DNA of 64,000 nucleotides, taken from contig OZ245015.1 in the NCBI GenBank assembly GCA_965223705.1, positions 928,001 to 992,000 of the forward strand. Reading direction: 5' to 3'. The stretch is from Myxococcota bacterium. GTDB lineage: Bacteria; Myxococcota_A; UBA9160; UBA6930. Within the stretch, counting starts at the first letter, position 1. The number at the start of each line of letters is the position of its first letter. Positions 1 to 64,000 of the stretch are shown one piece after another. The position numbers and the translations under genes were made by a program. Below the pieces are notes generated by a model that saw nothing but the letters and a program-made list of their open reading frames with translations, searched no databases and was not told the origin of the DNA.

Positions 1-2
1 GA

Positions 3-1070
3 AAGGTGCTGCTTCACGCACCCAAGAACGGCTTCTTCTACGTCATCGACCGCAAGGACGGGAAGCTTCTTTCGGCGGAGAAAATCGGAAAAGCCACGTG
101 GGCGACGCACATCGACATGGAGACCGGGCGCCCCGTTGAAGTCGAGGGCGCGCGCTACGAGGACGGTTCCGAGCTCGTTTGGCCGAGCCCCTTTGGTGTG
201 CACAACTGGCACGCGATGTCGTTCAGTCCAAAGACCGGTCTGGCGTACCTCCCGACGATCGATCTGCCGGCGCTCTACACCGATGAAGGCATCGATATCA
301 AGAACTGGAGCTCGCCCAACTTCTCGCTCAGCGCGGGCGTGGCCTTCGGCGGAGACACGCCGGTCGACACTGGTAAGGCGACGCTTCTCGCGTGGAACCC
401 GCTGACTCAGAAGAAGGCGTGGAGCGTCGAGCTACCGAACAATTGGAATCCGGGAACGCTCGCCACGGCCGGGGACCTCGTGTTTCAAGGGCGCGCCACC
501 GGCGAGCTCAAGGCGTACGACGCGTCTACTGGCAAAGAGCTCTGGTCGCAGCACATGGGTTCCGGGATCTCGGCTCCGCCGATTACGTATGCCGTTGACG
601 GAAAACAATACCTTTCGCTGCTGGTGGGTTGGGGTGGCTCAGGCCTCGCGCTCGGGTCGATGGCTGCGCAGCACGGCTGGGCGTATCGCGCCCAGCCGCG
701 ACGCCTCTACACGTTCACCCTGGACGGAGATCGGCCGATGCCTCCCTCGCCGCCGCCGCACATTCCGCAGCCCATCGACGTCGCGGATTTCGCCATCGAC
801 AGCGCGCTTGAGGCTCACGGCGAGAAGCTCTTCAACGAGGCGTGTTTTCTCTGTCACGGCGGTGCCGCGATCTCTGGTGGTTACGCACCCGACCTCCGCG
901 CGTCGTTGCTGTCGACGACGTTCGAAGGGTTCAGCCAGGTCGTAAAGAGCGGCCGCATGCCGCTCGGGATGCCGCGCTATCCCGACTACGCGGAGAAAGA
1001 CTTGCAAGGGCTCTATCACTTCGTTCGCGCGCGGGCGCGCGAAGGGGCGAGCGATCCGACCGAACCTTAG
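3..1070 (+). CDS. PQQ-dependent quinohemoprotein (type II) alcohol dehydrogenase, 5'-truncated by window edge
   Basis: APKNGFFYVIDR, GVHNWHAMSFSP, TLATAGDLVFQG, APPITYAVDGKQY beta-propeller motifs; C-terminal cytochrome c with CFLCH and PDLR. Confidence 0.93.
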   Translation, partial: KVLLHAPKNGFFYVIDRKDGKLLSAEKIGKATWATHIDMETGRPVEVEGARYEDGSELVWPSPFGVHNWHAMSFSPKTGLAYLPTIDLPALYTDEGIDIKNWSSPNFSLSAGVAFGGDTPVDTGKATLLAWNPLTQKKAWSVELPNNWNPGTLATAGDLVFQGRATGELKAYDASTGKELWSQHMGSGISAPPITYAVDGKQYLSLLVGWGGSGLALGSMAAQHGWAYRAQPRRLYTFTLDGDRPMPPSPPPHIPQPIDVADFAIDSALEAHGEKLFNEACFLCHGGAAISGGYAPDLRASLLSTTFEGFSQVVKSGRMPLGMPRYPDYAEKDLQGLYHFVRARAREGASDPTEP

Positions 1071-1636
1071 AAGTCGGGTAGGCCTTTCGGCGGCAAGGCC
1101 GGTCGCTCGACCGGCCGAAACTCGAATGGGACGCGTTCGTCTTCCGGGTTCGGGAGAATCGGGCCGTCGGCCGCCATGGCGCTGTCGCCTTCTCCGTCGG
1201 CATCGCTCGGCTCTTCCGTCGCGTCGGCCAGGGATCCGTTGAGCAGCACACCGTTCGTCAGCTCGGAAAGCGCGGTCTGGGCCGAATCCGCGACCTGCTT
1301 GCTCCACGGCAGGCCGTACGCGCGCGGACGACCGACGACGCGTCCCTGTTCGTCGACCGAGCGAACCCAGAGGTAGATCGCTCCCGGATCCGAGCCGCCT
1401 TTCTCGGGCTCGTCCACCTCGATCCACAACACACGAAAATTCTCGGGCAGCGGACTCGAGGTCGGCCACCCGAGCAGGCCGAACAACCCGTGCCAGGTGC
1501 CGATGTAGAGCGCCGTGACGAGGGCGATCGCCAGCGCCTTGATCGGGCGCGAGTACGGTGACGCCAGATTCAAATTGAGCAGGAGCGCGGCGACCGCGAC
1601 GTAGGCCGCAGTGAGAACCAGGACGGGAACGGTCAC
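1067..1636 (-). CDS. Hypothetical membrane protein (two N-terminal TMs plus soluble domain), third gene of ExbB/ExbD-like module
   Basis: Hydrophobic N-terminus, LGWP and IYLW...PRAYGLPW motifs; GTGA overlap with upstream gene. Confidence 0.75.
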   Translation of the reverse strand: MTVPVLVLTAAYVAVAALLLNLNLASPYSRPIKALAIALVTALYIGTWHGLFGLLGWPTSSPLPENFRVLWIEVDEPEKGGSDPGAIYLWVRSVDEQGRVVGRPRAYGLPWSKQVADSAQTALSELTNGVLLNGSLADATEEPSDADGEGDSAMAADGPILPNPEDERVPFEFRPVERPALPPKGLPDF

Positions 1637-2250
1637 AGTTTTCCGCTGGTCGCAGTAGTCAAGAGCCGCTTCGGGAAGGCGTTGCGATCCGTAATCGTGC
1701 CGTCACCACCGATCGTGAAGCGCACGGCGGTCTTTTCATCTCCCATCCCAGTGAGTACGACGCTGTCGTAGTGCACGAGTTGCACCGTCGGGTTCAGCTT
1801 TTCGACCTTGACGTTCACGGAAACCGGCGACGCGTAGTTCGACTTGAAGTGGAAGACATTGACGACGTATTCACCCGGCGTGAGTGCGCGCAAGCTGACG
1901 GTTTCTTGGTTGAGCGCCGTCGCAAATTCCTGATCTCCGACGGACGTGCGATCAGCGAAGCCCCCCCGATCGTCTCGGTCGAGGTGCATCAACCCCGTGT
2001 CCCGGTTCCGGTACCACAGCAGGTTTCCCTGCGGATCTTCGACCAGGGTATCGATGTCGTCGGGGTGTCCATCGGCCCAGGTGACCGTGATGAGGACTTC
2101 CGCTTTCGACTGGATGTTGCCCGCGTCCTCCGGTTCGTTGATCTGGGCGAAAGCCAACACAAACATGAACGCGAACCCGAGGAGCGCGTTGAACAGCAAA
2201 TCCGTGAACGCGTCCTGGGATTCGCTTCGACGAAAAACGCTATGGCGCAT
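1633..2250 (-). CDS. ExbD/MotB-like single-TM protein with YfaP-like soluble domain
   Basis: AFTDLLFNALLGF TM with conserved Asp; ITVTW..DDIDTLVEDP, LDRDDRG, GEYVVNVFHF. Confidence 0.7.
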   Translation of the reverse strand: MRHSVFRRSESQDAFTDLLFNALLGFAFMFVLAFAQINEPEDAGNIQSKAEVLITVTWADGHPDDIDTLVEDPQGNLLWYRNRDTGLMHLDRDDRGGFADRTSVGDQEFATALNQETVSLRALTPGEYVVNVFHFKSNYASPVSVNVKVEKLNPTVQLVHYDSVVLTGMGDEKTAVRFTIGGDGTITDRNAFPKRLLTTATSGKL

Positions 2251-2929
2251 GAGGAGGTGACGGATCGGAGAGTCTGACGTCGGTCAACACCGCGAGCCGC
2301 GTCGCGAGATCGGCCGCAGAGGCGTCGAGCAAGTGGTACTGCAGCCGCAGCAGCGTACTCGTGACGAGCCCCGCGAGCGTCGTATACAAGGCGACGGCCA
2401 TGCCGCCGCTCATCGACCGCAGGAGTTGCTGCATGAGCGGTGCGCTGAATTCCGAAAGCTCCGCAACCGGTAGGAGCATCAAGATAAAGCCGACGACAGT
2501 TCCCAGCAGTCCGAGTTTGAGCAGCGCGTCCGAAGCGAAATGCCCAAAGGCGTGTCGGTTGACGAGCTCGTCACCGAAGGCCGTGAGGAGCGCCGTGCAA
2601 TCTCCGCGGCCGTTCTTCTCACGCCAGTTCGTGACGAAGTTTCCGAGCAAGCCTCGCTCGAAGCGACCGAGATCGAGATCGCCGTCGGTCAGCTCGTGTT
2701 CGAGCTGGCCGAAGTGCTTGCGTTCCTCGCCGAGCTGATACGCGAGCCAGAGCCAGTGCGCGCTCGCGAGCACGTAGAAAGCCAAGATCAGGTACGAGAT
2801 GTAACTCTGATCCGAACGGAGTAGGAGGCCCAGCAGGCCCCGATCGGCGGCGATATAGGCGGCCACCCCGACCAGGCCGAGGATGATGAGCGCCCGGAGA
2901 GCGACGTTGGTGTCCGTAGGTCTCGACAA
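2240..2929 (-). CDS. MotA/TolQ/ExbB proton channel family protein
   Basis: LGLLGTVVGFI and GMAVALYTTLAGLV signatures. Confidence 0.88.
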   Translation of the reverse strand: MSRPTDTNVALRALIILGLVGVAAYIAADRGLLGLLLRSDQSYISYLILAFYVLASAHWLWLAYQLGEERKHFGQLEHELTDGDLDLGRFERGLLGNFVTNWREKNGRGDCTALLTAFGDELVNRHAFGHFASDALLKLGLLGTVVGFILMLLPVAELSEFSAPLMQQLLRSMSGGMAVALYTTLAGLVTSTLLRLQYHLLDASAADLATRLAVLTDVRLSDPSPPHAP

Positions 2930-2974
2930 ACCGCCGAAGTTTACGCGACCCCCCGGTGCGCTTCTAGGGGGTTA

Positions 2975-4519
2975 TTAGTCGTTGGCACTCCACCCCAACG
3001 CGTCGACGATCGCGTGGTAGATGAAGTTCTGCTCCTGGACGCCGTGGAAGAGAAAGGCTCCGGGCCCGTCTGCGAAGAGCGGGACGTCGGCTCCTCCATG
3101 GGTCTCCGACGTGAGGGGAACGATCGCTTCTTGCAAGTAGGCCGGATCGACGACGGATTCCTTCGCCAATGGGGGACGCTCGCTCGCCGCCGACCCCTCG
3201 CTCGGGTAGTGGGGATAGTGTTTCGGTCCCGCGGGTTGGGCGTTCGACGGGCCGGTATGGCCCGGCCCGTTCGCGTAGGAAAGCGTCGTGAAGGGGCGGC
3301 CGGCGAGATCGGGGGCGGGCTGCCCCGACGTGTCTTCGCCGAAGGGATCGCGCCCGCTGACGAGCCCGAGGATCGGATTCCCTCGTGGCGAGTAGCCACC
3401 CATGCTGAGCGTATGCCCGTGATCCGCAGTCACGACGATCAGCGTTTCAGCGAGGTCGACTTCTTCGAGTGCGGCGGCGACTGCTTCGTCGAAAGCGATC
3501 GTATCTCGCAACGCGCGGTAAGCGTTCCCCGCGTGGTGGCCGTGATCGATACGCCCGCCCTCGACGATGAGGACATAGCCCGACGCGTTCTTCGAGAGGA
3601 TGGCCAGAGCTGCCTTGGTCATCTCGGCCAGCGACGGCTCCTCGCTGTCCTTGCGATCCGCTTCGTACTCGAGGTGGCTGTCTGCGAACAAACCGAGCAC
3701 GTGCCGCGTTTCGGTCGAATCGAGCGTCCGTAGCGCCTCGGCGTCGGAAATGACGATGGCTCCGGATTTCTCGGCCCATCGGGCCTCGAGGTCGCGCCCG
3801 TCTTTCCTGCTTCCGTCGGGCGCGCCCCGGAAGTGTCGTCGGCCCCCGCCGAGCGCAACTTCGAGGCCGTCACCCGCTGGGAACTCGACGAGCTGCCGCG
3901 CGATGTCGGGGAAACCGCCCTCCCGTGCGGCTTCGGGAAGCTCGGTGTCGTCTTCCCAGTTGCGGTGCGCCGCGTGCGCGTAGCAGGCCGCTGGTGTCGC
4001 GTGGGTGAGGCGCGCCGTCGAAACGACGCCCGTCGAAAGCCCCCGCGCTTCCGCTTGCTCGCACAGCGACGTCACGCGGCTCCCTGCGACACTCGTGTAG
4101 TCGCCGAGCCGTACCGAGGCATCGACGCCGAGAACGCCCGAGCGCGTTTTCACACCCGAGAGGATGGCTGTCATGGTGCCGGCGGAATCCGGTACCTGCA
4201 TGTTCGTCGTGTAGGTTCGGATCAGCGCCGTATGCGGGAGTTGTTCGAAGACGAGACGATGTTCTTCGCCGCGCTTTCCCGCGAGTTGGCCGGCGAAAAT
4301 GCGGGCGGCGGTCACCGTGGTGACGTCCATGCCGTCCCCCAGGAAGATGATGGCGTTCTTCGCTGGCGTCGGGCGGCGCCGCTCGGCTTCGGCGCGCGCG
4401 CGTTCGACGGCGGCGCGGCCCGCTTCGAACCAGTCGGGATCCGAAAGCCCGGCCTCCCCCCAGGCCCCAACGGCAAGGGTGCACCCGAGCACGACGACCG
4501 GACAAGCGAAGTAGCGCAT
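2975..4519 (-). CDS. phoA: Alkaline phosphatase (PhoA family), secreted
   Basis: FLGDGM, VPDSAGT (catalytic Ser), THATPA, EGGRIDHGHH, TADHGH, ETHGGADV; signal peptide. Confidence 0.95.
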   Translation of the reverse strand: MRYFACPVVVLGCTLAVGAWGEAGLSDPDWFEAGRAAVERARAEAERRRPTPAKNAIIFLGDGMDVTTVTAARIFAGQLAGKRGEEHRLVFEQLPHTALIRTYTTNMQVPDSAGTMTAILSGVKTRSGVLGVDASVRLGDYTSVAGSRVTSLCEQAEARGLSTGVVSTARLTHATPAACYAHAAHRNWEDDTELPEAAREGGFPDIARQLVEFPAGDGLEVALGGGRRHFRGAPDGSRKDGRDLEARWAEKSGAIVISDAEALRTLDSTETRHVLGLFADSHLEYEADRKDSEEPSLAEMTKAALAILSKNASGYVLIVEGGRIDHGHHAGNAYRALRDTIAFDEAVAAALEEVDLAETLIVVTADHGHTLSMGGYSPRGNPILGLVSGRDPFGEDTSGQPAPDLAGRPFTTLSYANGPGHTGPSNAQPAGPKHYPHYPSEGSAASERPPLAKESVVDPAYLQEAIVPLTSETHGGADVPLFADGPGAFLFHGVQEQNFIYHAIVDALGWSAND

Positions 4520-4553
4520 GGAACCTCCCGCGCTCGAGTCTAGACGCGGTGGT

Positions 4554-6293
4554 CTAATTCTGCCGTGCGGAAGGAGCGGCGTCCGCCTCGCCGACGGAGA
4601 TGATCGAAACGAGGTACCGACCCCACGGTTCGCCCGCCGCGCGATGCATCGCGACGCCGATACCGACGGATAGGTCCGCCGGCTCGAGGAGCGTGTCCGG
4701 GAACTCGATGTTGTCGAGCCGGTTCGTCTCGGTCAGCCAACCGCCGACGGTTCCGAGAGTGGTCTCGGCGGAACGGCGAAGCAGTCCGTTCAAGACTTGC
4801 TCGGGATCGGAGCCGCTCGCGATATTTTCCGCGGCTTCCCCACAGAGTGCGGAGATCTCGGGAAGCTCCGTCGGCGCCGCGCGTCTCCTCGAGGCGCGGG
4901 CCGCCGCCAATGCGCTGAGGATCGCCTGGCCGGTAGCGGCGCTATCGCTTTTCCCAAAAGTATCGTACGCGGCGAGGAGGAGGGCCAGCACCGACCGATC
5001 GTCTCGTCGATCGATCGTAGAGCCGATGGCCAACGTATCCGCATCCGCATGGAGAAGAACCGCGCGTCCTTCCGGGTACGCGACCATGTGTCCGAGGAGC
5101 CGGTTGATATCGAGCGAATCCGACTGCCAATCCCAGAAGACATCGCCGGATCGAACGGGGTCTTCGACGTCCCAACCCGCCAACATCCCGAGCGTCGCGG
5201 TCTCGAGGGTTGCGGACGCGACTCCGGCGGCGCCGTGAAGGAAATGCGCGATCAGCCGATCCGCCGTCGCGCTTTGCGCGGGCGAAAGATGCAGCGCGTC
5301 GAGGCCGGCTCGCGCACGCAAGGCGTTGACACTCGCGAGGGCTTGCTCCGAAACCGCTTCTGGCGTTGCCGGCGTCGCCGGCGCGGGGGGTGGCGGACGA
5401 CGGTACGTCGCGCTCGCGTTCCCCTTCGCGAAGATCAACAGATCGAGCCCTTTCTCCGCGAGTAGCCGCCCCGCCGGCCGAAACTGCAACGAAATGACCG
5501 CCGGCTCGCGTTCGCCTTCCGTCGAACAGCGGAATGAAAAACGCGGCAGCGCGACCGAAGGGTCTGCCGCACACGAAGCGAAGCCCGAGGCACCGCGATT
5601 GATGAGCGCCGCGGTCGATACGACGCCCTCGAGCACTTCCCCCTCGATTCGGACGGATTCACCCGGTAATCGCTCCCCGGAGATGGGCGCCACGCGCACA
5701 CGTCGGCGACCGTGCGCCACTGCGAATACGACGCGCTCTCCGATTCTCCCGAACCACACGCCCGCGCTCCGCGGATGCGCGTCGCCCAGTTCGTTCGCGA
5801 GAAGGCCGCGAATGTTCACGGCGCGCTCGCGAAGAATGACCTCGTGAGGCTCGTTCTCGGGAACCTGGAAGCCCAGGTAGGCGAGGGACGTGTCGGCGGC
5901 CGAGGATCGACAGCGCGCGGCGACAAAGCGGCGCACGGCGCTGCTCGGCTGCGCGCCGTGGGTCAGCAGAAATCGGCCGAGCTCCCGAGCGACGCAGTGC
6001 ATGGCTTCGGTCGGGATCAGCGAGGGACCGCGCTTCTCCGCTTGCGCGGCGAGGAACGCGCCGGCTGGCGACGAATCGGCAAAGGGTTTCGTTTCGATCC
6101 GATCCGGGAACGGGCCGCCGAGCTCCCAGGAAGCCGGGTCGAGAAAGCGCCGCTCGAGCATCGCATCGGGAACTTCCCGCGACGGCAGCGCCCGGATCTC
6201 TTCGGGGCTGGGGAAGGCCCCGACCGTCATCGGGGCCTGCGCGTAAGACGCGAGACCCAGGAAAGTCGCCAGCAGGCACACCATGCTGCGCAT
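4554..6293 (-). CDS. Secreted hypothetical protein with CAP/SCP-like segment (paralog of 20213..22012)
   Basis: Signal peptide MRSMVCLLATFLGLASYA after GAAGG; VNALRARAGLDAL segment; many motifs shared with paralog. Confidence 0.75.
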   Translation of the reverse strand: MRSMVCLLATFLGLASYAQAPMTVGAFPSPEEIRALPSREVPDAMLERRFLDPASWELGGPFPDRIETKPFADSSPAGAFLAAQAEKRGPSLIPTEAMHCVARELGRFLLTHGAQPSSAVRRFVAARCRSSAADTSLAYLGFQVPENEPHEVILRERAVNIRGLLANELGDAHPRSAGVWFGRIGERVVFAVAHGRRRVRVAPISGERLPGESVRIEGEVLEGVVSTAALINRGASGFASCAADPSVALPRFSFRCSTEGEREPAVISLQFRPAGRLLAEKGLDLLIFAKGNASATYRRPPPPAPATPATPEAVSEQALASVNALRARAGLDALHLSPAQSATADRLIAHFLHGAAGVASATLETATLGMLAGWDVEDPVRSGDVFWDWQSDSLDINRLLGHMVAYPEGRAVLLHADADTLAIGSTIDRRDDRSVLALLLAAYDTFGKSDSAATGQAILSALAAARASRRRAAPTELPEISALCGEAAENIASGSDPEQVLNGLLRRSAETTLGTVGGWLTETNRLDNIEFPDTLLEPADLSVGIGVAMHRAAGEPWGRYLVSIISVGEADAAPSARQN

Positions 6294-6365
6294 GTTCTCA
6301 CCTTCACGTTGTGAGGCCGGACTCGATAACCTCAGGCGAGTCTGATGAATTCGGAGGGGTTGCGC

Positions 6366-6884
6366 ATGACCTGGGTAGAGCTCGGCGGACTTGGAGAATT
6401 TCTGGGAGCGATGGGCGTCATTGTGACGCTTGTCTACTTGTCGATCCAAGTGCGGCAGAACACGCGCGCGATGGACGACGGCCGCCGTTTGGCTTTGGCG
6501 CAGACGTATCAGATGCGCGCCGATGGTTTGCAGAGCATGCTGGTGCAGGCGGCCGATTCACAGCACATCGCTCCCATCATCGAGCGGCTGACGGGGCTGG
6601 GGTATCCAGAGGACGTAGCGGCGCTCGAGCAGCTTTCCTCCGATGAGCGCAGTCGGTTCCGGTTGTGGCAAATCGCCCAACAAACCCATTGGGACAACAT
6701 GCTCTACCAGTATCAGCAGGGCTTTCTCGATCCCGAGTACTACGAGGACGCGTTCAAGGTTCGCGTGCGACGTCTGGCTCCGACGTGGGACGCGTTGGGG
6801 CTCATCGGAGGACGCAGCAGTTTCGACCGCGCCCTCCGCGAGATCATGTGCGAGGAATCGCCTGCGCCTACAAGTTCGGGATGA
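6366..6884 (+). CDS. Hypothetical membrane-anchored protein (GEFLGAxxVxxTLxYLxxQVRQN family)
   Basis: GGAGG RBS before ATG 6366; N-terminal TM motif shared with 24399..24875. Confidence 0.75.
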   Translation: MTWVELGGLGEFLGAMGVIVTLVYLSIQVRQNTRAMDDGRRLALAQTYQMRADGLQSMLVQAADSQHIAPIIERLTGLGYPEDVAALEQLSSDERSRFRLWQIAQQTHWDNMLYQYQQGFLDPEYYEDAFKVRVRRLAPTWDALGLIGGRSSFDRALREIMCEESPAPTSSG

Positions 6885-7881
6885 CTTTTTCGCCGAACAT
6901 CCGGATGTCGGCCAGCACCTGCTGATGCGGTGGGCCGCCGGGTTGTTGCAGGCGTACCATGAGTGAGTCGGGTTGAATGGCTTCCTGCCACATTCGGAGC
7001 TGATCCATGCACTCGTCCGGCGAGCCGACGATCAACCGGTCTTTGGCCGCCACGTCAAACGTCAAGTCGGCCGTGCACGTAACATCCTTCAGGTGCTCGT
7101 CCATGACGTAGGCGCCGCCCTCGTAGTAGTAGTGGTGGGTCACCATCGTCGGCCCGCTCTTCGCTTCGGCATCGGCCCGGGAATCGCCGATGATGCAATC
7201 CCGCATCAGGCAGATATAGGGCTTGCGGCCGGCTTTCTTCGCGAGCTCTCGGTACTCGTCCGCTTCCTGCTTGATGACGGAGAGGGACTGCACCGGGTCG
7301 GCGATCCAGCCGTCGGCCATGCGGGCTGCGCGCGCGATACCGGGCGGGCTCCAGGCGGCGAGCCAGATCGGAGGGCCACCGGCTTGGGCCGGTCGCGGCG
7401 TGACGCGCACGTTCTCGATCGTGTGGTACTTGCTCGGATAGCTGAAAGGCTCGCCGGTCCACGCCTGGCGCATGATCTCGACGCCTTCTTCGCTTCGCCG
7501 CGCGCGCTGTTTTGCGGAGACGCCCACGGCGTCGAAGTCCGGGCCCTGGTAACCGATCCCCGCCCCGACGATCATGCGACCGCCTGTCGCCTGGTCGACC
7601 ACCGCGATGTCTTCGGCCAGGCGAATCGGGTGATAGAGCGGCTGCAACAACACGCAAGTACCGACCTTGAGGGTCTGCGTGCGAGCGCCGACCAGGCCGG
7701 CCAAAAGCACCGGGTTCGGCAGGTAGCCATCCTCTTGTTGGTGGTGCTCGGTAAAGAAAAAGCCCTCGAAGCCCACCTGCTCGCACAACTCGGCTTGCTC
7801 GAAGATCTCTTGAATCACACGGCCGATGTTGTCGCCGTTCGGCGGATCTTGTGTGCACGGGAAGTAGTTGACGGGCAGCAT
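6868..7881 (-). CDS. LLM-class flavin-dependent oxidoreductase (luciferase-like monooxygenase)
   Basis: FFTEHH, PLYHPIRLAEDIAVVD, GIGY, PPIWLA; AAGGAGG RBS. Confidence 0.92.
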   Translation of the reverse strand: MLPVNYFPCTQDPPNGDNIGRVIQEIFEQAELCEQVGFEGFFFTEHHQQEDGYLPNPVLLAGLVGARTQTLKVGTCVLLQPLYHPIRLAEDIAVVDQATGGRMIVGAGIGYQGPDFDAVGVSAKQRARRSEEGVEIMRQAWTGEPFSYPSKYHTIENVRVTPRPAQAGGPPIWLAAWSPPGIARAARMADGWIADPVQSLSVIKQEADEYRELAKKAGRKPYICLMRDCIIGDSRADAEAKSGPTMVTHHYYYEGGAYVMDEHLKDVTCTADLTFDVAAKDRLIVGSPDECMDQLRMWQEAIQPDSLMVRLQQPGGPPHQQVLADIRMFGEKVIPNL

Positions 7882-7957
7882 GGGATTCTCCTCCTTGGAA
7901 AGAGCGAGCGCTTAGCTTATACCGGAGGTGCCGCTTTAGCCCGAGAAAGGACCCGCT

Positions 7958-8554
7958 ATGGACGTGATCGAAGCGATGGAGACCTGCATCGCCATGCGAT
8001 ATTTGAAGCGAGACCCGGTTCCCGAGGCCGACCTCGAGCGCCTGGTCTACGCCGCCACTCGGGCTTCGAGCCCCGGGAACAGCCAGGGGTGGGAGTTCGT
8101 CATTCTCACCGACCCCGCCAAGAAGAAAGCGATCGGGCCGATCGTCTCCGAAGGCATCGGCCCGCTCGTCGCCGGTGCCGCCGAATTAGGCGACACCATC
8201 GAGGGCCGCATGTATCGCGGAGCGGCTCACTTGGCAAACAACTTCGAAAACGTCCCGGCCTGGATCATCGGCTGCGCGCGAAAGATCTATCCGCCCGACG
8301 ATCCCTCCGAGGCTTTCATGTACTCGACGATCTACCCCGCCGCGCAGAACCTCATCGTCGCGGCTCGTTCGATGGGCCTCGGCACTACGTTCACGACGTT
8401 CCAGATGGTCGCCGAGGACGCGTTCCGAAAGGAGCTCAACATCCCGGACGACGTGTTCCTGTGCTTTAGCGCCGCGGTGGGCTACCCGGAACGTCCGTTC
8501 GCCCCCGTCCGGAGAAAACCGGTGTCGGAGGTGCTGCACTGGAATGGCTTCTGA
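7958..8554 (+). CDS. Nitroreductase family protein
   Basis: MRYLKRDPVP, ASSPGNSQGWEF, AQNLIVAARSMGLG, VGYP. Confidence 0.92.
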   Translation: MDVIEAMETCIAMRYLKRDPVPEADLERLVYAATRASSPGNSQGWEFVILTDPAKKKAIGPIVSEGIGPLVAGAAELGDTIEGRMYRGAAHLANNFENVPAWIIGCARKIYPPDDPSEAFMYSTIYPAAQNLIVAARSMGLGTTFTTFQMVAEDAFRKELNIPDDVFLCFSAAVGYPERPFAPVRRKPVSEVLHWNGF

Positions 8555-8639
8555 GCGGAGGTGATCCCAGCGGCCGCGTGACGCGACTCCTCCTCAAGCC
8601 CGCGATGAAGAATGAACAGCGGGTACGAGGAGCGCAACG

Positions 8640-8966
8640 ATGTCGCGCGCAACGTCCGAGAACCGCCGTCCCATCGACGCTCAGTATGGAGACCTCTCCC
8701 TCCAGTGGTCGGAACTCGATTCCGGTGTTCATCTCACCCTCGAAGGGCGCGCCGGGGTTGAAGAAGCGACAGCCGTCGAGTTCGCGATGACCGTTGCCGC
8801 GGCGCGGCGCCCGAAGCGACTCGTGATCGACGCCGACGGGCTCGTCTCCCTCTGTGCACTCGCAGCGGGCCACTTGAACCGCGGCCGCCGCTCGCTCGAG
8901 CGAGCCGGCACCGAGACGCGAATCGTGGCCGATCGCGAAGGGGTCGGCAGCTACCTCGCCGTCTGA
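8640..8966 (+). CDS. STAS-like (anti-sigma antagonist-like) small protein
   Basis: 108 aa, GAGGAG RBS; HLTLEG...LVIDADGLVSL pattern resembles STAS fold. Confidence 0.5.
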   Translation: MSRATSENRRPIDAQYGDLSLQWSELDSGVHLTLEGRAGVEEATAVEFAMTVAAARRPKRLVIDADGLVSLCALAAGHLNRGRRSLERAGTETRIVADREGVGSYLAV

Positions 8967-8973
8967 GCGCCGC

Positions 8974-9684
8974 TCAGTCCGCGGTGCGCACCGGGCACGG
9001 CGCGGGTTCGTCGCAGAGGTCTGTGAGTTGGTGCTCGAGCACCCGGACCCACCGCTCGAGGCTGTCCGGGTCGAATTTGCCCGACGTTTCGCGATCGAAC
9101 GTGTTGTGGCGCTCCTGCGCGTGTTGCAGTGTGAGTTCGTACGCGCGCACCACGAGCTCCGGACCCGAATGCCGGGCCGCTAGTTTCGCGATGGTCCGCG
9201 AGAGCTGGCGCGACGCGACTTCCATAATCGCAAAGTGAATTTGTTCGTGTTGGAGGACGTACCAGTCGGGCTGCTTCACCGGTACGACGGCGGGCAGACC
9301 GGAGAGTACGCTCGCTAGGGCGACGGCTTTGCCGACCGGTCCCCCCACGCGGTTCCAAAAAGAACACTCACGCCGCAGGGTCGCGCGGAACGTCCCGGGC
9401 TCGTCGCGCGGCACGATCATCGTGCACACTTCGGCAGCGTGGGCGAAGTTGCCCCACAGGCTGTGCGACGTCTTGGCTTTGAAATCTTCCTTCGTGAGGA
9501 GGCGATACGGCACGGTTCCGCTGCGCCATTCCGGCGGGATCGGGAACTCAGGCATCTGGATGGTGGGTGCCGCTGCAGGCATCTGGATGGTGGGTGCCGC
9601 CGGCGCCTCTTCCTCGGTGGCTGAAACGACGGTGACGGTGAGAAGGAGTACGGCGGCGATCGAAGCGAAGGTGCGGAGCATCAT
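8974..9684 (-). CDS. Secreted DUF922-like putative metallopeptidase
   Basis: Signal peptide; LTKEDFKA and VLQHEQIHFAIME motifs. Confidence 0.6.
   Translation of the reverse strand: MMLRTFASIAAVLLLTVTVVSATEEEAPAAPTIQMPAAAPTIQMPEFPIPPEWRSGTVPYRLLTKEDFKAKTSHSLWGNFAHAAEVCTMIVPRDEPGTFRATLRRECSFWNRVGGPVGKAVALASVLSGLPAVVPVKQPDWYVLQHEQIHFAIMEVASRQLSRTIAKLAARHSGPELVVRAYELTLQHAQERHNTFDRETSGKFDPDSLERWVRVLEHQLTDLCDEPAPCPVRTAD
9549..9602. repeat. 27-bp in-frame tandem duplication (AAPTIQMP twice)
   Basis: caggcatctggatggtgggtgccgc(t/c)g repeated twice. Confidence 0.9.
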
Positions 9685-9804
9685 GGTGCGACCTCGAAAC
9701 ACCCCCTTCGCACCTACAAAATATCACATCGAGGGGTATCGCTTCGTGTGCGAATCTTGGGGAATGGTTCCGCTGCCGCAAAAGTTGCATCACTCAGGCG
9801 TCGC

Positions 9805-11040
9805 ATGAAATACGCCCGCCGCGGCCGGAAGATCGTGATCGCGATGGTCGGCTTGCCCGCCCGGGGCAAGACCTTCACGGCGCGAAAGCTCGTGGGCTAC
9901 TTGAGCTGGCTCGGTTACCCGACCCGATCCTTCAACGTCGGAGAAGCTCGGCGAACGAAGCTCGGACCGGGCCAATCTTCGGACTTCTTCGACCCGCAAA
10001 ACGTCGCCGGCGAGGTGCAACGGCGGGCGCTGGCCGAATCCGTTCTCGCCGACGCGTTCGACTGGTTGCGTTCGGAGGGACGCATCGCGATCTACGACGC
10101 GACCAACAGTACGCGCGAGCGGCGTGACTGGATCGCAGGGCGCTGTCGAGAAGAAGATCGCGACCTGCTCTTTGTCGAGATCTCCACGAAAGAAGAGCTC
10201 GTCGAAGACACGATCCGCGAGACGAAGATCACGTCTCCCGACTACGAGGGGCGGACCGAAGAGGAGGCCCTGGCGGATTTCCGGGAGCGCATCGCGCACT
10301 ACGAGGGCGCGTACGAACCGCTCGAGCCGGACGAAGGCGCGTGGGTGCGACTCGTCGATCGCGGGCGACAGATTGTCATCAACCGGGTGCACGGATGGAT
10401 CTTCGGAAGAATCTTGTCGTTCCTCGGGAACTTCCAAGTCGCGGCGCGCCCGGTTTGGTTGACGCGTCACGGCGAGAGTCAATTCAACCGCGAAGATCGC
10501 GTCGGTGGCGATTCCGAGCTTTCTCCGCGCGGCCAAGCGTACGCGACGGAGCTTGCCCGCCACGTGCGCAGAGCGTTTCGACCCGACGACGACTTGGACG
10601 TCTGGACCAGCACGCTCGCCCGCACGGTGCAGACCGCGGAGCCGCTCGAGGCGGATATCGGAAGGTGGCGCGCACTCGACGAGATCAACGCCGGGGTTTG
10701 CGATGGGCTGACCTACGCGGAAATTGACGAGCGCTACCCGGACGTCGCGTCGGGACGAAGCCGCGACAAGTTCGAGTTTCGCTACCCGGGTGGCGAGAGC
10801 TATGCCGACGTCGTGAGCCGTGTCGATCGCGTCATCATCGAGCTCGAGCGCTACCAGACGCCCGTCCTCGTCATTGCGCACCGTGCGGTTCTGCGGGCGC
10901 TCTACGCGTACTTCATGCAGCTCTCGCCTCGGGAGGCGCCGCACATCGATATGCCGCTCCATACCGTCATCAAGCTGACGCCGACGGCGTACGGTTGTCT
11001 GGAGGAGCGCGTCGAGCTCCCTCCGAAGATCGAGCGCTAG
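9805..11040 (+). CDS. Bifunctional 6-phosphofructo-2-kinase/fructose-2,6-bisphosphatase (PFKFB-like)
   Basis: Kinase: MVGLPARGKT, FNVGEARR, YDATNSTRERR, SPDY, DFRERIAHY. Histidine phosphatase: LTRHGES, LDEINAG, RYPGGESY, IAHRAVLR, PLHTVIKL. Confidence 0.93.
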   Translation: MKYARRGRKIVIAMVGLPARGKTFTARKLVGYLSWLGYPTRSFNVGEARRTKLGPGQSSDFFDPQNVAGEVQRRALAESVLADAFDWLRSEGRIAIYDATNSTRERRDWIAGRCREEDRDLLFVEISTKEELVEDTIRETKITSPDYEGRTEEEALADFRERIAHYEGAYEPLEPDEGAWVRLVDRGRQIVINRVHGWIFGRILSFLGNFQVAARPVWLTRHGESQFNREDRVGGDSELSPRGQAYATELARHVRRAFRPDDDLDVWTSTLARTVQTAEPLEADIGRWRALDEINAGVCDGLTYAEIDERYPDVASGRSRDKFEFRYPGGESYADVVSRVDRVIIELERYQTPVLVIAHRAVLRALYAYFMQLSPREAPHIDMPLHTVIKLTPTAYGCLEERVELPPKIER

Positions 11041-11043
11041 CGC

Positions 11044-12027
11044 GTGCGCGCCTTGCTCTCCGGAGCGCATCGGTGGCGCGTCCGACAGACTGCGCCTCTC
11101 CGGGTCCTGTGGTCCAAGGGCGTGGCGCGGTTCTGCGACGTTGCGGGGGGCGAGGGTTATTGGGCGCAACCGACCGAGGCTGTCGCGTCGCCCGAGTACG
11201 TGGAGCGACACTTCGCCGACGCCGAAGGGCTGGTCTGGTTGCGCCTCGGAACCCAGTCGCGAACCGGTCGCCCCTGCGATGTCGATCGTTTCGTCGCGCG
11301 AGTGCTGCCGAACATCGAGCACCCCTTCGCTCTGTTGACGACCGACGGCGATACCTCCGTGCCCGGCGACCTGCCGCCTCGGACCGTCGAGGCGCTGCTA
11401 GAGAACCCGCGAATGATCGCTTGGCGCACGCAAAACTACGACGGCTATCGCCATCCGAAGCTCGGTCCGTTCCCGATCGGCCTCGATCTGCACACGTTTC
11501 GAGGTTGGCGCGGGCCCTCGGGTTGGGTGCGGGCGCTCAATCGGATCTGCGCCGCACGGACGCCGCTCGAGCATGCTCCGCCGCGAGTCTTCTGCGATTT
11601 CAAGGCCACCTGGCGCTCGTCCGAGCGCGCGCGGGTCATCGATGTGCTCGACGGTTGCTCGCACGTCGATTTCCAGACCGAGCGTCTCGGGCAAATTGCG
11701 ATCTGGCGACGCTACGCCGCCTATCCGTTTGTCGTGAGCACCCACGGCAACGGACTCGATTGTCACCGCACGTGGGAGACGCTCTACCTCGGGTCGATCG
11801 TGATTACGAAGACCTCGAGTCTCGATCCGCTCTTCGAGGGGCTACCGGTCGCCGTAGTCGAGCGATGGGAGGAGGTTCGCGATCCGGCGAATCTCGCCCG
11901 CTGGAAGCGAGAGCTCGCTCCGCTCGCCGAGGCCGCGCGTGTCCGCGAACGGCTCGATCCGGCGCGTTTGGTGGGCGAGTTGCGCGCGCTTCTGGGACCT
12001 TCCGGGGATTCCCAACCTCACCTGTGA
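11044..12027 (+). CDS. Exostosin/GT47-like putative glycosyltransferase
   Basis: HPKLGPFPIGLD and FVVSTHGNGLDCHRTWETLYLGSIVI...LFEGLPV motifs. Confidence 0.6.
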   Translation: MRALLSGAHRWRVRQTAPLRVLWSKGVARFCDVAGGEGYWAQPTEAVASPEYVERHFADAEGLVWLRLGTQSRTGRPCDVDRFVARVLPNIEHPFALLTTDGDTSVPGDLPPRTVEALLENPRMIAWRTQNYDGYRHPKLGPFPIGLDLHTFRGWRGPSGWVRALNRICAARTPLEHAPPRVFCDFKATWRSSERARVIDVLDGCSHVDFQTERLGQIAIWRRYAAYPFVVSTHGNGLDCHRTWETLYLGSIVITKTSSLDPLFEGLPVAVVERWEEVRDPANLARWKRELAPLAEAARVRERLDPARLVGELRALLGPSGDSQPHL

Positions 12028-12136
12028 GGGTAACCCTCCGTTTGCGGCGACGTTCCACAGGTGTCGCGTTCCACGCTTCCAATGCTGGGCTGCGAAACGT
12101 TACGATCTCGGTCGGGTCCGAACCCGTGGAGGACGA

Positions 12137-12502
12137 ATGGCGGTGACCGATTCCTCGCAAACCTTGCCCACGGGATTCCAGCACTTAGAGTGCTGGGTCG
12201 CCGACTGGGTTCTTCCGGACACCCAAGCGCGAAGCGACCATCGACTCGCGAGTTCAATGGAAGCGATCCAAAGCTTCTACGACGCGATGCTTCCCGAGGC
12301 GCCGCGCATCTTGGAACTGCTCGCGAAAAGCAAACTCGGTGAACTCGATAGGCCCGAGGAGCGTCTGCTCGCCTTGATGCTCTCGTTCGCCGAAGTGACG
12401 CCTGCGGTCGAGTTCTACAAGCAGCCCGCGGTCGTCGACGGTTTCTCTTCGGACAAGTTTCTAGCGAATGAAATTCTCTCCGATCTAAACCCGCAGTCAT
12501 AG
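12137..12502 (+). CDS. Conserved hypothetical protein upstream of Rieske oxygenase
   Basis: GGAGG RBS; LPTGF..LE.W..DW, SSMEAIQSFYDA, SFAEVTPAVE; 121 aa. Confidence 0.75.
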   Translation: MAVTDSSQTLPTGFQHLECWVADWVLPDTQARSDHRLASSMEAIQSFYDAMLPEAPRILELLAKSKLGELDRPEERLLALMLSFAEVTPAVEFYKQPAVVDGFSSDKFLANEILSDLNPQS

Positions 12503-12520
12503 CGGACAAGGAGGCTTCCA

Positions 12521-13768
12521 ATGGCTTTTGCGAGCGAAGGGCGATTGACCTCGGCTTTCCCGAACCTAGGCACGGATCCGGTGCCTACCGATATTTACTG
12601 GAAGCCCGAGTGGTACGAGAAAGAGCTCGAAGCGATTTTCTCGCGAACCTGGCTCGCCGTGGCGAGTGGTCACGAAATCCCGTGCCCGGGCGACTTCGTC
12701 GTGAAACACATCCCGACGTTCGGCTACAAGGTCATCATCGTGCGCGGGCGCGATGGCAAAGCCCGGGCTTTTCACAACGTCTGCAGCCACCGGGGAAGCC
12801 ACGTCGAGCTTCGCGAACGAGGCAACTGCAAGGTCTTTTCGTGTCCATTCCACGGCTGGGCTTTCGATCACGAGGGCAAACTCGTCAGCGTGCCCGCCGG
12901 AAAGGATTTTTTCGATCTCGATCGACATGAGAAGGGGCTGGCGCAGATCCACGCCGACGAGTGGGCGCACCACATCTTTATCAACTTTGCCGATGAACCC
13001 GAGGAAAGTCTCGAAACCTATCTTGGAGAATTCGGCCGCGATCTCGTCGACTGGCCCGGCTGGGAACGCTGCAGCGTTTCGTGGGAGTTCAAAGCCGAAG
13101 TCGAGGTCAATTGGAAAGTGCTCCTCGACGCGTTCAACGAGATCTATCACATCCCGACGATTCACGGACGTTCGATCGCGCCGATGTTCGTGACGGAGGA
13201 CAACCCGACTGGCGAGGTGATCGGTGTGACACGCAAGGGCCCGCACCGAACCCTCTCTCTCTACGGGAATCACGCCTACCAACCCACGCCGGGCCAGGCA
13301 CTGGGCTATGGCGCGGCGCCCGGCCAACCGGTTACGAAAGCGGGCCCCGCCGACGAGAAGGATCGATTGCCGAAGGGTATCAATGAAGGTCGCCACGAAG
13401 CATGGGGTGTCGACGTGCCGACCGTCTTCCCGAACTGGGTGCCCATCGTGACTTCCGACTCTTGGTTTTCGCACCAGATTTGGCCGAAGGCGGTGAACCG
13501 ATCCGAATGGCGCATGCGTATCTACATGCCGCCCGCGGAGAACGCGGCCGAACGCTACGGCCAGGAGTACGCCAGTGTCGAGCTGCGCGATACCGTCATG
13601 GAAGACGCGAACACGTTCGAGCGCGTTCAGGATTCCCTCGACAAAGGGCTGCTTTCGCACTTCGTGTTCCGCGACCACGAAGTGTCCTGCCGGATGCAGT
13701 ACCACATTGTCAAAGAGTGGGTGGAGGCGTACGAAAAACGCCAGGCCGCCGGGGCCGCGCACGTCTAG
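12521..13768 (+). CDS. Aromatic ring-hydroxylating (Rieske) oxygenase alpha subunit
   Basis: CSHRG...CPFHGW Rieske ligands; NWK...EIYHIPTIH mononuclear Fe site; ED near C-terminus. Confidence 0.95.
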   Translation: MAFASEGRLTSAFPNLGTDPVPTDIYWKPEWYEKELEAIFSRTWLAVASGHEIPCPGDFVVKHIPTFGYKVIIVRGRDGKARAFHNVCSHRGSHVELRERGNCKVFSCPFHGWAFDHEGKLVSVPAGKDFFDLDRHEKGLAQIHADEWAHHIFINFADEPEESLETYLGEFGRDLVDWPGWERCSVSWEFKAEVEVNWKVLLDAFNEIYHIPTIHGRSIAPMFVTEDNPTGEVIGVTRKGPHRTLSLYGNHAYQPTPGQALGYGAAPGQPVTKAGPADEKDRLPKGINEGRHEAWGVDVPTVFPNWVPIVTSDSWFSHQIWPKAVNRSEWRMRIYMPPAENAAERYGQEYASVELRDTVMEDANTFERVQDSLDKGLLSHFVFRDHEVSCRMQYHIVKEWVEAYEKRQAAGAAHV

Positions 13769-13783
13769 CGCTACACTCGGTCC

Positions 13784-14092
13784 GTGCCGCCCGAACCCGT
13801 TCTCGAAGTCGCCATCCTCGACGTGCGCGGTGGTCCCACCGACGCGTTCGAAGCGGCCTTCGCGGAAGCGCAGCACATCATCGCAGCGACCTCTGGCTAT
13901 CAGCGCCACGAGCTGCGCCGCTGTGTCGAGGCCGAAGACCGGTACCTGCTTCTCGTCTGGTGGGATTCGCTCGAGAGTCACACCGAAGGCTTTCGCGGCT
14001 CCGAAGCGTATGGGCGCTGGCGCGAGCTGCTGCACCATTTTTACGAGCCGTTCCCAACCGTCGAGCACTATGTCGCGGTCAACGGACCGTAG
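13784..14092 (+). CDS. Antibiotic biosynthesis monooxygenase (ABM) family protein
   Basis: LEVAILDV, YLLLVWWDSLESH.EGFRGS, LHHFYEPFP.VEHY. Confidence 0.9.
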   Translation: MPPEPVLEVAILDVRGGPTDAFEAAFAEAQHIIAATSGYQRHELRRCVEAEDRYLLLVWWDSLESHTEGFRGSEAYGRWRELLHHFYEPFPTVEHYVAVNGP

Positions 14093-14103
14093 AGAGGAGC
14101 CCG

Positions 14104-14505
14104 ATGTATAAACTCCATAAACCCGTCTCGCAATTAGTCGAAGAAGCGCGACTCGAGATCGCGAACCACTCCGCGGAGGAAGCGAAACGCCGCGTCGATG
14201 AAGAGGGCGCGCTGCTCGTCGATGTTCGAGATATCCGAGAGCTCGACCGCGAGGGGAAGATTCCCGGCGCGTTCCATGCGCCGCGGGGGATGCTCGAGTT
14301 TTGGATCGATCCCGATTCGCCGTATTTCAAAGAAGTGTTCGCCGCCGACCGCGAGTTCATCTTTTTCTGAGCGGGTGGCGGACGGACAAGTTTGTCCGTG
14401 AAGATGCTTCAAGACATGGGAATGCCTCGCGTATCGCACATCGTCACGGGTTTCGGCGGCTGGCGCGAAGCCGGTTTTCCAGTCGAGGGCGGCAAGTCGT
14501 CGTGA
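14104..14505 (+). CDS. Rhodanese-like sulfurtransferase, probable selenoprotein (UGA 14368-14370 read as Sec89)
   Basis: LVDVRDIRE, IPGAFHAPRGMLEFWID, then FIFF-UGA-AGGGRTSLSVKMLQDMG...GFGGWREAGFPVE in frame; UGA at catalytic Cys position; hairpin follows. Confidence 0.88.
14382..14399 (+). promoter_or_regulatory. Putative bacterial SECIS hairpin
   Basis: ACGGACA-AGTT-TGTCCGT perfect 7-bp stem, GU in apical loop, starting 11 nt after the UGA. Confidence 0.75.
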
Positions 14506-14560
14506 GCGGGCGCGCCGAGGGAGTCTTGCACTGCAACTCGTGCGGTAGCAAGATGGCCCC

Positions 14561-15187
14561 ATGCCCACTTTACTCTACATCGAAGCTTCCCCTCGAAAGG
14601 AGCGTTCGCACTCGATTCGAGTCGCCGACGCCTTTCTCGACAAATACGCCGCTGCGAATCCGTCGGACACGATCGATCGGCTCGACTTGTGGTCGGCCGA
14701 CCTCCCGCGCTTTGATGGAGCCGCGCTGGACGCGAAGTACGCGATCATGCACGGGGAATCCCCGACCGAAGAGCAGCAGAGCGCTTGGGGGACGATCGAG
14801 CGCGAGTTCCGCCGCTTTGGCGATGCCGACAAATTCGTTTTCAGCGTCCCGATGTGGAACTTCGGTGTTCCCTACGTTCTGAAGCACTACATCGACGTCA
14901 TCACGCAGCCGGGCATGGCGTGGAGCGTTTCCCCTGACGGAAGCTACCAGGGTCTCGTTCAGGGCAGCGCCGTCGTGATCTACGCCAGCGGCGCCGCCTA
15001 TCACGACGGCAGCGGCTTCGAGGCCTTTGATCTGCAGAAACCCACCGTGGAGAATTGGCTCGCGTTCATCGGTATCACCGAGGTGCAGCGGATCGTGCTC
15101 GCCGGTTCTTTGGGTGATCCCGACGCCACGCGGGCGGCTGAGGCGGCTGCGGTCGCAGAAGCGGAGAAACTCGCGGCGCGCTTCTAG
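14561..15187 (+). CDS. azoR: FMN-dependent NADH-azoreductase
   Basis: IEASPR...S.S, PMWNFGVP..LKHYID, F+GIT motifs. Confidence 0.9.
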   Translation: MPTLLYIEASPRKERSHSIRVADAFLDKYAAANPSDTIDRLDLWSADLPRFDGAALDAKYAIMHGESPTEEQQSAWGTIEREFRRFGDADKFVFSVPMWNFGVPYVLKHYIDVITQPGMAWSVSPDGSYQGLVQGSAVVIYASGAAYHDGSGFEAFDLQKPTVENWLAFIGITEVQRIVLAGSLGDPDATRAAEAAAVAEAEKLAARF

Positions 15188-15206
15188 AAGCTCGGAGGTC
15201 GCGGAG

Positions 15207-16580
15207 ATGGCTGTGAAGAAGCGCATGTTCTTCAACGCGTTCCACATGAACTGCGTCGTTCACCAATCACCAGGGCTCTGGGTTCGAGAAGACGACCACA
15301 TGGCCGACTACAAGAACTTGGATTCCTGGATCGAGTTCGCGAAGCTGATCGAACGAGGGAAGTTCGACGCCGTATTCCTCGCCGATGTCGTGGGCACATA
15401 CGATGTCTACGGAGGTAGTCGCGACGCTGCGGTCCGGGGCGCTGCCCAGGTTCCGGTGAACGATCCGATGCTGCTCATCCCTCCGATGGCGGCGGTGACC
15501 GAGCACCTGGGGTTCGGCTTTACGAGCTCCGTACTGCAAGCGCATCCCATCACGTTCGCTCGGCAGATCACCACGCTCGACCACCTCACCAAGGGACGGG
15601 TGGGCTGGAACATCGTGACGTCGTATCTCGAGAGTACCGGGCGCGCGTACGGCTTGGGCGGGCTCCCCGACCACGACGTCCGCTACGAGATGGCCGACGA
15701 GTTCTGCCACCTCTGTTACCAGCTGTGGGAAGACAGTTGGGCCGATGACGCCGTCATCGTCGACCGAGAGCGAGGCATCTACGCCGACCCGGCCAAGGTT
15801 CGCGATGTTCTTCACCAAGGAGACTTCTACAAGTTCGAGGGTTGCTACATCGCAGAACCCTCTCCGCAGCGAACCCCCGTGCTGTTTCAAGCCGGCGCGT
15901 CTGAACGCGGTGCGAAGTTTGCCGGCGACCACGCGGAATGCATCTTCGTCATCGGCGCAACGCCTGAAATCAGCGGCAACTATGTCAAGAACGTGCGTGC
16001 GCAAATGGCGCAGCGTGGGCGCAAGCCCGAGGATGTCCTGGGCTTTGCGTACATGAAGGTGATCACCGGAGGCACGGAAGAGGAGGCGCTCAGACTCCGC
16101 AACGAATACCTCGAGCAAATCGACTACGACGGAGCGATGGCCCTCATGGGTGGTTGGGCCGGCGTCGATTTGAGCTCTCTCGATCCCGACCAGCCGGTGG
16201 AATACATCGAGACCAACGCCGTGCGGACCATGCTGCACAGCTTCACCCAAGCGGATCCCAACCGAGAATGGACCGTCCGCGACATCACCCGCTACATCGG
16301 CTTGGGCGGCGCAGGCCCCGTACTCGTGGGTGCGCCCGAACAGATTGCCGACCAGCTCGAGGATTGGATCGACGCGGGCGTCGATGGTTTCAACCTGTCG
16401 TACGCCACCCTCCCGGGAAGTTTCGAAGACTTCATCGACGGCGTCGTGCCTGTGCTTCAGCGCCGCGGCCGCATGCAAACGGAGTACGCCGAAGGCACTC
16501 TTCGCGAAAAACTCTTCCCGGGTCGTGGCGCGCGCATCGCGCGTCCACACCCGGCGGCGACGTGTCGGCGACCTTGGTAA
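15207..16580 (+). CDS. NtaA/DmoA/DszA-family FMNH2-dependent monooxygenase (LLM class)
   Basis: ERGKFDAVFLAD, TLDHLTKGRVGWNIVTS, PSPQRTPVLFQAGAS, VVPVLQRRG, GTLREKL. Confidence 0.92.
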   Translation: MAVKKRMFFNAFHMNCVVHQSPGLWVREDDHMADYKNLDSWIEFAKLIERGKFDAVFLADVVGTYDVYGGSRDAAVRGAAQVPVNDPMLLIPPMAAVTEHLGFGFTSSVLQAHPITFARQITTLDHLTKGRVGWNIVTSYLESTGRAYGLGGLPDHDVRYEMADEFCHLCYQLWEDSWADDAVIVDRERGIYADPAKVRDVLHQGDFYKFEGCYIAEPSPQRTPVLFQAGASERGAKFAGDHAECIFVIGATPEISGNYVKNVRAQMAQRGRKPEDVLGFAYMKVITGGTEEEALRLRNEYLEQIDYDGAMALMGGWAGVDLSSLDPDQPVEYIETNAVRTMLHSFTQADPNREWTVRDITRYIGLGGAGPVLVGAPEQIADQLEDWIDAGVDGFNLSYATLPGSFEDFIDGVVPVLQRRGRMQTEYAEGTLREKLFPGRGARIARPHPAATCRRPW

Positions 16581-16614
16581 GCGCACTCGCCCAGCACCGG
16601 TTGGGCGAGCCCCC

Positions 16615-17175
16615 TTGACCCAGTTCGAGTACATCACCGTCCTACAGTCGATCGTCGTCGCGTTCGCACTCTCCGAGGTGTTATCGACTTGGGGCGGCCT
16701 CGTGAGAAACCGCGCCCGAGTCCGGATGTACTGGGTCTACATCGGCTGGAGCGGCCTCGTGTTGCTGGGCCTGATTCAGATTTGGTGGGGTACGTGGCAG
16801 TACCGCGAGGTCGGGTTTCCGAGCCTCCTATCGCTGCTTCTTCTGCTCGCACCGCCTCTGACGCTCGCGTTTGCCGCCTTTGTCTTCCAGCCGAACATGG
16901 CAGGGGACGAACCGATCGATCTGGTGGCCCAATACGAGGCCAATCGCAAATGGTTCTTCCCGCTGATGGCGCTCGTCCTCGCCGAACTGAGCGTTGTGGA
17001 TTGGACGGTTGCCCGGCAGCCGATACTTCACGCCGAGAACCTCGTGCGCTTGTTGGGTGTTTTGCTGAGCCTCTCTCTCGCAATCGTCGAGAACCGTCGC
17101 GTTCACCAACTCGCGCTGGCGGGCTCCTTTCTTCTCTTCTTGGTATTCGTGAAAGTGGCCTACCAGGCGTCGTAG
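16615..17175 (+). CDS. Hypothetical integral membrane protein
   Basis: TTG start, FEYITVL.SIV N-terminus, about 5-6 hydrophobic segments. Confidence 0.75.
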   Translation: MTQFEYITVLQSIVVAFALSEVLSTWGGLVRNRARVRMYWVYIGWSGLVLLGLIQIWWGTWQYREVGFPSLLSLLLLLAPPLTLAFAAFVFQPNMAGDEPIDLVAQYEANRKWFFPLMALVLAELSVVDWTVARQPILHAENLVRLLGVLLSLSLAIVENRRVHQLALAGSFLLFLVFVKVAYQAS

Positions 17176-17912
17176 GCGCCCTGCGTTGCCGAACCGAGGC
17201 GTGCGCGAAAGAACGCGAGCACCCGGTCCCGAGCGGCGACAGTGGGATGACCCGCTTCGTCGCGAAAGTCGATGGTGAGGACGCTGTGCGGGCCGGTCGG
17301 GTTCCGGCTGTCGCGAACCTGCTTCGAATCGATTTCGATTCCCTCGAAACCGGTGCCGAGCTCTCGGTGGAGGCGCTGAAAGCGCTCAGGAGGCGAGGTT
17401 GAGTCTTCGCTAAAGCGAAGGCCCAACACCTTGCAGCCCGAAGCGACGCGCTCCTTGACTGTCGCGAGTTCCGCGTCGGAGATGTGGAGCCCGGCGCGGC
17501 GCGCTTTGCCGACGGGAAGCGGGAGCGAGGGTTGGCATAGGACGGGCGCCAAGAGAGCGGGTTCCATCATCAGGGCGAGCGCAAAGTTCCCGGTGAGACA
17601 CATCCCGAGGGCGCCGATGCCCTCGCCTCCGCATTCGTCGTGGATGTGGCGAGCGAGGGCGCGAAGCCAGTCGCAGATCGGGCTCGACCGGTGCGCGGCG
17701 AGGACGCGGAACTCGCGGCTGATGCATGCGCGAGCGAGCTGGCCGAACGCGTAACCGTTCGAGACCGGTTTCCCGGTCGTCCCGAAAAGCACGGGTAGGA
17801 AAACGCAGAAACCCGCGTCGACCACTTCGTTCGCGAAGCGAATGACGTCGGGGTGCACTCCGGGTACTTCGTGCATGATGAGCACGCCCGATCCCTCGCC
17901 GCGGCGGAACAC
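17160..17912 (-). CDS. Dienelactone hydrolase family protein (true start possibly upstream, near 17978)
   Basis: MHEVPG, GMCLTGNFAL (nucleophile Cys), LRFSED, HSVLT. Confidence 0.88.
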   Translation of the reverse strand: MFRRGEGSGVLIMHEVPGVHPDVIRFANEVVDAGFCVFLPVLFGTTGKPVSNGYAFGQLARACISREFRVLAAHRSSPICDWLRALARHIHDECGGEGIGALGMCLTGNFALALMMEPALLAPVLCQPSLPLPVGKARRAGLHISDAELATVKERVASGCKVLGLRFSEDSTSPPERFQRLHRELGTGFEGIEIDSKQVRDSRNPTGPHSVLTIDFRDEAGHPTVAARDRVLAFFRARLGSATQGAYDAW

Positions 17913-17996
17913 GGTTCGCGTTTTTCGATCGTGCGAAAAATCCGAGCGATCCCAACCCGGGATGTGGTTCGTCTCGATGCTGACCCCCGGAAGTCG

Positions 17997-19052
17997 CTAG
18001 GGCGTGATCGCGACCTTCAGTACGCCGTCTCGTTGGCTCCCGAAGAGGTCGTAGGCCGCTTCGATCTCGTCGAGTTTGAAGCGGTGCGTCACCAGTGGTT
18101 CGAGGTTGACTCTCCCGGAAGCGATGACGGTCATCATCCGACGCATGCGCTCCTGGCCCCCCGGACAGAGTGTGGTGGCGATGCAGCGATCGGCCAGGCC
18201 GGCGCCGAAGGCATCGAGCGGGACCTTGAGATCCTCGGAGTAGACGCCGAGGCTCGAAACCGTTCCGCCGGGCTTGATGACCCGCAAGCAGCGCTCGAAG
18301 GTCTCTTGAAGTCCCAGCGCTTCGATGGCCACATCGACGCCGCGTCCGTCGGTGAGTCGGAGGATTTCTTCCACAGGGTCGACCTTGTGGAAGTCGATCA
18401 CGTCATCTGCACCCATCCGTTTCGAGATCTCGAGGCGTGCGGGAACTGTGTCGACGGCGATGATTCGCGTGGCTCCCATCAGCTTGGCGCCGGCCGTCGC
18501 ACAAAGGCCGATCGGTCCCTGAGCGAAGACGGCCACGGTGTCTCCGATCCGGATCTTGCCGCTTTCGGCGCCGCTAAAGCCCGTCGTCATGATGTCCGGG
18601 CACATCAACACCTGTTCATCGGTCAGCTCTTCGGGAACAGGGGCCAGGTTCGCCGCCGCGTTGGGAATGACCACGTACTCGGCTTGCGCGCCGTCTACGG
18701 TGTTGCCCAGCTGCCAGCCTCCCATCGCCTGCCCGCCGCACTGGGAATGGTGCCCTTCGAAGCAGGAGGCGCACTGGCCGCACGGCGTAATTGCGCCCGC
18801 GATAACCCGTTGGCCCTCCTCGAAGCCGCGCACTCCCGAACCGAGGGCCGCGATCACGCCGACGGGCTCGTGCCCGACCGTGAGTCCTTTTGCAACGGGG
18901 TATTCGCCTTTGAGGATATGGACATCGGTGCCGCAGATCGTTGTCGTGCTGACACGCAGTAGCGCTTCGCCCGGACCCGGGCTCGGAATCGGCTTCTCCT
19001 CCAGGACGATCCGTCCCGGTTCGACAAAAATCGCGGCTTTCATCTTGTCCAT
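17997..19052 (-). CDS. Zinc-dependent NAD(P) alcohol dehydrogenase (MDR family)
   Basis: ICGTDVH, GHEPVG, CGQCASC...C structural Zn, QGPIG, THRF. Confidence 0.95.
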   Translation of the reverse strand: MDKMKAAIFVEPGRIVLEEKPIPSPGPGEALLRVSTTTICGTDVHILKGEYPVAKGLTVGHEPVGVIAALGSGVRGFEEGQRVIAGAITPCGQCASCFEGHHSQCGGQAMGGWQLGNTVDGAQAEYVVIPNAAANLAPVPEELTDEQVLMCPDIMTTGFSGAESGKIRIGDTVAVFAQGPIGLCATAGAKLMGATRIIAVDTVPARLEISKRMGADDVIDFHKVDPVEEILRLTDGRGVDVAIEALGLQETFERCLRVIKPGGTVSSLGVYSEDLKVPLDAFGAGLADRCIATTLCPGGQERMRRMMTVIASGRVNLEPLVTHRFKLDEIEAAYDLFGSQRDGVLKVAITP

Positions 19053-19124
19053 CTCGGCCTCCTTCGCATTGTCATTCTCTACCTACGCTGCCGGAATGGG
19101 AAGCAATTGAAGCGCCGTCGACAC

Positions 19125-19634
19125 CTACTTTCCGCACCAGCGCAGGGGAAAACCCGTCGGATCCCAGAAGTGCGACGGTGAGTAGGAGAAGCGCCGCTCC
19201 TCCGGCGACGGAAAGGGCTCACAGCCGCCACCCTCGCAGTAACCCAGCGCGTTGCCGACCAGGGTCTCTCCCTCGAACCTCGATTCGAGGGGCACGGCTG
19301 CGGGTCGAAGATTGTTGTCGACGATCAGCAGGCCACCGGCTTCGCCCCCGTCGTCAGAGAACTGAAGCAGCGTCGAACCTTCGGTCCACACGACCGTGTA
19401 GAACTTCGCGTCCGCAAGCGCAGGACAGTTCGTTGTGGAGCTGTGCGTGGTGGTGTGGAGGACGTACCAACCGTGCCGAACGCCGATGACTTCGTCCGCG
19501 CGTCGTGCGCGTTCCAGGGCTTCTGCGGCGGTGTCGATCTCCGCCAGATCCGCAAGCGCGGGATCGCGCGTCGCGGTGTTTGTTCCGCCGCCGCATGAAG
19601 CGAGGAGGAGCACAACTAGCACCAACCACGTCAT
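19125..19634 (-). CDS. Hypothetical lipoprotein
   Basis: Lipobox LLLASC after hydrophobic N-terminus; GGAG RBS. Confidence 0.65.
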   Translation of the reverse strand: MTWLVLVVLLLASCGGGTNTATRDPALADLAEIDTAAEALERARRADEVIGVRHGWYVLHTTTHSSTTNCPALADAKFYTVVWTEGSTLLQFSDDGGEAGGLLIVDNNLRPAAVPLESRFEGETLVGNALGYCEGGGCEPFPSPEERRFSYSPSHFWDPTGFPLRWCGK

Positions 19635-19647
19635 CTCCGGAGTTTAC

Positions 19648-19685
19648 AAAAGAAAGAGACCCCGAGCCGAAGCCCGAGGCCTCTC
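19648..19685 (-). terminator. Rho-independent terminator
   Basis: Minus strand GAGAGGCCTCGGGC-TTCG-GCTCGGGGTCTCT followed by TTCTTTTG, just downstream of 19704..20078. Confidence 0.75.
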
Positions 19686-19703
19686 GTCGATGCCTTTTTT
19701 GCG

Positions 19704-20078
19704 TTACTCGAGTTCGAAGAGCTTCCCGTTCCAAGTGCGTTTCGCGAGGTTGACGCGCCCTTCGGCGATGACCGTTTGACCGTTCCCGAGCGTCACGGCT
19801 CCGCGGGTTTCCCACTCTCCCGGCTTCTCGAGCCAGTAAACGCCCATCCCTTCGCCGTGGAGAACACCCGACTCGAGGAAGCCCACCCCTTTGTCCGAGT
19901 AACTTCCCCGATCGTTGGTTCCGGTGTAGATCACGGTTGACACGACGGTACCGGAGAGTTGTCCGGAGACTTCGCCCTCCATGTTCACCTCAATGGTGCG
20001 CTGATCGCCGTCGATGTTTGTGACGGTCATCGATGTCGACTTGCTCTTGTAGCTTCCGATCTCTTTTCCGGTGGGCAT
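19704..20078 (-). CDS. Hypothetical beta-rich cytoplasmic protein
   Basis: AAAGGA RBS, 124-aa ORF with plausible composition, followed by terminator. Confidence 0.75.
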   Translation of the reverse strand: MPTGKEIGSYKSKSTSMTVTNIDGDQRTIEVNMEGEVSGQLSGTVVSTVIYTGTNDRGSYSDKGVGFLESGVLHGEGMGVYWLEKPGEWETRGAVTLGNGQTVIAEGRVNLAKRTWNGKLFELE

Positions 20079-20212
20079 GGCGTTTCCTTTCGATAAGAGT
20101 TGCCCTGCACCACCAGTAGACTCCTCGCGTCGACTCCGAGCAATCGAAATCGCCGCTCCCCGCGAGAGCCCCGTGGGCAGCTCGCTTGCCGCTCAGTCAC
20201 GGAGTTTCTCGT

Positions 20213-22012
20213 TCAGTGTACGAGATCGCCGCTCGCGGGAAGCTCGGGACGTACCGTTACGAGCTCGGCAGACGTGAGTTCGGGACCGACCGCTACGATC
20301 AGCACGATGTACCGTCCCCACGGTTCGCCGTCGGGCTTCCGGAATGCGACAGCAATCGCGACGTCGAGTTCGTCCGACGACAAAAAGGGCTCCGGAAGCT
20401 CGATGTCACCGAGGTGTGTCGTCTCACTGATCCAGCCGCTGACCGGTCGTTGCACTTGATCGAGGGCGTCTTGAAGCAGCTGGTGCAACGCCTCCTCGGA
20501 AGATGTGCCTCGTTGAATGCGGATTGCCGCCTCTAGGCACAAATCCGACAACGACGTCCGCAACACGGGAGACCGAGTGTTTCTCAACCGTCGCTCTGTT
20601 TCGAGTTTTCGCAGGATTGAAGCGACGTGGGCCTCATGCTCATCCGACCCGAAGATCTGGTAGGTGCCAATGAGAAGGCCACGAAGGCTCGCGCTCGATC
20701 TCGCCTCGCTAAGTGCACCCACAGCGATCGTACGCGCCTCTGGATCGAGGAGGCTTGCGCGCTTCGCGGGAGATTCGAGCATGCCGCGAATCAGACGCTC
20801 GAGATTCGTGTAAGCCGTCGACCAGCCCCACGCAACCGCTCCGGATTGCACGATGTCTTCGACACGCCAGCCGGCCATCATCCCGAGCATGACAAGGTCC
20901 GTGGTCGAACCGGGAGCATTCCCCGAGATAGAGGCCATCAAGTGAGGGGCCAACTCGCGGCCAACCTCGCTTTGCGTTGAAGAGAACTCGAGAGCCGTGA
21001 GACCGGCTTGCTCCCGGATCTGGTTGACAATTCTTGCCGCCGCGCGTTCGAGAACGGCCGGATCGTCCGCGTCGCGGCGAACGTCAAAGCGGACTCGCCG
21101 ATACCGCGATGACCGATCCTTCTTAGGGCGGAACATCAGATCGAGGACTGAATGCGCGACGAACCGCCCTGCGGGTTGTGCCAGCAATACCGCTTGGACG
21201 GACTCTTCGACCCCCGCGTGTTCGCAGGTAAACGAGAAGTGCGGCAAGCGAACCGTGTCGTCTTGCTGGCACACTTCCACACCAAACTCGCCGCGGTTCG
21301 CCAACAGTGACACACTCTCACTCGGGTTCAGCAAGGTACCGCGAACGCGCACTGGCTCACCGGGCGTCCGCTCCGTGACGATCTTCTCGAACTGCACGCG
21401 TCGTCGTCCGCTTGCGACGACAAAGAGCCCGGTGTCGGCACGACGACCGTACCAGACGCCCGCACTCAACGGCCCACCAACGAGGTGCTTTTCAAGCATC
21501 TCTTGGATGCGATCGGCCTGGTTGAGCATCACCGCTTGGTCATCCTCGACACTGCGGAAGTAGAGGGAACTCGTAGAGACTCCGACAGAGGCGGCGTTGC
21601 ATCGCGCTGTGATGAAGCGGCGGAGCTCGGGCGTCGGGTTTGCCTCGTGCTCGAAATAGAAGAGCCCGATCTCCCGAGCGACACAGTGCATCGCTTCGGT
21701 CGGCACGATGAGTCCAGCCCGTTTTTCCGCCGCCTGCTTCAAGACGGTTCCCCAGAGCGACGTGTCAACGAAAGGGGCGGGATCGATCGCATCGGGGAAC
21801 GGTCCAGACAATTCCCATTCCGGTACGTCTTTCTCGGTTGCTTCGAAGATGCCGTGAGGAACGGTTCCTTGTCCCAGTGACTGAAGGGTCTCGGGCGTCG
21901 GAAAGGGGGAATCTCTTTCCGCGGCCAAGGCGTTGGCCGCATCGAGGAGGATGGTCCCGAGTGCCATGAGCAGCAACCGGGTGATACCTCTGCTGGGTCT
22001 TGAATCTCGCAT
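20213..22012 (-). CDS. Secreted hypothetical protein with CAP/SCP-like segment (paralog of 4554..6293)
   Basis: Signal peptide; WELSGPFPD, PTEAMHCVARE, VNQIREQAGL, LGMMAGW.VED, GEPWGRY shared with paralog. Confidence 0.75.
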   Translation of the reverse strand: MRDSRPSRGITRLLLMALGTILLDAANALAAERDSPFPTPETLQSLGQGTVPHGIFEATEKDVPEWELSGPFPDAIDPAPFVDTSLWGTVLKQAAEKRAGLIVPTEAMHCVAREIGLFYFEHEANPTPELRRFITARCNAASVGVSTSSLYFRSVEDDQAVMLNQADRIQEMLEKHLVGGPLSAGVWYGRRADTGLFVVASGRRRVQFEKIVTERTPGEPVRVRGTLLNPSESVSLLANRGEFGVEVCQQDDTVRLPHFSFTCEHAGVEESVQAVLLAQPAGRFVAHSVLDLMFRPKKDRSSRYRRVRFDVRRDADDPAVLERAAARIVNQIREQAGLTALEFSSTQSEVGRELAPHLMASISGNAPGSTTDLVMLGMMAGWRVEDIVQSGAVAWGWSTAYTNLERLIRGMLESPAKRASLLDPEARTIAVGALSEARSSASLRGLLIGTYQIFGSDEHEAHVASILRKLETERRLRNTRSPVLRTSLSDLCLEAAIRIQRGTSSEEALHQLLQDALDQVQRPVSGWISETTHLGDIELPEPFLSSDELDVAIAVAFRKPDGEPWGRYIVLIVAVGPELTSAELVTVRPELPASGDLVH

Positions 22013-22144
22013 GTCAGGCAAATCGGGAGATTCAAGCGTGTGCTTGAAGGGGCCGTCTCCGGCTACAACTCTTGCAACTTTTGTTGCACGTCTTGGGTCA
22101 TCGGGTTCACACGCGTTGACCCGCGCGAATGGAGTCAGTTTGTC

Positions 22145-22420
22145 ATGAACGCGCTCGTCGATTTTCTCCTGTTCCGAAAGATGGCCTCTCCCTTCTTGCT
22201 CCAGATTCTCTTCTGGGCGGGCATCGGGGGGACGTTCTACGGCGCCTACGTCCTGCTTCAGCTCGACAATTGGGCGTGGTGTCCGGCTCTTGTTTTCGGA
22301 AGTCTCGGCACACGCGTGCTCTTCGAGCGTCTGCTCTTGTCGTTCCGGAGCTTCGAGCAGCTCGAAGAGCTCGTCGACCTGCTCCGGCGCAACACCGGGG
22401 AGCAGTTTCTCGGCAAGTAG
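22145..22420 (+). CDS. DUF4282-like small membrane protein
   Basis: FLLFRKMASP..LQILFW and R+LFE...FR..E.L motifs; GGAG RBS. Confidence 0.7.
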   Translation: MNALVDFLLFRKMASPFLLQILFWAGIGGTFYGAYVLLQLDNWAWCPALVFGSLGTRVLFERLLLSFRSFEQLEELVDLLRRNTGEQFLGK

Positions 22421-22522
22421 CCGCTTTTTATCCAACGGACGCGACACGTTTTCCGGAAAACCGGCACTCACTTGGGCCCGCCATCTCGGCGCACCCCTGT
22501 ACTTCCGGAAGAGGAACTAAAT

Positions 22523-23869
22523 TTGCGTATCGCGTCACTTCTCTTGACTTCGTGCCTTGTACTCGTTCTCGCGGCTCCGGGCCTCGCCCGCAACGAGCGC
22601 AACCGATCGGTTCGTCCTGTGACCGATCGCGACTTCTACGACAACGGGCGTCCGGACCCCGGCAAAGTCGAACTCGGGCGCCTGCTCTTCTTCGACAAGG
22701 TCTTGAGCGGAAACGAAAACATCTCCTGCGGTAGCTGCCATCACTCCCTCACGGACACAGGCGACGGCCTGTCGCTGTCGATCGGCGAAGGCGGCGTTGG
22801 ACTGGGCGTGACCCGCGATACCGGAGCCGGCGACGACGCCGTGCACGAGCGTGTACCGCGCAATGCCCCCCCGGTCTTCAACCTCGGCGCTCGTGAATTC
22901 ATGACCCTCTTTTGGGATGGGCGCGTCACGATCGACGAAGATGGTCACTTTGTTTCGCCGGCCGGAGCCGACCTGCCCGAAGGTCTCGACAACCCCCTCG
23001 CGGTTCAGGCCATGTTCCCGGTCACGTCCGGTACGGAGATGGCGGGCCAGCCCGGCGAGAACGCGCAGGCCGACGCTGCTGCCGCCGGCGATTTGCCCTT
23101 GGTGTGGGAAATCATCGCCGAAAAGCTCCGGGGGATTCCCGAGTACGTCGATCGTTTCTCCGCGGTCTACGACGACGTGAGTCATGCCTCGGATGTGACC
23201 TACGTGCACGTCGCCAATGCGATCGCGGCTTTCGAAGCTTCGGACTGGCGTTTCACGGACAGCCCGTTCGACGAGTTCTTGCGCGGTAATCGCGATGCGA
23301 TGAGCCGGAGCGCCCAGCGCGGAATGCGGCTCTTCTACGGAAAGGCGAACTGTTCGAGCTGCCACGCCGGCCCGTTCCAGACCGATCACGACTTCCACGC
23401 GATCGCGATGCCCCAGATCGGGCCGGGAAAGGGCGACGGCGTCGACGGGAACGAAGATTTCGGACGGTTCCGCGAGACGGGTGATCCCGATGATCTCTTC
23501 CGGTTCCGCACGCCGACGCTTCGCAACGTCGCGTTGACGGGGCCCTGGGGACACGCCGGTGCGTACGACTCTCTCGAGGCGGTTGTCAAGCACCACCTCC
23601 GGCCCCGCCGTTCACTTCGCCGATACGATCCGAGCCAGGCCGTGTTGCCACCGCGCCCCGATCTCGACGCGCTTGATTTTCTCGTGATGGCCGATCCGGG
23701 GAAAGTCCGCGCGATCGCCGACGCAAATGAGCTACGAGGACAGCGCCTGCGCAAGTCGGAGTTCCAAGACCTCATGGCGTTCCTGCACGCGTTGACGGAT
23801 ACCGACGCCATCGATCTCAGGAAAGACGTTCCGATGACGGTGCCGAGCGGCCTCCCGGTGTTTGACTAG
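22523..23869 (+). CDS. Di-heme cytochrome c peroxidase (CCP/MauG family)
   Basis: LGRLLFFD..LS, CGSCH and CSSCH heme motifs, FWDGR, FRTPTLRNVALTGPWGH; signal peptide after GAGGA RBS. Confidence 0.93.
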   Translation: MRIASLLLTSCLVLVLAAPGLARNERNRSVRPVTDRDFYDNGRPDPGKVELGRLLFFDKVLSGNENISCGSCHHSLTDTGDGLSLSIGEGGVGLGVTRDTGAGDDAVHERVPRNAPPVFNLGAREFMTLFWDGRVTIDEDGHFVSPAGADLPEGLDNPLAVQAMFPVTSGTEMAGQPGENAQADAAAAGDLPLVWEIIAEKLRGIPEYVDRFSAVYDDVSHASDVTYVHVANAIAAFEASDWRFTDSPFDEFLRGNRDAMSRSAQRGMRLFYGKANCSSCHAGPFQTDHDFHAIAMPQIGPGKGDGVDGNEDFGRFRETGDPDDLFRFRTPTLRNVALTGPWGHAGAYDSLEAVVKHHLRPRRSLRRYDPSQAVLPPRPDLDALDFLVMADPGKVRAIADANELRGQRLRKSEFQDLMAFLHALTDTDAIDLRKDVPMTVPSGLPVFD

Positions 23870-23901
23870 TCTGTCGGGCGGTTGTCTAGGATGATATCCC
23901 G

Positions 23902-24342
23902 ATGAAGCCGTGGCTCGCGCTCGTTTTCTTGTCCCTCCTGTGCACGATCGCCCGTGCGGACGGGACGAAGGGCGCATTGATCGTGCATGTGACGGGTGCG
24001 GAATCGAGCGAGGGCCGAATCTTGGTCGCGCTCTTCGACTCGGAGTCGAGCTATCTGAAGACGCCGGTGGCGCAGGGGGCGTCGGGCATCGACGAGAAGG
24101 GCTCGGGCGCGGTTCGGTTCGGCGAACTCGCCCCGGGCTCGTACGCGGTCACCGTGTTCCACGACCGGAACGGCAATGGCGAACTCGACACGGGGTTTTT
24201 CGGAGTCCCGAAAGAGCCCGTTGGTTTTTCGAACAACGCCAAGGCCCGCTTCGGCCCCGCGAAGTGGGAGGCGACGCGCTTTTCCGTCGACGGGCCGTCG
24301 GTCGTGCAGAAGATCTCCCTCGTGCAGGCGGGCTCGTCGTAG
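23902..24342 (+). CDS. DUF2141 family secreted protein
   Basis: YAVTVFHDRNGNGELD...PKEPVGFSNNA..FGP. Confidence 0.9.
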   Translation: MKPWLALVFLSLLCTIARADGTKGALIVHVTGAESSEGRILVALFDSESSYLKTPVAQGASGIDEKGSGAVRFGELAPGSYAVTVFHDRNGNGELDTGFFGVPKEPVGFSNNAKARFGPAKWEATRFSVDGPSVVQKISLVQAGSS

Positions 24343-24398
24343 GTAAACGAAGCGGCTACGTGAGCGGGCGCGATCCCGACGTGTCAAGCTCCGCAGGT

Positions 24399-24875
24399 AT
24401 GACGCTCGAAAACTTGGGAAACGTGGGCGAGTTCCTCGGCGCCATCGCGGTGGTCACTTCCCTGATCTACCTCTCGGTGCAGGTCCGACAGAACTCTGCC
24501 CTTCAACAAGCATCCGTCGTGAGCGCTGTCTCCGACGCCGTGGCGTCTTCGCTATCCGCGATGCACGATACCGAGACGGCCGACCTCATGATTCGCGGGC
24601 TGGCGGGCCTCGAGCCGTTGTCCGACGTGGAACGGTTCCGCTTCAGCGTGCTCATGTTCACCGTCTTCAACTCTTGTCAGAAGGCTTTCTACCTCCACCA
24701 GTCGGGCGTGGCGCCCGAAGATCTGTGGACACGGATCCAGGGGGTCATCCGCTTCTACTTTGAAAACCCCGGTGTTCACGAATGGTGGGAGGGTGCGACC
24801 GATCGAATCGGTCCGGCCTTCGTCGACTGGGTCGATCAAAACGTGCTCTCCGCGCAGGAGCGCACGGCCCGCTAG
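24399..24875 (+). CDS. Hypothetical membrane-anchored protein (paralog family of 6366..6884)
   Basis: MTLENLGNVGEFLGAIAVVTSLIYLSVQVRQN. Confidence 0.75.
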   Translation: MTLENLGNVGEFLGAIAVVTSLIYLSVQVRQNSALQQASVVSAVSDAVASSLSAMHDTETADLMIRGLAGLEPLSDVERFRFSVLMFTVFNSCQKAFYLHQSGVAPEDLWTRIQGVIRFYFENPGVHEWWEGATDRIGPAFVDWVDQNVLSAQERTAR

Positions 24876-25495
24876 CGTCGGGCCCTCGCAGAGGCCCCCA
24901 GGGCAGCGAGGCCGAGAGAGAGGAGAAGGGCCGTCGACGGCTCAGGCACAGGCTCTCCCAGAACCCTGAACGTGAGGTCGGAATCGAGTGGTTGGCCGGA
25001 GCGGCCCAGGAATGTGCCGCCCGGGTACCAGTCGATGAAGTTCGACGCGAGCACCGAGTAGCCGCCCCGCGCTTCGTCCGGGACTTCGATCCGAAAGCTG
25101 TAGTTCTCACCGGGCGTCAGCCGGATTCCGAAGCCGCTCAGATCGAAATCCAACCAATGATCACCGGTGAAGCCAAACGGGCGCGTGACGCTCGCGAGCT
25201 GATCGGGAGGGTTCGGCGTGTAACCCAAGCCGCGAAACAGCGTCAGCGTGCCGACGGGCTGCGTCGAGTTTGCCGTGTTCGCGAGCCGGTACCAGAAGGA
25301 AATCGTCTGAAGCGATTCGACGCTTTCGTCGGCGAGGAAGGATTGACCGAAGATCGAATCACCTCTCGCGAAGGTTGGACCACCGCCGATCGTGGGTTGA
25401 ATGATGTCGGCGCTCGCACTCGACGCGACGAATACCGACGCGGCCAAGAGGGCTGCGGCCCGAGTCAACGAGCGCTTGTGCTGTGCTCCGCGCAT
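24872..25495 (-). CDS. PEP-CTERM sorting domain protein
   Basis: Signal peptide ending ASA; C-terminal VPEPSTALLLSLGLAALGASARARR. Confidence 0.9.
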   Translation of the reverse strand: MRGAQHKRSLTRAAALLAASVFVASSASADIIQPTIGGGPTFARGDSIFGQSFLADESVESLQTISFWYRLANTANSTQPVGTLTLFRGLGYTPNPPDQLASVTRPFGFTGDHWLDFDLSGFGIRLTPGENYSFRIEVPDEARGGYSVLASNFIDWYPGGTFLGRSGQPLDSDLTFRVLGEPVPEPSTALLLSLGLAALGASARARR

Positions 25496-25581
25496 GCGGT
25501 AATCGCTCCCTGCCGGCGAGAGGCGTTGGCTTCCTTCGGCCCGGGAGGTTAGTCGCCAGCGTGTCGCAGCGCACAGCCGGG

Positions 25582-26967
25582 CTAGGATCGAACCTTCGGC
25601 CGCCCCAGTCGGGTGAACCCGGCGAGCCCGACGACCATCATGAGCGCCGTGCTGGGCTCGGGGGTGGGGATCGGAGTCGTGGTTGCAGAAAGTCCGGGGT
25701 TGACGGTGACGAGGGCTTGAAGTGCCAGGTTGCTCCCGAAGGTCGTCGTCGGGTCGACCTCGACCCCCGACCAGTCCAATGGATCAAAACCCGTGATGCC
25801 CGAGAGATCGGCGCCGATGAAAAAGCTGTCGCGGATCCTCACGCCAGAGAAGTCGCCGTGTAGCTCCGAAAACTCGAAAATGCCGTCGGAAAGATCCGAA
25901 CCGACACCAGCCGAGATACTCGCATTGGAGATCAGGGCCTGATCGAAGTCGACGTTGTCTCCGAGAACGATGGACCCGTAGTAGCTCGTGTTCTCGAGTC
26001 TCAGCTGACGAATTTGCACACCGCTCGCGGCCTCGAGGTTCGCGTTGAACAGGGTCGAACCGTTGAAGCGGACGCCCGGATCCACCTCGACATCCAGCTC
26101 GAAGCCGGCCGGTCCGTGAACCGTCGCCGCTTGCACCCAGGTATCGACGATGAGAAGACCCGCCTGGCCGCCGGCGAACGTCACCGTCTGGTTGTCCAGG
26201 TTGCTTCCAGAAGCGACGATGACCTCCAGGGCCTGGCCCCGCTCCGCGGACGCCGACAGGCCGAGCGCAACGCCGCACAAGACGAGGGCCACCGATCGAA
26301 CCCCTCGCGTGCTGGTCGCTACGTGCGCAAGGTCGCGTCGCTTGCGGGTCCCGAACGCGGCGAGACCCGAGATTCCGAGGCCCATTAAGAGAGCCGTACC
26401 GGGTTCCGGGACCGGATCGGGAACGATCGTCACGGTATCGATGGAGGAGCGGGCAACCGCGGCTCCGTTGATCAACAAACCGGTCGCGTCGAAGAACGCC
26501 GACGGGACTGGCGGCGTCGTCGGAAGCGCGTTGGTCGGGAGGTAGCAGCAAGAGAAGCTGTCCCCCGTGAAAACGAGTTGGAGCTGCGCGTTCGGTCCGA
26601 ACCCGATGTCGGAGCCCGAGAGGTCGGCGATGTACCAGAGCTCCTCGGGAAAACCTAGGCCGCCGTCGATCGCAACGTAGAGCTCGCGGAATCCACCGCC
26701 GAAGTTCCAGGTGTTGCCCGCGACCGAGAACGACGCGCCCTGGATTGCGGCGGCGTAGCTTGCGCTGTTTCCACCCGGGGCGGGGTTCGGGACCGTCGGG
26801 TCGAACGTGATCGTGGCCGTCCAGGCCTCGCCGATCAGTCCGCTCGGAGCGCCATCGTCGGCGCTTACCGTGCCGGTGAATTGGAACGTCAGCGCCGAGG
26901 CGTTCGCCGCACCGAAAAGCATGAGCGCCGCGCAGAATGTAAAGCCGAGCAAGGTTGTGCGAAGCAT
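25582..26967 (-). CDS. PEP-CTERM protein with two sorting signals (internal and C-terminal), second half with pentapeptide-like repeats
   Basis: Signal peptide; internal VPEPGTALLMGLGISGLAAFGTRKRR; terminal TPEPSTALMMVVGLAGFTRLGRPKVRS; no intervening stop. Confidence 0.85.
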   Translation of the reverse strand: MLRTTLLGFTFCAALMLFGAANASALTFQFTGTVSADDGAPSGLIGEAWTATITFDPTVPNPAPGGNSASYAAAIQGASFSVAGNTWNFGGGFRELYVAIDGGLGFPEELWYIADLSGSDIGFGPNAQLQLVFTGDSFSCCYLPTNALPTTPPVPSAFFDATGLLINGAAVARSSIDTVTIVPDPVPEPGTALLMGLGISGLAAFGTRKRRDLAHVATSTRGVRSVALVLCGVALGLSASAERGQALEVIVASGSNLDNQTVTFAGGQAGLLIVDTWVQAATVHGPAGFELDVEVDPGVRFNGSTLFNANLEAASGVQIRQLRLENTSYYGSIVLGDNVDFDQALISNASISAGVGSDLSDGIFEFSELHGDFSGVRIRDSFFIGADLSGITGFDPLDWSGVEVDPTTTFGSNLALQALVTVNPGLSATTTPIPTPEPSTALMMVVGLAGFTRLGRPKVRS

Positions 26968-27002
26968 TGCCGTCTCCCTCTTTCCCAAGAGGTCGTAGAC
27001 AA

Positions 27003-27019
27003 CGCAATGGCTGTGCCAG
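27003..27019 (-). promoter_or_regulatory. Sigma-54 (-24/-12) promoter
   Basis: Minus strand CTGGCAC-AGCCA-TTGCG, about 35 nt upstream of PEP-CTERM start 26967. Confidence 0.8.
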
Positions 27020-27227
27020 TCGATGCGGAAAGCCGAAAACAGGCGTGGCTTCGGTGGGTCTGCGCCTTTCGGCGCATACGCGTTGCGCGTGCAATCGGCG
27101 GGCAACTGTGGGTAGCGGAGGCTCTTAAGGGGATACCGACGGACCCCGCCAGGTGTGAGTGGCCCCGACGCGGCGTTTGGTGACGGTGAAAAATCAGCGC
27201 CCGGCGGGCATGCCCTCGCTCGGAAAC

Positions 27228-27259
27228 TGAATTCGGCCGCAAGAAGCGGATACCCCCGC
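27228..27259. repeat. Dispersed conserved intergenic element, copy 1
   Basis: TGAATTCGGCCGCAAGAAGCGGATACCCCCGC identical at 52092-52123; core also at 58184-58206. Confidence 0.85.
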
Positions 27260-27305
27260 GATCCCAGCGCGCGTAGCCTTCGCGCGAGTCGAAGGGGAGA
27301 ACGTC

Positions 27306-28052
27306 ACGGAAGCTCTGAAGGACAAAGTCGCTCTCGTTACGGGAGCTTCCCGCGGCATCGGAGCTGCCACCGCTATCCGACTGGCCGAGGGCGGTGCCGA
27401 GGTCGTCGTGAACGTCCGCGAGAGCCTGTCCGAAGCGGAGTCGTTGGTTTCGGAGATCCGCCGGGCGGGCGGCCGGGCGAGTGTCATCCAGGCGGATATG
27501 TCCCGGGTGTCCGAGGTGCGGGGCATGTTCGCCGAGCTCTCCGACCGCTTCGGTCGTCTCGACGTTCTCGTCGCGAACGCCGGATACTGCGTGTTTCGAT
27601 CGATCGCGGAGACGAGCGAGGAAGACTTCGAGCGGATCTTCGCGGTGAACGCCCGCGGCACCTTCTTCTGCCTCCAGGAGGCCATTCGCCGCATGTCGCA
27701 CGGCGGTCGAATCATCTGCGTCTCAACCATAGGAACCCGCCTCCACCTCGAGGGCGGCGCGGCCTACTTCGGCAGCAAGGCGGCGATCGAGCAGTTCTGT
27801 CATGTGCTCGGCCGTGAGGGCGCTCCGCGCGGGATCACCGTCAACGTGGTCTCCCCTGGATTCGTCGAGACGCGAATGCTCGCGGAGTCGCTCGATCCTT
27901 CTGGGTCGGCTTCGCTCGTCGACATGACGCCCCTCGGACGCCTCGGCGCGCCCGAGGACATCTCCGAAGTCATCGCCTTTCTCGCGGGCCAAGAGCGGGC
28001 CTGGATCACGCGACAGAACCTCGCGGTCGACGGGGGCATCGTCAGCCGATGA
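27306..28052 (+). CDS. SDR oxidoreductase (FabG-like) with non-canonical start (ACG 27306 or CTG 27315)
   Basis: LKDKVALVTGASRGIG Rossmann motif lies in frame upstream of first GTG; ANAG, YFGSK, NVVSPG. Confidence 0.85.
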   Translation, partial: TEALKDKVALVTGASRGIGAATAIRLAEGGAEVVVNVRESLSEAESLVSEIRRAGGRASVIQADMSRVSEVRGMFAELSDRFGRLDVLVANAGYCVFRSIAETSEEDFERIFAVNARGTFFCLQEAIRRMSHGGRIICVSTIGTRLHLEGGAAYFGSKAAIEQFCHVLGREGAPRGITVNVVSPGFVETRMLAESLDPSGSASLVDMTPLGRLGAPEDISEVIAFLAGQERAWITRQNLAVDGGIVSR

Positions 28053-28095
28053 CGCGCCCCGCATCGACACAGCACGGTGAAGGAGGGACGCATCG

Positions 28096-28860
28096 ATGAG
28101 TTCCCTGAGCGGAAAGGTCGCGGTCGTCGCCGGGGCGAGCGTCGGAATCGGCGCAGCGACAGCGGAGTTGTTCGCTGCGGAAGGCGCACGGGTCGTTCTC
28201 GGAGCGCGCCGGTCGGAGGAGCTCGACGCGTTGGCCGATCGGATCGGCACCGCGGGTGGGCACGCTGTTGCGCTCGCCGGAGACGTCACCGACGAATCGT
28301 ACGCGCGCGCGCTCGTCGATTTAGCGCGCGAGCGTTTCGGAAGGCTCGACATTGCCGTCAACAACGCCGGGTCGCTCGGCAAGATGGGACCGACACCGGA
28401 ACTACAGCTCGCCGATTGGCATCGCGTCGTCGACACGAACCTCACCAGTGCCTTCTTGGGCGCGAAACACCAGCTGCCCGCGATGATCGACGCGGGTGGG
28501 GGGTCGCTCATCTTCACAGGAACCTTCGTGGGTCACACCGTCGGCTTCCCCGGCGTGGCCGGCTACGCGGCGAGCAAGTCCGGTTTGATCGGGTTGACCC
28601 AGGCTCTGGCCGTCGAGTTCGCCGAGCAGGGAGTGCGCGTCAACGTCATTCTTCCCGGCGCGACGGATACGGCGATGTATCGGGAGATGAACGACACGCC
28701 CGAGTCGCGCGACTTCATCACCAGCCTCTACCCGATGCGTCGGGTCGCGAGTCCCCAGGAGATCGCGAAGTCGATGCTCTACCTCGCGTCCGACGCCTCG
28801 AGCTTTACGACGGGCAGCGCGCTGTTGGTCGAAGGAGGAGTTTCGATCAACCGCACGTGA
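28096..28860 (+). CDS. SDR oxidoreductase (copy 1)
   Basis: AGASVGIG, NNAG, YAASK, NVILPG; near-identical to 52203..52967. Confidence 0.93.
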   Translation: MSSLSGKVAVVAGASVGIGAATAELFAAEGARVVLGARRSEELDALADRIGTAGGHAVALAGDVTDESYARALVDLARERFGRLDIAVNNAGSLGKMGPTPELQLADWHRVVDTNLTSAFLGAKHQLPAMIDAGGGSLIFTGTFVGHTVGFPGVAGYAASKSGLIGLTQALAVEFAEQGVRVNVILPGATDTAMYREMNDTPESRDFITSLYPMRRVASPQEIAKSMLYLASDASSFTTGSALLVEGGVSINRT

Positions 28861-28870
28861 AGGAGCCGCA

Positions 28871-29377
28871 CTACCCCTGCAAGACGTCGAGAGCGTCGTT
28901 CGCAAACTCGGCGTACTCGATCACGGTCCCGTCCGGGTCGCGCACACAGAGGAACTTCGCTTCGACGCCGGACGGGGCAACTCCAGGAGCCGTTTCGTAG
29001 GGCGAAACCGGTCCCACGAACTCGACCCCCTTCTCCTCGAGGTAGTCGGCCACGGACTGAACGTCGGCCACTTCGAAACACAGCCGAGCGATCCCGACAT
29101 TGTCGAGTGACTTGTAGGCCTCGCCCGACGTGGGCGGATCGAGGAACTGGATGATGTCGAGAAACGGCACCGGGTTGTCACCGGGAATCTTCATGAAGAC
29201 GGCCCTGAAACTTCGGTTGTTCTCGAGGCCGAGTCCGCTCCACACCCCGGCACCCGGCCCGAAAATCTGATCCGCGAAGACTTCAAACCCCAACATTTCG
29301 TAGAAGGGGATCGTCCTCTCCATGTCTCGCACACAGATGTTCGCGTGCACCATTTGGCGTATTTGAATCGCGGTCAT
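28871..29377 (-). CDS. VOC/glyoxalase family protein
   Basis: HANICVRDMERTIPFY, RLCFEVADV, RDPDGTVIE. Confidence 0.88.
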   Translation of the reverse strand: MTAIQIRQMVHANICVRDMERTIPFYEMLGFEVFADQIFGPGAGVWSGLGLENNRSFRAVFMKIPGDNPVPFLDIIQFLDPPTSGEAYKSLDNVGIARLCFEVADVQSVADYLEEKGVEFVGPVSPYETAPGVAPSGVEAKFLCVRDPDGTVIEYAEFANDALDVLQG

Positions 29378-29399
29378 TCGTTATTTCCTCCGACGACAT

Positions 29400-30404
29400 C
29401 TACGCGGTTGGATCGCCCTCGGCTCCCGGGTCGCCTCGGGTGAGCCCGCGATAGGCGTCTCGGGCCGTGCTCTCGCCATACAGGACTTCGTAGACCTCGC
29501 GCGAGATGGGCATCCCGACGCCGTGCTTCCCGGCGAGATCCATGACCACGCGCGTGGTGTTGATGCCCTCGGCGACCTGGTTCATCTCGGCGATGATGTC
29601 TTCGATACTGCGTCCCTTGCCGAGTTCCTCGCCCACGTGACGGTTGCGGCTTTGGGGGCTGGTGCAGGTTGCGATGAGATCTCCCATTCCGGTGAGACCC
29701 GAGAAGGTCGGTCGCTCTCCACCCATCGCGACACCGAGCCGAGTGAGCTCCGCTAAGCCCCGAGTGATCACGGCTGACCGGGTGTTGTCGCCGACGCCGA
29801 GTCCGTATCCCATGCCGACGGCGATGGCCATCACGTTCTTCAAGGCGCCGCCCAGTTCGCAGCCGACGACATCGTGGTTCGTGTAGACGCGAAAGAGGCC
29901 CGACTTGAAGAGCCCTTGAAGTTGCCGGGCGATCTCGCTCCGTTCGAACGCGACCACACTTGCCGACGCGTAACCAGCCATGATTTCCTTCGCGAGGTTC
30001 GGTCCGGTCAGGACTCCCGCCGGGTGGTCGGGCAGCACTTCGTGCATCACCTCGGTCATCCGCAGCTGGCTGCCCGGCTCGAGCCCTTTGGCGAGGCTCA
30101 CCACCGGGACCCAGGGTCGTATGAAGGCCGCGGCCTGTTCGAGGACCTCGCGCATGTGGTGAGACGGGATGCCGACCACGAGAACGTCGGAGTCGCGTAC
30201 GGCCTCCTCGAGGGAAGCGGTAGCGCGTACGGATCTCGCCACCTTGGCGTTCGGCAAATACCGGGTATTGGTGTGCTCGGTGTTCACCTCGCGAGCGGTC
30301 TCCTCGCGCCGACACCACAGAACGACCGGGGCGTTGTGGCTGATGATGTGGGCGATCGTGGTTCCGAACGATCCAGCACCCAACACGCCCACTCGCAACG
30401 TCAT
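29400..30404 (-). CDS. gpsA: NAD(P)H-dependent glycerol-3-phosphate dehydrogenase
   Basis: GAGSFG, AKGLE, GPNLAKE, GGALKNV, GMGDLIATC.S..SRN, AEG. Confidence 0.96.
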   Translation of the reverse strand: MTLRVGVLGAGSFGTTIAHIISHNAPVVLWCRREETAREVNTEHTNTRYLPNAKVARSVRATASLEEAVRDSDVLVVGIPSHHMREVLEQAAAFIRPWVPVVSLAKGLEPGSQLRMTEVMHEVLPDHPAGVLTGPNLAKEIMAGYASASVVAFERSEIARQLQGLFKSGLFRVYTNHDVVGCELGGALKNVMAIAVGMGYGLGVGDNTRSAVITRGLAELTRLGVAMGGERPTFSGLTGMGDLIATCTSPQSRNRHVGEELGKGRSIEDIIAEMNQVAEGINTTRVVMDLAGKHGVGMPISREVYEVLYGESTARDAYRGLTRGDPGAEGDPTA

Positions 30405-30580
30405 GACGAACTCTCCAGGCCGCCCCCGCGAACCAGTATGACTTGCCGGGTCGAGAGCGCCATCGATCTTGTGCGGGGGCTATGTATCTAACTTTCGCAC
30501 CGGATTGACTTCCATTCGCGCTCGTGTTTCCCTCGGTAGGCTGCACATCCAACTCCGATCGGCAGCTACGAGGGACTGCG

Positions 30581-32038
30581 GTGTCCGACCGCCTCACCCA
30601 GCAGGACGCGTCCTTTCTCTACGGCGAGACGGCGAGCGGCCCGATGCACGGGTCCATGATCTCGGTCATCGACGGCGAAGTCCCCTTCGATGCCATCTAC
30701 CGACACATCGAAGCCAGGATTCATTTAGTCCCCCGCTATCGCCAGCGTCTCGCTTTCGTTCCGTTCAATCTGGCGCACGCCGAGTGGGTCGACGATCCCG
30801 AGTTCAACCTCGAGAACCACGTCGTTCGACACGAGCTCCCAACCGGAACGAGCCTTGCGGGAGCCGTCGAAAAGGCGCTCGAGATCAACGAACCCCTGCT
30901 CGACCGCGCTCGGCCCCTATGGCGCTGGCACGTGTTCGAGGGCTTGCCCGGGCAAACGTTGTTGATGCAGAGCTTCCATCACGCCATGGTGGACGGCGTC
31001 TCCGGGATCGACATCACGATGGTCCTGTTCGATTTGAAACCCGAGCCGCCGCCTCCACCCGCCGCCGAGGGCGTCTGGGCACCGGATCCCCTTCCCACGC
31101 CGGTTGAATCGCTTCGGCAGGCCGTGGGTGAGCAGGCTCGAGCGTTACGCGACGCCAATCCACTTGCAGCACTCGGTGAGTCCGCGAGGCAACCCGATCT
31201 CTGGCGTCGCGGGGCGGAGACGATGCTGAAGATGCTCGGCCGACCCGCGATCTTCGCCCCCTGGAACGCGGGGAACGTCGGCCCGAAACGCAAACTCGAG
31301 TGGACCCGCTACGGCTTCGCCGAGTTCCGCGAGATCCGGCGCAGCTTCGGTGGAACGATCAACGACGTCGTCCTGACCGTCGTGAGCGAGGCGGCCGCCC
31401 GCTATCTGAAAGCTCGTGGCGAGTCGATCGAGGACCAGCACTTCCGCGTGATGTGTCCGGTCAGCGTGAGGCGAGAGGACGAAGGCGGCGCCCTCGGAAA
31501 CCGTGTTTCCGGAATCTTTCCCATGCTTCCCGCCTGGCCGATGGACGTGGTCGAACGGCATTCGGCGGTCTGCGAAGAAACGGCGAGGATCAAAGAGAAC
31601 CAAGAGGCGCAGGCGCTCGAGTTCATGATGGAAGCGATGCCTGCCTTGCCGCCCGTCGCCATGGCGCAGACTTTACTCGTGGGAACGCTCTTCGATCCGA
31701 CCGTTCTCGCCGCACGTCTCCCGGCTCCGCTGCCTCCGAGAATCGACCCGCGCGTTCCTTTCTTCGGAATCAATTTCACCTGCACCAACGTTCCGGGCGT
31801 GCAGGTTCCGCAGTACGTGGCCGGACACCGCATTCTCTACAACCTGGGCATCCTGATGTTGGGGGGCAACCTCGGGTTCGGGATCGGGGTCGGCAGCTAC
31901 AACCGGGAGGTGGTCTTCAACCTCATCTGCGAACCCCGGCTTCTTCCGGATCTCGGCCTCATGCGCGCTGGCCTCGACGACTCTTTTTCCGAACTCCTCA
32001 AAGAAGCGCGGAACCGCGCGAGTTCCGCGCACCCGTGA
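30581..32038 (+). CDS. Wax ester synthase/diacylglycerol acyltransferase (WS/DGAT)
   Basis: LTQQDASFLYGE, WVDDPEFNL, HHAMVDG, GTINDVVL, LGNRVS, TNVPG. Confidence 0.94.
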   Translation: MSDRLTQQDASFLYGETASGPMHGSMISVIDGEVPFDAIYRHIEARIHLVPRYRQRLAFVPFNLAHAEWVDDPEFNLENHVVRHELPTGTSLAGAVEKALEINEPLLDRARPLWRWHVFEGLPGQTLLMQSFHHAMVDGVSGIDITMVLFDLKPEPPPPPAAEGVWAPDPLPTPVESLRQAVGEQARALRDANPLAALGESARQPDLWRRGAETMLKMLGRPAIFAPWNAGNVGPKRKLEWTRYGFAEFREIRRSFGGTINDVVLTVVSEAAARYLKARGESIEDQHFRVMCPVSVRREDEGGALGNRVSGIFPMLPAWPMDVVERHSAVCEETARIKENQEAQALEFMMEAMPALPPVAMAQTLLVGTLFDPTVLAARLPAPLPPRIDPRVPFFGINFTCTNVPGVQVPQYVAGHRILYNLGILMLGGNLGFGIGVGSYNREVVFNLICEPRLLPDLGLMRAGLDDSFSELLKEARNRASSAHP

Positions 32039-32055
32039 GCGTGGGGAAGGCGACT

Positions 32056-32640
32056 ATGGCGACGTACACCGACCGTTTTCCACAGACCGTGACCCTCGAT
32101 GGCGACGCGAAGGTCGAGATACGGGTGATGGACGTCGGCGATCGTGATGCCGTGCTGGCCTTCGCCAGGGCATTACCCGAGAGGGATCTACTTTTCTTGA
32201 GGGTGGATCTGACGTCCGCCGACGTGGTTGACGATTGGATGGACAACCTAAAGAGCGGCCACTCCACTTCGTTGGTCGCTTACGAAGACGGAGAGTTGGT
32301 GGGCTACGCGACGGTTCATCGGGACCCCGCTCCCTGGACCCGCAGGGTGGGCGAAATCCGGGTCAACGTGGGGCCTTCTCAGAGGGGAAAGGGTCTGGGG
32401 CGAAATCTCACGTCGCAGATCTTCGACGTTGCAAGGGAACTCGGGTTGAAGAAGTTGATGGCGACCATGACCGTCGATCAACACGGGGCACAGGCCGCGT
32501 TCCGTCGCTTGGGCTTCGTTCCGGAGGCGCTGCTCGCCGACTACGCCGAAGACCGGGAAGGCACTGCACACGATCTGGTGATCATGTCCTACGACATCGA
32601 AGGTCTGACCGACCGACTCGATGAGCCCATCCGTATCTAG
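32056..32640 (+). CDS. GNAT family N-acetyltransferase
   Basis: QRGKGLG acetyl-CoA motif, FRRLGF. Confidence 0.85.
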   Translation: MATYTDRFPQTVTLDGDAKVEIRVMDVGDRDAVLAFARALPERDLLFLRVDLTSADVVDDWMDNLKSGHSTSLVAYEDGELVGYATVHRDPAPWTRRVGEIRVNVGPSQRGKGLGRNLTSQIFDVARELGLKKLMATMTVDQHGAQAAFRRLGFVPEALLADYAEDREGTAHDLVIMSYDIEGLTDRLDEPIRI

Positions 32641-32649
32641 TCACCATCC

Positions 32650-33453
32650 TTAGACGGCTTCGCTGAGGCGCCCCGCCAGGACCTCGTAGACCCGCGGATG
32701 GAACGCCATGCCCACGTGGGTACAGTTCACCTCGTCGTTTCGTTCCGGGTCGTCTCCCATGCAGCTCTCCCAGTGCGCCACGCCGTCTCTTCGCGAGTAG
32801 ATCGCGAACTGAGGGACACCGGTGGGATCCGGGTCCAAGGTGTTCTTCACGAACGTGCAAAGGCAGTGGCCCGTGCCGCATGAGCTGCGCAGGTTGCGAC
32901 CCACGAGTGCTCCCCTGGCCGCCTTGAGATGATCCCAAAGGCCCACGACCGAGGGGTGGGCCCGGACGAGGTCGCGAAACGGGGAGCCCAGGGTGACGAC
33001 CCGGTCGATGTGCTCCGGGGCTTGCTGGACGAGGCTGCGGCCGAGCATGCCGCCCAGGCTGTGCCCGACGATCCGCACCTTCTGGCCAGATTTCGCATGG
33101 ATCCCGCGAAGCCGGGCCAACAAGCTCCTCGCGGTCGTGTCGGGGCAGTCGGTGTTGAAAGGGATTCTCGAGAAGTGGCTCTCGTAGCCGATCCGGAACA
33201 GCCAGCGGTGCATTTCGAACATCACCACGTCGTTCGAAAGGAAGCCCGGGATCACGAGAACGGGCTCCCGATTCCCGCGCGGCACTCCGTGGCCGTAGTA
33301 GACGGGGCTCATCCGGAGGGAGAGCCACTCGAAGGGCCAGAGGACTTCGCGCCAGATCGGCGTGTTGACGTGCTCGACCGAGGGGTCGAATTCGAAGGGG
33401 TCGCCCAACCCCTTCGGGTTCTCAACAGCGGGTGATTCGCTCAATTCTTCCAC
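32650..33453 (-). CDS. Alpha/beta hydrolase (lipase/esterase, GHSLG), paralog A
   Basis: PVLVIPGF, VGHSLGG, TLGSP, DGV, HVGM; CxxxxCxC motif. Confidence 0.88.
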   Translation of the reverse strand: MEELSESPAVENPKGLGDPFEFDPSVEHVNTPIWREVLWPFEWLSLRMSPVYYGHGVPRGNREPVLVIPGFLSNDVVMFEMHRWLFRIGYESHFSRIPFNTDCPDTTARSLLARLRGIHAKSGQKVRIVGHSLGGMLGRSLVQQAPEHIDRVVTLGSPFRDLVRAHPSVVGLWDHLKAARGALVGRNLRSSCGTGHCLCTFVKNTLDPDPTGVPQFAIYSRRDGVAHWESCMGDDPERNDEVNCTHVGMAFHPRVYEVLAGRLSEAV

Positions 33454-33531
33454 CGGGTACTTGCGCTGCGCAGTCAGGAGCGCCGGATCGCGAGCGATCC
33501 GGCGACGATCGAGTCACCCGCCGTGCGGTTC

Positions 33532-33993
33532 TCAGCTCCGGAGCGACTCTAGGCTCCTTTGCCAGGCTTCGCTCATCGGATTGTTGAGGCCGAAGGACCG
33601 GCCGATCTCCATCGCGGACTCGGCAGCTTCGCGGGAGCTTTCCATCACCATCTGCATCGACTCGCGCAGGCTTTCAGCCGCCGCCGCTTGCTCCTTGTAG
33701 AGGTCCTTTGCGAAGTCGAGGCCCCGGTTCTGGGACTCGATGGCCGCTTCGAGCACCGCCTTCGAGTTTTCGGAATAGGCGTTCGGATGGGTCGCGAACA
33801 ACTTGGTGAGCTCGAGGGCTTCGCGCTGACCCTGCAGTACCTGCTCGGACATCATGTCGACGATCTTGCTGCTGCGCTGGCGGGCGGCGGCCATCGCCTC
33901 GTTCAGGCGGTCCTGGTTCTCGATGATCTTGTCGATGAACTGACCAATCTCGTTGGTGTCGTCTTTCTTTTTCGCACTCTTCGCAGAGGCCAT
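33532..33993 (-). CDS. Phasin-like helical protein, paralog A
   Basis: AAGGAG RBS; basic N-terminus, amphipathic helical composition; located between operator and hydrolase in PHA cluster. Confidence 0.6.
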   Translation of the reverse strand: MASAKSAKKKDDTNEIGQFIDKIIENQDRLNEAMAAARQRSSKIVDMMSEQVLQGQREALELTKLFATHPNAYSENSKAVLEAAIESQNRGLDFAKDLYKEQAAAAESLRESMQMVMESSREAAESAMEIGRSFGLNNPMSEAWQRSLESLRS

Positions 33994-34051
33994 GGCAATT
34001 CTCCTTGATGGGCGGCGGTCATGATGGCCGCGCATTGCCGTTGCGATTGGA

Positions 34052-34085
34052 ACATATATATGTCATTTGCATATACATGTCAAGT
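34052..34085 (-). promoter_or_regulatory. Sigma-70 promoter overlapped by palindromic operator (putative PhaQ site 1)
   Basis: Minus strand TTGACA-17-TATATA; inverted repeat ACATATATAT-N9-ATATACATGT; homologous to 40154-40190. Confidence 0.8.
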
Positions 34086-34123
34086 TTTCTCGCTGGGCCG
34101 TTCCCCTGGGGAGTAAGGCGGGC

Positions 34124-35215
34124 TCAGGTCGAGCGCTCCGCCAGCCATCGGTCGATCTGCGGCCACAACCGGTATTTGGCATTGCCTCCGGCGATGAGGC
34201 TGACGTGGCCGCCCTTCAAGACGATGTCCTGCTTGTCGTCACTGGACACGAGGTCGACCAGATCCCTCGACGAGGCATCCGGGACGAGATAGTCGTGCAA
34301 GGCGCGGACGTGAAGAAACGGGGCCCGGATCTTCCCGATGTCTACGGTGTGGTCGCCGATCCTGAACTCTCCGCGGAACAGCTTGTTGGCGACCAGGAAA
34401 TCCTTTTGCATCTGGCGCGCGACCTCCCCAGGGAAGGGGATTTGATCGTTCGCCCAGCGTTCGATTCGCGTATGGGCTTTCACGAACTCGTCGTTCTCGA
34501 CGTTGTCGAGCAGCTTCATTTGACCTGACACGCGCTGCAGGGGACGGAGCATCTCGATCGAGGAGACGATGAGCTCCGGCGGGACGTTGCCCAGGGAGTC
34601 GATGAGCCGGTCGATGTCAAAGTGCGCTGGATCCGCCCAGGTCCGCTGGAACTCCATTCCGTCGGAGTTCACTGGGGTCGTCAGGCACAGCAAGTTTTTG
34701 AGCGGCCCGTCCGCGTGCGTCGCGGCGTACATCGCGGCGATGGTTCCGCCCAGGCAGTACCCGGCGAGGGTGAAGTCGTCTTCGCCCGAGTCCTCGCAGA
34801 CGCGAGCGACGCAATCGGGCAGGAAGTCGAGGACGTAGTCCGCGAAAGAAAGCTTGGCGTGCTCCGGGCGGGGGATCCCCCAATCGATCATGTAGACGTC
34901 GTGGCCCTGACCGACGAGAAACTCGATCAGGCTCTGACCTTTCGCCAGATCGAAGATGTAGGGCTTGCTTACCAGCGACATCACCAGAAGGAGCGGTGCG
35001 CGATACACCTCGTCGGAGACCGGCGTGTAGTGATAGAGCTTGATCAGGTCGCGCGAGTAGATCACTTCCCGAGGGCTCGGGGCGAAACCCAGGTCTCCGG
35101 TGAGGTCGTCGAGTCGGGGCAGTCCGGGGATGTTTCGCGCGATGGCGTCTTCCACCGCCTTGCGCGAACGCTCCGCGATTTCCTCTCGCGACGGACGAGA
35201 GGCCGGGTTCGTCAC
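34124..35215 (-). CDS. phaC: Polyhydroxyalkanoate synthase PhaC (class III/IV type)
   Basis: PYIFDL, VYMIDWG.P, GYCLGG (catalytic Cys), DYLVP (Asp), GGHVSL (His); GTG start overlaps upstream stop. Confidence 0.88.
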   Translation of the reverse strand: MTNPASRPSREEIAERSRKAVEDAIARNIPGLPRLDDLTGDLGFAPSPREVIYSRDLIKLYHYTPVSDEVYRAPLLLVMSLVSKPYIFDLAKGQSLIEFLVGQGHDVYMIDWGIPRPEHAKLSFADYVLDFLPDCVARVCEDSGEDDFTLAGYCLGGTIAAMYAATHADGPLKNLLCLTTPVNSDGMEFQRTWADPAHFDIDRLIDSLGNVPPELIVSSIEMLRPLQRVSGQMKLLDNVENDEFVKAHTRIERWANDQIPFPGEVARQMQKDFLVANKLFRGEFRIGDHTVDIGKIRAPFLHVRALHDYLVPDASSRDLVDLVSSDDKQDIVLKGGHVSLIAGGNAKYRLWPQIDRWLAERST

Positions 35216-36174
35216 TGGCTTTCTCCTGGCGCCCCGGCCGTTTCGGGGATGCTTCGCTTGAGCCAATCGAGGAGATCGGCGACGACTTCATCTCGATTGA
35301 TCTCGTTGAACATCTCGTGACGTCCGCCTTCGTAGAACTTGTGATCGACGCGCTGTAGGCCGGCTGCGCGGTATTCCTCGATCAGTCGCCACAATCCGGC
35401 GAGCTCCCGGTGAATGGGATCGTCCGCACCGGAGAAGATCAGTAGCGGAATCGTCCTCGGAATCTTCGCGCGTTCGGATCGCCGACGCTCGAGGGCGAGG
35501 GCGTCGAACATTTCGCAGAGGCTTCCCATGCGCAACACGAAGCCGCAACGCGGATCCTCGACGTAGAGGTCGACCTGTTCGGGATCTCGCGAAAGCCATT
35601 CGAAGCCGGTGCGGCCCGGTTCGAAACGCTCGTTCGTCTTTCCGAAGAGCGCTTTCTGGACGATCTCGCTCTCGCCCGATGCTCCGTGGCGCCAGCGCTC
35701 GATCCGAGCGAGAAGACGGGTCAGCAAGAGCTGCAGGCCGCCGCCGTCCGTGCTCCCCGAGAGGATTGCCGCTTCGACGGTTTCTCCGTGCTCGATCAGG
35801 TACTGACGCGCGAGAAACGATCCCATGCTGTGACCGAGGAGCACGCGAGGCGTCCCCGGGTGTCGCTCGCCGATCCAGTCGACGAGTTCGCGAAGATCAC
35901 GGACCGCCGCGTGCCAGCCGCCGGGGCCCATGTCTCCGAGGGAGTCGGGACCGCTCGCCGTCAAGCCGTGGCCGCGATGGTCGTTCGCGTAGACCCGGTA
36001 GCCGGCCTCGCACAATTGCTCTGCGACCCATGCGTAACGGGCGGCGTGCTCTCCCATTCCGTGTGCAATAAGGACAACGGCGCGTGGGCGAGGGCTCGAG
36101 TCCGGTTCCCATTGGTACAGGCGCAGCGCTTGTCCGTCGCTGGCAGAAAAAGCCGGGGTCGAGGTTTTCATCAC
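35212..36174 (-). CDS. Alpha/beta hydrolase (lysophospholipase/monoacylglycerol lipase-like)
   Basis: HGMGEHAARY, DHRGHG, GHSMG, WLSRD, RHEMFNE. Confidence 0.9.
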   Translation of the reverse strand: MMKTSTPAFSASDGQALRLYQWEPDSSPRPRAVVLIAHGMGEHAARYAWVAEQLCEAGYRVYANDHRGHGLTASGPDSLGDMGPGGWHAAVRDLRELVDWIGERHPGTPRVLLGHSMGSFLARQYLIEHGETVEAAILSGSTDGGGLQLLLTRLLARIERWRHGASGESEIVQKALFGKTNERFEPGRTGFEWLSRDPEQVDLYVEDPRCGFVLRMGSLCEMFDALALERRRSERAKIPRTIPLLIFSGADDPIHRELAGLWRLIEEYRAAGLQRVDHKFYEGGRHEMFNEINRDEVVADLLDWLKRSIPETAGAPGESQ

Positions 36175-36339
36175 GATTTCAGTGCCTCGCAGCGAAACAG
36201 GATCGGGTATGCGCCGACCGGCCGCTACTGCTCGCCCGCTCGGACATCACTGCAAAGTGTCGATAGCCCCCGAATGCATCAAGTGAAGCCGCTAGGTGAG
36301 CGTCGTACACTTCGGAAGGCGCACGGAAGGGTTACGGAC

Positions 36340-36642
36340 ATGCCGACCTACATCATGCTCAGCAAACTCACGGACGAGGGACGAAAGGTCTTGAAGATCC
36401 GGCCGGAACGCCTGTCCGAGGTCAACAAGGAGATCGAGTCGATGGGGGCCAGTGTCGCCGCACAATACGCTGTCCTCGGAGGCTACGACTTCGTGAACGT
36501 GGTCCGGGCGCCGAGCAACGAGGTCATCGCGCGAATCTCCGTCGAGCTCGGGTCGCGGGGCACGATCGAAATCACGACCTTGCCCGCGATGGAAGTCCCT
36601 GAGTTCATGAAGTTGCTAGACGGCGGTGAGGCTTCCGGGTAG
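36340..36642 (+). CDS. GYD domain-containing protein
   Basis: MPTYIMLSKLTDEG...YAVLGGYDFV...TLPA. Confidence 0.88.
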   Translation: MPTYIMLSKLTDEGRKVLKIRPERLSEVNKEIESMGASVAAQYAVLGGYDFVNVVRAPSNEVIARISVELGSRGTIEITTLPAMEVPEFMKLLDGGEASG

Positions 36643-36652
36643 GAGCGCCGCA

Positions 36653-37621
36653 GTGCCTCGCTACGTCATCCTCTCGAGATTCTCATCGGCGGGACGCAAG
36701 ACCGCGGCCTCGCGAATCAAGACGCCTTCGCTCGACGTGGAGGTGGCCGAGGCGAAAGGGAGTGTCGTCTCGCGTTTCGTCCTACTCGGGGATTGGGACT
36801 CGTGCTCCGTCGTCGACCTCCCCAACAACGCGGCTGCCCATTTGTTGCGTACGGCGCATATGGGAAAAGCGGGAGTAGAGCGACTCGTTCTGCCGGCCGT
36901 CGAGCTCTCGCTCTTCGAGCGACTTCTCAAACAGACCACGCAAACGTCGGGTCCGCACCCCTGGCAGATCCAGTTGCCGGCGCGCATGGCTCGTCGCGCG
37001 ATGCGCCCGATCATCGTCGGCCACTACCGACGCAAGTATTTCAAACCCTTTCGGGTCCTGGGTCGGGAGAACCTCGATGGTTTCAACGGGCCCGCCGTGT
37101 TCATCGCGAACCACAGCAGTCACCACGACATGTTCGCGATCATCGAAGCGCTGCCGTCGCGATTCCAGGACCATGTGTACTTCGGCTCCGCGGCCGATCG
37201 CTGGTATCTCAAGGGCCGTCGCAACCCGCAGAAACAGGGCTGGTGGCGTTCGCTCTTCCTGGGCTGTTTTCCGGTGAAGCGCGCCGGCGGTGGTGGCGCG
37301 CTGGACTACTCGGAGTGGCTGATCCAACAGGGCGCGTCGATCGGCATCTTTCCGGAAGGAACGCGAACCCGAAACGGCCGGCTGAGCAAATTTCGACCCG
37401 GCGCCGCCTTGCTCGCACAAAAGATGAAGGTGCCCATCGTTCCGATGTACTTCCAGGGACTCTTCGAGCTGTTGCCGCCGGGAAGCAAAGAGTACAGGCC
37501 CGGGCCCGTCACCATCCGAATCGGAAAGCCCTTCCAGGTTCCGCCCGGCATCGAGCGCCTCGAAGCCGCGACGATGATGCGCGACGCCGTGGCGTCGCTG
37601 CAACCGCCGCAGCCCTCCTAG
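36653..37621 (+). CDS. GYD-like domain fused to 1-acyl-sn-glycerol-3-phosphate acyltransferase (PlsC family)
   Basis: N-terminal MPRYVILSRFS...LLGDWD resembles neighbouring GYD; C-terminal NHSSHHD, FPEGTR, VPIVP; AGGAG RBS. Confidence 0.85.
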   Translation: MPRYVILSRFSSAGRKTAASRIKTPSLDVEVAEAKGSVVSRFVLLGDWDSCSVVDLPNNAAAHLLRTAHMGKAGVERLVLPAVELSLFERLLKQTTQTSGPHPWQIQLPARMARRAMRPIIVGHYRRKYFKPFRVLGRENLDGFNGPAVFIANHSSHHDMFAIIEALPSRFQDHVYFGSAADRWYLKGRRNPQKQGWWRSLFLGCFPVKRAGGGGALDYSEWLIQQGASIGIFPEGTRTRNGRLSKFRPGAALLAQKMKVPIVPMYFQGLFELLPPGSKEYRPGPVTIRIGKPFQVPPGIERLEAATMMRDAVASLQPPQPS

Positions 37622-38424
37622 GGCTTCGGTCGCCCCGAGCGCAGGAACTCTTCGACGGCGATCCCGAGTCCATCCTCGGTGTTCGGAGGCGCCACCGCAT
37701 CGGCGGCGCGTTTCACCGGCTCTTCTGCTTGGCCCATGGCGTAGGAAAAGCCCGCGACCTCGAACATCTCGATGTCGTTCTCGGCGTCGCCGAAAGCGAT
37801 GATCTCGCTCGGAGCGAGGTCCAGCGCATCGCAGGCGCGGGCCAGCGCGGCGCCCTTGTGGACCTCCTTGGCCGTCAAGGTGAGCACGATTTTCTGTCGA
37901 CTCGAAATCGATGCCGCGAACCGGACCTCGTTCTGCCAACGGTCCTGAAGATCGCCCAGGATCGCGTCGCAGACTTGGCTTCCCTGAACCAGCGCCATGC
38001 GGGGGAGATCCGAGGCGGCGTCGCGCAACGAGGGAACCTGGCGCACCCCGGGCGGAAGATCCGGAACGGTTCCGTCCCCTTTCATCAAGACCTCGCTACC
38101 GAAGGGAATCCACGCGAGGCAGCGCACGGAGTCGCACAGCTCGAAGAGCTCGTTCGCGAAATCGCTTGGCAGCCGCAGATCGAGGAGATCCTGATCGGCC
38201 CGGATCATGCGCACTTCCGCACCCTGGCACGCGACGAGCGGGCCGTCGAGCTCCAGGGATTCGGCAATCGGCAGCGCCAGGCGATACCAGCGAGCAGTGG
38301 CGAGGATGACCTCGAGGCCTCGACTCCGGGCCTCGAGCAACGCTCGCCGATTTCTCGCGCTCATTTTCCCGTCGGGGCCCAGTAGGGTCCCGTCGAGGTC
38401 TGTCGCGATCGCTTTGAATTCCAT
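37618..38424 (-). CDS. Cof-like HAD-IIB hydrolase (phosphatase)
   Basis: DLDGTLL, ATAR, KG, FGDAENDIEM. Confidence 0.92.
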   Translation of the reverse strand: MEFKAIATDLDGTLLGPDGKMSARNRRALLEARSRGLEVILATARWYRLALPIAESLELDGPLVACQGAEVRMIRADQDLLDLRLPSDFANELFELCDSVRCLAWIPFGSEVLMKGDGTVPDLPPGVRQVPSLRDAASDLPRMALVQGSQVCDAILGDLQDRWQNEVRFAASISSRQKIVLTLTAKEVHKGAALARACDALDLAPSEIIAFGDAENDIEMFEVAGFSYAMGQAEEPVKRAADAVAPPNTEDGLGIAVEEFLRSGRPKP

Positions 38425-38459
38425 TCTCGCGTTGGCGGCGGGGTCGCGCGACCGCCCTC

Positions 38460-38813
38460 TCAGTCGGACTTCGCGGGTTGCAAGCTGGTCAGCGCCCGGG
38501 TGTAGGCGCGCAACGGCTCGTGCATCAGGTCGAGCCAACTCTCCATCAGCGCGGCACTCGCACCGTTCAAGCTCCGCAACCGGTGGCTCGCACCTTCCGG
38601 AGACTGATCGAACATCGACGAAGCGAAGCCCACTTTTTCGAGCTCGCGGACGGTCTTGTACACGGAGCCGGCCGCTTCGCTTCTCTCGGTGTCTTCGATC
38701 TGGAGGAAGGCCTTCGCAAGTTCTGTTTGATAGACGGCGGTGGCCTTCGATAGGGCCAGGAGGTGAGCCGCCATGAGATCCGCGATCGTTCGGTCGCCGC
38801 TCGGGTCAGTCAT
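38460..38813 (-). CDS. Hypothetical helical protein (possible granule-associated protein)
   Basis: ATGA overlap with upstream hydrolase, AAGGAG RBS, helical composition. Confidence 0.6.
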   Translation of the reverse strand: MTDPSGDRTIADLMAAHLLALSKATAVYQTELAKAFLQIEDTERSEAAGSVYKTVRELEKVGFASSMFDQSPEGASHRLRSLNGASAALMESWLDLMHEPLRAYTRALTSLQPAKSD

Positions 38814-39622
38814 ATCGTCGCTCCTTCGTTCAATCGTCTCGCGATGATCTGATAGACCTCGCCATGGAACGCCATGCCGACGTGTGTGCAATCGACGGCG
38901 TCATTCATCTCCGGGTCTTCCGAGAGGCAACTTTCCCAATGCGCCACCCCGTCCTTCGGGGAGTAGATCGCAAACTGCGGGACGTCCCTCGGCTCCGGGT
39001 CGAGAATGTTCTCGACGAACGTACACAGGCAGTGACCGGTGGCGCAGGACGGCCGCAAGTTGCGCCCGACCAGTTTGCCCTTGGCCTCTTTGATTCGCTC
39101 CCATAGCCCGACTACCGCCGGATGCGCCCTCACCAGGTCTCGAAAAGGCGATCCCAGCGTGATCACGCGGTCGATGTCGTCGGGGATCCGCTGAACCAGG
39201 CTGCGCGCGAGCATGCCCCCCAGGCTGTGCCCCACAATGCGAACCCGTGCGCCGGTCTCCGCGCGGATCGTTTGCACCCGACCGGCGAGATATCGGGCGG
39301 TTTCGTCGGGGCAGTCGACGTTGAACGAGACGCGGGAGAAGTGCGGGCGGTAACCGATCCTGCGGAGCCATCGGTGCATGTCGATCATCATCGCGTCGTT
39401 CGACAGAAACCCCGGGATGAGGAGCACCGGCTCGCCGCCGCCATGGGGAACCGTCAGCCCGTAGTAAGCGGGGTGGAAGCGCAGTTGGAGCCACTCGAGC
39501 GGCCACAGCACCTCGCGCCAGATCGGCGTCTTGACGTGTTCGATCGACTCATCGAACTCGAAGGGATTTCCGAGACGGGTCGACGTCTGGGAATCCCGGG
39601 CGAATTCGATCGCGGATGCCAC
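38810..39622 (-). CDS. Alpha/beta hydrolase (GHSLG), paralog B
   Basis: Highly similar to 32650..33453 throughout (PIWREVLWP, VGHSLGG, CATGHCLC, HVGMAFH). Confidence 0.88.
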   Translation of the reverse strand: MASAIEFARDSQTSTRLGNPFEFDESIEHVKTPIWREVLWPLEWLQLRFHPAYYGLTVPHGGGEPVLLIPGFLSNDAMMIDMHRWLRRIGYRPHFSRVSFNVDCPDETARYLAGRVQTIRAETGARVRIVGHSLGGMLARSLVQRIPDDIDRVITLGSPFRDLVRAHPAVVGLWERIKEAKGKLVGRNLRPSCATGHCLCTFVENILDPEPRDVPQFAIYSPKDGVAHWESCLSEDPEMNDAVDCTHVGMAFHGEVYQIIARRLNEGATI

Positions 39623-39627
39623 GTGCT

Positions 39628-40128
39628 CTACCGCGCGCTAGCTGCGTTGAGAGGCCAGGCTCTTCTGCCAGGCTTCGGCGATCGGGTTCGCGTCGGCCCG
39701 CCAGTTGCCGAACTGAATCGGGTTCGCGTCGACCAGTTGCCGAACTGCAGCGTGACCTCGGCGGCTTCTCGAGACCGCTCGAACATGGTGGCCAGGGACT
39801 CACCCGCGAGCTTGGCGGCTTGCATCTGCTCGTCGTAGAGGTTCTGCGCGAACTCGAGCGTTCGTGTTTGGGCCTCGATGGCAGCTTCCAAGACAAGGCT
39901 CGAGTTGGCGGAGTAGTCGTTCGGCTGGCTGGCGATCTTCTTGGTCAGCTCGAGCGCCTCGCGTTGATCTCGTTGAACCTGTCCGGCGACGAGCTCATTC
40001 GCCTTGATGCCGTGCTTCCGGACACCTGCGAGGGTCTTACTGAGTAGGTTTTGGTTCTCGAGAGCGAAATCGAGGAGCTGGATCATCGGTGAGGTTTCGG
40101 GTTTCTTGCGCTTCTTTGTCTTGGCCAC
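39628..40128 (-). CDS. Phasin-like protein, paralog B, C-terminus frameshifted by tandem duplication
   Basis: Shares QREALELTK..A..PN.YS.NS..VLEAAIE.Q.R.L.FA with paralog A; homologous tail NPIAEAWQKSLASQRS* lies in another frame ending 39638. Confidence 0.7.
   Translation of the reverse strand: MAKTKKRKKPETSPMIQLLDFALENQNLLSKTLAGVRKHGIKANELVAGQVQRDQREALELTKKIASQPNDYSANSSLVLEAAIEAQTRTLEFAQNLYDEQMQAAKLAGESLATMFERSREAAEVTLQFGNWSTRTRFSSATGGPTRTRSPKPGRRAWPLNAASAR
39681..39747. repeat. Imperfect tandem duplication (36 bp + 32 bp units)
   Basis: atcgggttcgcgtcg[gcccg/a]ccagttgccgaactg repeated twice. Confidence 0.9.
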
Positions 40129-40153
40129 GATCAGCCCTCCTTGGTTTCGTCTG

Positions 40154-40190
40154 CTTGACAGATATATCCTTTTCGCATATACCTGTCAAG
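40154..40190. promoter_or_regulatory. Palindromic operator with back-to-back sigma-70 promoters (putative PhaQ site 2)
   Basis: CTTGACAGATATAT-N9-ATATACCTGTCAAG; TTGACA-17-TATACC on plus, TTGACA-17-TATATC on minus. Confidence 0.85.
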
Positions 40191-40230
40191 TCTTCGTTAT
40201 GCGCAACCCACAGATAAGTGATCCCGACGC

Positions 40231-40614
40231 ATGCCTACGAACTCCGCGGAAACCAAGCAAAACCCGGCCGGGGATATGTTGACCGCAAACCTCCTGGCTC
40301 TCCTCAACGGCTGGCAGGCCTGCGGTTACGACCTGATCAAGCGTCTCAGCGAGGCGGGCATGGGGCAGTACAACTCGGGCACCATCTACAGGGCTCTCCG
40401 GCAGATGGAAAAGCTGGGGTTGGTCTCTTCGATGTGGGATACCAGTGCGGAAGGGCCCGCAAAGCGGCTCTACAGTGTCACCCAAGTCGGGTTGCTCTTC
40501 TTGGAGAACTGGCTCGTGATCGTCCAGAGCCACCGGCGAGCTATCGAGATGTGGATGAACTTCGGTCGCGCAGCGGCCGGGGAGTCCGACGCAACAGAAG
40601 GGAAGTCACGATGA
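40231..40614 (+). CDS. phaQ: PadR-family regulator, PhaQ-like (PHB-responsive repressor)
   Basis: GYDLI, GTIYRALRQMEK.GLVSS.WDTS.EGPA+R.YS.T closely recalls Bacillus megaterium PhaQ. Confidence 0.8.
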   Translation: MPTNSAETKQNPAGDMLTANLLALLNGWQACGYDLIKRLSEAGMGQYNSGTIYRALRQMEKLGLVSSMWDTSAEGPAKRLYSVTQVGLLFLENWLVIVQSHRRAIEMWMNFGRAAAGESDATEGKSR

Positions 40615-40988
40615 GCGACAACGAACCGAAAACGGTCGACCCCTTCCGCGCCTGGCGGGAATGGTTCCAGGAGAACGAGCAACGCTGGAGTCAATCGATG
40701 ACCGATGTCATGGGTGACGAGCGTTTCGCCAAAGGGCTCGGGAAATATTTCCAGGAGGCTCTGCACGTCCACCGGATGTTCACCGATTCGATGGCACAGT
40801 ATCTGGGCAACATGAACCTGCCGTCGCGATCGGACATCCTCGACATCGGCGATCGCGTGGGGCGGCTCGAAGATTCGATCGCGGCATTGCAGGCCGAAGT
40901 CCGGAACTTGCGCGCGGCTTCGAACCCCACGACGGCGACCGTACGCCCCAAACGAACCAAACGCCCGCCGGCACCCGACGAGTCTTAG
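40611..40988 (+). CDS. PHA synthase small subunit, PhaR (class IV)/PhaE-like
   Basis: DPFRAW+EW...W...M..E.F...Y L..MNLPSRSD+...+.RLED coiled coil, recalling Bacillus PhaR; ATGA overlap with phaQ-like gene. Confidence 0.7.
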   Translation: MSDNEPKTVDPFRAWREWFQENEQRWSQSMTDVMGDERFAKGLGKYFQEALHVHRMFTDSMAQYLGNMNLPSRSDILDIGDRVGRLEDSIAALQAEVRNLRAASNPTTATVRPKRTKRPPAPDES

Positions 40989-40995
40989 GGTCGAC

Positions 40996-41877
40996 GTGGC
41001 GCGCGTTCAGGCAAACGGCATCGAGATCGAATACGAGCACTTCGGCGACGGGGAAGAGACGCTCGTTCTCATTATGGGGCTCGGAGCCCAGATGATTCTC
41101 TGGGACGACGCGTTCTGCGAGGGGCTTGCGGACCGGGGCCTGCGCGTGGTCCGGTTCGACAACCGCGACGTCGGTCTGTCCTCCCACTTTCCCGAACTCG
41201 GCGTACCCAATGTCGTCCAGATGTTTTCCGACCTGGCCGAAGGCAAACCGCTTGTGTCGCCCTATAGCCTCGATGACATGGCCGACGACGTACTGGGGCT
41301 GCTCACCGCACTGGAAATCCCGAAGGCGCATCTGTGCGGTGCCTCCATGGGAGGGATGATCGCCCAGACCTGTGCCTACAAGCATCCCGAGCGGTTGAAG
41401 AGCCTCACGTCGATCATGTCCAGCACGGGGGATCCGAAGCTTCCGCAAGGCAAACCCGAGGCGATGAGCCTCTTGTTTCAAACGCCCCCGTCCGATCGCG
41501 ATGGCTACATCGACTACGCGACCAACGTCTGGAAAGCGATCGCAGGCCCCGGTTTCGAGTTCGAGGAAGATCGCGTCCGGAAACGGTCGGAGCGCCACTA
41601 CGACCGAAGCTTCGATCCGGGCGGGGTGGGGCGCCAGCTGGCGGCGGCCGTCGCCCACGGCGACCGAACGCCTCGACTCGCGGACGTGCAAGCTCCGACC
41701 CTCGTCATCCACGGTGACGCCGATCCACTGGTTCCGCTCGAGTGCGGAACCGCGACCCACGCGGCCATTCCCTCCGCGGAGTTACTGGTCATCGAGGGGA
41801 TGGGGCACGACCTCCCGCGAGGTGCCTGGCCTCGCCTCATCGACGCGATCGTGACGCACGTCGAGCGGGCCGCTTAG
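40996..41877 (+). CDS. Alpha/beta fold hydrolase
   Basis: LIMGLG, RFDNRDVGLS, GASMGGMIAQ, HGDADPL, GMGHDLP. Confidence 0.9.
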   Translation: MARVQANGIEIEYEHFGDGEETLVLIMGLGAQMILWDDAFCEGLADRGLRVVRFDNRDVGLSSHFPELGVPNVVQMFSDLAEGKPLVSPYSLDDMADDVLGLLTALEIPKAHLCGASMGGMIAQTCAYKHPERLKSLTSIMSSTGDPKLPQGKPEAMSLLFQTPPSDRDGYIDYATNVWKAIAGPGFEFEEDRVRKRSERHYDRSFDPGGVGRQLAAAVAHGDRTPRLADVQAPTLVIHGDADPLVPLECGTATHAAIPSAELLVIEGMGHDLPRGAWPRLIDAIVTHVERAA

Positions 41878-41904
41878 CGGCCTCGAACACTCTCGGACAA
41901 GGGA

Positions 41905-42633
41905 TCAAGAGCTGGTCGCGAGCACGCCCGCCAGCGCCCGGTAGACGTCGCGGTTGTAGACGAGTCCGCTGTGACTCCCGCTCACTTCGATGTGTCGAGC
42001 GCCCGGGATCAAACTTGCGCGCGGAGGCACGATCCCATCCTCGCGGCTGAAAATAGAGACCACCTGAGTTGTCGGGTGCAAGGGCCGGCGCAGGTCGCGC
42101 ATGAAGGCGCAATCGCAGGCGGGAAAGTCACACGCCGGGTCGAGCACCTTTCGGGCGAACTGACCCGCTTCGGCGACCGGGTGACTGCGTCGAGCGCTGG
42201 CCACATGAGGCGCGCCTCGGTGGAGCAGGGCGCCGAGCGGTGAGCCCAACAGCAGCAGATGAGACGCGCGCCCCTGGAGCCGAGCGGCCAGGGCCTTCGC
42301 GAGGATCCCTCCGCGGCTGTGGCCCACCAGGGCGACGGGACCGTCAGAACGCTGCAGAGCCGCCCACGGCCGCCGACTGACACGATCCAGGCAGCCCGCA
42401 TTGAAGGTCATCGCCGACGTGATGGGTCGGTAGCCGACACGCCGCAACCAACTGCGGAGCGGCCGCAGATAGAAATCGCCGCCGAAGAGCCCTGGGAGCA
42501 CACAAACCGAGCGTCCGTCGCCCGGCGGCACGCCCCGCCCTTGGAGGATTGGGTCCGCCAGGAGCTCCGCCCACTCGGTCATCGCTCGCCACTCGCCCAC
42601 CCGATACTGTTCCTCCGGCACGATGCATACCAC
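41905..42633 (-). CDS. Alpha/beta hydrolase (GHSRG), distant paralog C; start approximate
   Basis: PPGDG..V.VLPG, VGHSRGG, LLGSP, CDFPACDC, DGIV, HSGL. Confidence 0.85.
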   Translation of the reverse strand: MVCIVPEEQYRVGEWRAMTEWAELLADPILQGRGVPPGDGRSVCVLPGLFGGDFYLRPLRSWLRRVGYRPITSAMTFNAGCLDRVSRRPWAALQRSDGPVALVGHSRGGILAKALAARLQGRASHLLLLGSPLGALLHRGAPHVASARRSHPVAEAGQFARKVLDPACDFPACDCAFMRDLRRPLHPTTQVVSIFSREDGIVPPRASLIPGARHIEVSGSHSGLVYNRDVYRALAGVLATSS

Positions 42634-42659
42634 GGGCCGAGCGAGGAAGGCAGGACAGG

Positions 42660-42893
42660 ATGAAAGTACGCATCAATGTAGAGCTCACCCCGGAGGAGGC
42701 TCGGGCCTTCTTCGGCTTACCCGACGTGGCTTCCTTTCAAAAGGAACTCCTTGAGAGGATCCGAGATCAAATGCTCGCAGGCGCAGAAGGATTCGATCCG
42801 GTTTCGTTGATGAAGCCATTCTTCGACACAAACCTGCAGGCCATGGAAATGATGCGGGCGGCCTTTTCGGGCGAGACCGAGCGGGACTCGTAA
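42660..42893 (+). CDS. DUF6489-like small protein
   Basis: MKVRINVELTPEEARAFFGLPDV. Confidence 0.8.
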   Translation: MKVRINVELTPEEARAFFGLPDVASFQKELLERIRDQMLAGAEGFDPVSLMKPFFDTNLQAMEMMRAAFSGETERDS

Positions 42894-42917
42894 CGCGCAC
42901 GCTACAGGAGGTCGCCC

Positions 42918-43388
42918 ATGTCCGCTGAATCGTTTCTGTCTTCAGTCGTTGAGATCGGAATCGGGCTGGCGGGATTCGCGGGCATCATCGCCGCCGTGCG
43001 GCAGCGCGACCCGGCCTCATGGGACCCCCATCACCGAGTTCTCTTGCAGATGCTGTTCACCGCGTCGGCAGCCGCCATTGTGTTCTCACTAGCGCCTTCA
43101 GTTCTCCTAGAGAGCGGAATCGACGAGCAAACGATGTGGCGCGTCGGGAGCATTTCGCTCACGGTGTGGTTCGTCGTAGCACCCGCCTACCGTCTGTATC
43201 AAACTCGGCATCCCGGCGTCAGCTTCTCGATTGCACGATCCGTCATGGTTCTCGTAGTGCCCCTCATCGGGCTGCAGGTAGCGAACTACGTCCTCTGTGA
43301 GGCGTGGCCGTACATGTTGGGCGTCGGGGGAATCCTCGTTAACGGATTCGCAACGTTCTTGGACCTTCTCTTCAGATCTTCGGAGTGA
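42918..43388 (+). CDS. Hypothetical integral membrane protein
   Basis: AGGAGG RBS; EIGIGLAGFAGII motif, about 5 TMs; visibly lower GC. Confidence 0.75.
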   Translation: MSAESFLSSVVEIGIGLAGFAGIIAAVRQRDPASWDPHHRVLLQMLFTASAAAIVFSLAPSVLLESGIDEQTMWRVGSISLTVWFVVAPAYRLYQTRHPGVSFSIARSVMVLVVPLIGLQVANYVLCEAWPYMLGVGGILVNGFATFLDLLFRSSE

Positions 43389-43430
43389 TCGAAAAGAACG
43401 GAGTCGCCGTGCACGTCTCGGCTGTCGCGA
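43381..43430 (+). repeat. Orphan copy of the 3' end of the cupin gene (57502-57551)
   Basis: 40 of 50 nt identical by manual alignment. Confidence 0.7.
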
Positions 43431-43448
43431 CGAGCGGGCCCGACGGGT

Positions 43449-45512
43449 TCAGAAGACGTAGCGAACCCAGCCTCGGAAGTTCCGCGGGTTGCCCGGTGTG
43501 AAGTGGAAGTCGCCAATGCCCGCGCCGCCCCCGGCCGGCGCACAGGCCGCCACGACGCCAACCTCGCTCGGCGCGCATGACTCGAAGAAAAACTCCGAGC
43601 TGCGCCACTTCCTGTCCGTCAAGTTCTCGAGCGCGAATCCGACTTCGAACGGGCCGTGGCGGTACCGCGCGCCGAGATCGAACACCGTGTAGCTCGAGAG
43701 CTTGGGATTGCCGAAGTCCTCGCTCGCGTAGCGATCGCCGAGAGAACGCACCCCGAGCTCGGCGAAGAACCCCCCCTTGCGCACGCCCAGGGCCCCCTTG
43801 GCGATGAAGCGCGGCGCTTGAGGCACGGGGTCGTCGCCCGACGTAAAGCGCGCCGACGTGTAGGCCAGGTCGCCGCGCAGGTAGAGCCAGTCCGTGAGAA
43901 CGACGTGAGTCGCGAACTCGACCCCCAGCCGACGAGACCGGCCACCCGACTCGGTCGTACCCTCGTCGCCCACGAAGACGAGCTCGTCTTCGATTTCGAG
44001 CCAGAAGGTGCTGAGCGAGAACGTCACCCAGTCGAACAAGCGTGTGCGCACGCCGATCTCGGCGCCGGGTGCCCGCGCCAGAATGCGCTCGTCATCGACA
44101 CCCGAGCGAGCATCGTTCGAGTGGAAACCGATTCCGAAGTTCAGAAAGAGTTCGAGATCGCGCAGGGCGGCGAGCTCGCTCGCGAGCGGCGCATCCTCGG
44201 CAAAGGGAGACAGGATCAGGTTGGCCTTCGGCAACCAGATGCGATCGACACCGCTCCCATCCAGCGCGCCGGGGATCCGGCTGTCGACATCGAAGGAAAA
44301 GCTCTCGAAGCGCACGCCGCCCAGGAAGCGAACCCAGCCGAGGGGAAAGAGCTCGATCTCGACATAGGGACCGAGCGACAGCTCCTCGACGTCGTCGTCG
44401 TTGGTGAGTCCGGCGACCTGGCGCCGGGTCTGATTCCCGAGACGCACGCGCGCGTCGTCGTAGCGCCACTCGAACCCGGCGCGCACGCCGCCGAACCACG
44501 GGAGCTCGGGGAACTGGAGGTATTCGACGCGGCCCCCCGTGTAGATCCGGTCGTCACGCTGGATGATCCCATCGCCAGTCGCGGGATCGCCGAGCGCGTA
44601 GGTGAAGTTCGAGTAGAGGTCGAGGTCGTAGTGGGCGACGTAGGCGTTGACGAGGACGCGGCTGCTCTCGGAGGGCTCCCAGTCGAGCTGCAGCTTGCCC
44701 TGGATGCGCGAGGTGTCGCCGCCTTCCGTGGGATCGAGCGAACCGAAGCGGTTGAGTCGGCCCGAGTCGACGAGCCGCTCCGGGATGAGGCCCGACGCGT
44801 CCCAATCGGCCGTGTATCCGAGGACGTGACCGGAGAGCTTCAGCGTGGGGGAGAGCCGCACGTCCCCGCGCCCGAACAGCGAGAGACGTCGAAGGTTTTC
44901 GTCGCTCCGGAACGGACCGTCCGTGCCGTAGGCCTCGAACGAGAGCACACCGCTCGCGTCGGGGTCCGAACCTCCGAAGGCGCCGAAGCGCGGCGAGACG
45001 ACTCCGACCGCGCGGTAGGTGTTCCACTCGCCGATTTCGAACTGGACGAGCGACTCGTCGCGCCGCTGGAACGGCACATACTCGATCGTCCCCGCGGTTG
45101 CGAAGTCTCCGAAGCGCGCCGAGTAGGGCCCCTTTGCGACGTCGAGCTTCTCGATGGTCTCCTTGGTCACGAAGTGGAGGTCGAGGTAGCCCTGACCGTG
45201 GGCGTGGCTGCGTAGGTTGATGGGCACGCCGTCGAAGTAGACGGCGAGATCTGTGCCGTGATCGGCATCGAAGCCGCGCAGGAAGTACTGCTCGGCCTTG
45301 CCGCCCCCGGTGTGCTGCGCGGTGAGCGCGCCCGGCACGGCCTCGATCATCTGGCCCCCGCTCTCGAGGGGCCGGAGCTCGAAATCCTCTGCGGGGACCG
45401 CCATGGTGGAGCTCGCTGTAACGGGCCGTGGTTCCTGCGCAGCCGAGCTCCCGGCAACGGCGGCGAACCCGGTTGCAAGAAGGCGGATGAGAATGGACTT
45501 CCGAGGGCGCAT
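43449..45512 (-). CDS. TonB-dependent receptor
   Basis: Plug QH.GGGKAEQYFLRGFDADHGTD, HAHGQGY.DL; C-terminal HFTPGNPRNF...YVF; signal peptide. Confidence 0.93.
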   Translation of the reverse strand: MRPRKSILIRLLATGFAAVAGSSAAQEPRPVTASSTMAVPAEDFELRPLESGGQMIEAVPGALTAQHTGGGKAEQYFLRGFDADHGTDLAVYFDGVPINLRSHAHGQGYLDLHFVTKETIEKLDVAKGPYSARFGDFATAGTIEYVPFQRRDESLVQFEIGEWNTYRAVGVVSPRFGAFGGSDPDASGVLSFEAYGTDGPFRSDENLRRLSLFGRGDVRLSPTLKLSGHVLGYTADWDASGLIPERLVDSGRLNRFGSLDPTEGGDTSRIQGKLQLDWEPSESSRVLVNAYVAHYDLDLYSNFTYALGDPATGDGIIQRDDRIYTGGRVEYLQFPELPWFGGVRAGFEWRYDDARVRLGNQTRRQVAGLTNDDDVEELSLGPYVEIELFPLGWVRFLGGVRFESFSFDVDSRIPGALDGSGVDRIWLPKANLILSPFAEDAPLASELAALRDLELFLNFGIGFHSNDARSGVDDERILARAPGAEIGVRTRLFDWVTFSLSTFWLEIEDELVFVGDEGTTESGGRSRRLGVEFATHVVLTDWLYLRGDLAYTSARFTSGDDPVPQAPRFIAKGALGVRKGGFFAELGVRSLGDRYASEDFGNPKLSSYTVFDLGARYRHGPFEVGFALENLTDRKWRSSEFFFESCAPSEVGVVAACAPAGGGAGIGDFHFTPGNPRNFRGWVRYVF

Positions 45513-45576
45513 GGCAGGTGGGCACGTTAGGAACGCCCGCCAAGACCGACTATGGATCGGACTTCGTTGTCAGCGC

Positions 45577-46572
45577 CTATCCGAGCCGGAGGAGCCGCAG
45601 CAGCCAGTGCTCTGTCAGGTGGTGCAGCGGATCGGCTGCGAGTCCGAGGAACACGGGCACGCTTGAGGCTGTCGCCCACGCGACCCATGGCGACGACGGC
45701 TCGCGGCGCGGGTCGTCGAGCAGGCTCCGGACCCGCGCGGCGACGTGCGCTCCGCCGAAGGCGGGCAGGACATGGGGCGTGGCGGGCGACGCCGACCCCG
45801 CGAGTCGCTCGACGGCGAGGAGCGCCTCGGCGACACCGAGGCGCGACCCGGCGCGCTTCGCCGCGAGCTCGTCGCAGGTCTGCTCCGTGGCGAGCACCAG
45901 CTCCACCAGGATGCGGCGCCTCGTACTCGGCCACAGCGGCAGGGAGAGAAGCTCGGCCGCGGCGCGACGCAACGGATCGCGTCGCGCGAGATGTGCGCGC
46001 TCGTGCTCGAGCACGACATCGAGCTGTTGCCGGCTCAGTGCCCCTGACAGCGCGGAGGAAACCCAGATCTCGCGGCGCCGGAAACCCGCAGCGAAGGAGA
46101 ACGGGGTCATCGACGGCGCGATCGAGAAACTTCCGCTCGGGCCTTCGCCCGTCGACGCGCGCAGGGCGGACAAGAAACGGCGCGTGCGGAGAAGGGCTGT
46201 CCCGCCTCTCACGAAGACGAAGGCGAGGGCGGCCATTCCCAACCCGAGGGCCACGAGGAGCGGTGCGTGCAGCGCGCCAGTCCAGTGAACGAGACAGAGG
46301 TGAGGGTGCCCACCATGAGCCAGACAATGGTCCCCGTGCCAGCCCAGCAGTGCGGCCAGCCCTGGCGAGATGCACAGCAGCACCAGCAGCGTGGGCAGCG
46401 CGGACGGCGCGACCGCCGCGGCTAGAGCGATCCCCGCCCGCCGCTTCGGATGGAGTTTCGTGAGGCGCACGGATGCGGCGCGCCAACCGAGCATCACGGC
46501 AAGGGAGCTCAGCGTCGCGAACAGGAGCCACGCTGCCACGATGAGGCCGAGTGTGGCCAGCGCACTCGTCAC
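45577..46572 (-). CDS. M56 (BlaR1/MecR1-like) membrane metallopeptidase
   Basis: HERAH zincin motif, RRDP, E..CDE; TMs; His/Cys-rich loop; GTGA overlap with blaI-like gene. Confidence 0.88.
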   Translation of the reverse strand: MTSALATLGLIVAAWLLFATLSSLAVMLGWRAASVRLTKLHPKRRAGIALAAAVAPSALPTLLVLLCISPGLAALLGWHGDHCLAHGGHPHLCLVHWTGALHAPLLVALGLGMAALAFVFVRGGTALLRTRRFLSALRASTGEGPSGSFSIAPSMTPFSFAAGFRRREIWVSSALSGALSRQQLDVVLEHERAHLARRDPLRRAAAELLSLPLWPSTRRRILVELVLATEQTCDELAAKRAGSRLGVAEALLAVERLAGSASPATPHVLPAFGGAHVAARVRSLLDDPRREPSSPWVAWATASSVPVFLGLAADPLHHLTEHWLLRLLRLG

Positions 46573-46967
46573 GACGTCTCCTCGGTTCGCTGGCGGCGCT
46601 CCCGAACGAGCGCCTCGAGTTCGTCGAGCGTCGCGGTTCCGGTCCGCTCGGCGAAATCGACGAACGTCGAGACGAGGAGCGGGGGATCGACGCCGGAGAG
46701 CCGGTTCACGAGCTCTTCGATCGCATCGCCCAGCCATTCGGAGCGGGAACCGCATGCTCGGTATTCGTAGGCGCGGCCGACCTTCCGTCGCTCAGCAAGC
46801 TTCTTGCGAACGAGACGCTCGAGCGTCGATTGGACGGTGTTGCGCGCGAGCCCGCGCGGCTCGCCCACAGCAATGTGCATCGCCGAAACGTCGGACGGCC
46901 CCGTGTCCCAGAGTTCCTCCAAGACGGCGATCTCCAACCGACCGAGCACGGTCGGGCGCTTCTTCAT
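46569..46967 (-). CDS. BlaI/MecI/CopY family transcriptional repressor
   Basis: LGRLEIAVLEELW, ARNTVQSTLERLVRK, GRAYEY. Confidence 0.92.
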   Translation of the reverse strand: MKKRPTVLGRLEIAVLEELWDTGPSDVSAMHIAVGEPRGLARNTVQSTLERLVRKKLAERRKVGRAYEYRACGSRSEWLGDAIEELVNRLSGVDPPLLVSTFVDFAERTGTATLDELEALVRERRQRTEETS

Positions 46968-47123
46968 CGAGCCTCCCCCGCAACGCCGAGTGGGAAGAAG
47001 CTAACACGACGCGTATTGAGATTCCTTTTCGAAGGCGAAGCGTATTCGCCCAATCCGTTGGACCCACTCCGAGCGTAACTAGGTCGTCGGACTCTTCCTC
47101 CAGCGGAGCCTTGCAGCTGACCC

Positions 47124-50009
47124 ATGGACGGCTCTTTGCGCTTCTGTCGGTTCTTCGTCGCGTGGCGTCATGCGTTCGCCCTCGCGATCGCCATAGCGAC
47201 CCTCGCGCTCGGCTCGCAGATCCGCCACCTCGAAGTCTTCTCGCAGTTCTCCGACCTGCTACCCCGGGACCACCCCTACATCCAGACGTACGAGGCTTAC
47301 CGAGGCGCTTACGGCACTGCCAATGTCGTGGTCGCAGCGGTGGTGCCCAAGCGGGGTGACATCTACCAGACGCCCGTTTTCGAGGCGATCGACTTTCTGA
47401 CGCTCGGAATGGATTCCTCCGTCGTCCCTCCGGAAATCAACGCTCGTCCGTCCGGAGATTTTGCGACGTCGTCCAAGCCTGCCGGTCGCATCGCGCAGGC
47501 GTTTGCGTCGGGGATCGCGCGCTACGTCGAGGACGGGCCCAAAGAGACGGCGCTCACGGGGGTCGATCACAACCTGACGTCGAGCGTCACCCACCGGACG
47601 ACGCGAGCGCCGCGGGTCTTGCTGGACGGGACCCTCGTTGCCCCTCAACTCGTCAACGAGATTCCGGCCGACGAGGACGGTTGGCGAGAGCTTCGGAAGA
47701 GGGTGAGACGAAACCCCTCGGTCTTCGGGGTGCTCGTTTCGGCGGATGAACGCGCTGCTCTCATCAGAGCGAGTTTCATCGACTCGCGGATCGACTACGC
47801 AGCGCTGTTCAAGCACCTGCGATCCCTCGAAGCCGCCGCCGAGGAACGCTTCCCCGTCGAGGTGCATCTGGTCGGACAGCCCGTGCTCTTCGGTTGGATC
47901 TATGCACTCAGCTCGGAGACGCTGTTGATCTCCGCGGTGACGGTCGTCTCCTGTGCGCTCCTCCTTTGGCTGTATTTCCGACGCAGCTACGCGGTCCTGC
48001 TTCCGCTCACCGGAGCGACGGTATCCGTCGTCTGGGGGCTCGGATTCGCCGGGTGGCGCGGGATCCATCTCGACCCTCTCGTCCTCGTGGTGCCGATGCT
48101 CATCACCGCGCGCGCGATCAGCCACTCCGTGCAGTTCGTCGAGCGCTTCTTCGAAGAGTACGAACGACTCGGCGACAAGGAGGAAGCTTGCGTGAAGTCC
48201 ATGGCCGAGCTGCTCCTGCCAGGGACGCTCGCCATCCTTACGGACAGCCTCGGGCTTCTCACCCTCGGCTTGGCCATGATCCCGCTGATCCACAAACTCG
48301 GGCTGCTCTGCGCGTTCTGGTCGTTGTCGATCCTACCGACGGAGATGCTTCTCAACCGGTTGATGATCCTCTATCTGCCGCCGCCCAGGCACCGAAAGCG
48401 GGAAACGCCACGGGTAGCGGGACGAATCCTCAAACGCTGCGCTGCGATCGTGAGTACGCGAGCGGGCGCCGTCGCCTGCGTCGCAGGGTTCGGCTGCGTC
48501 ACACTCGGTAGCATTCCGTTCGCGGCCGACGTCGCCGTCGGAGAAGAGCGTCCGGGGACTCCGATTCTCTACGGAGACTCCGAGTTCAATGTCGCCTCAG
48601 CCGAAATCGGCGCGCGGTTCTTCGGTCTGGATGAGCTCCTTCTGGTCGTACATTCGGACACCGTCAGGAGGCTCTACGCGCCGGATGCCTTGAAGTTCGT
48701 CGATTCCATCCAACGCGTCCTGGAGACGGATCCCGCCGCCGGAGGCAGCATCTCGATGCTCGACGTGTTCAAGGAGGCGAACCGCCGGTTCCACAACAAC
48801 GATCCGCGGTGGTCCATCAACCTGCAGACAACGGCGGAAATCACGGGCTTCCTCTACCTCATCGAGAACTCTGTTCCCGCACAGGGTGTCCTCAACCGGT
48901 TCCGCGATTACGACGGACAGTCGCTCGCCATTCGGGTCTTCTACAGCGACCACCGTTCGTCGACGGTGAGTCGGATGGATCAGCTCATGCAGCGTTTCGC
49001 GGAGCGGGAGACCATCGAAGGGGGTCTCTCGGTGAAGATGCGTGTCCCCGAACGCCCGATCCTCTCTCGGTGGCTCGGCCGGCTCTTGCCGCCACCGAAG
49101 CCCGTACTCGAAGTGGATGTCGTCGACGCCGACGGAAAGGGCCGGCGCCGTTTGCCCGTTGAAACCGGTCCCGGCCTGCCGCGTGGCGCGATCAGCTACT
49201 GGGACGAGCGCGGCCTCGAGCGAACGCCCCGATCGGCAAAGGGCGGTCTCTTCGGTCATCGCTCCGTCGAGGACAAGCTCGGGCGCGCAGCAGAGATTCG
49301 ACCGACCGGGCCCTTCGGGAGTTACCAGTTGTGGGTCCGGCGTCACAGCGATGCCGGGTGGGAGATGCGGCCGAACGCCGTCTGGCTGCCCGAAGGGGTT
49401 GAGCTTCGCCTCGCGGCCGGAACGATGGGCGTTCTCGCCGCCGCAAACGAGGAGGTCGCGGAAAGTCATCGCGTCGCACTGATCGCTGTCGTCGTCGTGA
49501 CGTTTGTCGTCATCGCCGCAAGCTACCAGTCGCTGGTGGTCGGCGGCCTTCTCATGCTCTCCCTCGCTACGGCGGCGTTGGTCGCGATGGCCGTCCAGGG
49601 AATCGCGGGAATCGGCTTGAACGTCAACACACTGCCTCTCCAAGCGATCGGAATCGGCATCGGCGTCGACTACTCCATCTACATCGTCGATCGGGTTCGC
49701 CGCGAGGTAGGACGAGGCTTGGGACGCGGCGCGGCGATCCGAAAAGCTGTGGAAACCACCGGGTCGGCGATTGGCTTCACAGCCACGACGCTTCTGGTCG
49801 GGATCGCGTTTTGGATCCCGATCTCCAGCCTGCGGTTCTCCGCCGACATGAGCCTTCTGCTTTCCGTACTGATGGCCCTCAACGCGTTGGCTTCGGTGCT
49901 CTTGCTGCCCGCCCTGCTGCGTTTGATGCCCGAACGCTGGGCTTCTGGGCGCCGCGCTTCTACGGACTCGCCCGCTTCCAGTCCGGCTGATAGCGTCTCG
50001 CCAAGTTGA
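47124..50009 (+). CDS. MMPL/RND family transporter
   Basis: Two repeats of TM1 + periplasmic domain + 5 TMs; ARAISHSVQF, GIGIGVDYSIY. Confidence 0.9.
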   Translation: MDGSLRFCRFFVAWRHAFALAIAIATLALGSQIRHLEVFSQFSDLLPRDHPYIQTYEAYRGAYGTANVVVAAVVPKRGDIYQTPVFEAIDFLTLGMDSSVVPPEINARPSGDFATSSKPAGRIAQAFASGIARYVEDGPKETALTGVDHNLTSSVTHRTTRAPRVLLDGTLVAPQLVNEIPADEDGWRELRKRVRRNPSVFGVLVSADERAALIRASFIDSRIDYAALFKHLRSLEAAAEERFPVEVHLVGQPVLFGWIYALSSETLLISAVTVVSCALLLWLYFRRSYAVLLPLTGATVSVVWGLGFAGWRGIHLDPLVLVVPMLITARAISHSVQFVERFFEEYERLGDKEEACVKSMAELLLPGTLAILTDSLGLLTLGLAMIPLIHKLGLLCAFWSLSILPTEMLLNRLMILYLPPPRHRKRETPRVAGRILKRCAAIVSTRAGAVACVAGFGCVTLGSIPFAADVAVGEERPGTPILYGDSEFNVASAEIGARFFGLDELLLVVHSDTVRRLYAPDALKFVDSIQRVLETDPAAGGSISMLDVFKEANRRFHNNDPRWSINLQTTAEITGFLYLIENSVPAQGVLNRFRDYDGQSLAIRVFYSDHRSSTVSRMDQLMQRFAERETIEGGLSVKMRVPERPILSRWLGRLLPPPKPVLEVDVVDADGKGRRRLPVETGPGLPRGAISYWDERGLERTPRSAKGGLFGHRSVEDKLGRAAEIRPTGPFGSYQLWVRRHSDAGWEMRPNAVWLPEGVELRLAAGTMGVLAAANEEVAESHRVALIAVVVVTFVVIAASYQSLVVGGLLMLSLATAALVAMAVQGIAGIGLNVNTLPLQAIGIGIGVDYSIYIVDRVRREVGRGLGRGAAIRKAVETTGSAIGFTATTLLVGIAFWIPISSLRFSADMSLLLSVLMALNALASVLLLPALLRLMPERWASGRRASTDSPASSPADSVSPS

Positions 50010-50988
50010 GGATGCGCTGCACCAAGACGGCGTAGTCGATACCCGCGTGGGCTGCGGAGAGTGCGAAATCTTCGTCGAGGCTGATGTCGGGGGTGGCGTT
50101 GACTTCGATCACATAGACGCGGCCATCGGGCGTCAAGCGGAGATCCGCCCGCGCGTACCCAGACAATCCGAACGCGCGGTACAGCCGGCGCGCCGTCGTC
50201 GCGATCCGCCGAGCGAGCTCGGGGGTCAAGTTCGCGGGGCCGGTATCGATACCCAATTTTTTCTGATAGGCGAGGTCCCACTTGACCTTCTCTGTCGCAA
50301 TGGGTTCGTTGCTCTTGGGAAGGTTTCGGAAAGACAGCTCCCACGGTGGCAATACGGTGAGGCGCCGGTTTCCGAGAACGCTCACGGTGAGCTCGCGCCC
50401 TTCGACGTACTCCTCGGCGATCGCGTCCCCGATGTTCTCGTGGACGAAGGCGACGCGCTCTTCGAGCTTCGACGGGCTCCTCACGATGGAAGCCTGGGAG
50501 ATGCCGAGGGACGCTTCCTCCTCGAGCGACTTCACGATCAAGGGGAACGACAGTTCCTTCGAGACCCGCACGCGCCGGTCGCGGCGGAACACGGCGAACC
50601 GCGGAGTGGGAATGCGATGAAAGCGAAGAATCTTCTTCGATGTCGCTTTGTCGCGCGTCAGCAAGATTCCTTTCGGGTTGCATCCGGTGTACGCGACGTG
50701 GAGGAGCTCGAGATAGCTGGTGACGTGCACCTGGTACGTCCCGACATCTTGGAACTCCATCAACAGATTGAAGATCGCGTGGGGTTTCCAATCCTCGACC
50801 ATTCGGCGGATCGGCATCAGATCGTCGGATACGCCGAGGAAACGGACGTCGTGCCCGAGTTCACCCAGCGCCTGCCACATATCGTATTCGCGCTTGCAGT
50901 GTTGCCTTTCGGCGGCCTTCAGTGAGAGGAAGTTCTCGGGCGGAACCAGTTCTTCGTGGGTCAAGATTGCGACCCGCATCGCTTTCAT
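49960..50988 (-). CDS. D-alanine--D-alanine ligase-like ATP-grasp protein
   Basis: FNL.EF, YTG, DKA, FPLIVK...E.S.GI, EEYVEGRE, GYARADLR, IEVNATP; ATGA overlap. Confidence 0.88.
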   Translation of the reverse strand: MKAMRVAILTHEELVPPENFLSLKAAERQHCKREYDMWQALGELGHDVRFLGVSDDLMPIRRMVEDWKPHAIFNLLMEFQDVGTYQVHVTSYLELLHVAYTGCNPKGILLTRDKATSKKILRFHRIPTPRFAVFRRDRRVRVSKELSFPLIVKSLEEEASLGISQASIVRSPSKLEERVAFVHENIGDAIAEEYVEGRELTVSVLGNRRLTVLPPWELSFRNLPKSNEPIATEKVKWDLAYQKKLGIDTGPANLTPELARRIATTARRLYRAFGLSGYARADLRLTPDGRVYVIEVNATPDISLDEDFALSAAHAGIDYAVLVQRILNLARRYQPDWKRASP

Positions 50989-52022
50989 CGCTGGTACTCG
51001 ACGTGCCGACGCCGAACGAGTCGTACGGCGTGGGTGGTGAGCAGAATCGCAGCGCCCTCGCCGGTCTCCCGCTCCGACAACGTCGTGCGCAACCCGAGGC
51101 GCCGGCAGCGTCGGATCATGTCGCCGAGCACGCGATCGATCACGTATGGATGCTGGCCCGTCCATTTTGCGACGGATTCTCGGAGCTCTCGGCGCCGCCG
51201 CGTGAGAAAGCTCGCCGCCGTCGCCGCAGGGCCCTCTGAGGCCTCGGCGCTGAACAGGCGCAGGAGGTCCCGGTCGTAGACCGAGCGATCCTCTTCGCCG
51301 TACACCGCCTTCTTGCGCGCGTAGTACTGGCGCAGCGTCATGCGCAAGGACGCGACGGAATCCGTTCGTTCGCGCGAGCGCACAACGGGCGGCTGATCTC
51401 TGATCTCATCCATGAGTTCTTCGACGAACTCGAGCTTACCGAGCGCTTCCCAGTCCGCGTATCGCCTTCGCCAACTCGACCGCGGCGTCATCCAAACCGC
51501 GAAGGTTTCGGCGAAATCCTCGAGCGGGTGACTTTGCGCGTACCAATTGTCGAGATGAACGACGAAGCGTCGGCTCGCGGGGCGCGGGACGTAGGACCGA
51601 CGGTACGGGGTACTCGCCGCCCCGAACTGCTCCCTCCAGGCTTTGCGGCGGCGCAATCGGTAGGCCGTATCGAGCGCATGACCCGTCTCGTGCCGCATCA
51701 GCTTCATGCACCAGGACTTGGTCCCGCCCTCCACCTCGAGCATCTGGTCATCTTCGAGCTTTCGGAGACGGGGGTGTGCCAGATAGAAGGGGATGGCGAA
51801 ACCGGGAACCCCATAGGGCGAAAACCAGTCCGTGGAGATCCAGACGTGGGGGCGAAAGCGCAGACCCGCCGCCTTGAGCTCGCTGTAGAGAAGCTCCACC
51901 CGAGAAGCCAAGGGCGTCGACTCGATCGACAGGCCGAGATCGCAGAGCCTGAGATCGAGCAGCTCCTCTTTCGGCAGGCGGCTCCATTCGGCGGTGTTTC
52001 GGACATCACTCCGACGCGACAC
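50985..52022 (-). CDS. Putative zinc-binding metallopeptidase (Peptidase_Mx-like zincin)
   Basis: IPFYLAHP, RHETGHA, YAQSHP.EDFAETFAVW. Confidence 0.85.
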   Translation of the reverse strand: MSRRSDVRNTAEWSRLPKEELLDLRLCDLGLSIESTPLASRVELLYSELKAAGLRFRPHVWISTDWFSPYGVPGFAIPFYLAHPRLRKLEDDQMLEVEGGTKSWCMKLMRHETGHALDTAYRLRRRKAWREQFGAASTPYRRSYVPRPASRRFVVHLDNWYAQSHPLEDFAETFAVWMTPRSSWRRRYADWEALGKLEFVEELMDEIRDQPPVVRSRERTDSVASLRMTLRQYYARKKAVYGEEDRSVYDRDLLRLFSAEASEGPAATAASFLTRRRRELRESVAKWTGQHPYVIDRVLGDMIRRCRRLGLRTTLSERETGEGAAILLTTHAVRLVRRRHVEYQR

Positions 52023-52091
52023 AAGCGAGGACCCTAACGGATTACCGATCGGCGCGCGCGACGAGCGGGGTGGCGGCACCTCGCCGCGAAT

Positions 52092-52123
52092 TGAATTCGG
52101 CCGCAAGAAGCGGATACCCCCGC
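52092..52123. repeat. Dispersed conserved intergenic element, copy 2
   Basis: Identical 32-mer to 27228-27259. Confidence 0.85.
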
Positions 52124-52202
52124 TGCTCCCTCGCAACTAGCGTTCTTGATGGATCTACGGGAACGAGTCGCGGAAGCCATACGGTGAGGGAGGGACGCAT
52201 CG

Positions 52203-52967
52203 ATGAGTACCCTGAACGGAAAGGTCGCCATCGTCGCCGGCGCCAGCGTCGGGATCGGCGCAGCGACGGCCGAGCTGTTCGCTGCGGAAGGGGCGCGGGT
52301 CGTTCTCGGAGCGCGCCGGTCGGAGGAACTCGACGCGTTGGTCGATCGGATCAGCACTGCGGGCGGGCATGCAACCGCACTCGCCGGGGACGTCACGGAC
52401 GAGTCGTACGCCCGCGCACTCGTCGAGTTGGCCTGTGAGCGGTTCGGAAGGCTCGACATCGCCATCAACAACGCCGGATCGCTGGGGAAGATGGGACCCA
52501 CGCCGGAGCTGCAACTCGCTGACTGGCACCATGTCGTCGACACGAATCTCACCAGCGCCTTCTTGGGCGCGAAGTACCAGCTCCCCGCAATGCTCGACGC
52601 AGGCGGGGGATCGCTCATCTTCACGGGAACATTCGTGGGGCATACTGTCGGTTTCCCCGGAGTGGCCGGATACGCGGCCAGCAAGTCCGGTCTGATCGGA
52701 CTGACTCAGGCGCTCGCCGTCGAGTTCGCTGAGCGGGGCGTGCGCGTCAACGTCATTCTTCCCGGTGCCACGGATACGGCGATGTATCGGGAAATGAACG
52801 ACACGCCCGAGTCGCGCGAGTTCATTACCAGCCTCTACCCGATGCGTCGGGTCGCAAGCCCCACCGAGATCGCGAAGTCGATGCTCTACCTTGCGTCCGA
52901 CGCGTCGAGCTTCACCACGGGCAGTGCGATGCGGGTCGAAGGGGGGGTCTCGATCAACCGCACCTGA
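52203..52967 (+). CDS. SDR oxidoreductase (copy 2, recent duplicate of 28096..28860)
   Basis: Same length, about a dozen aa differences, shared leader GGAGGGACGCATCGATG. Confidence 0.93.
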   Translation: MSTLNGKVAIVAGASVGIGAATAELFAAEGARVVLGARRSEELDALVDRISTAGGHATALAGDVTDESYARALVELACERFGRLDIAINNAGSLGKMGPTPELQLADWHHVVDTNLTSAFLGAKYQLPAMLDAGGGSLIFTGTFVGHTVGFPGVAGYAASKSGLIGLTQALAVEFAERGVRVNVILPGATDTAMYREMNDTPESREFITSLYPMRRVASPTEIAKSMLYLASDASSFTTGSAMRVEGGVSINRT

Positions 52968-53146
52968 GGAGGGCGACGTTCCCTGGGCTCAGCATCCCTG
53001 GGCCGGATGCAGCGATACGGGTCGATGGGTGCCTGCTTCTTGAGCAACGCTTCGGGCAGAAGGCCTCTGGCTGTCGCCTACGCACGGGCACGGGACGTGC
53101 ATGGAGTTTTTCCGGGCACCACCGCGATGCCTCGAGGAAGAACAGA

Positions 53147-54100
53147 ATGCCTTCAGACGGCCCGATCCCGAGAGCTGTCGTTCACACCGACGGGACGCTC
53201 AAGCTCTACCATCTTCTCCCCGTCCTCGACGAGATCTACCGGGTGCCGGTCCTTCTCGTCATGCCCATCCTCGGACGGATCAGCGCCCTCGACCTGCTGA
53301 AGAACCAGAGCCTGGCCGAACATCTGGTCCGAAACGGTTTCGACGTCTACGTCATCAATTGGGGGATTCCACGGGACGAGGATCACGACCTCGGTCTCGA
53401 AGACTACGTCCTGAAGAAGATCCCCGACTGTGTCGCGCAGGTCGCCGAGCATTCCGAGATCGCCGAAGTCTCGATCATGGCTTATTGCCTCGGTGGGACC
53501 TTCGCCTGCATGTACGCGGCCCTCCATCCGAAAGGCCCGCTTCGGAATCTCGTGTGCTTCACCACCCCCGTAGACTCCGAAGGCCTCACGCTGTTCCGCG
53601 ACTGGAAGGACGGCTCTCTCGATATCGACGAGATCGTCGGAGAGTCCGCAAACATCCCACCGGAGCTGATCGCGTCTTCGCTCCGGGAGATGAAGTTCGA
53701 CCGCCCCGACGGGGGCGACCGCTGGGACGAGGATGAATTCCTCCGGCTATGCGCTCGGTTCGAACGCTGGTCCCTCGATCAGATCCCTGTGGCGGGAAGG
53801 GTCGCACGCCAGCTCACGCAGGAGTTCCTGCGCGGGAACAAGCTCGCAAAGGGGACGCTCAGGATCGCCGGCCGTCGTGTGGAGCTCGAGAAAATCCGAA
53901 TCCCATTGCTCCACATCAGCGCGGAGTACGACCGTATTGTCCCGAGCGCAGCCTCTCGAGAGCTCGTGCTTCGAGCTGCCAGCCGTGACAAGACCGAGCT
54001 GGTGATCAAGAGCGGGCACGTCGATCTGTTCGCGGGGGGCAACGCGGTCTACCGACTGTGGCCGAAGGTCGAAGCGTGGTTGGCATCGCGCTCGGTCTAG
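53147..54100 (+). CDS. Second, N-terminally shorter PhaC-like alpha/beta hydrolase
   Basis: VYVINWGIP, AYCLGG, DRIVP, GHVDL; collinear with 34124..35215. Confidence 0.8.
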   Translation: MPSDGPIPRAVVHTDGTLKLYHLLPVLDEIYRVPVLLVMPILGRISALDLLKNQSLAEHLVRNGFDVYVINWGIPRDEDHDLGLEDYVLKKIPDCVAQVAEHSEIAEVSIMAYCLGGTFACMYAALHPKGPLRNLVCFTTPVDSEGLTLFRDWKDGSLDIDEIVGESANIPPELIASSLREMKFDRPDGGDRWDEDEFLRLCARFERWSLDQIPVAGRVARQLTQEFLRGNKLAKGTLRIAGRRVELEKIRIPLLHISAEYDRIVPSAASRELVLRAASRDKTELVIKSGHVDLFAGGNAVYRLWPKVEAWLASRSV

Positions 54101-54222
54101 CTTCGCTACGCGCGCCGCCTTCCTGACTCTGCTCCTACGTGCTAGGTCGCTAGCACCTACCTCGGGCTGACCGCCTCTGCTATACTTTTGCGTGAGAGGA
54201 CCTTCGATCGGTTCGCAAGTCC

Positions 54223-54368
54223 GGCCCTTGTGGTCAACCTCCGTATCCAGTTGAAACAACCCCTTTCGCACTCCGGAACCCGGAGTTATCAGGGCCTCGC
54301 TCGCTCAGGACGGACAATCTGTCCGAGTAGCGAAGTTGAATTTGGCATCCATGAACTTGGAATGCCGC
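54223..54368 (+). promoter_or_regulatory. Putative structured 5' leader of RRM gene
   Basis: Pairings GGCCCT/AGGGCC, GTTG/CAAC, ACTCCGG/CCGGAGT, CGGACA/TGTCCG, GGCAT.CCA/TGG.ATGCC; TATACT at 54181. Confidence 0.4.
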
Positions 54369-54379
54369 AAGGATCAATT

Positions 54380-54634
54380 TTGAGTAAGAAACTTTATGTT
54401 GGGAATCTTCCGTTTTCTTCCACCGAGCAGGATATCCGTCAGCTATTCGAGCAGCACGGAAGTGTCGACTCGGTGAACGTGATCACGGACCGAGAAACTG
54501 GGCGGCCTCGAGGCTTCGCGTTCGTCGAGCTGAGCGAGGCGAGCGCGGCCGACAACGCGATTCGGACGCTGGACGGTTCTCAGCTCGGTGGCAGGAGCCT
54601 TCGAGTGAACGAAGCCCAAGAACGCGGTCGTTAG
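54380..54634 (+). CDS. RNA-binding protein (single RRM, Rbp family)
   Basis: RNP2 LYVGNL and RNP1 RGFAFV, TDRETGR, LRVNEA; TTG start after AAGGA. Confidence 0.95.
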   Translation: MSKKLYVGNLPFSSTEQDIRQLFEQHGSVDSVNVITDRETGRPRGFAFVELSEASAADNAIRTLDGSQLGGRSLRVNEAQERGR

Positions 54635-54695
54635 GCGAAGCCGGAGCCCGGTACGAGCTTCGCGCTCGCCGGGCTCTTCCTGCCCGGGAGGTACC

Positions 54696-55163
54696 ATGGA
54701 TCGCATCAGAATCTTTGTCAGCTACGACCCGGAAAGCGATTCTGACCTACTCGATGTCATGCGAGCCCAGTCGGAACGCAGCGGTGCGATTTTTTCGATC
54801 GCCGGCCAATCGAATCCATCGGAGATGACCGAGACTTGGTCGAACAAGCTACGCGAAGAACTCGCAGCGACGGACGAAGTCGTCGTCATCTGCGGTGAAA
54901 GCACGAAAGACTCGGAACGAGTTGCGACGGAGCTTTGCATCGCTCAGGAAGAGAACAAACCGTACTTGCTCATCTGGGGGCGACGTAGCGTGATGTGCAC
55001 GAAGCCCTCGAGCGCGACCAAGCTCGATGCCATGTACGGCTGGGCTCCAGAAACCTTCGGTGATCAGGTTGGAGATACTCTCCGACAATGGAAAGCCAAG
55101 GAAGACAAGACGGCCGCGCCTTCGGATTCTCGCGACGCGTTTCCTCGTCCACCGCAGCCCTAA
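54696..55163 (+). CDS. TIR-like domain protein (MTH538/DUF1863/ThsB-like)
   Basis: RIFVSYD, VVVICGEST..S..V..E+.IA.E..KP, W near C-terminus; GGAGG RBS. Confidence 0.75.
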   Translation: MDRIRIFVSYDPESDSDLLDVMRAQSERSGAIFSIAGQSNPSEMTETWSNKLREELAATDEVVVICGESTKDSERVATELCIAQEENKPYLLIWGRRSVMCTKPSSATKLDAMYGWAPETFGDQVGDTLRQWKAKEDKTAAPSDSRDAFPRPPQP

Positions 55164-55236
55164 AGAAGGCGACTGACTCTAGCCTCGAAGCCGTTGCTCC
55201 GAGGCCGCCCGCCCGCCGTTCGGGTCGGATTCGGCC

Positions 55237-56328
55237 TTAACCGGTCGGCGGCAACACCCTGCGTTCAATGAGATCACGCAGCCAATGGCAGAAACTCTCT
55301 TGGGTATTCCAGACGCGAGAAAATCCCGCTTGCTTGACCTTAATGGAGCTAACAAATGTCGGCGGCGGAAGCTGGTCGGTGCCTGAAGCTAAACACATAT
55401 CCGCATAATAATGTGACTCGCCTAGTAGTTTGGGCAGGGGAATGTCCTGCAGCGCATGCTTTTCGACAATTTGCTGCCACACCGCCGCATGCTCGGGGAT
55501 GTACTCGGCCATCAGTAAGTTTTCATCCGGCCCCGTCTCGACGCCGAGCGTATCGGCAATCGCCGGCCACATGTCGCGAAATGAAAACACTTCACCGTTG
55601 GTAAGGTTGTAAGTTTCACCATTAGCCCGCGGCGTTTCGGTCGCCCAGCGCAATGCTTCGGCAACAAGCCGGACATCAACCGCTTCCCAAACCCAGTCGT
55701 TATGGTTTGGGAACGAAAACGGTAGGCCGAGCTCGCGACGTATCGCACCGTAAACCCCCAGCACCGGCGGAATGTTCATCACCACGCCGTGGTTGGGGCC
55801 GACGATAAGTTGCGGACGGAATATCGTGAATGCCAGATCGCCGGCCGCAGCAACCTCACGCAGGTAATCTTCCTGGCGCCAATAAAAATTGGGATGCTCC
55901 ACCCGCGGTTGGGATTCGCGCGCAGGTATCCGAATGGGCCCAACGGTCAGACCGTAGGCCTTTGTTCCTTGCAACAGTGAAATATGCTCAAGCTTGGCGC
56001 GTTCTCTCAACGGTTCCAGAACGTTTCGCAGCATTTGGTCATTCGTGTCGATCTGTTCTGGATCGGTCCAACCCTCAATTAGACCGGGCTTCTCGTAAAC
56101 CGCCGTGTAGATTAAGTGAGTCACCTCGTCGCAAGCATCGCTGACCACTTGTCGACAGGCATTTGCATCAATCAAATCGAGTGTCACATGTTCTACGGCG
56201 TGCCCGTCCAGTAACTCGGGGAAACGTCTTGACGCGGTGATGACTCGCCAACCGGCATTGGCAAATTCGATTGCAGCCGCAGTGCCAACTAATCCGCTCG
56301 CGCCTACAATCAATACTGTATTCGTCAT
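55237..56328 (-). CDS. Atypical SDR, PRISE (progesterone 5-beta-reductase/iridoid synthase)-like
   Basis: GASGLVG, LQGTKAYG, PNFYW.QED, FRPQLIVG, YNLTNG; visibly lower GC. Confidence 0.85.
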   Translation of the reverse strand: MTNTVLIVGASGLVGTAAAIEFANAGWRVITASRRFPELLDGHAVEHVTLDLIDANACRQVVSDACDEVTHLIYTAVYEKPGLIEGWTDPEQIDTNDQMLRNVLEPLRERAKLEHISLLQGTKAYGLTVGPIRIPARESQPRVEHPNFYWRQEDYLREVAAAGDLAFTIFRPQLIVGPNHGVVMNIPPVLGVYGAIRRELGLPFSFPNHNDWVWEAVDVRLVAEALRWATETPRANGETYNLTNGEVFSFRDMWPAIADTLGVETGPDENLLMAEYIPEHAAVWQQIVEKHALQDIPLPKLLGESHYYADMCLASGTDQLPPPTFVSSIKVKQAGFSRVWNTQESFCHWLRDLIERRVLPPTG

Positions 56329-56435
56329 AATTCAAAGTACTCGTGAACTAGTTGTCGAGGGTTGATGCTCTCAGTATAGGCGTCAGCAACTTTGCGGCCT
56401 ATTAGACAGTCGTCATCCGTAGATTCTACGATGAG

Positions 56436-56855
56436 CTACGGCTCTCCGATCCCTTCCACCATGACGCCGTTCGAGGTCTTCGGGTGAGTCAGCCAGCGAG
56501 GGGTGTGCTGCCCAGAAATCGCTGGGCGCTCGATCACTTCAAGGCCCGACACGCGGAGCGCCTCCCCAGTCGTCGCGATATCGCCCACGTCGACGGCGAG
56601 GTGGTAGAACCCCTCCCCTGAACGCGCGAGACGCCGAGCCAACGCGTTGTCCATGTCGCTCTTGTCCATCGGTTCGATGAGTTCGATCGACATCTCGTCG
56701 GCGGTTCCTCCGACAGAGAGCATGGCGTTGCGGATGCCCTCGACTGGAATCTCCATCTCGTCGTACTTGATCAGGCCAAAGACCTCGGTCCAGAGCTTCG
56801 TTGCCGCCTCGAGATCGTCGACCACGATGCCGATATGTCGAATGCGCTTGATCAT
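56436..56855 (-). CDS. VOC family protein (methylmalonyl-CoA epimerase-like)
   Basis: HIGIVVDDL, IELIEP, GEGFYHLA..V, HPK..NGVMVE. Confidence 0.88.
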   Translation of the reverse strand: MIKRIRHIGIVVDDLEAATKLWTEVFGLIKYDEMEIPVEGIRNAMLSVGGTADEMSIELIEPMDKSDMDNALARRLARSGEGFYHLAVDVGDIATTGEALRVSGLEVIERPAISGQHTPRWLTHPKTSNGVMVEGIGEP

Positions 56856-57097
56856 GTGGGTCACCCTCGCTTCGGGCTAGCGCACGATCGCGTGAATGCA
56901 GCCGCGCTTTCAGCCCGCGGCCAGCCTATCACGCGAGGGTTCGAGAAGTGTCCGAAGGGAGCGAGGCGCGGGCAGCTAGCCGCCTGCCCCTGGCCGTCCG
57001 CCTTCGCAAAGAAAGAAGTGGTACGCTGCAGCCGTGGATGCCGATTTGTGGCAGAGAGCCGCTCGCATCGGTCCTAGCTTGTTCCGGAGGTGGACTC

Positions 57098-57541
57098 GTG
57101 GATAGAAAACCGCTTGTCGTAAAGCCGAGTTCGTATCGCGCCGCGCTCAATGTTATCGACACCGACGTTACGGTGCTTGCCGGGACGGCCGAGACCAATG
57201 GGCAGGAGTTCACGTTTCAGTCCGGAGACGAGGGGAAGGGGCCCCCGCCTCACAGCCATGACTGGGACGAAGCATTTTTCGTACTCAAAGGAAGCATCAA
57301 CGTTGTGTGTGGAGAAACCGAGGAAACATGTTGCCCCGGGACGCTGGTATTCGTTCCGGCCGGGACTGTTCACTCTTTTTCCTACGGCCCGGGCGGTGGA
57401 GAAATGATCGAGGTCGCCGGTGTGGGTAGCGGCGCTTCTCAGGTGTTTGCGGAGCTCGATGCTGCCGTCCCGCCGGGACCTCCGGACGTCGAGAAGATCG
57501 TCGGCGTGATGAAGAAGAACGGAGTCGCCGTACACATCTGA
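57098..57541 (+). CDS. Cupin domain protein
   Basis: PPPHSHDWDEAFFVLKG and PAGTVHSF; GGAGG RBS before GTG. Confidence 0.9.
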   Translation: MDRKPLVVKPSSYRAALNVIDTDVTVLAGTAETNGQEFTFQSGDEGKGPPPHSHDWDEAFFVLKGSINVVCGETEETCCPGTLVFVPAGTVHSFSYGPGGGEMIEVAGVGSGASQVFAELDAAVPPGPPDVEKIVGVMKKNGVAVHI

Positions 57542-57589
57542 GCTGTCTCGGTCCGCCTCCGGGTCTCGGCTCCTTGGGCAATGAGGGTC

Positions 57590-58075
57590 CGTGTCGTCGA
57601 CCAGCACCGTCCCGAAGTCGTTTCCAAAGAACACCTCATTGTCGACCGACGCAGTGAGGAGGACCGTCTGCGGCATCGCGGCTCTTCTCTTGTTTGGATG
57701 CACGTACACGGTAGAGACCCCTAAGCCGGACCCTCGCGTGCGCATGGAGCGGGTGCTCGAACTCGAGCGCGACGGCCGATGGGGGCACTGCGAGGCGGAT
57801 CTGGTTCTCAACCGCCGCGGTCAGCGCCCTGCGAGAAAATCCTCGCTCTCAGCGCGAAGGCGCGCACCGAGTCCGGTTTCTGACGGAGCCGCGTCGAGCG
57901 GTGCCCAAGCCTCGAGCAGAGGCGCACCGTCGATCTCGACGGTCACGGCGGCTGGTTCGAGTTCGATCCGCTGAGCCACGTGGACTTCTAGCGGCTCGGT
58001 GAGTTCGGGGGTCCCGACGGCATGGGATCCGGTGGCAGCGAAAAGCGCGAGGATGGCGAGTGCAAAGCGTGTCAT
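57590..58075 (-). pseudogene. Probable degraded secreted-protein gene (84-aa ORF with coding-like continuation in other frames)
   Basis: AGGAGG RBS and signal peptide; after TGA 57823-57821 protein-like text (ALTAAVENQIRLAVPP..., VLLTASVDNEVFFG...) continues in shifted frames. Confidence 0.4.
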
Positions 58076-58183
58076 CGGGTGCGACCTCCTGGCTGAGGGG
58101 CGGGGGCCCCTCCGATGCGAAGAAGTCGCGCGGGATCCGGATTCGGATCACCCGATTTGGCAACCGTCGCCGGAATGGGAACC

Positions 58184-58206
58184 GAACTCGGCCGCAAGAA
58201 GCGGAT
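58184..58206. repeat. Dispersed conserved intergenic element, partial copy 3
   Basis: GAACTCGGCCGCAAGAAGCGGAT matches copies 1 and 2 at 22 of 23 nt. Confidence 0.75.
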
Positions 58207-58242
58207 GGCAGAACGGACCACCCAGTCTATACGAGACGCCAA

Positions 58243-58875
58243 TCAAGATGTGGGCGCGGGCGCTGCCCCCTGACTAGGCCGCTCTCGGCTTCGGGTTCGG
58301 CCCAGGCCCACCAGGCCGAGCATCAGCAGTGCCGCCGGGCCCGGCTCGGGCGTGAATGTCCAAACTCCGGGACTGTCAGCGACGTGGCCTCCGTCCGACG
58401 CAGGGAACAAGATGATGATCCCGTCCCTAAAGCTGACCGGTCGAATGACGCCGCTGTCGCGGGCGTTGAACGCGTCAAGGCTCGTCGTCACGGAGAGCAC
58501 CACGGTCGGAGGGCCCTCCTCCAGGGTTCGACCGGCACCAAAGTTCCATGCGGTGATCGCTCCGTCGGGGCTCGTGCTCACTGCCAGGAGCGGAGAGAAG
58601 TCAGCGTTCGCGGCACTCAGAGTTTCTCGGCCATCGCTTATCGCCCAGCCTAGGAGAGCGCTCACCGGAATCGGCTCGAAGGTGAGGTTCGCCGGAAGTG
58701 GGGTATCGAGCTCAAAGAACCCGGTGACGCGCATCGCCGTGTCGTAGGCCCCCGACACCTCGCTGAACGCGTTCCCGACGTACGTGTAGATCGCCAGCGC
58801 GTTCGTGGAACTGGTCACTAAGATCGGGAGGAACAAACCGAGTACAAGGAAAAGGCGACGAAGGGCGACGCTCAC
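58243..58875 (-). CDS. PEP-CTERM sorting domain protein
   Basis: Signal peptide; TPEPGPAALLMLGLVGLGRTRSR. Confidence 0.85.
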   Translation of the reverse strand: MSVALRRLFLVLGLFLPILVTSSTNALAIYTYVGNAFSEVSGAYDTAMRVTGFFELDTPLPANLTFEPIPVSALLGWAISDGRETLSAANADFSPLLAVSTSPDGAITAWNFGAGRTLEEGPPTVVLSVTTSLDAFNARDSGVIRPVSFRDGIIILFPASDGGHVADSPGVWTFTPEPGPAALLMLGLVGLGRTRSRERPSQGAAPAPTS

Positions 58876-59597
58876 AAAGACCTCCGGTTGCCCGAATACG
58901 ATCGGTCAGAGGCGAAGCCAAGGGCAGCGAGGCCGAGAATGAGCAGTACCGCCGTACCGGGCTCGGGTACCGCGCGGACGAGGTAGTGGCCGACCGGGGC
59001 GGGGTCGGATTCAGACAGCGCCGCAAATTCTTCCAAGAATAGTTCGCTAGGGGTGAACTCGATGGCCGTGATCGAGTCAAAGCCAGTTGTGGTGGCGCGT
59101 CCTGTACGATCGGTCGCCTTGACCTCCACGCCAACCAACTCGAGATCCAGTGAGACGAAGACCGCAGCGGTTGGGCCAAAGCCGAAGATCGTTCCAGTCC
59201 CGCCCGTTGCGGCGAGTCCAAGAAGAGTTCGGTTGTTCGTATCGCAGCCGAAAGTACACCCGAGCAGTTCGAGTAGCCTACTTGCGCCATCGAAGTGACT
59301 TGCCTCGAACGGAGTGTTGAGCGTGTCTAGACCGGCGGCCGAGAAGAGCTCGTCGATCTCTGTGACGGATGCATGTCGGAATCCAAGGTCGACCCATCCC
59401 CCAACGCGGTCGAGATAGATCTCGCTGACGGTGAGGCCCGCGGTCTGGTCCACGTCGAGCCACTCGAGCCCCGACTCGGTGTCCACCGTAAGCAGACCGT
59501 CTCCCGGCGCGAAGAGGTCGCCCCGAATGAGCGCGGCTTGGGTGGGCGAGGCCAGGCACACGGCGAGGAGGGCGCACGCGACAAGGTCCGACCGCAT
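58872..59597 (-). CDS. PEP-CTERM sorting domain protein
   Basis: Signal peptide; GDGLLTVDTESGLEWLD; VPEPGTAVLLILGLAALG; GTGA overlap with next gene. Confidence 0.85.
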   Translation of the reverse strand: MRSDLVACALLAVCLASPTQAALIRGDLFAPGDGLLTVDTESGLEWLDVDQTAGLTVSEIYLDRVGGWVDLGFRHASVTEIDELFSAAGLDTLNTPFEASHFDGASRLLELLGCTFGCDTNNRTLLGLAATGGTGTIFGFGPTAAVFVSLDLELVGVEVKATDRTGRATTTGFDSITAIEFTPSELFLEEFAALSESDPAPVGHYLVRAVPEPGTAVLLILGLAALGFASDRSYSGNRRSL

Positions 59598-59669
59598 CTT
59601 TCGTGCCTCCGCCCCCGACCCGCGGAAGTGTAACCCCTTACCGTCCGGGTTCAGCCCGGTTTCCACCAG

Positions 59670-59701
59670 CGTCCGCCGCCGCTGCGGTCAAACTGTTGTC
59701 A
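59670..59701. repeat. 32-bp direct repeat, copy 1
   Basis: CGTCCGCCGCCGCTGCGGTCAAACTGT(T)GTCA, one mismatch to 60632-60663. Confidence 0.85.
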
Positions 59702-59885
59702 ACTGAAGTTGCGATCGAGCCCCTCGCCCAACAGCGCACGTTGCAATACGACACGGAAGCTTCAGATCGACAAACCAACTCCGAAGGGCTGAGGTGATAT
59801 GCTGCAGATCGGTCGGCAATTGGTGAGTTAGGCGGACGCCAACGAAGGCGGGTCTAATCACCGACACCTGTGGAAGGGAAAAGCA

Positions 59886-60500
59886 ATGCGACTGATGGCA
59901 CTAGGAGGTGTGGCCGGCCCCTTGGTCTTCGCGGTTGTGATTGCTGTGTGTGGCTGGATCCGGCCCGACTACAGCCACCTCCACCAGTTCATCAGCGAGC
60001 TTGGAGCGACCGGAACGGTTTTCGCACCTTTGATGAACTACGGTGGCTTCGTCGTCGCTGGCCTCCTACTCACGACCTTCGGGGTTTCACTGTTGCGCAT
60101 TATGCCCGACGAACGCCTACCCATGATTGGGTCGATGTTTGCCATCGTATTTGGCGCAGGCGTAACAGCGTCTGGCCTGATCTCATGTGACCCAGGTTGT
60201 CCTCAGGTTGGGGGCTCGACCGAGAACTTCATCCACGACAAGATCGCGCCCATCGCATTCATTTGTTTGATCCTTGCTACCTGGCTCTTGGGAGGCTCAT
60301 TTCGCCGCATGCCACAGTGGCGTTCTCTCTCGGTGTATTCACTTGTGACAGGATTCGTCGCTTTGGGATGTCTCGTCGCACTCATTGGGACGCTTGAATC
60401 GCGCGTTCTCACAGGGCTCTGGCAACGTCTCCTGCTGGTTGTGCTTTTCCTCTGGACTGGAATCGTGGGCGTGCGTGCATCTTCTCTTGCTCGTGTCTGA
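59886..60500 (+). CDS. DUF998 family membrane protein
   Basis: PDYSHLHQFISELGA, CDPGC, H, GLWQR; visibly lower GC. Confidence 0.85.
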   Translation: MRLMALGGVAGPLVFAVVIAVCGWIRPDYSHLHQFISELGATGTVFAPLMNYGGFVVAGLLLTTFGVSLLRIMPDERLPMIGSMFAIVFGAGVTASGLISCDPGCPQVGGSTENFIHDKIAPIAFICLILATWLLGGSFRRMPQWRSLSVYSLVTGFVALGCLVALIGTLESRVLTGLWQRLLLVVLFLWTGIVGVRASSLARV

Positions 60501-60631
60501 CCTAATCGGCTCGAGTGACCGATGGTCACGGCGGGCCCGTGGGTCTCATTAGCGGATACGTCCGCGGTTCAAATCGTCTATTGGTGGCTCGGGCACCCGA
60601 AGTCGGCCCCGACTCCTCTACTGCGCACCGA

Positions 60632-60663
60632 CGTCCGCCGCCGCTGCGGTCAAACTGTAGTCA
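60632..60663. repeat. 32-bp direct repeat, copy 2 (adjacent to tRNA 3' end)
   Basis: CGTCCGCCGCCGCTGCGGTCAAACTGT(A)GTCA. Confidence 0.85.
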
Positions 60664-60711
60664 GGAGAAGCTCGCGGCCGGGCAGGAGACGCCCCAACCG
60701 CCTGGATTCGC

Positions 60712-60787
60712 TGGAGCCGACGAGCGGATTTGAACCGCTGACCTGCTGATTACGAATCAGCTGCTCTACCAACTGAGCTACGTCGGC
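60712..60787 (-). tRNA. tRNA-Thr(CGT)
   Basis: GCCGACG acceptor stem, TAGCTCAGTTGGTAGAGC D-arm, CTGAT-TCGTA-ATCAG anticodon arm, GGTTCAAATCC T-loop, encoded CCA; 76 nt. Confidence 0.97.
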
Positions 60788-60957
60788 CGGATCGATGAAA
60801 CGCTTAGCCGATTCTGAATCCATGCGCCTGCCCCGCGAGCACCGATTCGCTGCGTTATCGCGGAGGGGAGTGCCCCCACCCCGGGAAGTTTTCAGGCGGC
60901 TACGACGGCGCTTTCCCCGAGGACGCCAGGCAGGCAGACCTCGCGTATCCTTCGCCT

Positions 60958-62430
60958 ATGACCCGATCCGACAGCCCCTCGTCGCTGTTTCAAGGCTACC
61001 GACCCCTCGAGGGAACGTGGGACGAATACTTTGGGGATCGCGATGAGCCGCGCCCCGAGGCCCGGCACATCGTCGCGCTGCTCAATGAGCTCGGAACCAA
61101 GGAGTTTCGGGCGCGCCAGAAGCTCGCGGATGCGACGTTTCTGCGGGGCGGGATCACCTTCTCGGTCTACTCGGATCAGCGGGGCTCCGAGCGCATCTTT
61201 CCGTTCGACCTCGTTCCGCGCGTGATCGCGCAAAGCCACTGGCGGCGCGTCGAGCAAGGCCTGAAGCAGCGGATCAGCGCGCTGAACGCGTTTCTCAGCG
61301 ACGTCTACGGCGAGCAGCGGATCCTCGATGAGGGCGTCGTTCCGCGCGACTTCGTGCTCGGCGCGAAGGGGTACCTGCCGCAGATGCGCGGCGTGCGCCC
61401 ACCGAGCGGCGTGCACATCCACATCGCGGGAATCGATCTGATCCGCGACCCCGAGGGTAATTTCCTCGTCCTCGAGGACAACGTCCGTACACCGTCCGGT
61501 GTTTCGTACGTGCTTGAGAACCGCACGGTGATGAAGAAAGTCTTCCCGCACGTCTTTTCGGAATCGCGCGTCCGCGGGGTCGAGGAGTATCCGCTCCGTC
61601 TCGTCGAGGCGCTGACGTCCGTGGGACCCGCTCCGGACGAAGAAGAGGGCACCGCGGTGCTGACGCCGGGTTCGCTCAACTCGGCGTATTTCGAGCACAG
61701 CTTCCTGGCGCGACGCATGGGTGTGCCGCTGATCGAAGGTCGCGATCTCTTCGTCGATCAGGATCGCGTCTACGCGAAAACCACGCTCGGCCCACGTCGG
61801 ATCGACGTGATCTATCGCCGCATCGACGATCCTTTCCTCGATCCCGAGGCGTTCCGAAAAGACAGTCTGCTCGGTGTCCCCGGTCTGGTGGCGGCCTATG
61901 CGAAAGGCAACGTCGCCCTCGCCAACGCGATCGGCAACGGGGTCGCCGACGACAAGGGCATCTACCCCTTCGTGCCCGACATGATCCGGTTCTATCTCTC
62001 CGAGGAGCCGATCCTCGGTCAGGTGCGGACCTACGTCTGCGCCCGAGAAGACGACCGACGGTATGTCGTCGAGCACCTTTCCGAACTGGTGGTCAAATCG
62101 GTGAACGAAGCCGGGGGGTACGGCATGCTGATCGGTCCGCAGGCGTCGCGCCGCGAGCGGGCCGAGTTTCGCGAGCGCATCGAGGCGGATCCTCGCGGCT
62201 ACATCGCACAGCCGCGGATCGAGCTTTCGACGTGCCCCACCTGGGCTTCGAAGGCCGTCGCACCGCGTCGCGTCGATCTCCGCCCCTACATCTTGACCGG
62301 TGCGAACGGCTCCTGGGTGCTGCCGGGCGGGCTCACCCGTGTGGCGCTCGTCGAGGGCTCGTACGTCGTGAATTCGAGTCAAGGCGGCGGGTCGAAAGAC
62401 ACCTGGGTGCTCGAGGGGGCCGGCACATGA
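60958..62430 (+). CDS. Circularly permuted type 2 ATP-grasp protein
   Basis: [66 protein letters not shown]. Confidence 0.95.
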
Positions 62431-63425
62431 TCTCGCGTGTCGCCGAGAGCTGTTTCTGGTTGAACCGCTATGTCGAGCGCGTCGAGGTGCTCGCTCGCAT
62501 GCTCGGTGTGAATGTCGCCTTCCAGCTCGATGTCGACCTCGAGCAGGCGGAATGCTGGCGCCCGCTGGTGGTCGTGACCGGCCAGGAAGCCGATTTTCTC
62601 AAACGACACGACGAAGCGCGGGCCGACGATCCGGAACTCGTGCAGGACTACCTGACCTGGAGCGACGACAACCCCAGCTCGCTGCGTTCGTCGCTGTGGT
62701 CGGCACGGGAGAACGCGCGGACCATTCGGGAGACGATCAGCCTCGAGATGTGGGAGACGCTGAACGACCTGTGGGTCTGGCTCGGCGAGCGCGAGGCGAA
62801 GCGCCTCTACGACCGCGACCGCCCCGCGTTCTACGCGCGCTTGCGGAACCAGTGTCTGCTCTTTCACGGGGTCGCCCAGGCGACCATGCTCCACGAGGAT
62901 CCCTTCGAGTTCATGCGCCTCGGGACGGCGTTAGAACGGGTCGGGCAGACCGCGCGAATTCTCGACGTGAAGCATCACAGCGTCGGACCCACCCGAGAGG
63001 CCGAGGATGGCGAAGAAACCCCGGCCGAGATCGCGCAATGGCTCGCGACGCTCCGCTTCTGCTCGGGTGTCGAGCCCTTCCTCAAGCGACGCACCGCGGT
63101 GCCTTCCGGCGCCGCGGTCGCCGAGTTCCTGCTCTTCGACCGCGCCTTCGCGAGGTCCGTTCTGCACAACCTCAACCGCACGGGGAACTTCCTGCGCCTG
63201 GTCGTCCCCCGCGGCGGCTCCCCGATCGGCGCCCGAAGTCGAACGCTTCTCTCCGAGACCCGCAGCCAGCTCTCATCGATGAGCATCGAGTCGGTGTTGC
63301 ACGAGGGGCTCCACGAGACCCTGACGTGGATCGTGGGAATCACGGCGGAGCTCAGCGACCTGATCGACGCCGAGTTCTTCGATCCGATCCCGGTCGTCTC
63401 GGCAAACGTCGAGACGCCCGCCTAA
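62427..63425 (+). CDS. Alpha-E domain-containing protein (DUF403)
   Basis: [51 protein letters not shown] overlap. Confidence 0.93.
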
Positions 63426-64000
63426 CTTTCGGTTGGAACTTCCTCGACGCGAACGGACGTGGTGAGCGTCTCCGTTCCGCCACCTCGGTAGATCGTTCCA
63501 GAGGTCGGCGTCGCGTCCCGGTAGTTGCGCCCGCACGCGACGCGGACGTGGTTGGTGCCGACCTGGATCCCGTTGGTCGGATCGAGACCGTGCCAGCCGA
63601 CCTGGGGTAGGTAGAGCTCCGTCCACGCGTGAGAGGCCTCGGACTGGATCTTGTTGGCGTAGTCGGCACCGGTGAAGATGTACCCCATGCGATACCGCGC
63701 GGGAATGTGCAAGAGCCGCGCGACGCAGATCATGACGTTCGCGAAGTCTTGGCAGACCCCGCGCCTCGATTCGAAGACTTCGAACGGAGTCGTCGCGATC
63801 GTCGTCGAGCCCGAGGTGTACTCGAAATCCCGGTAGATGGTTTCGTTCAGGTCGAGCACGGTACCGACGAGGTCGTAGGTATTGCGTTCGACGAAGCTCA
63901 TCGCGAACTCGGAGAGTTCTTGAAGTTGTGACTCCGGGAGCTCGGGCGGCATGAGATAGGCGGAAAGCATCTGCCGTTGCCAGGGCATCCAGGCGAGCGG
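63422..64000 (-). CDS. Transglutaminase-like family protein, 5'-truncated by window edge
   Basis: GVCQDFA, IPARY..GY, SHAW.E, GW.G.DPTN, GRNY.D..P. Confidence 0.93.
   Translation of the reverse strand, partial: PLAWMPWQRQMLSAYLMPPELPESQLQELSEFAMSFVERNTYDLVGTVLDLNETIYRDFEYTSGSTTIATTPFEVFESRRGVCQDFANVMICVARLLHIPARYRMGYIFTGADYANKIQSEASHAWTELYLPQVGWHGLDPTNGIQVGTNHVRVACGRNYRDATPTSGTIYRGGGTETLTTSVRVEEVPTES

Follow-up and report, generated by a model that had tools for sequence, protein, structure and literature searches.

Textbooks present fructose-2,6-bisphosphate (F2,6BP) as a signal exclusive to eukaryotes. The closest described relatives of the locus analysed here are the mammalian enzymes PFKFB1-4 (2AXN and 2DWP for human PFKFB3; 1K6M, 5HTK, 1BIF), with which it shares domain order, fold and both active sites. 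Its product (P0001), known here from sequence and a model, differs from them in its bacterial host, in having no N- or C-terminal regulatory tails and in the residues at 48 (Ala, not Tyr) and 360 (Arg, not Gln); where human PFKFB3, which has low phosphatase activity, has Ser, P0001 has Arg273. Plant and algal F2KP share the catalytic core (45-47% identity to P0001), whereas their CBM20 and long N-terminal part are absent from P0001. The plant cytosolic PFP and FBPase system is another parallel, for this genome likewise pairs a putative PPi-PFK with a class I FBPase, although its own PFK belongs to a short Trichomonas/Thermotogales-like clade and not with plant PFP; we take the combination of these two enzymes with PFKFB to resemble that of plant cytosol. 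The stand-alone bacterial histidine phosphatases CobC, PspA and GpmB share the branch-1 RHG fold with the C-terminal half of P0001 but have no kinase domain. Their matches reach about 45 bits where the rat FBPase-2 domain reaches 200, and no NCBIfam cut-off is attained. Bacterial PFKFB proteins of the same family (Myxococcota MAGs, Sorangium, Polyangium, Minicystis, Chondromyces) are 50-67% identical to P0001.

Earlier literature reportedly includes Michels and Rigden (2006). PMC9721465, citing Rider 2004, describes F2,6BP as absent from bacteria save Desulfovibrio desulfuricans, a putative further case of the family. In PMC11976288 'pfk2' stands for a K00850 clade; the one mention of PFKFB is a supplementary homology table, in whose orthologue groups bacteria make up 0-14% of the members. 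The main text and four supplements of PMC3131387 do not mention PFKFB. Our literature search, weakened by the unsearchable comma in the metabolite name and with subscription journals mostly outside coverage, found no enzyme assay and no F2,6BP measurement for any bacterium, nor a study of a bacterial PFKFB. What is known already is that the family is annotated in bacteria (NCBI names some MAG proteins 6-phosphofructo-2-kinase/fructose-2,6-bisphosphatase) and that the Desulfovibrio exception is in print. Since the family is already annotated, the gene alone is no discovery; new here is the co-occurrence and linkage evidence on targets.

The window is a stretch of 64,000 nucleotides from a Myxococcota genome; the features discussed are collected in Table 1. 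We confirmed a reading frame predicted to encode a PFK-2/FBPase-2 with both active sites intact. A longer start at GTG 9748 was rejected because close homologues begin about the Met at 9805.

Table 1. Features of the PFKFB locus (positions in the window)
Feature	Position	Strand	Basis or remark
Bifunctional 6-phosphofructo-2-kinase/fructose-2,6-bisphosphatase gene (predicted)	9805-11040	+	ATG to TAG, 411 aa (P0001)
6PF2K kinase domain, aa 7-212	9823..10440	+	Pfam PF01591
P-loop GLPARGKT, aa 16-23	9850..9873	+	sequence
Histidine-phosphatase (FBPase-2) domain, aa 217-398	10453..10998	+	Pfam PF00300
RHG motif with phospho-accepting His222 (predicted)	10465..10473	+	sequence; mechanism per PMC13446353
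327-aa ORF, RXYLT1_C/GT47-like	11044..12027	+	language-model features; starts 3 nt downstream of PFKFB

A preliminary description of this DNA had claimed intact kinase and phosphatase motifs in PFKFB order. Every motif that it quoted was found: beside the P-loop, FNVG (43-46), DATN (98-101) and SPDY (144-147) in the kinase half, and RHGES (221-225), LDE (291-293), RYP.GESY (326-333) and H..V.R (359-364) in the phosphatase half. The two Pfam domains lie on the same chain in that order (6PF2K, 205 bits against a cut-off of 27; His_Phos_1, 138 bits). Human PFKFB3 matches aa 10-405 of P0001 (372 bits, E 4e-110). By alignment P0001 is a bare catalytic core, with about 9 residues ahead of it and 6 after it and none of the extensions typical of eukaryotic forms; because the tails with phosphorylation sites are missing, we did not file it under the vertebrate PFKFB1-4 isoforms.

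The 13 F6P-pocket residues of human PFKFB3 were taken from PMC3177832 (Thr48, Val70, Arg74, Arg75, Phe87, Arg98, Asp124, Thr126, Glu131, Arg132, Arg189, Tyr193 and Tyr424). All 13 are identical in P0001 (T23, V45, R49, R50, F62, R73, D98, T100, E105, R106, R162, Y166 and Y396), and the P-loop stretch G16-K22 shows no variation across 41 homologues. K141 is the equivalent of human Lys168 and presumably shares its role in the kinase site. Of the 13 positions in the catalytic set of the phosphatase domain, 12 agree with duck PFKFB3, the exception being the Gln to Arg change at 360, where most homologues have Gln. We assume that the catalytic roles of the residues in this domain (R221, H222, N228, G234, R273, E293, Y304, R318, K322, Y333, H359 and R364) carry over from the mammalian enzymes. 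The 110 bacterial alignment rows, 18 of them from Sorangium and some of them duplicated, agree without exception at 21 of the 31 positions checked; the Arg132 equivalent is Gln in six rows. The AlphaFold model of P0001 (pLDDT 90) matches 26 full-length mammalian PFKFB chains (PFKFB1-4) in Foldseek with TM 0.89-0.95 and 42-47% identity. The full-length PFKFB3 match, the pocket and the fold together bear out the assignment to a true PFKFB-type enzyme. In Myxococcota genomes the gene is under purifying selection, with dN/dS of 0.03-0.33 in both domains for 15/15 pairs (a simple counting method, with high-GC bias).

The neighbours of the gene in this genome are a nitroreductase, a weak DUF922 protein, the GT47-like ORF and a Rieske oxygenase, none of which recurs next to PFKFB in the relatives examined; no sigma-70 promoter match was found for the PFKFB gene. 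The 327-aa ORF has no Pfam match, and its look-alikes are in phages and giant viruses; as it is not beside PFKFB in relatives, it is probably not part of the PFKFB system. A short direct duplication (window 9560-9602) in the divergent ORF at 8974-9684 (-) gives 'AAPTIQMP' twice. Elsewhere in the window, 4554-6449 (-) and 20213-22471 (-) encode two paralogues, 631 and 752 aa long and both probably exported, whose cysteine-containing segments resemble each other. In one phylum member (G466, L340:14046-18495) transketolase, 6-phosphogluconate dehydrogenase and a cut class I FBPase are clustered some 10-14 kb from PFKFB on one contig.

Bacterial homologues had been thought sparse. This is not supported for the Myxococcota, in which PFKFB is not rare: about a fifth of the sampled genomes have it. 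PF01591 was found in 19/32 genomes of the same family, in 0/28 from other families of the order, in 24/161 of the class and in 81/401 of the phylum, against 0/14 control genomes. A profile scan of GTDB genomes confirmed 223 places, of which the best 80 take in cultured Sorangium and Polyangium, plus Minicystis and Chondromyces. The nearest named homologues of P0001 are Myxococcota/Deltaproteobacteria MAG proteins (65-67% identity). No bacterial PFKFB with fused extra domains was seen among the best 120 longer matches, whose named rows are eukaryotic, which is weak evidence.

What might such an enzyme do? The reading that we favor, at a probability of about 0.62, is that it sets the level of F2,6BP to brake FBPase and so limits F6P/F1,6BP cycling. 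The N-terminal P-loop domain would make F2,6BP by moving phosphate from ATP onto the C2 hydroxyl of fructose 6-phosphate, and the C-terminal domain would strip that phosphate via phospho-His222; a phospho-histidine route for FBPase-2 is given in PMC13446353. The main target would be the organism's own class I FBPase, inhibited competitively at its active site. At times of ample hexose phosphate, such inhibition would slow gluconeogenesis and prevent a wasteful cycle against the short-clade PFK. E. coli FBPase is inhibited by F2,6BP. In plant enzymes F6P, Pi and C3 phosphates tune the kinase/phosphatase balance; as P0001 has no phosphorylation tails, its balance would probably also be set by such metabolites. 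For mammalian and Leishmania FBPases, F2,6BP is described in PMC5639204 as a competitive active-site inhibitor.

The genome holds one PFK-family gene, one pyruvate kinase and one class I FBPase (C1:4216791-4217750); the GlpX type gave no match in this genome and was dropped as a target. The FBPase scores 384 bits against NF006778 (cut-off 368). Alignment to the E. coli (2GQ1) and rabbit (1BK4) structures shows that it keeps the active-site motifs, and it has a mammalian-type Tyr. Across the phylum, class I FBPase is present in 73/81 PFKFB genomes versus 138/320 others, and in the class sample in 21/24 versus 14/137; these counts were made without a species tree, and kin are not independent. 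With its own family removed from the class, both genes are rare and FBPase I occurs in 5/7 PFKFB genomes (in four genera of three families; G466 could be a misbinned contig) versus 9/129 others, for which the Fisher p of 1e-4 is overstated because of kinship. Within the family, 18/19 relatives with PFK as well as FBPase I also carry PFKFB, against 1/13 of those that miss one or both, a pattern inflated by small or incomplete genomes, several of the 13 being small or only 75-89% complete. The association has exceptions on both sides: 138 genomes have FBPase I without PFKFB, and 8/81 PFKFB genomes have no class I FBPase match, among them three of one genus (94-95% complete), G270 and G375 (96%).

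At the residue level, comparison of FBPases from PFKFB-positive and negative genomes (56 and 59 rows) gave no signature beyond kinship. Position 45, reportedly tied to AMP/F2,6BP synergism by Gao in 2014, is small in 55/56 positive and 48/58 negative genomes (one gap left out), and therefore does not discriminate. The class I FBPases of the family (L192:5789-6751, L161-L190) form a distinct subtype with a shortened N-terminus, which presumably misses the usual AMP-site pattern, and a mammalian-type Tyr at the 6-phosphate site. They combine a small residue 45, common across the phylum, with Leu186. Two congeners of 2.1-2.3 Mb (G001 and G002, 75-87% complete), compared with 4.56 Mb here, have FBPase I and gave no match for PFK or PFKFB, possibly through genome reduction with co-loss of the two genes.

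It had also been suggested that F2,6BP signalling might partition carbon to storage. The signalling half of this suggestion gains indirect support from the intact active sites, the purifying selection, the co-occurrence with FBPase I and the PFK linkage in relatives. The storage half fared otherwise: neither glycogen synthase nor glucan phosphorylase was found in this 95%-complete genome, which leaves the idea without support, and we rejected it. Trehalose-phosphate synthase is present.

If the enzyme makes F2,6BP, its main target could instead be the short-clade PFK, activated in the manner of plant PFP; we regard this as unlikely. The single PFK gene (C1:2251843-2253078) has the GGDD and PKTIDND motifs, finds its best structure in 9DQM (Trichomonas PPi-PFK, 339 bits) and scores 519 bits against NF041103, below the cut-off of 550. 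One point for this target is linkage: in 14/19 same-family carriers (genera g2 and g4) PFKFB lies head-to-head with the PFK gene, with 64-299 nt between the matches, and the pair recurs in G270 of another family (f11). Against this, shared promoters speak for co-regulation and not for binding, and in this genome and five relatives the two genes are apart; here PFKFB is linked neither to PFK nor to FBPase I. G270 and G375 retain PFKFB and PFK without an FBPase I match, but this PFK clade occurs in just 19/81 PFKFB genomes of the phylum. (PFK as such is present in 147/161 genomes of the class and is therefore uninformative at that level.) Plant PPi-PFK is activated by F2,6BP according to PMC12203962, which describes the characterised bacterial PPi-PFKs as all non-allosteric. 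In Trichomonas PPi-PFK, a preprint (10.64898/2026.03.28.715000) reports, the dimer interface holds a sugar-phosphate site that is not catalytic. The PFK of this genome is basic at the equivalent site (R28, R29, K223), and Arg at position 28 is found in 18/20 PFKFB-positive versus 13/34 negative genomes; these basic residues, however, track kinship, and comparison of the 20 positive and 34 negative PFK rows gave no signature beyond it. A further point for PFK as the target is that genus g2 PFKs read GGDG.

This last change is worth noting in itself. GGDG is the motif of ATP-type PFKs and GGDD that of the PPi type. The g2 genes (G003, G020, G023, G026, G028 and G031; e.g. L195) have GGDG in 6/6 aligned rows and the other 48 rows have GGDD, which suggests a change from PPi to ATP use in g2. 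With such a switch, a cycle with FBPase would be truly futile.

Another possibility, which we consider quite improbable, is that the enzyme acts on a different sugar phosphate (e.g. sedoheptulose 7-phosphate) or has a futile-cycle or clean-up role, with F2,6BP below signalling levels. The description of F2,6BP as absent from bacteria besides Desulfovibrio (PMC9721465, noted above) favors this, as do the uninformative character of most gene neighbourhoods, the Arg at position 360 in 18/110 bacterial rows and the loss of the Arg98 equivalent, which is Leu in 31 of them. But Arg at 360 also occurs in 24/133 presumed eukaryotic rows, both pockets of P0001 match those of F6P/F2,6BP-specific eukaryotic enzymes residue for residue, and the genomic context points at the F6P/F1,6BP step. 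The loss of Arg98 concerns for example Sorangium and Minicystis, unlike P0001, which keeps the Arg; in Polyangiaceae it is seen at L063:6001-7254 and L043. The kinase of such proteins may behave differently.

Contamination or a chimeric contig, of which the preliminary description had been wary, is ruled out, and the PFKFB gene is native. It sits on a 4.54-Mb contig of a genome with 95% completeness and 0.6% contamination. In 3/3 runs (at most two samples of one study, which may be the source DNA itself) the gene and its bacterial flanks are covered by single contigs, 13.7, 15.3 and 16.8 kb long, and no joints were found. The gene's GC3 is 0.81 (median 0.78), and by CAI it ranks at the 84th percentile among 2369 ORFs from a crude gene call. 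That contamination, a chimera or recent transfer from a eukaryote explains the gene is scarcely credible: the 46-47% identity to human PFKFB3 that might suggest it stands against the spanning contigs, the host-like codon use, orthologues at 62-67% identity in 19/32 family genomes and the position of the Myxococcota rows in trees. The gene is a member of an old Myxococcota clade, not a recent import.

In a full-length tree of 183 rows, of which 45 are bacterial (dereplicated at 75%) and 138 come from a set of 150 representatives, the Myxococcota make up one side of a branch (SH 96), as they do in a second tree of 80 rows (SH-aLRT 93). Neither full-length tree gave a supported tie of their rows to any eukaryotic group; of the rows counted as eukaryotic only some carry names, and Desulfobacterota rows are absent from all trees. 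A sister position alone gives no direction of transfer. A phosphatase-domain tree (69 rows after thinning of 27, 190 columns) has its root among the Myxococcota rows when 16 bacterial histidine phosphatases serve as outgroup; that outgroup is distant and high in GC like the host. Constraining eukaryotes and viruses together raised the likelihood by 3.5 (p-AU 0.59); constraining the Myxococcota together lowered it by 6.3 (p-AU 0.34), so that their monophyly is not rejected. These trees lean to a myxobacterial root for eukaryotic PFKFB and are compatible with either direction of transfer. The lean fits a preprint (10.64898/2026.05.08.723234) in which many metabolic genes of LECA are reported to have a sister group in the Myxococcota; PMC12872458 reports a narrower Myxococcota-eukaryote link. 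It is conceivable, if doubtful, that F2,6BP signalling began in the Myxococcota, controls their FBPase/PFK step to this day and passed from them into the proto-eukaryote. In that case PFKFB would add to what myxobacteria contributed to eukaryogenesis, and no bacterial PFK before the short-clade enzyme may have been one that responds to F2,6BP.

Independently of origin, a fifth of the sampled phylum genomes keep PFKFB under purifying selection. The gene follows class I FBPase in its distribution and within one family adjoins a PFK gene; such co-occurrence and linkage lend testable backing to the idea that F2,6BP controls the F6P/F1,6BP step in these bacteria. As PFKFB, FBPase I and PFKs are all present in cultured Sorangium, Polyangium, Minicystis and Chondromyces, the eukaryote-only dogma is cheaply testable. 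If the enzyme proved active, bacterial carbon metabolism would gain a second messenger, with a bearing on how a core regulatory circuit of eukaryotes originated.

PFKFB also occurs in giant-virus MAGs, where 8 loci comprise 3 full-length and 5 phosphatase-only matches. These PFKFBs (among them L213:2622-3875, L214 and L216; P0254, P0201 and P0236) form a compact clade of unusual letter make-up (SH-aLRT 99). A PFKFB gene has already been noted in PkV RF01, and viral PFKFB could raise host glycolysis.

Follow-up and report, generated by a model that had tools for sequence, protein, structure and literature searches.

A predicted selenocysteine-containing rhodanese of the RPA3614 subfamily in a Myxococcota bacterium, with an in-frame UGA at the catalytic cysteine position and a SECIS-like hairpin

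In this study, we asked whether a rhodanese gene that appears to stop just before completing its active site in a Myxococcota bacterium (assembly GCA_965223705.1, contig OZ245015.1) is truncated or encodes a complete selenoprotein. The gene lies in a stretch of 64,000 nucleotides (positions 928,001 to 992,000 of the contig, forward strand), which we call the window and to which the coordinates below refer. The plain ORF list ends the rhodanese frame at 14370, and protein databases store 88-aa products for this gene and for one 88%-identical relative (entries P0008 and P0068), so standard pipelines do call the gene truncated, as the earlier note had anticipated. That note read the locus as a hidden selenoprotein with UGA at the catalytic Cys and a SECIS hairpin, and our analysis supports this reading. 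Codon 89 is TGA (14368–14370), and the sequence confirms that the frame remains open for 44 codons beyond it, up to a final TGA at 14503–14505. The features discussed here are listed below.

14095..14099, + strand: AGGAG, resembling a ribosome-binding site, 4 nt before the ATG at 14104 (read from the sequence; putative function)
14104..14505, + strand: single-domain rhodanese gene of the RPA3614/2HHG subfamily, 133 aa, predicted Sec at residue 89 (profile, structure, and alignment matches)
14368..14370, + strand: UGA codon within the frame where homologues have the catalytic Cys, interpreted as selenocysteine (U89) (homologue alignment; selABCD in the genome)
14368..14385, + strand: codons of the six-residue active-site loop U-A-G-G-G-R, U89 to R94 (alignment; loop definition from PMC8533005)
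14371..14502, + strand: 44 post-UGA codons under protein-level purifying selection, comprising the active-site loop, a helix, and the GFGGW motif (pN/pS)
14382..14399, + strand: upper stem-loop of a candidate bacterial SECIS, with a 7-bp stem and an AGUU loop at +19 to +22, overlapping codons G93-R94-T95-S96-L97-S98-V99 (fold, conservation, and pairing)

The read-through product contains one complete rhodanese domain with the single-domain architecture of the COG0607 type, as indicated by profile and fold searches. Residues 23–122 matched the Pfam Rhodanese family (PF00581) over model positions 1–101 of 102 with 62.1 bits (cut-off 22.2); the part after the UGA forms the rhodanese tail that the earlier note had described. 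The nearest solved relative is RPA3614 from Rhodopseudomonas palustris (PDB 2HHG; sequence E 2.4e-37, profile E 5.9e-58), which is 45% identical and shares the same loop and the RGMLEFW motif but has Cys at the catalytic position. An AlphaFold model built from a 47-sequence alignment (pLDDT 95.3) superposed on 2HHG with a TM-score of 0.90 and an rmsd of 1.5 Å. In the alignment with 2HHG, codon 89 falls on the C of its FYCAGGLR loop, which places the UGA at the active-site Cys as proposed, and C89 and R94 are invariant in the 47-protein alignment. A literature search for RPA3614, 2HHG, and cd01447 returned no relevant paper. The matches to profiles of solved structures include the polysulfide-sulfur transferase Sud, GlpE, YgaP, and TSTD1, together with a single weak match to the dual-specificity phosphatase 1t3k (E 1.7e-6). 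Sud from Wolinella succinogenes (PDB 1QXN) was the fourth profile match (E 5e-16) and aligned over nearly the whole length, with approximately 24% identity and a TM-score of 0.66 to the source protein. Sud, GlpE, YgaP, TSTD1, and RDL2 are likewise single-domain proteins with a six-residue loop, but they are Cys enzymes. Sud of W. succinogenes is periplasmic; for the source protein, the absence of a signal peptide, judged by eye only, suggests a cytoplasmic location. The six-residue rhodanese loop starts at Cys and ends in Arg, Thr, or Ser, and the loop-final Arg is required for thiosulfate turnover in RDL2 and DUF442, which follow a ping-pong mechanism via an enzyme-sulfur adduct (PMC8533005). 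The loop U-A-G-G-G-R agrees with this six-residue sulfurtransferase type, with Sec replacing Cys, and the UxxG motif is present at the catalytic position as UAGG.

Homologues were compared at the codon corresponding to the in-frame UGA. Among 110 loci from relatives and a genome collection, this codon was TGA in 18 and TGC or TGT in 92, with no other codon at the site. An extended set found by protein similarity, which additionally draws on samples from one actinobacterial order, from the SAR324 phylum, and from the phylum of the source genome, comprises 24 distinct TGA genes and 127 distinct Cys genes, and the TGA column is thus occupied by Cys in 127 distinct genes. The TGA homologues share approximately 50–78% identity and are distributed over several phyla, and the nearest relatives retain both the TGA and the hairpin. 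AGTT is present at +19 to +22 in 23 of the 24 TGA genes compared with 0 of the 127 Cys genes, and 22 of the former have a stem of 5 bp or longer. A metagenome search with a pattern that allowed TGA, TGC, or TGT before the hairpin retrieved 66 loci, of which 66 have TGA and all are rhodaneses, with 62–89% identity. The named carriers of the TGA include many Acidimicrobiales, SAR324 bacteria, one Spirochaetales genome, and gammaproteobacterial and Chthoniobacterales bins; the latter two kinds of bins stem from a single sample series and may have been misbinned. A further TGA copy at the active site was found neither among 30 loci from 60 relatives nor in the 14 additional genomes with a match among 300 genomes of the phylum. 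Two genomes first flagged as having TGA (G086 and G117) have Cys at the active site.

The pattern of substitutions differs along the gene. Between the 22 similarity-found TGA genes and the source gene, pS (uncorrected proportions) was 0.60 before the UGA, 0.032 for codons +5 to +9, and 0.71 after them, while it was 0.58 for the same codons +5 to +9 in Cys genes. The frozen hairpin codons ACA, AGT, and TTG are rare in the genome, accounting for 6%, 7%, and 14% of their residue, respectively. In the same comparison of 22 genes with the source gene, pN/pS was 0.26 for codons +11 to +35 and 0.33 before the UGA, and the post-UGA frame was open for 42–67 codons in 89 of the 89 loci that reach a stop. 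Given the similar pN/pS on both sides and the open frame, the downstream part is a maintained coding sequence. Two assembled runs, possibly the genome's own source runs, span the rhodanese stretch with 0 and 1 differences (the latter at 13932), and codon 89 showed no base difference among the assembled contigs listed. A base error is unlikely because independent homologues share the TGA and the two runs differ so little; the homologues weigh more than the reads.

The hairpin consists of the stem strands ACGGACA (14382–14388) and TGTCCGT (14393–14399) around the loop AGUU (14389–14392). The perfect stem, its loop, and its start 11 nt past the UGA are all as described in the earlier note. A spacing of 11 nt from UGA to stem is that of the E. 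coli fdhF SECIS. The local fold over 28 nt had an energy of -10.7 kcal/mol and a z-score of -3.2, with 1 of 200 shuffles as stable, while the z-score was -2.05 over 53 nt (7 of 200 shuffles) and +0.75 over 93 nt (150 of 200). In this genome (65% GC), 6,068 of 92,969 TGA triplets (6.5%) are followed at 16–30 nt by a stem of at least 7 bp that carries a G-start loop, and 19 of the 92,969 by a hairpin in the same exact register. With z +0.75 over 93 nt and this 6.5% background, stability is not discriminating, and we rejected it as proof in itself. The case for a SECIS beyond chance is made by the conservation of the hairpin across genomes. In 23 aligned TGA genes (one divergent locus, L228, left out), 90.7% of the stem cells were paired compared with 14–44% in slid controls. 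Stem pair 19/28 is A-U in 17 of the 23 genes and U-A in 6. This switch sits in related genes and alters amino acids; it may represent one or two events only and gives modest covariation evidence. In 167 of 500 shuffles, at least as many pairs showed change on both sides as in the real alignment. The bacterial SECIS model specifies a loop of 3–9 nt, a stem of 4–16 bp, G in the first two loop positions, a UGA-to-loop distance of 16–37 nt, and an energy of -7.5 kcal/mol or lower (PMC13188914). The rhodanese hairpin lies within every one of these limits, with a loop of 4, a stem of 7, a GU that starts at loop position 2, a spacing of 18, and an energy range of -10.7 to -16.5 kcal/mol. Rfam covariance models gave 0 matches at E values up to 1 in window 13000–16000; the coverage of bacterial SECIS by Rfam is described as poor (10.64898/2026.04.03.716425).

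The genome encodes the full machinery whose presence the earlier note had made a check on its reading. The genes selA (C1:274933), selB (C1:25684), and selD (C1:22501) all scored above curated cut-offs, and tRNA-Sec (selC, C1:2761395) was found by both Rfam and ARAGORN. The rhodanese gene is located far from all four. Of the other genomes tested, all 22 that carry the TGA form and 5 of 12 with Cys forms only have a selA gene above the cut-off; these are descriptive counts from kin genomes. A tRNA-Sec was present in 15 of 16 TGA genomes tested. A strict coding-potential scan of the source genome yielded 36 read-through candidates; it missed the rhodanese gene and is too strict to count the selenoproteome. 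Ten candidates picked by eye from the 36 all match known selenoprotein families with U at the redox motif (10/10), and most of them score under the NCBIfam equivalog cut-offs. They comprise four peroxiredoxin-like proteins, three AhpD/CMD-like proteins, two PrdB-like proteins, and one WAxxUGC redoxin, and their positions are as follows.

G000 (source genome), C1: ten in-frame TGA genes (L246-L254) at 2392870, 3203801, 3205240, 3316785, 4048922, 2803729, 1293633, 2493300, 3213240, and 2492127

Some features of the machinery genes themselves are unusual. The selD gene (G000:C1:22501-23403, L010) lies inside a 736-codon open frame, approximately twice the usual length, which is probably a fusion, with selB approximately 2 kb downstream. 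The selB genes of G064 (C2:1125195-1126274) and G073 (C162:1076-2137) match only the first 340–345 of 581 model positions, in a long frame that adjoins selA, and their SECIS-binding end may be divergent. At G000:C1:4419161-4419253 (-), ARAGORN also reported a tRNA-like sequence whose four-base anticodon, ttca, is unassigned; this call is probably spurious.

Among the points that the earlier note had named as able to overturn its reading, the Sec machinery and the relatives are clearly favourable, and base error is answered mainly by the homologues. We conclude that the UGA at 14368–14370 is almost certainly recoded as Sec, guided by the hairpin. Insertion of Sec through SelB and a SECIS is an established pathway (PMC13188914), and we infer that it operates on the rhodanese gene. 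SelB carrying Sec-tRNA would bind the AGUU loop at its GU, 18 nt past the UGA, leading to Sec at codon 89 and a 133-aa protein, and failed recoding would leave an 88-aa fragment without the catalytic residue. R94 would then hold a sulfane-sulfur donor, which may be thiosulfate, polysulfide, or the persulfide of a small thiol, for attack by the U89 selenolate in the U-A-G-G-G-R loop. An enzyme Se-S intermediate would form, and the sulfur would be passed to a thiol, sulfite, or cyanide acceptor. This Se-S cycle is proposed because Cys rhodaneses use an enzyme-sulfur adduct cycle. A selenol ionises more readily than a thiol. By analogy with the Cys enzymes, sulfur transfer is the probable activity of the Sec-rhodanese, and its likely role would be reactive-sulfur handling in a selenoprotein-rich marine or sediment bacterium.

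We consider it unlikely that the inserted Sec serves a redox or selenium-handling function instead, in which the protein would reduce persulfides, polysulfides, or selenite adducts, or carry selenium towards SelD. The richness of the genome in Sec peroxiredoxins and AhpD-like and PrdB-like proteins is compatible with such a function, as are residues T95 and S96 after the loop, which differ from the Cys family, and the selenium binding by rhodanese described in the literature (PMC9369223). However, the gene is distant from selA, selB, selC, and selD, the fold and R94 are unchanged, and the differences in the loop flank are accounted for by the overlapping hairpin. Furthermore, no sel or redox family occurs among the annotated recurrent neighbours. 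The commonest neighbour families of the TGA loci are SDR (10 of 91), luciferase-like monooxygenase (7), and P450 (6), which are large families in these genomes. With 26 cluster representatives annotated, no family was found beside more than 10 of the 91 loci, no conserved operon was found around them, and none of the neighbours indicates a pathway.

It is very unlikely that the subfamily, with Sec inserted, consists of Cdc25-like phosphatases or arsenate reductases. The title of the 2HHG entry calls RPA3614 a possible tyrosine phosphatase, and the weak 1t3k match points in the same direction, whereas the C/U-x4-R loop is of the six-residue sulfurtransferase type. Cdc25-type enzymes use C-x5-R. 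The surroundings of the Cys genes also argue against a phosphatase: at 21 loci (L109:3378-4469 and 20 others), most of them in Bradyrhizobium and its relatives, a gene for a two-domain rhodanese directly adjoins the Cys gene.

A true stop at the TGA, through a nonsense mutation, a sequencing error, or a genuine 88-aa product, is highly improbable. Gene callers do yield an 88-aa protein, TGA triplets in this genome are often followed by hairpins of similar size, and an intact Cys paralogue (C1:2968829-2969194) would make loss tolerable. However, the same TGA recurs across several phyla in 24 distinct genes, as well as in 66 metagenome loci, the frame beyond it is open in 89/89 loci with a pN/pS of 0.26 after the hairpin, and selA is present in 22/22 other carriers tested. 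The genome-wide reading of TGA as Trp or Gly (genetic code 4 or 25), under which the frame would equally be open as under any TGA reassignment, can be dismissed, since TGA 14503–14505 terminates the rhodanese gene itself, tRNA-Sec is the only UCA-anticodon tRNA called, and homologues have Cys and never Trp or Gly at this column.

The predicted Sec-rhodanese belongs to a broad class, the COG0607 Sec-rhodaneses, that has already been predicted, and its subfamily is absent from the reference sequences compared. The class itself will be no surprise to a specialist. The Global Ocean Sampling (GOS) survey lists six Sec-rhodaneses, in agreement with the remark of the earlier note that such proteins had been predicted from marine metagenomes (PMC2398784). 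These six reads ('Sulfurtransferase COG0607', supplement 3) are likewise single-domain, marine, and predicted only, with U-x-x-G-x-R, and the COG0607 label of the survey does include stand-alone domains; as compared by eye and by motif search, however, they lack the signature of the RPA3614 subfamily. The motifs GGRTSLS, GRSSLT, RGMLEFW, UAGGG, and UASGG had 0 matches in four GOS supplements. A 2026 review describes five Sec-rhodanese forms, all predicted and none verified (PMC13188914), and literature searches of titles and abstract starts surfaced no biochemical study of any Sec-rhodanese. Form 2 (COG0607 form 1, MBM9537886.1; PMC13188914 Table 1 and deep-Sep Table S1) likewise has a U-A-x-G-G-R loop and UxxG. 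However, its reference protein has approximately 280 aa and a long C-terminal extension without RGMLEFW, while the source protein is a stand-alone 133-aa domain and the frame closes 42–67 codons after the UGA in all 89 complete loci. Forms 1, 3, 4, and 5 (WP_010941598.1, NF041203 LYCAU, MCY3690685.1, and TsoB NF045694) also combine the rhodanese fold with a Sec residue located within the loop or next to it. Form 1 is multi-domain with U five residues past the loop Cys, and form 4 is of the two-domain SseA type, whereas the source protein has one domain and 133 aa. Form 3 has a C-x-U motif and form 5 a UxxxxU motif, and the source protein scored 30.3 bits against the form 3 model (cut-off 115) and 20.5 bits against the form 5 model (cut-off 805). 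The reference sequences of forms 1–4 given in the deep-Sep supplement (PMC12013277) thus differ in architecture or Sec position. A word search of the BSepDB supplement (PMC13326102) found no rhodanese entry; the online database may hold members.

Sec and Cys members of the subfamily differ just after the loop. Cys genes mostly have R-S-A-L-A, while Sec genes have R-T-S-L-S or R-S-S-L-T; the source protein has T95 and S96, whereas the Cys family has S95 conserved at 90% or more and a consensus of A96. We infer that the hairpin rewrote the residues that follow the active-site loop. Phylogenetic analyses comprised a FastTree tree of 202 rows and a quick IQ-TREE tree of 78 hand-chosen rows, over 112–114 columns only. 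When the loop columns were left out, 78 of the 79 Sec rows grouped in a single starred branch together with Cys rows, and Sec rows alone as a clade were rejected (p-AU 1e-5). At three places inside the Sec branch are full-length database proteins that combine C with a Sec-type imprint, RTSLS or RSSLT (P0002/P0122, P0003/P0004, and P0033/P0036). Judged from these protein sequences, all six are probable Sec-to-Cys returns; no DNA match for them was found among 88 genomes. A TGA locus from the SAR324 phylum (L228:1747-1790, genome G344, 50% identity) has the Cys-type RSALA and an 8-bp hairpin with a GGC loop, which is not the minimum-energy fold over 44 nt. Its genome contains selA and selB, and the gene is placed among Cys genes in both trees, although joining the main Sec branch was not rejected by the AU test (p 0.40). 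This locus may represent a second, separate Sec gain.

A tree that joins the source gene to four Cys genes from its family was rejected (p-AU 0.023, with the group chosen after seeing the tree). Therefore, the gene was likely acquired by horizontal transfer. The two trees place it differently within the Sec branch. The Cys paralogue in the same genome (L255:3024-3428) is 57% identical to the Sec-rhodanese, and such Sec/Cys pairs are also present in G064 and G136. The neighbours of the Cys paralogue are ureidoglycolate-lyase-like, amidohydrolase, luciferase-like, and CoA-transferase III genes. We regard as evenly poised the fuller reading of these data as an uncatalogued Sec branch of the RPA3614 subfamily with several Cys/Sec switches, namely one widespread Sec lineage in which the SECIS changed the loop flank from RSALA to either RTSLS or RSSLT, three or more reversions to Cys in which the imprint persists, and a separate gain in SAR324 with a different hairpin. 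If this is true, the branch would be a compact natural system for examining what selenium adds to sulfur transfer and would also show the cost of an in-frame SECIS to the protein that it overlaps; its assets are the solved structure of a Cys member and genomes that each contain a Sec/Cys paralogue pair.

The recognition of this gene corrects a systematic annotation error, by which an 88-aa fragment without the active site is recorded in the source genome and at least one relative. The predicted Sec-rhodaneses also gain a branch of approximately 79 distinct proteins, whose sources include Acidimicrobiia, SAR324, Spirochaetales, and further bacteria of marine or sediment origin. With a small soluble protein and a Cys counterpart whose structure is solved, the effect of a selenolate on sulfane-sulfur chemistry could be put to an easy first test.

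The TGA loci and the window contain further points of interest. One Acidimicrobiales contig carries two Sec-rhodanese copies approximately 4.4 kb apart (L056 and L059), both with TGA and hairpin. In the window, the rhodanese gene is part of a same-strand run (11939–17175, +) that consists of a 187-aa unannotated ORF, genes for a Rieske oxygenase alpha subunit and an ABM protein upstream of it, and genes for an azoreductase-like flavodoxin, an NtaA/DmoA-family monooxygenase, and a membrane protein downstream; this arrangement is not kept around the homologues. A scan of 11900–17300 gave 0 promoters and 2 terminator-like sites, compared with 5.1 expected. Upstream of this run, window 9748–11040 (+) encodes a bifunctional 6-phosphofructo-2-kinase/fructose-2,6-bisphosphatase (PF01591 and PF00300), an enzyme best known from eukaryotes.
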